DNA of 5,163 nt, from the IMG/VR virus record IMGVR_UViG_2693429601_000003; one strand, written 5' to 3'. Every line of letters starts with the position of its first letter. Within the stretch, counting starts at the first letter, position 1. Both the position numbers and the translations under genes were made by a program. The stretch is from a virus (taxonomy: Duplodnaviria > Heunggongvirae > Uroviricota > Caudoviricetes). Positions 1 through 5,163 of this stretch are shown here, piece by piece. The notes beneath the pieces are model-generated. The model saw nothing but the letters and a program-made list of their open reading frames with translations. It had not been told where the DNA came from and made no database searches.

Positions 1-115
1 GTCGCTGGTCGCTGGTCGCTGGTCGCTGGTCGCTGGTCGCTGGTCGCTGGTCGCTGGTCGCTGGTCGCTGGTCGCTGGTCGCTGGTCGCTGGTCGCTGGT
101 CGCTGGTCGCTGGTC
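1..115. repeat. Perfect tandem heptanucleotide array (GTCGCTG)x16 plus a partial 17th unit (GTC); abuts the window start so true length is unknown
   Basis: Read directly: 16 identical 7-bp units at 1-112, then GTC and divergence (TGGCA). No stop codon in any of the six frames across the array. Confidence 0.95.
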
Positions 116-124
116 TGGCAGCAT
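1..124 (-). CDS. Partial ORF (start in window, 3' end beyond window start) encoding MLPD followed by heptapeptide repeats (QRPATSD)n; hypothetical repeat protein
   Basis: Minus-strand ATG at 124..122 preceded by AAGGA with 7-nt spacing; reads in frame straight into the heptamer array. A second ATG at 132..130 in another frame has a poorly spaced SD. Product unrecognised. Confidence 0.25.
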   Translation of the reverse strand, partial: MLPDQRPATSDQRPATSDQRPATSDQRPATSDQRPATSDQR

Positions 125-171
125 AAAATCATCCTTTTATGAAAATCAACGTTTTTTGAGCACTCGCACAC

Positions 172-215
172 AAAAAATTACCGCATTGGTTGCAACGACA
201 ACCTTCATTTTGCGG
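172..215 (-). terminator. Candidate intrinsic terminator at the 3' end of the hok transcript
   Basis: Minus strand: CCGCA...TGCGG stem (with nested GGTTG/CAACC hairpin) followed by TAATTTTTTG; lies about 85 nt downstream of the hok stop. Confidence 0.3.
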
Positions 216-298
216 AGCATATGACAAATAAAGTACGGGTGCGTTGAGGATGCCAGACACATCAGAGGTGGCGGGAGATTACTCCCCTGCCTGGTCTC

Positions 299-454
299 TT
301 ACTTCTCAGATTCGTAGTCTACGAAGACAGCGACCTCCGTCTGGCCGGTTCGGATTCGTACCTCGCAGAAGTCTTTCCTCGTTACCAGTGCTATCACTAC
401 GACGGTAATACAGATGACGATCAGGGCGATTAACATCGCCTTTTGCTGCTTCAT
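299..454 (-). CDS. hok: Hok/Gef-family type I toxin (small membrane-active host-killing peptide), 51 aa
   Basis: Hand translation gives MKQQKAMLIALIVICITVVVIALVTRKDFCEVRIRTGQTEVAVFVDYESEK, nearly colinear with HokD/RelF as I recall it. AAGGAG sits 5 nt upstream of the ATG; hydrophobic N-terminal helix followed by conserved C...C periplasmic tail. Missing from the ORF track, presumably because of its size. Confidence 0.85.
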   Translation of the reverse strand: MKQQKAMLIALIVICITVVVIALVTRKDFCEVRIRTGQTEVAVFVDYESEK

Positions 455-457
455 AGC

Positions 458-511
458 CTACTTCTCCTTGCCTTTCGGCACGTAAGAGGCTAACCTAAGT
501 TTGTAAGTCAT
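458..511 (-). CDS. Possible 17-codon leader ORF (Mok-like coupling peptide) ending 3 nt before the hok start
   Basis: ATG 511..509 with GAGG 8 nt upstream; encodes MTYKLRLASYVPKGKEK; its TAG stop (460..458) lies inside the hok Shine-Dalgarno. Speculative. Confidence 0.2.
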   Translation of the reverse strand: MTYKLRLASYVPKGKEK

Positions 512-575
512 AGATTTGGCCTCAGATTAATGTTAAGCGTCCTGCAAGACGCGTAATGTTAACTGGGGCTTTTCT

Positions 576-611
576 CTGTCTGCCTTACGGCTGCATGCCC
601 GAGGCAGACAG
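576..611. other. Stable stem-loop in the Q-hok intergenic region (9-bp perfect stem CTGTCTGCC/GGCAGACAG, 18-nt loop containing a GCATGC palindrome)
   Basis: Inverted repeat 576-584 / 603-611 read directly. No U-tract on either strand, so probably not an intrinsic terminator; could be an RNA element of the hok leader or part of the Q utilisation/late promoter region. Confidence 0.3.
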
Positions 612-653
612 CCTCAAGCACCCGCAGCTATTCTACAGTAAAAACTCGCGCTT

Positions 654-1079
654 TCAATTTCCCGCACGTCCGGCAAACTGACTGGCCTGTGATCCTGATG
701 GTTCACGCTCAACGTACCTGTCCATTTCCAGCTTTACTCCCTGCATGATCAACATCCCCTCAATAACACCTTCTGCTTTTTGCAGTACCCGCCCGGCCCA
801 GCAATCAGAGCGCCCATGCTTACGGCCCAGTGACATAAGCGTCATCCCGAACACATAATAATCATACAGAAAATCATGCAAATCGCTGTTGTTGACGTTC
901 AGTTGCGCCATGCAATTGCTGATAATCAGCGCATCGTCATCGGTACACTGAGGCCGTGATTTAACCTTTGACGGGATCAGCCCCTTAAATCCGGCGGCAA
1001 TGGGCGACCAGCTCACATCCTCATGATTATTGGCCACCCATGCGCCCCAGCGTTCAAGCACCTGCTGAATATCACGCAT
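654..1079 (-). CDS. Phage antitermination protein Q (QuuD-like family), 141 aa
   Basis: [22 protein letters not shown]... matches what I recall of the DLP12 QuuD-type Q antiterminator. I place the start at the internal ATG 1079 (SD-like AAGGGGAAAG upstream, 8-nt overlap with the ninH stop) rather than the track's 1163, which would overlap ninH by 92 nt. Confidence 0.85.
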
Positions 1080-1272
1080 CAGAGTCTTTCCCCTTATCCC
1101 ATCCACGGTGAACCATAAGGACACCGTTGACGACGGCGTGCCGTTTGCCTTCTTTATCGCCAATATATTTTCTGACCGTGTTGCGACTACAGTTCAGTAT
1201 TCTGGCTACCTCGGTCTGATTTTCATATGCCTCAACGAGCATGTCAGGAATGGTTTTTACTGTGAACGTCAT
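1072..1272 (-). CDS. ninH: NinH, small HTH DNA-binding protein of the lambdoid nin region
   Basis: [36 protein letters not shown]... closely resembles lambda NinH. GAGG SD; the start ATG overlaps the ninG stop (ATGA). Confidence 0.9.
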
Positions 1273-1874
1273 GCGGCCTCACTTCTGCTGTTTCGCAGGT
1301 CTTTGAGTTTCTGTTGGTACTCTGCCTTGATGGCCCTGCACTCTTCGACAGTCCAGCGATGGCGGTTATGGTTTGATTCGATTTCGTCTACTGCTTCCTG
1401 CCCGATGCGGTTAATCAGTTCGACGCGATACGGAACGAGATTTCCGCTTTTGTGCTGGTTGCACACCACGCATTGCTTGTGAATATTGCGTTCATCAAAT
1501 CGGAGTTGAGGCGCCGCAGCAGTTGTCCGGTAATGTCCGGCATCCCACTGAGCAGACGTGAGCGTTCCGCACGAGATACATGGTAAGTCGCGGTCTCTTT
1601 CTCTGATGAAGGCGTTTACGGCTTGTTGGGCTTGTTTAATCCAGTAACTGCGGGGCTTTAAGGCGAGTTTTCGAATCTTAATTTTATCTTTCTGTTTCTG
1701 CTCCTCTCGTCGTCGTTTCTTCTCTGCTGTTTTTTCCGCCTTTTCGCGTTCTTTATTTCGTCGTTCGAGCGCTAATTTAGTTCCGTGTTCCGGGCTGCAC
1801 CACCACTGATTTGAGAATGCCGGGTGAAACCATTCCTTACAGATTTTGCATTTCCTTCGCGCTGGTTTAGCCAT
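1269..1874 (-). CDS. ninG: NinG / Rap recombination-associated structure-specific endonuclease
   Basis: [30 protein letters not shown]... and the cysteine/histidine pattern match lambda NinG (Rap). GGGGAGG SD; the start overlaps the upstream stop (TAATG). Confidence 0.9.
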
Positions 1875-2602
1875 TAAGCAGCCTCCCCTGTTACTTTAAG
1901 CATTCCGTTATCTAGCAGCTTTCTTGTCAGCCACTGTTGACCACGCCCGGTGATTTTTGTGGTGAACGATATCTGTATTCCGTGATTTGTGTTGACCGCT
2001 GTTTCTTTCACTGTGAAATAGCCACGATCCATATATTCCTGCATTGGCACATTGCGCCGGGAGCCTGAAGCAATAAGGATTTTGTGATCGCGCATCCACG
2101 CAAACAGTTTGTTTGGACCAATACCAACAACCTTTGCAAAGTTTCCAATCAAAATTCCGCTGGACTCGCCAACGCGATCGGCAAACTCAACTTTAGGTGC
2201 TGCGAGAGCAAGCTGTTTCTCCAGTTCAGCCTTCTGGTCTTCAAGGTCGGCCGCAAGGCGCAATGCCTCAGAAAAGGTTTGTGGTATTTTCGCGGTTGCC
2301 CCTTCGAGTTCTCGCCAGCGGTCAACAAGGCGAGCGGTGAATTCCGGCGACAACTGGGCAACGACAATAATGCTGTCGCGCTTACCTTGTTCGCCCTCAA
2401 AAACGTAAGCCTCTACGCCACGAAGTAATCCTAAGTTATTGATTTTTTCGAAAACCACCATTGGGGGATTTCGGATCACACCTCGAACCGCCAGTCGTTC
2501 AATGGATTGTTTCACCTTGTCATGACGACTTCCCACCAACTCAGCGATTTCAATGCTTGTCATTTTGATGGCATTGCTATTTATCAGCTCATTCATTGTC
2601 AT
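1874..2602 (-). CDS. Roi-like phage DNA-binding/antirepressor protein (Rha-type N-terminal domain, KilA-C/ANT-type C-terminal domain)
   Basis: N-terminal [24 protein letters not shown] is Rha-like; C-terminal [37 protein letters not shown] is KilA-C/ANT-like. GAGAGGA SD before the ATG at 2602. Confidence 0.8.
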
Positions 2603-2629
2603 GTCCTCTCACATTGAAAATTCAGTAAT

Positions 2630-2657
2630 AAAAAACCCAGCCGAAGCTGGGTTTGTT
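2630..2657 (-). terminator. Rho-independent terminator (potentially bidirectional) between the ORF6N gene and the roi-like gene
   Basis: Minus strand reads AACAAACCCAGC-TTCG-GCTGGGTTTTTT: GC-rich stem, UUCG tetraloop, six U. Plus strand has the same hairpin followed by TTTGTT. Confidence 0.7.
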
Positions 2658-2670
2658 AAGTTGTCAATTG

Positions 2671-3348
2671 TCAGTAGCGATGCAGTGAAGGCGGCAACTC
2701 TTTGTTCTTAAGCCTTACCCATGCGGAAAGGTTCGTTGGTCCGTCTGGCTCATTAATATCAACATCTCGTGTGTGGTTGATTAAAACATCTCTCGCCATT
2801 CCGATAACATACGAAAACTCATGACCGTAGTCGTAGCATCTGCCGGAATAGTTCGATTGAATTTGTTTTAGCGCCGGATACAGTTCGCGGAATAATGCCT
2901 GTGAGCGGTTAGCATAATCCCATAACCATACAAGGCTGTTTGCTTCTTTTGCGGAAAGCTCGTTGGTGCTCTTCTCTTGTTTGCCAGTATTTTTCTTGCA
3001 CTGGCTGAAATAGCAGTCTTCCAGTTTTTCGAACACATCCCACGCCTGATCGGTTTCGAGCATTTTGGCGTGACGGGCTGCTCCGCGTTCTGTCCAGAGG
3101 ATGAGGGAGCGGGCATTTTTACCAACTAACCCGATTGTTTCGGGTCTGTTCTTAAACTCGCGTAATTCGTTTTTTTCAATTTTAAAGTAATGCTTTCCGG
3201 GCATGAATCGCGTCGTGTTGTTCAGAAAGTTATCAGAAATGTTTTTGATTTTTGTTCCGTAAAGGTGAGCCAACAGTTCAGTAGTAATTACGGGGATCTG
3301 GTTATAGGTAACAGGGGAAAGGTTTTCGACAGAAATTTGAACAGCCAT
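2671..3348 (-). CDS. ORF6N-domain protein (antirepressor-like N-terminal DNA-binding domain) with an unrecognised C-terminal half
   Basis: N-terminal [48 protein letters not shown] fits the ORF6N pattern; residues ~120-225 have no match I recognise. GAGGT SD 4 nt before the ATG at 3348. Confidence 0.8.
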
Positions 3349-3389
3349 AATGACCTCGCGTTTCGATAATTTTTACCTCGCCACCGTCA

Positions 3390-3431
3390 GGTGCTAATCA
3401 TCGTGGTGGCGAACTGTGCGGGGTTAGCACT
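3390..3431. promoter_or_regulatory. Candidate operator: imperfect inverted repeat GGTGCTAATC-N22-GGTTAGCACT upstream of the ORF6N gene; a third direct copy of GGTGCTAATC lies at 3555-3564
   Basis: Exact 10-mer GGTGCTAATC occurs at 3390-3399 and 3555-3564; an inverted 8/10 copy at 3422-3431. A weak sigma70-like pair on the minus strand (TTAGCA at 3397..3392, A-rich -10 around 3375..3369) overlaps the motif. Confidence 0.25.
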
Positions 3432-3512
3432 ACCGGTCGAAACATCCGGCGAGCCTTTCGGCTCCCCCACACAGCCCGCCATAAATCGCGAATGTGACTG
3501 TGCTTAGCGCAT

Positions 3513-3533
3513 AAAAAAACCGCCAGCGCGGTT
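3513..3533 (-). terminator. Candidate rho-independent terminator downstream of ninE
   Basis: Minus strand reads AACCGC-GCTG-GCGGTT followed by seven T; short stem, so moderate confidence. Confidence 0.4.
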
Positions 3534-3623
3534 ATGCACCGTTTCGATATCCGGGGTGCTAATCCCGACGCCAGATTTTGCTGGCGCGTGAGGAATATAG
3601 CCCCGAATAAATCATCGCGTCAA

Positions 3624-3806
3624 TCACCTTGTTTTCCTCGCACGATGTCTTAGCCACCGGATATCCCACAGGTGAGCCGTGTAGTTGAAGGTTTTTACGT
3701 CAGATTCTTTTGGGATTGGCTTGCGTTTATTTCTGGAGCGTTTCGTTGGAAGGTATTTGCAGTTTTCGCAGATGATGTCGGTGATGCTTCTTTGCTGTCG
3801 CCTCAT
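3624..3806 (-). CDS. ninE: NinE, 60 aa
   Basis: [60 protein letters not shown] resembles lambda/DLP12 NinE. Start at the internal ATG 3806 with CAGGAGGG SD; ATGA overlap with the upstream dam stop. The track's 90-aa call is an upstream extension. Confidence 0.85.
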
Positions 3807-4293
3807 GCCGCCCTCCTGACGCCCTGCCCGATCGCCATCAATGCCGCTTTGGATACAGTAGTAAACATTCGTCGAGGACTGATGAACGGTCGCCAAATCA
3901 GCAGCATGGAGCCTTTGCTGTTTCCCTTCTTCTCCAGCCCTGTCGATGGTTCGATAAAATTAATCCGTCCATCAGTGATAATGCGAACTTCGTCGACACT
4001 CTCCAGAGCCTTGCTGAACCATCCGACTGACATATCCTCTGGCACAAGCATCACTACCGTCTGTCGCTGTTGTATGCACTGCTCAGCGGCTTTTTCCACC
4101 CACGGCCTGATATTGCTGTACGGTGGGTTATTCCAGATTGCACCGTGGCTTATCCACTCAGAATTTAGCGCGTCGTCGGCCTCAGTTAAGAATCCAGCCA
4201 GAATCCAAACTCAATATCCAGTGCATCAAAAAGCCAAAGCGGCGTTTGCCAGCAGTCCTTGTCGTGTGATGGCGTATTTGATTTGATAGTCAT
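3803..4293 (-). pseudogene. Dam-family (phage-type) DNA N6-adenine methyltransferase, disrupted by a frameshift
   Basis: ATG 4293..4291 (ATGA-coupled to the ninB stop, AAGGGAGAG SD) opens a 35-codon frame MTIKSNTPSHDKDCWQTPLWLFDALDIEFGFWLDS that stops at 4188..4186. The catalytic part (…AIWNNPPYSNIRPWVEKAAEQ…VVMLVPEDMSVGWF…, NPPY motif) continues in another frame from 4210 to the stop at 3805..3803. Confidence 0.6.
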
Positions 4294-4736
4294 GCAGCTC
4301 TCCCTTTTCGTTGTGACCATTCATACTCTCGCCAGGAGTCATCACTCCACCGCACGTTGCGCTCTGAGCCGAACCAGAACATGATTTCGATAAGCTCAGT
4401 CATGCTGGCCTTCCGCATTTTGCTGGTACGCACGCCAAGCATGACAACGCCACCGTCGATACCAGGCACACTTCGTTGCTCCAGTTTTTTGGTCTTAAGC
4501 CACAGGGCAGTGAACAGGTCTTTCCAGTCTTCCGGCGCCAGCCGTTGACCATGCCATAGCACCTGACGCGAAACATCGTTCAGCATCGGCCACATACGGT
4601 CATTCTGCGCTTTGCTGCGCTTGGGTTCTTTAACGTGGACTTCGTGGGGTGACTTGTCGTCGATGGGTAGTGAGAGAATGGCGTCTATGGCGTTATTTCT
4701 GATTGCTTCGTTGCGAAGCAGAAAGGTTTGCTTCAT
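4290..4736 (-). CDS. ninB: NinB (Orf-family recombination mediator; DLP12 YbcN-like), 148 aa
   Basis: MKQTFLLRNEAIRNNAIDAIL…NDRMWPMLNDVSRQVLWHGQRL…WSDDSWREYEWSQRKGRAA is colinear with lambda NinB as I recall it. Start at the internal ATG 4736 (GGAG about 8 nt upstream); the track's 182-aa call is an upstream extension. Confidence 0.9.
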   Translation of the reverse strand: MKQTFLLRNEAIRNNAIDAILSLPIDDKSPHEVHVKEPKRSKAQNDRMWPMLNDVSRQVLWHGQRLAPEDWKDLFTALWLKTKKLEQRSVPGIDGGVVMLGVRTSKMRKASMTELIEIMFWFGSERNVRWSDDSWREYEWSQRKGRAA

Positions 4737-4929
4737 CTCCTGCTCTCCGGTTCCATTTTTCAGCCGCCGCAGCAACTGATGGTGCCCATGCCCCCCTGGC
4801 TTCACAGAGGTCACATTCTGCATAGCCCCACACATCAATATTTATTCCGGCCTCAACCCACAGACGAGCATTACCGCCGCAAAACGGACATTCTTTTAGC
4901 TTTGGCTGGGTTAATGATAGGTCGCTCAT
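4693..4929 (-). CDS. Lar-family restriction alleviation protein (RalR-like), 78 aa
   Basis: MSDLSLTQPKLKECPFCGGNARLWVEAG…YAECDLCEARGAWAPSVAAAAEKWNRR carries the CPFCG…C..C…WN.R pattern of Lar/RalR. Strong SD AAGGAG 5 nt before the ATG at 4929. Its 3' end overlaps the ninB start by 44 nt in another frame. Confidence 0.75.
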   Translation of the reverse strand: MSDLSLTQPKLKECPFCGGNARLWVEAGINIDVWGYAECDLCEARGAWAPSVAAAAEKWNRRAGDEANLSASQRSNQK

Positions 4930-4939
4930 GCTCACTCCT

Positions 4940-5155
4940 TCACTTAAAATCCAGACTCCGGATAATTCTGTTGCGCTGAAACTCATTGTTGAGTTTGAAC
5001 AACCGTCGAAGAACACGGTCACGCGGATAGCGTCGTGCGGCAGGTGAATGCTCATACAACTCATCAAGCGGCAAACTGGACGATGAACGATACCGATACC
5101 AACGCACCAACTCTTCACGAAAATTAGCCCTGACAAGCTCAGCTATCGTACTCAT
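4940..5155 (-). CDS. Hypothetical small Arg-rich protein (71 aa), unknown function
   Basis: ORF from the track; same strand and tight spacing with downstream lar (its stop lies in the lar SD region). Only a weak AAGAA SD is visible before the window ends; no family recognised. Confidence 0.4.
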   Translation of the reverse strand: MSTIAELVRANFREELVRWYRYRSSSSLPLDELYEHSPAARRYPRDRVLRRLFKLNNEFQRNRIIRSLDFK

Positions 5156-5163
5156 TTCTTAAA

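Follow-up and report, generated by a model that had tools for sequence, protein, structure and literature searches.

A length-variable (CAGCGAC)n tract as a probable frame switch in a predicted Type IIB restriction-modification gene of lambdoid prophages

The window, by which we mean the whole analysed stretch of 5,163 nucleotides, has all its genes on the minus strand and represents a lambdoid nin-Q region, with genes for DUF7301, Lar, NinB, a Dam-like methylase, ORF6N/P22AR, a Rha/KilAC antirepressor, NinG, NinH, Q, and hok. At its left edge, the window runs into a perfect heptanucleotide array. The features between the antiterminator gene and this edge are the following:

654..1079, minus strand: antiterminator Q gene (Pfam Phage_antitermQ, E=9e-48; a 426-bp CDS in RefSeq)
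630..657, minus strand: sigma-70-like promoter match TTGAAA-16-TAGAAT (10/12 consensus matches), just after the Q stop codon
449..623, minus strand: sok family region (Rfam RF01794, 118 bits against a gathering score of 59)
299..454, minus strand: hok toxin gene, 51 aa (Pfam HOK_GEF, E=7e-22)
172..215, minus strand: terminator-like hairpin (181-215) with U-run (172-180), from RNA folding; putative 3' end of the hok transcript
132..137, minus strand: Shine-Dalgarno sequence AAAGGA, ending 7 nt before ATG#2, from direct reading
130..132, minus strand: ATG#1, a second start codon (MILCCQTSD...), 8 nt upstream of ATG#2 and in a different frame
122..124, minus strand: start codon ATG#2 (MLPD...), well spaced from its Shine-Dalgarno sequence and retained in the E7-1N7 allele (81% identical)
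1..115, minus strand: proximal 16.4 units of the (CAGCGAC)n tract (Tandem Repeats Finder), running off the window's left edge

The sok coordinates are transferred from positions 5449-5623 of the L001 locus, in which 5001-6300 corresponds to window 1-1300 as one 1300-base piece at 99.9% identity. In all annotated loci fetched from genomes or phages, the hok gene immediately precedes the tract, and in several loci it is frameshifted. The tract lies in the 5' coding region of the alpha-subunit gene of a predicted Type IIB restriction-modification (R-M) system. As they lie downstream of Q, the tract and the R-M genes occupy a late-operon "moron" position of the lambdoid prophage.

On the plus strand, the array reads GTCGCTG and spans window 1-115 with a period of 7, 16.4 copies, 100% matches, and 0% indels (Tandem Repeats Finder score 230). 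A 115-nt run that is perfect at period 7 cannot have arisen by chance. Since 7 equals 1 modulo 3, the tract yields the identical peptide repeat (QRPATSD)n in each of its three frames, none of which contains a stop codon. Translation of the minus strand from ATG#2 (124..122) gives MLPD(QRPATSD)n up to the window edge, and ATG#1 reads MILCCQTSD(QRPATSD)n. Initiation at ATG#1 is probably weak because its Shine-Dalgarno sequence abuts it; moreover, this codon is mutated to ATA in two loci (L039 and L163). In the third frame, a TGA lies shortly before the tract, and there is no start codon. The AAAGGA motif is kept in L040 and L173 and is similar in the repeat-free homologue L041. Both Tandem Repeats Finder and direct reading thus agree with an earlier note on this DNA, which had described sixteen perfect units cut by the window edge and entered by a minus-strand Shine-Dalgarno-ATG at 124..122 as MLPD(QRPATSD)n, and complete records indeed hold longer arrays at the same locus. 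That note did not include ATG#1, the gene's identity, the array's real size, or the repeats in the specificity gene.

Most likely, the window is truncated because the repeat exceeds the length of the short reads and the assembly broke there: seven IMG/VR loci terminate within this array, with only 24-153 bases of it visible in six, and a Salmonella contig starts exactly at the distal end of the array. As the window stops inside the array at a probable assembly break, sixteen units are not the true length.

Window 1-1300 is matched over at least 80% of its length by 29 complete E. coli genomes and by phage PhiR12_3. The locus is rare, occurring in 30 of 5,426 complete E. coli genomes, and is chromosomal in all of them. 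In these records, the array leads into a gene that RefSeq names "HsdM family methyltransferase", which is followed by a specificity (S) gene. Most fetched loci continue with a methylase remnant and an Ile-Arg-Arg tRNA cluster, some of them then with stx2b or stx1c, and in one locus an IS1 is located inside the R-M module. Among newly fetched viral contigs, the Type IIB gene with its array is present in six loci, and one more contig ends in the array behind the same leader; seven other array-bearing viral loci have unrelated flanks. Throughout the complete genomes and phage records, one frame is open from the array into a gene of 681-682 codons, which establishes the continuation past the array that the earlier note had proposed to look for. 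The database search suggested there for the QRPATSD protein returned entries of 705, 751, and 766 aa that carry the repeats fused to the enzyme.

The enzyme is a fused endonuclease-methyltransferase of 682 aa, matching the PADLOC model REase_MTase_IIG over its full length (E=3e-232) and additionally a model of 637 positions (1e-44). Across the family, the nuclease motif P59-D60...E78-x-K80 and the motifs DFATGSAG and NPPY of the m6A methyltransferase are invariant. The S protein (~361 aa) matches PADLOC Specificity_II ('Type II specificity subunit', E=2e-20), and Pfam Methylase_S matches two stretches of it, corresponding to two target-recognition domains. The Type I identity implied by the RefSeq name is rejected, as the NCBIfam model TIGR00497 reaches 36 bits against a cutoff of 242.75 and the fetched loci contain no hsdR; within the fetched flanks (1.5-5 kb on each side), no gene for an HsdR-like motor is annotated, a distant partner being possible. 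A sequence search of the PDB with the enzyme gave no significant match. An AlphaFold model built on a shallow 16-sequence alignment has a mean pLDDT of 53, with the N-terminal domain alone usable, and BsaXI, a Type IIB enzyme, is the only structure that it matches over nearly the full length; because of the poor model, we give this fold-search result little weight. Based on its sequence features, we file the system as a predicted BcgI-like Type IIB R-M system.

The frame in which the enzyme follows the tract depends on the unit number n and on the junction. At the junction '...CAGCAG TAAATC', the enzyme lies in the ATG#2 frame when n = 2 mod 3, and at the junction '...CG TAAATC' when n = 0 mod 3. 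In 35 complete arrays, n ranges from 3 to 120 with a median of 65 (76 if only the 27 records of complete genomes or phages are taken), and 28 of these arrays are perfect; three records counted by Tandem Repeats Finder hold 89, 64, and 83 perfect units. Imperfect units occur in the other seven, one array has a poly-C run, and long-read consensus errors may distort some of the counts. When flanks are compared over ~2.3 kb (300 bp upstream plus 2 kb of the gene), loci with zero substitutions carry 18, 30, 55, 57, 63, 75, 78, and 82 units; the tract hence mutates far faster than single bases. OkiPb01714 and OkiPb01696, which stem from the same source, have 23 and 19 units. Conversely, a single 82-unit allele recurs in four different strains, so the tract is not boundlessly unstable; alternatively, this recurrence may reflect a recent spread of that phage. 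The enzyme is found in the ATG#2 frame in nine arrays, in the ATG#1 frame in 15, and in the frame without a start codon in 11 (chi-square p=0.45). Among individual strains, G8 (98 units) and strain 48 (120 units) have the ATG#2 frame and 2013C-3250 (63 units) the ATG#1 frame, whereas 2013C-3033 and Z1323HEC0393 are out of frame. A uniform distribution of this kind is equally expected of a neutral repeat. The comparison of repeat numbers among strains that the earlier note had proposed, and its statement that each gain or loss of a unit changes the downstream frame, thereby come out in favor of its reading, with all three frame states represented. The tract lengths are far above those of classical contingency loci and could result from runaway expansion or serve some other role. 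Depending on n, the tail comprises up to ~280 extra N-terminal residues and lies next to the nuclease domain.

Further repeats are located in the S gene. One allele group harbors an 8-bp tract (GCGGACTC)n in the middle of S, with n = 4, 6, 9, 11, 16, 16, 18, and 26. If n is a multiple of 3, the S protein is full length; otherwise, a stop codon (TGA or TAA) follows 2-5 codons past the tract. An ATG directly after the 8-bp tract could start the distal 173-aa half of S separately. Additionally, a 24-bp in-frame repeat between the two halves of S is present in 1-4 copies. By analogy with known S subunits, the 8-bp and 24-bp repeats should alter target specificity.

Heptanucleotide repeats also occur outside this locus. 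L041, the closest repeat-free homologue, has a similar leader (TTGATTTTAAAAAGGA...ATG) and, right after the ATG, three copies of AACAGCC, which make up a short proto-tract of heptanucleotides in the corresponding place. In Pectobacterium carotovorum DSM 30168, a Shine-Dalgarno-ATG is followed by 17 units of CAGCGAC in frame with an EcoRI-family methylase (Pfam E=1e-130), whose conserved N-terminus has no other start and which is unrelated to the Type IIB enzyme. No relatives of this methylase were found in coliphages, and the methylase remnant of the Stx prophages, considered as a candidate relative, proved unrelated. As none of its 120 best homologues has an N-terminus with a 7-residue period, the Pectobacterium methylase represents a single instance so far. 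Arrays of at least four CAGCGAC units are present at more than 120 loci across many phyla, none of which encodes the Type IIB enzyme. The ORFs scanned beside these arrays match several unrelated families, and we therefore reject a general specificity of the unit for R-M genes.

We consider it likely that the tract is a slipped-strand frame switch, i.e. a contingency tract, within the 5' part of the reading frame for the large subunit of a Type IIB R-M system that the prophage carries. Translation would start at the Shine-Dalgarno-ATG at 124..122, possibly also weakly at the ATG 8 nt upstream, and the ribosome would read through the stop-free (CAGCGAC)n, making (QRPATSD)n in any frame. Past the tract, it would either continue into the nuclease-methyltransferase or stop within 0-7 codons, and the gain or loss of a 7-bp unit would move the gene among these frame states, presumably in a reversible manner within a clone. 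Since nuclease and methyltransferase reside on one polypeptide, both activities would switch together, provided that the enzyme is active with its long N-terminal tail, as we infer. In one allele group, the 8-bp S tract would fuse or split the recognition halves and the 24-bp repeat would change the spacer. Variation at the locus could thus affect its expression and, probably, its target specificity as well.

Transcription of the module would probably originate upstream, at the Q-dependent late promoter or as hok read-through. The only sigma-70-like match near the tract is that at 630..657, a candidate pR' or hok promoter that might feed transcription toward the tract; a search of the interval between hok with its terminator-like hairpin and the ATG revealed no sigma-70 promoter. 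This hairpin, located ~45 nt upstream of ATG#2, presumably terminates the hok transcript, and a promoter/terminator scan placed its inner stem on the opposite strand. The lack of a promoter of its own in our search, the terminator-like hairpin just upstream, and the rarity of the locus speak against a switch.

The strongest alternative is that the tract is a hypermutable VNTR which does shift the frame but is neutral, with no selected switching, with frames that drift, and with an R-M module that is being lost. Such an origin, which we regard as unlikely, would be in line with frame states not different from uniform, with the unusual length of the tracts, with the restriction of the locus to so few genomes, and with the IS1 in the module at one locus and the frameshifted hok at several. 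However, the enzyme ORF past the tract comprises 681-682 codons in 31 of 31 loci with enough sequence, whatever its frame and with the 11 out-of-frame loci included. Moreover, pairwise values among five tract-bearing alleles, one of them from Salmonella, amount to a dN/dS of 0.04-0.07 at a near-saturated dS of 1.2-1.7, indicating strong purifying selection on the encoded enzyme. Tract, Shine-Dalgarno sequence, and ATG are kept across alleles that have diverged this far: the E7-1N7 allele, at only 81% DNA identity, still has the Shine-Dalgarno sequence, the two ATGs with their 8-nt offset, and 63 perfect units. Further arguments against neutrality are an independent second tract in the S gene that also shifts the frame and the same design on the Pectobacterium methylase gene. 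Annotations of a "broken S gene" had suggested a decaying system; this is rejected, as the L001-type loci checked have an uninterrupted S ORF, some of them despite a partial gene call in RefSeq, and the apparent S pseudogenes are annotation artefacts in these loci. Overall, the pattern is unlike that of a decaying gene and would fit a gene whose expression is frequent enough for selection to keep acting on it.

If the tract were an untranslated or separately translated leader, the enzyme would start downstream at an internal TTG, and the repeat number would not set the frame but tune translational coupling, transcription, or the stability of the mRNA. The RefSeq/PGAP start is in fact an internal TTG, yielding a 653-aa form in most genomes, and 7-bp repeats in the promoter region reportedly tune hmw expression in H. 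influenzae. Yet this TTG lacks a good Shine-Dalgarno sequence and is CTG in another allele, whereas a proper Shine-Dalgarno-ATG immediately precedes the tract. The 32 codons between the tract and the TTG have a dN/dS of 0.06-0.35, consistent with purifying selection, and are conserved at the protein level in distant homologues. These repeat-free homologues in Neisseria, Providencia, and Methylophilaceae (72-73% identical, 677-686 aa) begin 3-20 residues before a conserved SVEPxIAxLANxWLKSY segment, which in the prophage alleles lies directly after the tract, with no ATG, GTG, or TTG in between. Hence, the only usable starts are upstream of the tract. The position of the homologous starts just before the conserved N-terminus likewise implies that the array is coding and that the unit number sets the frame. 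We consider both a leader function of the tract and a tuning role of its repeat number improbable.

At the DNA level, the array might act as a Chi-like element that modulates RecBCD or serves as a recombination hotspot. Each overlapping plus-strand octamer GCTGGTCG is, by direct reading, one base from Chi (GCTGGTGG), a proximity to a Chi-containing repeat that we estimate for ~2% of random heptamer repeats within one mismatch. However, we found no evidence of activity, the one paper that names the variant listing it only among 24 single-mismatch variants screened, and neither the Shine-Dalgarno-ATG, nor the frame relationship, nor the separate 8-bp S tract would be explained; this makes a Chi-like role very improbable.

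An assembly or synthetic artefact, which the earlier note had asked to exclude and to which the window end within the array and consensus errors inside the array in some long-read assemblies might point, is practically ruled out as its origin, since dozens of independent complete assemblies contain the array and since its length differs among the 27 records of complete genomes or phages and the many independent contigs that have it. Just as implausible is a real gene on the plus strand, where an ORF over the array, (VAGRWSL)n, is annotated in most RefSeq records of the locus as 'YXWGXW repeat-containing protein' or 'hypothetical protein': the ORF arises automatically from a tract without stop codons in the frames read on either strand, its length merely follows that of the array, its product name changes among records of one locus, and the opposite strand accounts for the locus in full. 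Mis-annotation of the locus in RefSeq is consistent: a spurious repeat protein is called on the wrong strand, "HsdM" is truncated, and S is falsely labelled a pseudogene.

The sequence comparisons place the tract inside the coding sequence and show the frame logic, the extreme length polymorphism, and the strong purifying selection on the enzyme set out above. A more far-reaching reading, which we put forward tentatively and hold to be possible rather than probable, is that a deliberately hypermutable R-M cassette with three repeats is carried by temperate phages of enterobacteria, Shiga-toxin phages among them, by which lysogens and their phage progeny continually diversify, and that the leader-ATG-(CAGCGAC)n module is a portable switch that has been recruited independently. 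If this were true, the cassette would diversify restriction activity, methylation state, and target specificity, and its recruits would be the Type IIB enzyme in E. coli/Salmonella prophages and the EcoRI-family methylase in Pectobacterium. It would also imply repeat-based contingency or phasevarion behavior in E. coli, a species not known for such. Textbook phase variation in E. coli and Salmonella proceeds via DNA inversion and Dam methylation, not via simple repeats. Slippage-controlled R-M in prophages, in some cases between Q and the Shiga-toxin genes, would add a mechanism to both species and would also make individual cells differ in their phage resistance and in the methylation of their DNA. 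As to a putative biological benefit, the restriction/modification state of the lysogen and of the released phage could be bet-hedged. In practical terms, short-read assemblies break at the tract, which probably happened in the window too, and the tract is a potentially very discriminating typing marker. For the EHEC MLVA loci (EH111-x and others), the published description we found gives no repeat sequences to compare with the tract.

In its composition, the system resembles BcgI and BsaXI (PMC3592470; PDB 8w2p): a large subunit combines an N-terminal nuclease with an N6-adenine methyltransferase, and a separate recognition subunit is similar to Type I S, without a motor subunit. In BcgI, the A subunit carries both activities and the B subunit is S-like (PMC3592470); the sizes are also comparable, with 682 and ~361 aa here and 71.6 and 39.2 kDa in BcgI. 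In contrast, the present enzyme has no significant sequence match to any solved structure, and its double-sided cleavage is putative. To our knowledge, neither BcgI nor BsaXI has a repeat tract.

Repeat-controlled R-M as such is already a known kind, since repeats are found in 17.4% of Type III and ~10% of Type I systems (Atack et al., PMC5909438, PMC7383803). Like the phase-variable Type III mod and Type I hsdM/hsdS genes described there, the present locus has a repeat that is not a multiple of 3 inside a DNA-modification ORF, unit gain or loss that shifts the frame, and both in- and out-of-frame alleles among strains. It differs in its class, a predicted Type IIB fused nuclease-methyltransferase with an S-like subunit rather than Type I or III, in its 7-bp unit, and in its setting, a lambdoid and often Stx-converting prophage of E. 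coli or Salmonella; the main text of the Type I survey makes no mention of Escherichia. The two S elements have counterparts of their own. The 24-bp in-frame repeat resembles the central spacer repeat reported for EcoR124I/EcoR124II, and the 8-bp S-truncating tract resembles the poly-G-truncated hsdS of NgoAV. Here, however, both S elements are combined with an ON/OFF tract on the catalytic subunit in one operon, the unit is an octanucleotide, and the effect on specificity is putative. The tracts of 50-120 units are also far longer than those known from phase-variable mod/hsd systems. A variable-copy heptanucleotide is shared with H. influenzae hmw1A/hmw2A, in which 7-bp repeats reportedly lie in the promoter/leader and grade transcription, whereas the present tract is predicted to be translated and to set the reading frame. 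The contingency loci of coliphages T2/T4 (bioRxiv 10.1101/2025.10.21.683753) are similar in that slippage-prone repeats in phage genes are proposed to serve bet-hedging, and different in that they are simple sequence repeats in genes of lytic phages such as T2 agt; the text of this preprint mentions neither temperate or lambdoid phages nor heptanucleotide repeats. Among the papers that could be searched, an incomplete set, none on phase-variable R-M of E. coli or prophages, on heptanucleotide repeats, or on Type IIB systems describes the locus, and none was found for the 7-bp/8-bp repeats or QRPATSD; within the same bounds, this agrees with the statement of the earlier note that heptanucleotide repeats have not been described for lambdoid prophages. 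Compared with the known systems, new features are the Type IIB class, the E. coli/Salmonella host, the lambdoid/Stx carrier, the 7- and 8-bp units, the tract lengths, and the presence of three variable elements in one operon.

A second repeat lies outside the window, in the specificity (S) gene of the prophage Type IIB restriction-modification (R-M) locus. One allele group of S carries a tract of n = 4-26 octanucleotide units (GCGGACTC), and a 24-bp in-frame repeat, ATATAGAAGAGCTGGAAGCGGCCC, is present in 1-4 copies directly upstream of it. The recognition halves of S are joined when n = 0 mod 3 and are otherwise split.

S-gene octanucleotide tracts (R-M genes oriented forward)
L035, 4134-4277
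L036, 4110-4197
L007, 9632-9839

At the heptanucleotide tract in the 5' end of the enzyme gene (CAGCGAC on the minus strand), an identical allele of 82 units is common to four strains (L003, L021, L023, and L026), their sources being phage PhiR12_3 from ECOR13, an O111:H8 strain, UCPROB-002, and Symbioflor strain G6/7. This sharing reflects either recent spread of the phage or a stability of the tract above that suggested by the diversity elsewhere. Some arrays show irregularities, which render the frame calls of these records unreliable: L034 (CP027340) harbors a poly-C run of ~65 nt within the array, while L006, L028, and L037 include 6-nt AGCGAC units that look like CC-to-C long-read consensus errors.

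Upstream of the tract, the RNA fold prediction connects the toxin gene hok with the start region of the enzyme. In the predicted fold, GUGUCUGGCA in the hok 3' region pairs with UGCCAGAC, the first codons after the SD-preceded ATG that reads into the tract, and the entire 191-nt segment containing this pairing has a z-score of -2.6. On read-through transcripts, the predicted GUGUCUGGCA/UGCCAGAC pairing might occlude the start region. Separately, several loci whose R-M genes are still intact have an annotated frameshift in hok (L004, L032, L034, and L037-L039).

Arms of the predicted RNA pairing
Window 112-119 and about 253-262, minus strand

Database annotation of the locus displays three consistent RefSeq artefacts across records, as exemplified by record L001 (4483-5142 (+) and 1287-2399). 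A ‘YXWGXW repeat-containing’ or ‘hypothetical’ protein is placed on the + strand across the array; the enzyme gene is begun at an internal TTG and its product named HsdM; and the intact S ORF of 364 aa is broken into a short CDS and a ‘partial’ pseudogene.

The 5,163-bp window begins inside the array, and its other end (position 5163) lies shortly upstream of a prophage gene that is widely shared. The window looks like a complete short-read contig with repeats at both ends. Within it, the phage Dam-like methylase (PF05869; 3803-4320, minus strand) has a 37-bp deletion compared to the intact copy of L001, with the junction at 4190/4191, and is split into ORFs of 44 and 98 aa; it is probably a pseudogene. 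On the + strand of window 1-115, each overlapping octamer GCTGGTCG differs from Chi (GCTGGTGG) by one base, and we found no evidence for activity of this variant.

The repeat unit itself is widespread. Among GTDB species representatives, (CAGCGAC)≥4 arrays occur at >120 loci (L043-L162) in many phyla; among these are loci of Streptomyces and Gemmatimonadota, and arrays on >15 contigs of a Planctomycetota MAG (JALHRW01). These arrays bear no relation to the Type IIB R-M gene, and many of them have a long open frame whose upstream end is at most a few codons away. In the closest repeat-free homologue of the enzyme gene (L041, Logan SRR18824222, 700-800), the leader is similar to that of tract-bearing loci and AACAGCC x3 immediately follows the ATG, which may represent a proto-tract at the position matching the heptanucleotide tract. 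In one Pectobacterium genome, an EcoRI-family N6-adenine methylase gene has the unit in frame behind its SD-ATG; RefSeq starts this gene at an internal non-canonical codon.

CAGCGAC x17 and EcoRI-family N6-adenine methylase
L051, 6520-7662, Pectobacterium carotovorum DSM 30168

What the first reader, a model, noticed from the sequence alone, without database searches (positions are those of the whole stretch)
299..611. Unannotated Hok/Gef-family toxin gene immediately downstream of Q, with a leader ORF and structured leader
A 51-aa ORF invisible to the ORF track encodes a near-canonical Hok/Gef toxin with a strong SD. It sits where lambdoid phages normally place the Q-dependent late promoter and qut site, so late antiterminated transcription would be expected to run into it. 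A 17-codon upstream ORF terminates inside the hok SD, which resembles the Mok-type coupling used in hok/sok loci, and a 9-bp stem-loop (576-611) lies in the leader. I could not identify a convincing antisense (Sok-like) promoter or terminator on the plus strand, so the antitoxin RNA is undefined here.
Basis: partly seen in the sequence, partly recalled or inferred. Interest (0 to 1): 0.6.

Follow-up and report, generated by a model that had tools for sequence, protein, structure and literature searches.

The report
Prophage hok/sok toxin–antitoxin locus beside Q
The small gene is real: it belongs to an ordinary, already catalogued hok/sok toxin–antisense-RNA module, about 92% identical to the studied hokW/sokW of Shiga-toxin phages, carried as cargo between the phage Q gene and its late promoter.

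Summary
Window 299..454 (-) encodes a 51-aa Hok/Gef peptide (Pfam E=7e-22). The leader 449..623 (-) matches Rfam RF01794 (118 bits, E=2e-27). Window 229..636 is about 92% identical to hokW/mokW/sokW of phage 933W/Sp5, an experimentally shown type I toxin–antitoxin system.

All regulatory parts are present:
- a promoter whose -35 contains the Q stop codon;
- a 5' element (tac) that pairs with a 3' element (fbi);
- a terminator;
Its -10 is the TAACCT box that was mutated experimentally in sokW.

The 17-codon upstream ORF is mok cut short by a CAG-to-TAG change. Whether Hok is still translated is uncertain.

In relatives with the same junction, the canonical 933W-type pR'-qut-tR' lies 3.8–4.5 kb further downstream. 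It follows hok/sok, a heptamer repeat and a restriction-modification gene pair. Q-dependent late transcription therefore starts beyond hok and runs away from it. Only early read-through via Q can enter it.

RefSeq already annotates this exact protein. Interest is low.

The parts
630..657 (-). hok promoter: -35 TTGAAA (657..652), 16-nt spacer, -10 TAGAAT (635..630). The Q stop codon TGA (656..654) lies inside the -35 hexamer.
   Evidence: Consensus scan gives 10 of 12 matches. The -10 and everything downstream are homologous to the hokW promoter of 933W. AATTGAAA-N16-TAGAAT is conserved after three Q alleles.
455..623 (-). hok mRNA 5' leader. The predicted transcription start is G623 (GGGUGCUUGAGG...).
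   Evidence: Rfam RF01794 covers model positions 1-157 on 623..449, at 118.4 bits, E=2e-27. The model lies on the hok-mRNA sense strand and ends at the hok AUG.
612..623 (-). tac-like 5'-terminal element (GGGUGCUUGAGG).
   Evidence: In the MFE fold it pairs with 249..237: 12 pairs with one bulge at C243. The element is invariant across 13 distinct alleles.
576..611 (-).
   Evidence: Rfam structure line and MFE pairs such as 611-576 and 610-577.
458..511 (-). mok remnant: a 17-codon upstream ORF (MTYKLRLASYVPKGKEK*). Its own GAGG SD is at 523..520. The TAG stop at 460..458 lies 3 nt before the hok AUG.
   Evidence: Homologous to the first 17 codons of mokW; the CAG codon of 933W and of the other Q-linked alleles is TAG here.
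497..524 (.). Hypervariable zone, which is both the Sok 5' tail and its target around the mok start. It is the presumed specificity determinant.
   Evidence: The minority-base fraction is 0.15-0.30 here against about 0-0.07 in most of the leader and the hok gene. Sok differs from SokW at 7 of 22 positions in the tail and 3 of 49 elsewhere.
299..454 (-). hok coding sequence (51 aa plus stop). Its SD AAGGAG lies at 469..464.
   Evidence: Pfam PF01848 E=7.1e-22. 47 of 51 residues are identical to HokW. RefSeq WP_000813244.1 is annotated 'Hok/Gef family protein'.
237..249 (-). fbi-like 3' element (CCUCAACGCACCC), complementary to the mRNA 5' end.
   Evidence: MFE pairing table. Conserved in hokW, whose homology ends just after this element.
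172..215 (-). Putative intrinsic terminator of the hok mRNA: CCGCA...UGCGG compound hairpin followed by UAAUUUUUU.
   Evidence: MFE fold and the sequence itself. Conserved in the Q-linked alleles but not in 933W. Not flagged by the simple scan because of its large loop.
468..496 (+). sok promoter: -35 TTGCCT (468-473), 17-nt spacer, -10 TAACCT (491-496).
   Evidence: Sequence identical to 933W over this stretch. Replacing TAGGTTA with CCGGCTC on the sense strand, which alters this -10, made the 'promoter-less' sokW construct in PMC8621323 (primer YO-421). Positions read. Too weak a consensus match to be flagged.
503..573 (+). Sok antisense RNA, about 71 nt: a roughly 15-nt single-stranded 5' tail, a long hairpin, then GGGGCUUUU.
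   Evidence: Coordinate transfer from the sokW misc_RNA of AF125520. Fold of 503..578 is -29.4 kcal/mol, z=-5.3.
654..1079 (-). Neighbouring Q antiterminator gene (141 aa) of the Q21/933W family. It is context, not part of the toxin-antitoxin locus.
   Evidence: Pfam PF06530 E=8.8e-48. 73% aa identity to H-19B Q, whose gene Neely & Friedman 1998 report as identical in 933W (recalled, not read). Homologous to the solved Q21 structure, PDB 6P18, E=4e-8.

Best explanation
Window 172..657 is a structurally complete hok/sok-type type I toxin-antitoxin locus. It is a close paralogue of hokW/sokW of Stx phages 933W/Sp5. It is carried as accessory cargo in the gap between the phage Q gene and the Q-dependent late promoter.

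Proposed working (steps 1-6 are inferred from the R1 hok/sok and Sp5 hokW/sokW paradigms; step 7 rests on gene order seen here):
1. A constitutive promoter (657..630, minus strand) makes an mRNA of about 450 nt.
2. The 5' end of that mRNA (623..612) pairs with a 3' element (249..237). This keeps the full-length RNA closed and untranslated.
3. Slow 3' trimming opens the RNA.
4. The convergent 71-nt Sok RNA (plus strand, 503..573) then pairs with the region around the mok start. This blocks translation of the upstream ORF, and with it Hok, and marks the duplex for RNase III.
5. When the short-lived Sok is no longer replenished, ribosomes translate the 17-codon mok remnant through the hok SD. This could happen on loss of the element or on prophage induction.
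6. Ribosomes terminate 3 nt before the hok AUG and start Hok. Hok is a 51-aa single-pass inner-membrane peptide that collapses membrane potential.
7. Q-dependent late transcription does not reach the locus, because pR'-qut-tR' lies downstream of it. Read-through of the early rightward operon across Q can enter it in the sense direction, against the sok promoter.

The least certain step is whether this allele still makes Hok, given its mok nonsense codon.
For: - Family: Hok/Gef domain, E=7e-22, with one TM helix.
- Leader: matches Rfam RF01794 end to end, E=2e-27.
- Closest relative: about 92% nt identity over 229..636 to the annotated mokW/hokW/sokW of 933W. Toxicity, antitoxin activity, membrane location and the sok -10 of that locus were shown experimentally (PMC8621323).
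- Long-range pairing: the 5' end pairs with 249..237 in the MFE fold, z=-4.5.
- Sok: the fold has a single-stranded tail plus a terminator hairpin, z=-5.3.
- Specificity: cognate Sok tail/target duplexes are -39 and -43 kcal/mol, against -18 and -21 for the cross pairs with hokW/sokW. Divergence concentrates at 497..524. This is expected for co-resident paralogues; the median is 2 hok-like places per E. coli genome, with up to 9.
- Position: the canonical pR'-qut-tR' is annotated in 933W. It is found 3.8-4.5 kb downstream of Q in L001, L003, L017-L022, L025, L026, L028 and L032 and is absent from the window.
- Cargo site: other Q alleles carry unrelated DNA in the same Q-to-pR' gap (L084, L047).
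- Upstream ORF: in R1, mok must be translated at least up to the hok SD, and translation beyond the hok start is dispensable (PMC9841398). The uORF here does pass the SD.
Against: - No expression data exist for this locus.
- In R1, five premature stops in mok upstream of the hok start were loss-of-function suppressors. Even a synonymous change between the SD and the AUG abolished Hok translation. The CAG-to-TAG change at -6 may therefore silence Hok.
- Sister alleles in the same Q-linked position carry independent hok frameshifts (+T and -T) and a Q4* nonsense codon. Hok function at this position is thus often lost.
- The sok promoter is a weak consensus match and was not flagged by the scan.
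- The window itself stops in the heptamer repeat. The downstream position of pR' is therefore inferred from relatives with an identical or near-identical junction, not seen in the source genome.
Confidence: 0.75

Rival explanations
1. Silenced relic. The locus is a hok/sok module by descent, but this allele no longer produces Hok. The mok nonsense codon uncouples or weakens hok translation. The locus then persists as a neutral passenger, like most chromosomal hok loci of E. coli K-12.
For: - Every allele linked to the 100%-identical Q carries the TAG.
- R1 deep mutagenesis recovered five stops in mok upstream of the hok start as suppressors of toxicity. It also found that changes next to the hok SD block translation (PMC9841398).
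- Sister lineages show at least three independent inactivating lesions in hok itself.
- Own knowledge: Pedersen & Gerdes 1999 reported that the K-12 hok loci are inactivated.
Against: - The stop lies after the hok SD and only 3 nt from the AUG. That geometry favours termination-reinitiation.
- The R1 data say translation up to the SD is what matters.
- The hok ORF, SD, tac/fbi pairing, sok promoter and Sok hairpin are all intact here.
- The TAG-bearing alleles are nearly clonal (99.7-100% identical), so intactness or decay carries little weight either way.
Confidence: 0.35
2. Late-operon leader. The promoter at 657..630 is the Q-dependent pR' of this Q allele. The hok mRNA would be its short terminated transcript, like lambda 6S RNA or StxS, and Q would drive read-through of the hok terminator into the late genes.
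For: - The promoter sits at the same offset from the Q C-terminal codons as pR' does in 933W, with the same 16-nt spacer (read).
- This Q allele's 3' end was never found without hok: 29 E. coli genomes covered at least 80% of that query, and the listed examples are among the Q-hok records.
- The promoter spacer is unrelated to that of hokW.
- The transcript ends at a terminator, as a tR' would.
Against: - A well-conserved canonical pR'-qut-tR' exists further downstream in all relatives (TTTACAATCGTAAAAATC..TATCAT..GTGGTTACATTGCC plus terminator). The same motif serves Q alleles that are 72-79% identical to this one.
- From the -10 onward the sequence is hok leader, shared with hokW, which is not next to Q.
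- The initial transcribed region has no good -10-like pause element. The best candidate is GAGGCT, 2 of 6 matches (read).
- In a third Q allele the AATTGAAA -35 lies outside the Q ORF, so it belongs to the hok side of the junction.
Confidence: 0.05
3. Chance small ORF with no toxin-antitoxin identity.
For: None beyond the fact that 51-aa ORFs are common (one search lists 20 ORFs of at least 20 aa overlapping the first 1.2 kb).
Against: Pfam E=7e-22 and Rfam E=2e-27. About 92% identity to an experimentally characterised locus. Conserved after three Q alleles.
Confidence: 0.01

Closest known systems
hokW/mokW/sokW of Stx2 phages 933W and Sp5 (AF125520; Takada et al. 2021, PMC8621323)
   Same: About 92% nt identity from the -10 box to just past the fbi element (window 229..636). 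Hok is 47/51 identical. The sok -35 and -10 and the Sok terminator hairpin are near-identical. The hok SD, the tac 5' end and the fbi element are the same.
   Different: - Position: directly after Q and before pR', co-directional with the early operon. In 933W, hokW lies at 58.4-58.8 kb of the 61.7-kb record, on the strand opposite to Q and stx.
- mok: cut to 17 codons by CAG-to-TAG. mokW is a 70-codon in-frame extension of hokW.
- Sok 5' tail and target: differ at 7 of 22 positions.
- -35, promoter spacer and 3' terminator are unrelated.
hok/mok/sok of plasmid R1 (paradigm type I toxin-antitoxin system; Gerdes laboratory; PMC9841398)
   Same: Same gene family (PF01848) and the same leader RNA family (RF01794). 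The architecture is the same: tac/fbi 5'-3' pairing, a GAGG mok SD, an upstream ORF read through the hok SD, and a convergent short antisense RNA with a 5' tail plus hairpin.
   Different: - Per PMC8621323, HokW is only 44% identical to R1 Hok.
- In R1, mok overlaps hok out of frame (own knowledge). In the hokW group it is in frame, and here it is truncated.
- The Sok hairpin carries a 16-nt insertion relative to the Rfam consensus.
- This locus is prophage-borne, not plasmid-borne.
Chromosomal hok loci of E. coli (hokA-E; gef = hokC, relF = hokD)
   Same: Same family. 4691 of 5426 complete E. coli genomes have at least one 80-95% match to this query. Several phage records label the hokW homologue 'RelF' or 'gef homolog'.
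   Different: Those loci are in chromosomal or other prophage contexts. Only 30 genomes have this Q-hok junction. NCBIfam HokA and Hok-subfamily scores are below their cut-offs.
pR'-qut-tR' late-gene leader of 933W/H-19B (source of the StxS sRNA)
   Same: Like that leader, the hok transcript is a constitutive, terminator-limited transcript that starts at the end of the Q gene.
   Different: There is no sequence homology and no conserved Q-binding or pause motif. The real pR' cassette is present separately, 3.8-4.5 kb downstream, in relatives.

Membership tests
hok/sok type I toxin-antitoxin system (Hok/Gef, Pfam PF01848; Rfam RF01794) | Small Hok/Gef-domain peptide of about 50 aa | tested here: met
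   PF01848 E=7.1e-22, 77.2 bits (cut-off 22), profile positions 1-42 of 42. 47/51 identical to HokW.
hok/sok type I toxin-antitoxin system (Hok/Gef, Pfam PF01848; Rfam RF01794) | Single N-terminal transmembrane helix followed by a conserved Cys-containing C-terminal part | tested here: met
   Kyte-Doolittle 19-residue mean is 3.37 at residues 6-24. The RKDFCEVRIRTGQTEVAVF motif aligns to the Pfam profile.
hok/sok type I toxin-antitoxin system (Hok/Gef, Pfam PF01848; Rfam RF01794) | Conserved structured hok mRNA leader | tested here: met
   RF01794 at 118.4 bits (gathering 59), E=2e-27, full model 1-157 on 623..449.
hok/sok type I toxin-antitoxin system (Hok/Gef, Pfam PF01848; Rfam RF01794) | Long-range 5'-3' (tac/fbi) pairing that locks the full-length mRNA | tested here: met
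   623..612 pairs with 249..237 in the MFE fold, z=-4.5. This is a prediction only.
hok/sok type I toxin-antitoxin system (Hok/Gef, Pfam PF01848; Rfam RF01794) | cis-encoded antisense Sok RNA with its own promoter, a 5' single-stranded tail and a terminator hairpin, overlapping the mok translation start | tested here: met
   Maps to 503..573 (+) from the 933W sokW annotation. The promoter is identical to the mutationally validated sokW promoter. Fold z=-5.3. Expression itself could not be tested.
hok/sok type I toxin-antitoxin system (Hok/Gef, Pfam PF01848; Rfam RF01794) | [quoted passage not shown] | tested here: inconclusive
   The mok start and SD are present, but the frame stops after 17 codons, 3 nt before the hok AUG. 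It passes the hok SD, which R1 data say is the requirement. However, stops upstream of the hok start were suppressors in R1.
hok/sok type I toxin-antitoxin system (Hok/Gef, Pfam PF01848; Rfam RF01794) | Toxicity of Hok and its neutralisation by Sok | not testable with these tools
   Shown only for the 92%-identical hokW/sokW (PMC8621323).
Q-dependent late transcription unit (pR'-qut-tR' of the Q21/933W family) | Conserved promoter/Q-binding motif TTTACRATCGTAAAAA...TATCAT directly after Q | tested here: not met
   No match in the window other than one chance-level 3-mismatch hit inside another gene. The motif lies 3.8-4.5 kb downstream of Q in relatives.
Q-dependent late transcription unit (pR'-qut-tR' of the Q21/933W family) | Sigma-dependent pause element (-10-like hexamer) in the initial transcribed region | tested here: not met
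   The first 25 nt of the hok leader (GGGTGCTTGAGGCTGTCTGCCTCGG) contain only GAGGCT, 2 of 6 matches. 933W has GGTTACATT there.
Q-dependent late transcription unit (pR'-qut-tR' of the Q21/933W family) | Q-dependent read-through of the downstream terminator | not testable with these tools
   Needs in-vitro transcription or a reporter assay.

The most novel reading that the evidence does not exclude
The Q-to-pR' gap of this phage lineage is a cargo slot. It holds a two-part selfish or defence cassette: a hok/sok module with private Sok specificity, and next to it a BcgI-like restriction-modification gene switched on and off by a 7-nt repeat.

Hok expression would be wired to prophage induction by early-operon read-through. 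That read-through enters hok in the sense direction and collides with the convergent sok promoter. This would be a concrete mechanism for the induction-dependent loss of Sok RNA that Takada et al. saw for hokW and left unexplained.

In this reading the mok TAG converts an in-frame Mok-Hok extension into a clean termination-reinitiation upstream ORF.
Probability: 0.2. Interest if true: 0.45.

Novelty: already known. Interest (0 to 1): 0.22.

Why it matters
It matters little as a discovery. The family, its mechanism and even a 92%-identical phage copy have been characterised, and RefSeq already names this exact protein.

Three things are useful:
1. The antisense RNA and all RNA elements, which are not annotated in the RefSeq or phage records examined at this locus, now have coordinates.
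2. The late promoter of this phage lineage is not next to Q. It is displaced by about 4 kb of cargo. This affects how Q-to-stx/lysis 'pR' regions' are read in comparative work.
3. The natural mok nonsense allele, together with the independently broken sister alleles, gives a ready-made test of how far mok must be translated for Hok to be made.

Tried and rejected
1. The hok promoter as the Q-dependent pR'. I pursued this because the -35 sits at the same offset from the Q C-terminal codons as in 933W, and because this Q allele is never found without hok. I rejected it for three reasons:
   - the canonical pR'-qut-tR' lies downstream in all relatives;
   - the hok leader has no pause element;
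   - in a third Q allele the -35 lies outside Q.

2. A hok-less copy of this Q allele, sought to recover an ancestral pR'. None was found: the only full-length matches to this Q allele's 3' end in complete E. coli genomes are 29 records, the listed ones being Q-hok records, and the only full-length phage match also carries hok.

3. The simple promoter/terminator scan. It flagged neither the sok promoter nor the hok terminator. Both had to be placed by homology and folding.

4. Literature on this arrangement:
   - The pR'-region comparison paper (PMC6266700) does not mention hok, gef, antitoxin or methyltransferase.
   - A search for PhiR12_3 found nothing useful.
   - PMC9841398 does not list the positions of the five mok stop suppressors in its text, and its supplements are not held. 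The effect of a stop 3 nt before the hok AUG therefore stays open.

5. L001 shares the 601-base query (window 120..720), which covers hok/sok and the 3' end of Q, at 100% identity. It is not the source genome: the window diverges from it further upstream.
Full report
**Orientation.** All genes of the window lie on the minus strand. 'Downstream of Q' therefore means towards lower coordinates.

Gene order, from high to low coordinates (Pfam):
- DUF7301, Lar, NinB;
- a frameshifted Dam-like methyltransferase and NinE;
- an ant-type gene (ORF6N/P22_AR_C) and a KilAC antirepressor;
- NinG and NinH;
- Q at 654..1079, Pfam PF06530.

Q is 73% identical to H-19B Q. By recollection of Neely & Friedman 1998, not read here, the 933W Q gene is identical to it. 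Q is also homologous to the solved Q21 protein. The window is therefore the nin-Q end of the early rightward operon of a lambdoid prophage.

**Observation check.**
- The 51-aa ORF at 299..454 (-) is present. It matches the Hok/Gef family over the whole profile (E=7.1e-22).
- It has one strongly hydrophobic N-terminal helix.
- Its SD is AAGGAG, 9 nt upstream of the AUG.
- The 17-codon upstream ORF (511..458) and the hairpin at 576..611 are also present.
- One correction: the upstream ORF's TAG stop lies between the SD and the AUG, 3 nt before the AUG, not inside the SD.

**What it is.**
- Rfam family RF01794 ('sok') matches 449..623 on the minus strand end to end (118.4 bits, gathering score 59, E=2e-27). 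The alignment ends at the hok AUG. As built, the model therefore describes the hok-mRNA leader strand. The real Sok RNA is its complement.
- BLAST against phage genomes shows window 229..636 is 91-92% identical to the mokW/hokW/sokW locus annotated in phage 933W and VT2-Sakai/Sp5.
[quoted passage not shown] HokW arrests growth and localises to the inner membrane. sokW RNA counteracts it. A mutated sokW -10 abolishes protection. Prophage induction removes sokW RNA and allows HokW synthesis (PMC8621323).

**The missing antitoxin.**
- Transferring the 933W sokW coordinates through the alignment places Sok at window 503..573 on the plus strand.
- Upstream lie TTGCCT (468-473), a 17-nt spacer and TAACCT (491-496), with G503 seven nucleotides after the -10.
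- The stretch is identical to 933W. Primer YO-421 of PMC8621323 shows that the 'promoter-less' sokW mutant replaced exactly this box: TAGGTTA to CCGGCTC on the sense strand.
- The RNA folds into a single-stranded tail of about 15 nt, a long hairpin and GGGGCUUUU (-29.4 kcal/mol, z=-5.3). This is the classical Sok shape.

**Other RNA elements.**
- The hok promoter is TTGAAA-16-TAGAAT at 657..630. The Q stop codon TGA (656..654) lies inside the -35.
- The predicted 5' end, GGGUGCUUGAGG (623..612), pairs with CCUCAACGCACCC (249..237) in the minimum-energy fold of the full transcript. There are 12 pairs and one bulge; overall z=-4.5.
- This corresponds to the tac/fbi lock described for R1 (PMC9841398).
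- A compound hairpin followed by UAAUUUUUU at 215..172 is the likely terminator.

**The upstream ORF is a truncated mok.**
- In 933W and in the other Q-linked alleles, mok starts at the same AUG and runs in frame into hok: 19 + 51 = 70 codons.
- In the window and in all alleles linked to the identical Q, codon 18 is TAG instead of CAG.
- In R1, mok must be translated at least up to the hok SD, and translation beyond the hok start is dispensable. However, five stops upstream of the hok start, and even a synonymous change next to the SD, abolished Hok production.
- The stop here lies after the SD and 3 nt from the AUG. That geometry favours termination-reinitiation, but this is inference.
- I put the chance that this allele still makes Hok at a little over one half.
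- Sister alleles at the same position carry a +T frameshift, a -T frameshift or a Q4* nonsense codon in hok. Loss of Hok function at this site is therefore common.

**Specificity.**
- Across 13 distinct alleles, divergence peaks at 497..524, the Sok 5' tail and its target around the mok start. The rest of the leader and hok are nearly invariant.
- Sok differs from SokW at 7 of the first 22 positions but at only 3 of the other 49.
- Cognate tail/target duplexes are -39 and -43 kcal/mol. Cross pairs are -18 and -21 kcal/mol.
- Most E. coli genomes carry several hok-like loci (median 2, up to 9). This pattern fits diversification that avoids cross-talk. That is inference.

**Where the late promoter really is.**
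- The 933W record annotates pR' (TTTACG-16-TATCAT, overlapping the end of Q), qut and a terminator directly after Q. The window has no such motif.
- In a genome that matches window 120..720 (hok/sok plus the 3' end of Q) at 100% (L001), a promoter scan found TTTACA-16-TATCAT plus the same terminator 4.4 kb downstream of Q. Alignment shows this is the 933W pR'-qut-tR' cassette, followed by the same methylase remnant and the ileZ-argN-argO tRNAs.
- The same holds for phage PhiR12_3 and for every IMG/VR relative with enough flank. The distances are 3.8-4.5 kb.
- The order is therefore: Q; hok/sok; (GACCAGC)n; N6-methyltransferase gene with S subunit; pR'-qut-tR'; tRNAs; nanS-p esterase; holin.
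- The motif TTTACRATCGTAAAAA...GTGGTTAC is shared by Q alleles only 72-79% identical to this one. This Q most likely uses it too.
- Other alleles carry unrelated DNA in the same gap: a reverse-oriented 148-aa ORF in L084, and 3.9 kb in L047. The Q-to-pR' interval is thus a cargo site.

- Q-modified polymerase starts beyond hok and moves away from it.
- What can run into hok is read-through of the early operon across Q. No terminator separates Q from the hok promoter.
- That transcription would be sense to hok and convergent with sok. It could contribute to Sok loss on induction. This is inference and is untested.

**A rival I took seriously.** The hok promoter sits at the same offset from the Q C-terminal codons as pR' does in 933W. 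This Q allele's 3' end is found at full length only in 29 records, the listed ones being Q-hok records. That suggested a hybrid promoter that might respond to Q. I reject it, at about 5%, for three reasons:
- the canonical cassette is intact downstream;
- everything from the -10 onward is hok leader shared with the non-Q-linked hokW, and it has no -10-like pause element;
- in a third Q allele (75% identical) the AATTGAAA -35 lies after the Q stop, so it belongs to the hok side.

**Distribution and annotation.**
- The Q-hok junction occurs in 30 of 5426 complete E. coli genomes, 16 of them at 99% identity or more. These include O111:H8 strains.
- It also occurs in phage PhiR12_3 and in 24 of the 80 IMG/VR loci kept, representing three Q alleles.
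- RefSeq annotates the CDS as 'Hok/Gef family protein', WP_000813244.1.
- The RNA parts are not annotated at this locus in the RefSeq and phage records I examined.

**Verdict.** The feature is real and correctly recognised as Hok/Gef. It belongs to a known, characterised family and is already in the databases. The suggested link to Q-dependent late transcription does not hold. Interest is low (0.22). The modest points of novelty are the placement between Q and a displaced pR', the natural mok nonsense allele and the private Sok tail.

Noticed in passing
window 1-124 (minus strand: ATG at 124..122, repeat at 115..1); also L001 8597-9230, L003 6597-7186, L005 3598-3722: There is a perfect heptanucleotide tandem repeat, (GTCGCTG)n on the plus strand and (GACCAGC)n on the coding strand. 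The window shows 16.4 copies before it is cut off.

An ATG with an AAGGA SD just upstream of the repeat opens an ORF that runs through it. Across relatives the copy number ranges from 3 to 89. When n mod 3 = 0, the ORF continues for 693-840 aa into the downstream N6-methyltransferase gene, which has a weak N-terminal VRR-NUC-like hit, looks BcgI-like, and is followed by an S subunit. When n mod 3 is 1 or 2, the ORF stops soon after the repeat.

This is the signature of repeat-mediated phase variation of a restriction-modification enzyme in an E. coli prophage. The RefSeq 'YXWGXW repeat-containing' and 'hypothetical' proteins on the opposite strand are probably artefacts of the repeat. Many IMG/VR contigs break at this repeat.
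   Followed up: partly
outside the window; L001 12442-12519, L003 10400, L022/L025/L026/L028/L032; compare L008 3167-3249: The canonical 933W-type pR'-qut-tR' cassette is displaced 3.8-4.5 kb downstream of Q. The Q-to-pR' interval holds different cargo in different Q alleles: hok/sok plus restriction-modification genes here, a reverse 148-aa ORF in L084, and 3.9 kb with STnc100-like RNAs in L047.
   Followed up: partly
window 3402-3600 (-): Three Rfam hits above gathering score lie in a row: c4-a1b1 targets (3548-3600), isrK (3513-3587) and C4 antisense RNA (3402-3486). They sit just upstream of the ORF6N/P22_AR_C ant-type gene (2671..3348). This looks like a P1/P7 immI-like antisense module controlling an antirepressor inside the nin region.
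   Followed up: no
window about 3806-4293 (-): The phage Dam-like N6-adenine methyltransferase gene is split between two frames. Residues 1-35 are in frame -1 and residues 43-175 in frame -3, with the junction near 4189-4204. The gene is intact in L001. This is either a pseudogene or a sequencing error.
   Followed up: partly
L005, L006, L007, L020-L022, L027, L028 (hok region): Sister Q-linked hok alleles carry independent inactivating lesions: +T after codon 9, -T in codon 30, and a CAG-to-TAG change at codon 4. Promoter, leader and sok stay conserved. Hok may be counter-selected, or dispensable, at this position.
   Followed up: partly
window 654-657: The Q stop codon TGA is embedded in the -35 hexamer (TTGAAA) of the hok promoter. 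Q and hok therefore have no intergenic spacer and no terminator between them.
   Followed up: yes

Follow-up and report, generated by a model that had tools for sequence, protein, structure and literature searches.

The ant cassette at the ninE-roi junction of a phi24B-like lambdoid prophage is probably an IsrK-C4-ant operon of the P1 immI/Gifsy-1 isrK type

We analyzed a 5,163-nt stretch of phage DNA (the window) and found that positions 2627 to 3623 of its minus strand very probably form one operon of the P1 immI/Gifsy-1 isrK type. With similar confidence, we place this operon in the gap that separates ninE from roi in a phi24B-like lambdoid prophage of the Stx type. Its 225-aa gene is the antirepressor gene ant of Shiga-toxin-type lambdoid phages, which has been annotated before, and the DNA ahead of ant holds the genes of IsrK and a C4-type antisense RNA, both of them small RNAs known from earlier work. 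Therefore, the cassette is real but ordinary and previously described; it belongs to a known system and adds no new function. These results correct an annotation-level reading and are not a discovery.

RESULTS

The 225-aa protein is an Ant-type antirepressor

The initial annotation was right in calling a 225-aa gene with its own Shine-Dalgarno (SD) sequence, as GAGG (3357 to 3354) stands 5 nt ahead of the ATG. The gene is part of the pR operon and shares its strand with ninB-ninE-roi-ninG-Q. The N-terminal ORF6N domain had also been recognized correctly. The C-terminal half had been described as uncharacterized; instead, it matched Pfam P22_AR_C and is nearly identical to P22 Ant, with 91% identity between the last 104 residues of the window protein (122 to 225) and P22 Ant residues 197 to 300. 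PHROG 377, “anti-repressor Ant,” matched the full length of the protein (E = 2e-81). phi24B Ant is 92% identical over the whole protein, and Gifsy-1 AnrP is 87% identical to residues 1 to 124, the ORF6N part. AnrP and P22 Ant have just one domain each in common with the window Ant. Database searches returned 6,423 homologues, and identical proteins carry the names “phage antirepressor Ant” or “P22AR C-terminal domain-containing protein.” An antirepressor was one of the functions initially guessed for this gene, and that guess agrees with its identity.

The 225-aa protein matched no family in NCBIfam, and a sequence search against solved structures returned chance matches only (E ≥ 0.36). A profile search and structure prediction for the C-terminal half had been proposed initially; the former gave the P22_AR_C match, and the latter left this domain below pLDDT 60. 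The AlphaFold2 input was a shallow alignment, since its 14 sequences are 80 to 97% identical. The resulting model had a mean pLDDT of 60.8, with 70 to 88 in the N-domain and less than 50 at residues 181 to 225. Using this weak model, Foldseek found nothing in the PDB at E up to 0.001; its best match, a Ski-like domain on the N-domain, was not significant (E = 0.37).

An intrinsic terminator follows ant, as the initial annotation had proposed. It comprises a 9-bp stem with a UUCG loop (2654 to 2633) and then a U-run (−15.1 kcal/mol; z = −4.35), and 0 of 200 shuffled sequences folded equally well. In sequence, the hairpin and U-run agree with the terminator annotated for ant in phage P22. The features of the operon are collected in Table 1.

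Table 1. Features of the IsrK-C4-ant region in the window
Feature	Coordinates	Strand	Basis
Likely operon promoter (PisrK homologue)	3594-3623	-	Promoter scan, conserved hexamers, Gifsy-1 homology
IsrK-type sRNA, a1/b1 decoy element	3513-3587	-	Rfam RF01394 and RF03163, fold, terminator scan
C4-type antisense RNA gene	3402-3486	-	Rfam RF01695, fold, alignment
31-codon ORF, AUG in 5' strand of C4	3387-3482	-	Positional equivalent of Gifsy-1 orf45
Alternative hairpin, a2 in loop	3378-3412	-	Fold, comparison of 11 loci
ant translation-initiation leader, second target set	3354-3397	-	Complementarity to a'/b', co-variation, P1 layout
ant, 225-aa antirepressor-type protein	2671-3348	-	Pfam, PHROG, homologue identity
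ORF6N domain of Ant	aa 12-96 (nt 3315-3061)	-	Pfam, E = 2e-20
P22_AR_C domain of Ant	aa 125-197 (nt 2976-2758)	-	Pfam, E = 8e-30, profile 1-73 of 73
Intrinsic terminator of ant	2627-2654	-	Terminator scan, shuffling, P22 match

Two small RNA genes precede ant

Upstream of ant, Rfam matches to isrK, c4-a1b1, and C4 scored above their gathering thresholds, in that order, and the leader folded much better than its shuffled versions (z = −5.15). Weak matches to STnc370 (plus strand, 2591 to 2661), rsmX, and ceN48 were dismissed because they scored far below gathering. No tRNA or tmRNA was detected in the 5,163-nt window.

The likely promoter of the operon begins immediately 3' of the ninE stop codon (3626 to 3624). 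Its −35 hexamer is TTGACG (3623 to 3618) and its −10 hexamer is TATATT (3599 to 3594), separated by an 18-nt spacer. In 8 of 10 loci, a TTGAC/TATATT pair is spaced identically relative to IsrK. Gifsy-1 is one of the eight, and there the isrK promoter has been shown experimentally to drive anrP transcription (PMC4825925). By this homology, the site is likely to act as a promoter in the window phage. Nothing else on the minus strand close to the cassette resembles a promoter. A promoter/operator had been placed initially at 3349 to 3512; that interval has no sigma-70-like minus-strand site and holds the C4 RNA gene and antisense targets instead.

The IsrK match scored 76.6 bits against a gathering score of 50 (E = 1e-15), and c4-a1b1 matched positions 3548 to 3600 with 50.6 bits (gathering score, 46.7). 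IsrK was predicted to form three hairpins, the last of which is an intrinsic terminator in both the fold and the terminator scan. Element a1 (UUAGCAC, 3562 to 3556) lies in the loop of hairpin 2, and b1 (UCGAAACG, 3547 to 3540) also lies within IsrK. The upstream terminator that had been called is a real hairpin (3533 to 3518) with a U-run. However, it does not bracket the cassette but is the internal terminator of IsrK. Hfq binding and partial read-through of this terminator to yield antirepressor mRNA, with trans-activation of its translation, have been reported in Gifsy-1 only (PMC4825925).

The C4 gene matched RF01695 over the full model, positions 1 to 87 (75.1 bits; gathering score, 45; E = 6e-14). 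It folds into two hairpins inside a long outer stem (minimum free energy, −49.1 kcal/mol), which is the Rfam topology, and ends in a tRNA-like GCCACCA. Element b' (UGUUUCGA, 3444 to 3437) forms the loop of hairpin 2, and a' (GUGCUAA, 3430 to 3424) is a single-stranded stretch 3' of that hairpin. In an alignment of nine sequences (the window and eight relatives, including P1 and Gifsy-1), 10 of the 27 pairs showed compensatory changes on both sides. P1 C4 is a mature RNA of about 77 nt cut from a precursor, with RNase P acting at the 5' end; in the window, the GCCACCA end is the one hint of such processing that the sequence gives. For Gifsy-1, a processed RNA of about 80 nt, STnc1160, has been reported.

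The antisense elements co-vary with both target sets

C4 has two sets of potential targets, a1/b1 in IsrK and a2/b2 in the ant leader, each an exact 7- to 8-nt complement of a' and b'. In the leader, a2 (UUAGCAC) occupies 3397 to 3391 and b2 (UCGAAACG) occupies 3366 to 3359, so that b2 ends 1 to 2 nt (8-mer) or 3 nt (7-mer core) ahead of the ant SD. The b2 elements of P27, phiV10, and YpM41 reach into the SD or the AUG. Each 7-mer occurs three times in the window (0.47 expected) and the 8-mer occurs twice (0.20 expected), with all copies in the leader.

We compared pairing at 11 loci, comprising 10 isrK-C4 loci (including Gifsy-1) and P1. The 10 isrK-C4 loci carry eight types of b' loop and four types of a' segment, and both targets match each time. 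P1 adds one more a'/b' pair with matching targets. The target positions are fixed in the 10 loci, at nt 26 to 32 and about 41 to 49 of IsrK and at nt 4 to 12 and about 31 to 58 downstream. Like the sequence features and family memberships, this co-variation of a'/b' with both target sets is observed directly. Since it extends over eight specificity types, the RNA pairings are under ongoing selection. We also mapped the compensatory mutants of Gifsy-1 (PMC4825925, Table 1D) onto the Gifsy-1 sequences, which placed G28A/C162U and G31A/C159U within a1 and a'.

Alternatively, UCGCCACC (3412 to 3405), which provides the 3' side of the outer stem in C4, can pair with GGUGGCGA (3385 to 3378). This alternative hairpin was found in 11 of 11 loci, including P1, and shows a compensatory difference, with UCGCCACC/GGUGGCGA in the window and UCACCACC/GGUGGUGA elsewhere. 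We infer that it competes with the C4 fold in the unprocessed transcript.

A 31-codon ORF runs over C4 in the window. The equivalent ORF in 10 loci ranges from 8 to 64 codons or is open, and its stop position is not conserved; on these grounds, we rejected it as a peptide gene, and it is probably not a conserved coding gene. Its ATGA overlap with the antirepressor gene is confined to Gifsy-1, and in the window 38 nt separate its stop from the downstream ant ATG.

The cassette is found at variable positions with variable cargo

A comparison of gene content at this position among lambdoid prophages had been proposed initially, and the content proved to vary. The cassette is missing from lambda, where the order is ninE-ninF-ninG, and the ninE-roi position holds different alleles in VT2-Sakai, 2851, P27, and Nil2. 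The isrK-C4-antirepressor order recurs in nine more loci, from Stx phages, a Yersinia phage, phiV10, APSE-3, and Gifsy-1. Some of these are placed elsewhere: after Q in Gifsy-1, next to a tail fibre gene in phiV10, and at another site in APSE-3. In the downstream genes of homologous loci, ORF6N, Bro-N, Rha, and KilAC domains are shuffled, and the Yersinia phage YpM41 locus has an Ash-family ORF.

The operon is a mobile module and has no counterpart in lambda. The cassette has its own promoter-like site and terminator, its cargo varies, and it also lies within the path of pR transcription. In describing an independent accessory insertion, the initial annotation caught its autonomy and mobility but missed that the gene was already annotated as ant. 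The predicted function of the cassette is control of phage immunity and not a benefit to the host.

The window type is intact in several phages at 99.7 to 100% identity. It is a minority type, as 15 of 256 phage records have a leader at least 95% identical to the window/phi24B type. Individual E. coli genomes contain up to six matches to the ant cassette, counted as leader plus gene.

DISCUSSION

The activities that we assign to the window locus, including binding of Ant to the CI of its own phage, are taken from homologues. We propose that the promoter, either constitutive or stress responsive, would fire with a start at about 3587, and that the majority of transcripts would end at the IsrK terminator (3533 to 3513) to give an IsrK of about 75 nt. 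Some read-through, together with N-antiterminated transcripts from pR, would yield the C4-type RNA (3486 to 3402) and the ant mRNA, with C4 probably excised as an RNA of about 80 nt. The a' and b' elements of C4 would meet their complements a2 and b2 shortly before the ant SD and, by pairing with them, leave ant untranslated in the lysogen. The a1 and b1 elements of IsrK would serve as decoys; in cis with C4, they would hold the read-through RNA in an inactive fold. Excess IsrK in trans would capture a' and b', freeing the ant ribosome-binding site and turning translation on. Ant, with its ORF6N and P22_AR_C domains, would then bind and inactivate the prophage repressor, and induction would be promoted or accelerated.

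Several of these steps have been demonstrated in homologues. In Gifsy-1, promoter activity, read-through of the IsrK terminator to make the antirepressor mRNA, translational silence, and AnrP-driven induction were shown, as were a1:a' pairing by compensatory mutants and IsrK activation in trans (PMC4825925). In P1, C4 represses through a2/b2 (P1 record annotation and review PMC12197685). In phi24B, knocking out ant impaired induction, which agrees with the operon model, but the defect was only partial and superinfection was unaffected (PMC3064807), which speaks against it. One Gifsy-1 result fits poorly with a simple scheme in which C4 represses and IsrK titrates, as constitutive STnc1160 enhanced IsrK toxicity instead of relieving it (PMC4825925). 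Translational coupling, reported as necessary for anrP, may not apply in the window, given that there is no icd-like ORF and no stop/start overlap.

Following the model of Fogg et al., the RNA elements could be mostly vestigial and ant a delayed-early gene expressed from pR by N-antiterminated polymerase, which we consider improbable. The second part of that model, in which Ant works only after induction has started and hastens removal of CI, seems to us equally improbable. The position of ant within the pR operon, on the ninB-ninE-roi-ninG-Q strand, agrees with this model. So does the phi24B knockout, whose phenotype is partial and was seen only after norfloxacin induction: deletion of ant lowered late expression from pR' to about 30%, and pBAD-ant largely restored it (PMC3064807). 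However, vestigial RNAs are at odds with the conserved promoter hexamers, with eight specificity types in which a' and b' co-vary with both target sets, and with a window type kept intact in several phages.

It is very unlikely that the protein is a shuffled-domain DNA-binding regulator of the KilA-N/Bro-N/ORF6N kind that acts on something other than the resident CI, with “Ant” merely an inherited annotation. The domain shuffling among homologous loci, the nonsignificant Ski-like (DNA-binding-type) hint for the N-domain, and the partial phi24B phenotype would suit such a protein, as would the finding that AnrP raises antQ transcription in Gifsy-1 (PMC4825925). A different target, e.g., the repressor of another prophage or host or phage transcription, is just as doubtful. 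P22 Ant, which shares the C-terminal domain at 91% identity, is the archetypal repressor-binding antirepressor; AnrP expression induced Gifsy-1; and P1 Ant has the same operon layout.

The initial reading, an accessory moron with ORF6N, a novel C-terminal domain, its own promoter/operator at 3349 to 3512, two bracketing terminators, and an anti-defence or superinfection exclusion function, has very little left in its favor: the cassette is autonomous, missing from lambda, and differently placed in other phages, its hairpin terminators are real, and the solved-structure search gave no structure, but it is largely refuted by the C4 match, P22_AR_C, and the P22 Ant identity, 3349 to 3512 is a C4 RNA gene without a promoter-like site, the upstream terminator sits within the operon leader, and deletion of phi24B ant left superinfection unaffected (PMC3064807).

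Returning to the IsrK-C4-ant operon, the module could plausibly control how Shiga-toxin prophages are induced, be it spontaneously or under stress. We tentatively suggest, with considerable reservation, that the variable a'/b' loops encode a second, RNA-based immunity specificity, like the one that sets P1 apart from P7, in lambdoid prophages of the Stx type and others. With up to six ant cassette matches per E. coli genome, IsrK and C4 could act on the antirepressors of other prophages in the cell, but only where these share their type. If so, the IsrK (decoy) and C4 (repressor) of one prophage would silence or trigger the antirepressors of same-type neighbors, and RNA-mediated cross talk would control SOS-independent induction of Stx phages. 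The IsrK mechanism, described as an sRNA acting on its own mRNA, would then be reread as an anti-antisense decoy for C4 RNA. The a'/b' types would make it simple to predict from sequence which prophages in one cell could regulate each other. The IsrK/C4 pair is known, yet it is unannotated in most phage records; genome scans should include RNA family searches before promoters, operators, or terminators are called in the intergenic DNA of phages.

Comparison with known systems

The ant element of phi24B (Fogg et al., 2011; PMC3064807) is essentially the same as that of the window. The cassettes are 94.7% identical and share the ninE-ant-roi-ninG context. The phi24B leader is of the window a'/b' type and nearly identical, with one T different in the U-run of the IsrK terminator; its small RNAs are unannotated in the phi24B record. 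In the window, the dam gene is broken and the Q/late region is not that of phi24B.

The isrK-orf45-anrP-isrJ locus of Gifsy-1 (Hershko-Shalev et al., 2016; PMC4825925) shares its promoter hexamers with the window. The elements that follow also come in the window order: IsrK and its terminator, then a C4-like RNA (STnc1160/orf45'), then a2/b2 ahead of the SD. The ORF6N domains of the two antirepressors are 87% identical. The specificities differ, with a'/b' being ACGCCAA/CGGUGAU in Gifsy-1 and GUGCUAA/GUUUCGA in the window. AnrP has a different, shorter C terminus without P22_AR_C, and orf45 overlaps the anrP start (ATGA), whereas the 31-codon window ORF stops 38 nt upstream of ant. The Gifsy-1 locus lies after Q and the window locus between ninE and roi. 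Downstream of the antirepressor gene, Gifsy-1 has isrJ (100 bits) and the window has the P22-type terminator, with no Rfam match to isrJ there at any E value up to 1. The Gifsy-1 paper likens its locus to P4 CI/seqA, and P1 c4 is not mentioned in its text as searched for P1 terms (PMC4825925).

With P22 immI, the window shares the C-terminal 104 residues of Ant (91% identity) and the ant terminator hairpin and U-run. P22 Ant begins with P22_AR_N instead of ORF6N, and its gene lies in the late region beside the tailspike gene. P22 ant is controlled by Mnt, Arc, and the sar antisense RNA, whereas the window has none of the three: sar gave no Rfam match there, and the region upstream of ant holds IsrK and C4 with no arc or mnt.

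The immI locus of P1 and P7 (c4 antisense RNA, icd, and ant1/ant2) encodes a C4 of the same Rfam family and fold as that of the window. According to the P1 record, the order a1,b1-c4-a2,b2 is the same, with b2 on the SD of icd. Differences are that the window has no Icd/Ash-like ORF, its ant starting 53 nt after C4; that P1 Ant has a KilAC (ANT) domain in place of ORF6N/P22_AR_C; that the P1 annotation, taken alone, lists no terminator between b1 and c4 where the window has that of IsrK; and that P1 is a plasmid prophage, whereas the window derives from a lambdoid phage. The P1 immI promoter carries a C1 operator; the CI gene and operators of the window phage lie beyond the 5,163 nt. In both, b' sits in the loop of C4 hairpin 2, a' lies 3' of it, and the antirepressor gene is downstream of C4. 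Specificity resides in a'/b', and the heteroimmunity of P1 and P7 is known to have this basis (review PMC12197685).

Ant and its P22-type C-terminal domain

The initial annotation described a 225-aa gene with its own SD, a downstream UUCG-loop terminator, and a C-terminal half of unknown family. That observation is real: the open reading frame, SD, and terminator are all present (see table). Its interpretation is partly right, with errors on the family of the C-terminal half and on what the upstream elements are. A Pfam search identified ORF6N at aa 12-96 (2e-20) and P22_AR_C at aa 125-197 (8e-30, profile matched in full). The C-terminal half thus belongs to a named family, and residues 122-225 share 91% identity with P22 Ant residues 197-300. 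Gifsy-1 AnrP/STM2616 shares 87% identity with residues 1-124, and phi24B Ant is 92% identical over the whole protein. PHROG 377 (“anti-repressor Ant”) matched end to end (E 2e-81), in agreement with the antirepressor role that had been among the early guesses. The database holds 6423 homologues, and identical copies bear the name “phage antirepressor Ant.” A sequence search of solved structures with the 225-aa protein gave no match. The AlphaFold2 model was confident only in the N-domain, and a PDB fold search with it returned nothing significant.

In sequence, the 3′ end of the gene, with its terminator hairpin and U-run, matched the ant terminator annotated in P22. These matches make the cassette a chimera, with a 5′ half like P1/Gifsy-1 and a 3′ half like P22 immI.

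IsrK and C4 in the ant leader

An Rfam scan of the window gave three matches above curated thresholds in the 275-nt leader, all on the strand of the gene. Based on these matches, the hairpin and U-run proposed as an upstream terminator are real but constitute the terminator of IsrK itself, and the proposed promoter/operator stretch (3349-3512) instead consists of the gene for C4 and the leader of ant. No sigma-70-like site was found on the gene's strand inside 3349-3512. The sole promoter-like site near the cassette has hexamers that are kept in 8 of the 10 isrK-C4 loci; its −35 hexamer follows straight on from the stop codon of ninE (3626-3624).

Features of the cassette and its leader (all on the minus strand)
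Feature	Position	Detail
Promoter-like site	3623-3594	TTGACG-18-TATATT
c4-a1b1	3548-3600	Rfam, 50.6 bits vs 46.7
isrK	3513-3587	Rfam, 76.6 bits vs 50
a1	3562-3556	Exact complement of a′, in IsrK hairpin-2 loop
b1	3547-3540	Exact complement of b′
Upstream hairpin	3533-3518	U-run
C4 antisense RNA	3402-3486	Rfam, 75.1 bits vs 45
b′	3444-3437	UGUUUCGA, loop of C4 hairpin 2
a′	3430-3424	GUGCUAA, single strand 3′ of hairpin 2
Alternative hairpin	3412-3405, 3385-3378	Arms, a2 in loop
a2	3397-3391	Complement of a′
b2	3366-3359	Complement of b′, ending 1-3 nt ahead of ant SD
ant SD	3357-3354	GAGG
ant	2671-3348	225 aa
ant terminator	Stem 2654-2633	UUCG loop, U-run; −15.1 kcal/mol, z −4.35

We named a′ and b′ after P1's own annotation. 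The APSE-3 record uses opposite labels (hairpin-2 loop as a′, 3′ single strand as b′), and care is needed when comparing papers. All copies of the pairing words in the 5163-nt window lie within the leader (3 versus 0.47 expected and 2 versus 0.20 expected). An alternative hairpin presenting a2 is conserved in the window, fetched loci L002-L010, and L012 (P1); the window differs from the other loci there by a compensatory change. One arm comes from the 3′ strand of the outer C4 stem, and this hairpin and the C4 fold must therefore be in competition, which suggests a conformational switch between C4 folding and target presentation in unprocessed transcripts.

Comparison across loci

We fetched loci from Nil2, VT2-Sakai, 2851, P27, Stx2a phage JNE122536, Yersinia phage vB_YpM_41, phiV10, APSE-3, Gifsy-1, and P1. 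The order isrK, C4, antirepressor-type gene was found in every fetched locus other than P1, which has the same a1, b1-c4-a2, b2 layout according to its own record annotation rather than an Rfam scan. The 10 isrK-C4 loci have 8 distinct b′ loops and 4 distinct a′ segments, with matching complements in both targets at the same positions in 10/10; P1 adds one more a′/b′ type, also with matching targets. The C4 fold has compensatory changes in 10 of 27 pairs. These sequence comparisons provide strong evidence that the a′/b′ pairings are under selection. An ORF from an AUG inside C4 (31 codons in the window; orf45 in Gifsy-1) ranges in length between 8 and 64 codons with an unconserved stop; what is conserved is therefore the RNA.

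The vB_YpM_41 locus (1594-3066) encodes C4, a 95-aa Ash/Icd-family ORF, and a 380-aa ORF6N+Rha protein, a P1-like c4-icd-ant order in which b2 overlaps the start codon, with a ryfA RNA match close by at 164-462.

Gene setting and mobility

Every gene of the window is on the minus strand, in the order Lar-like gene, NinB, broken Dam methylase, NinE, cassette, Roi (Rha + KilAC domains), NinG, NinH, Q, and hok/sok; by gene content, this is the nin region of a lambdoid prophage. Stx phages YYZ-2008, Stx2a_F451, phi24B, and Min27 are ~94% identical to 702-5163, and 1-701 falls outside the phi24B/YYZ-2008 match. The hok/sok-type toxin-antitoxin module (299-623) immediately follows Q, with an Rfam sok match at 449-623 (118 bits versus 59) and a 51-aa Hok-like ORF at 299-454. 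The dam gene (DNA N6-adenine methyltransferase, 3803-4293), between ninB and ninE, has lost ~37 nt near 4189-4191 relative to the phi24B Dam CDS, which shifts the frame and splits the gene into an N-terminal fragment that runs to ~4186 and a C-terminal ORF (3803-4099, Pfam Dam profile 77-167). The mechanical NinE ORF (3624-3896) has 90 aa from TTG, with Pfam NinE covering only aa 31-88; the gene probably begins at ~3806 with an ATG, which would give 60 aa and an overlap with the stop of dam. The roi gene (1874-2602) begins 31 nt past the ant terminator stem. Its product is an antirepressor-type mosaic of Rha (26.8 versus 29.9 bits, under the Pfam cutoff) and KilAC/ANT (E 4e-33) that matches PHROG 63 “anti-repressor Ant”; ant and roi are thus two antirepressor-class genes in tandem.

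The view of an autonomous, mobile cassette held up, and the content of this position varies among phages. Lambda has ninE-ninF-ninG with nothing between, VT2-Sakai a 171-aa ORF6N-only protein, 2851 a 251-aa AntA and then an IS, P27 a 224-aa ORF6N+P22_AR_C protein, and Nil2 an interrupted ant. The Nil2 insertion, a “bacterial retrotransposon” per its depositors, splits the gene into antA and antB and contains an Rfam sRNA-Xcc1 match (3291-3374, 79 bits). Elsewhere, the module follows Q in Gifsy-1 and sits beside the tail-fibre gene in phiV10. The cassette has matches in 319 phage records. Among 5426 complete E. coli genomes, 1416 have matches, with as many as 6 places in a single genome. The window leader type (≥95% identity) is carried by only 15 of 256 phage records; most have leaders 60-80% identical, with other a′/b′ types. 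Type-specific cross-talk between co-resident prophages is possible.

Proposed mechanism and known systems

We infer all activities of the mechanism at the window locus. IsrK would be made from the promoter at the ninE end, with C4 and ant carried on read-through transcripts or transcripts from pR. C4 pairing with a2/b2 would keep ant untranslated until abundant IsrK, bearing decoy targets, frees the ant RBS; Ant would then inactivate CI and promote induction.

In Gifsy-1, anrP is transcribed from the isrK promoter into a read-through mRNA that is translationally silent, and IsrK in trans raises translation >100-fold; a ~80-nt RNA is processed out of the read-through transcript, and AnrP induces the prophage (PMC4825925). 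We mapped G28A/C162U and G31A/C159U, compensatory pairs from PMC4825925, to positions inside a1 (IsrK nt 26-32) and a′ (C4 nt 56-62); on this mapping they validate a1:a′ pairing. As a caveat to the proposed scheme, constitutive STnc1160, the processed RNA, raised IsrK toxicity and gave no relief (PMC4825925). In P1, C4 binds around the RBS of the antirepressor operon and blocks translation (P1 record annotation; review PMC12197685). The window has neither an icd gene nor a stop/start overlap, and thus the coupling step of P1 and Gifsy-1 is missing. Deletion of phi24B ant left superinfection unaffected and reduced late-promoter activity after norfloxacin to ~30%, which pBAD-ant largely restored (PMC3064807). 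The phi24B leader has the same a′/b′ type as the window. Taken together, the element belongs to a type that has already been described and differs little from the phi24B ant locus.
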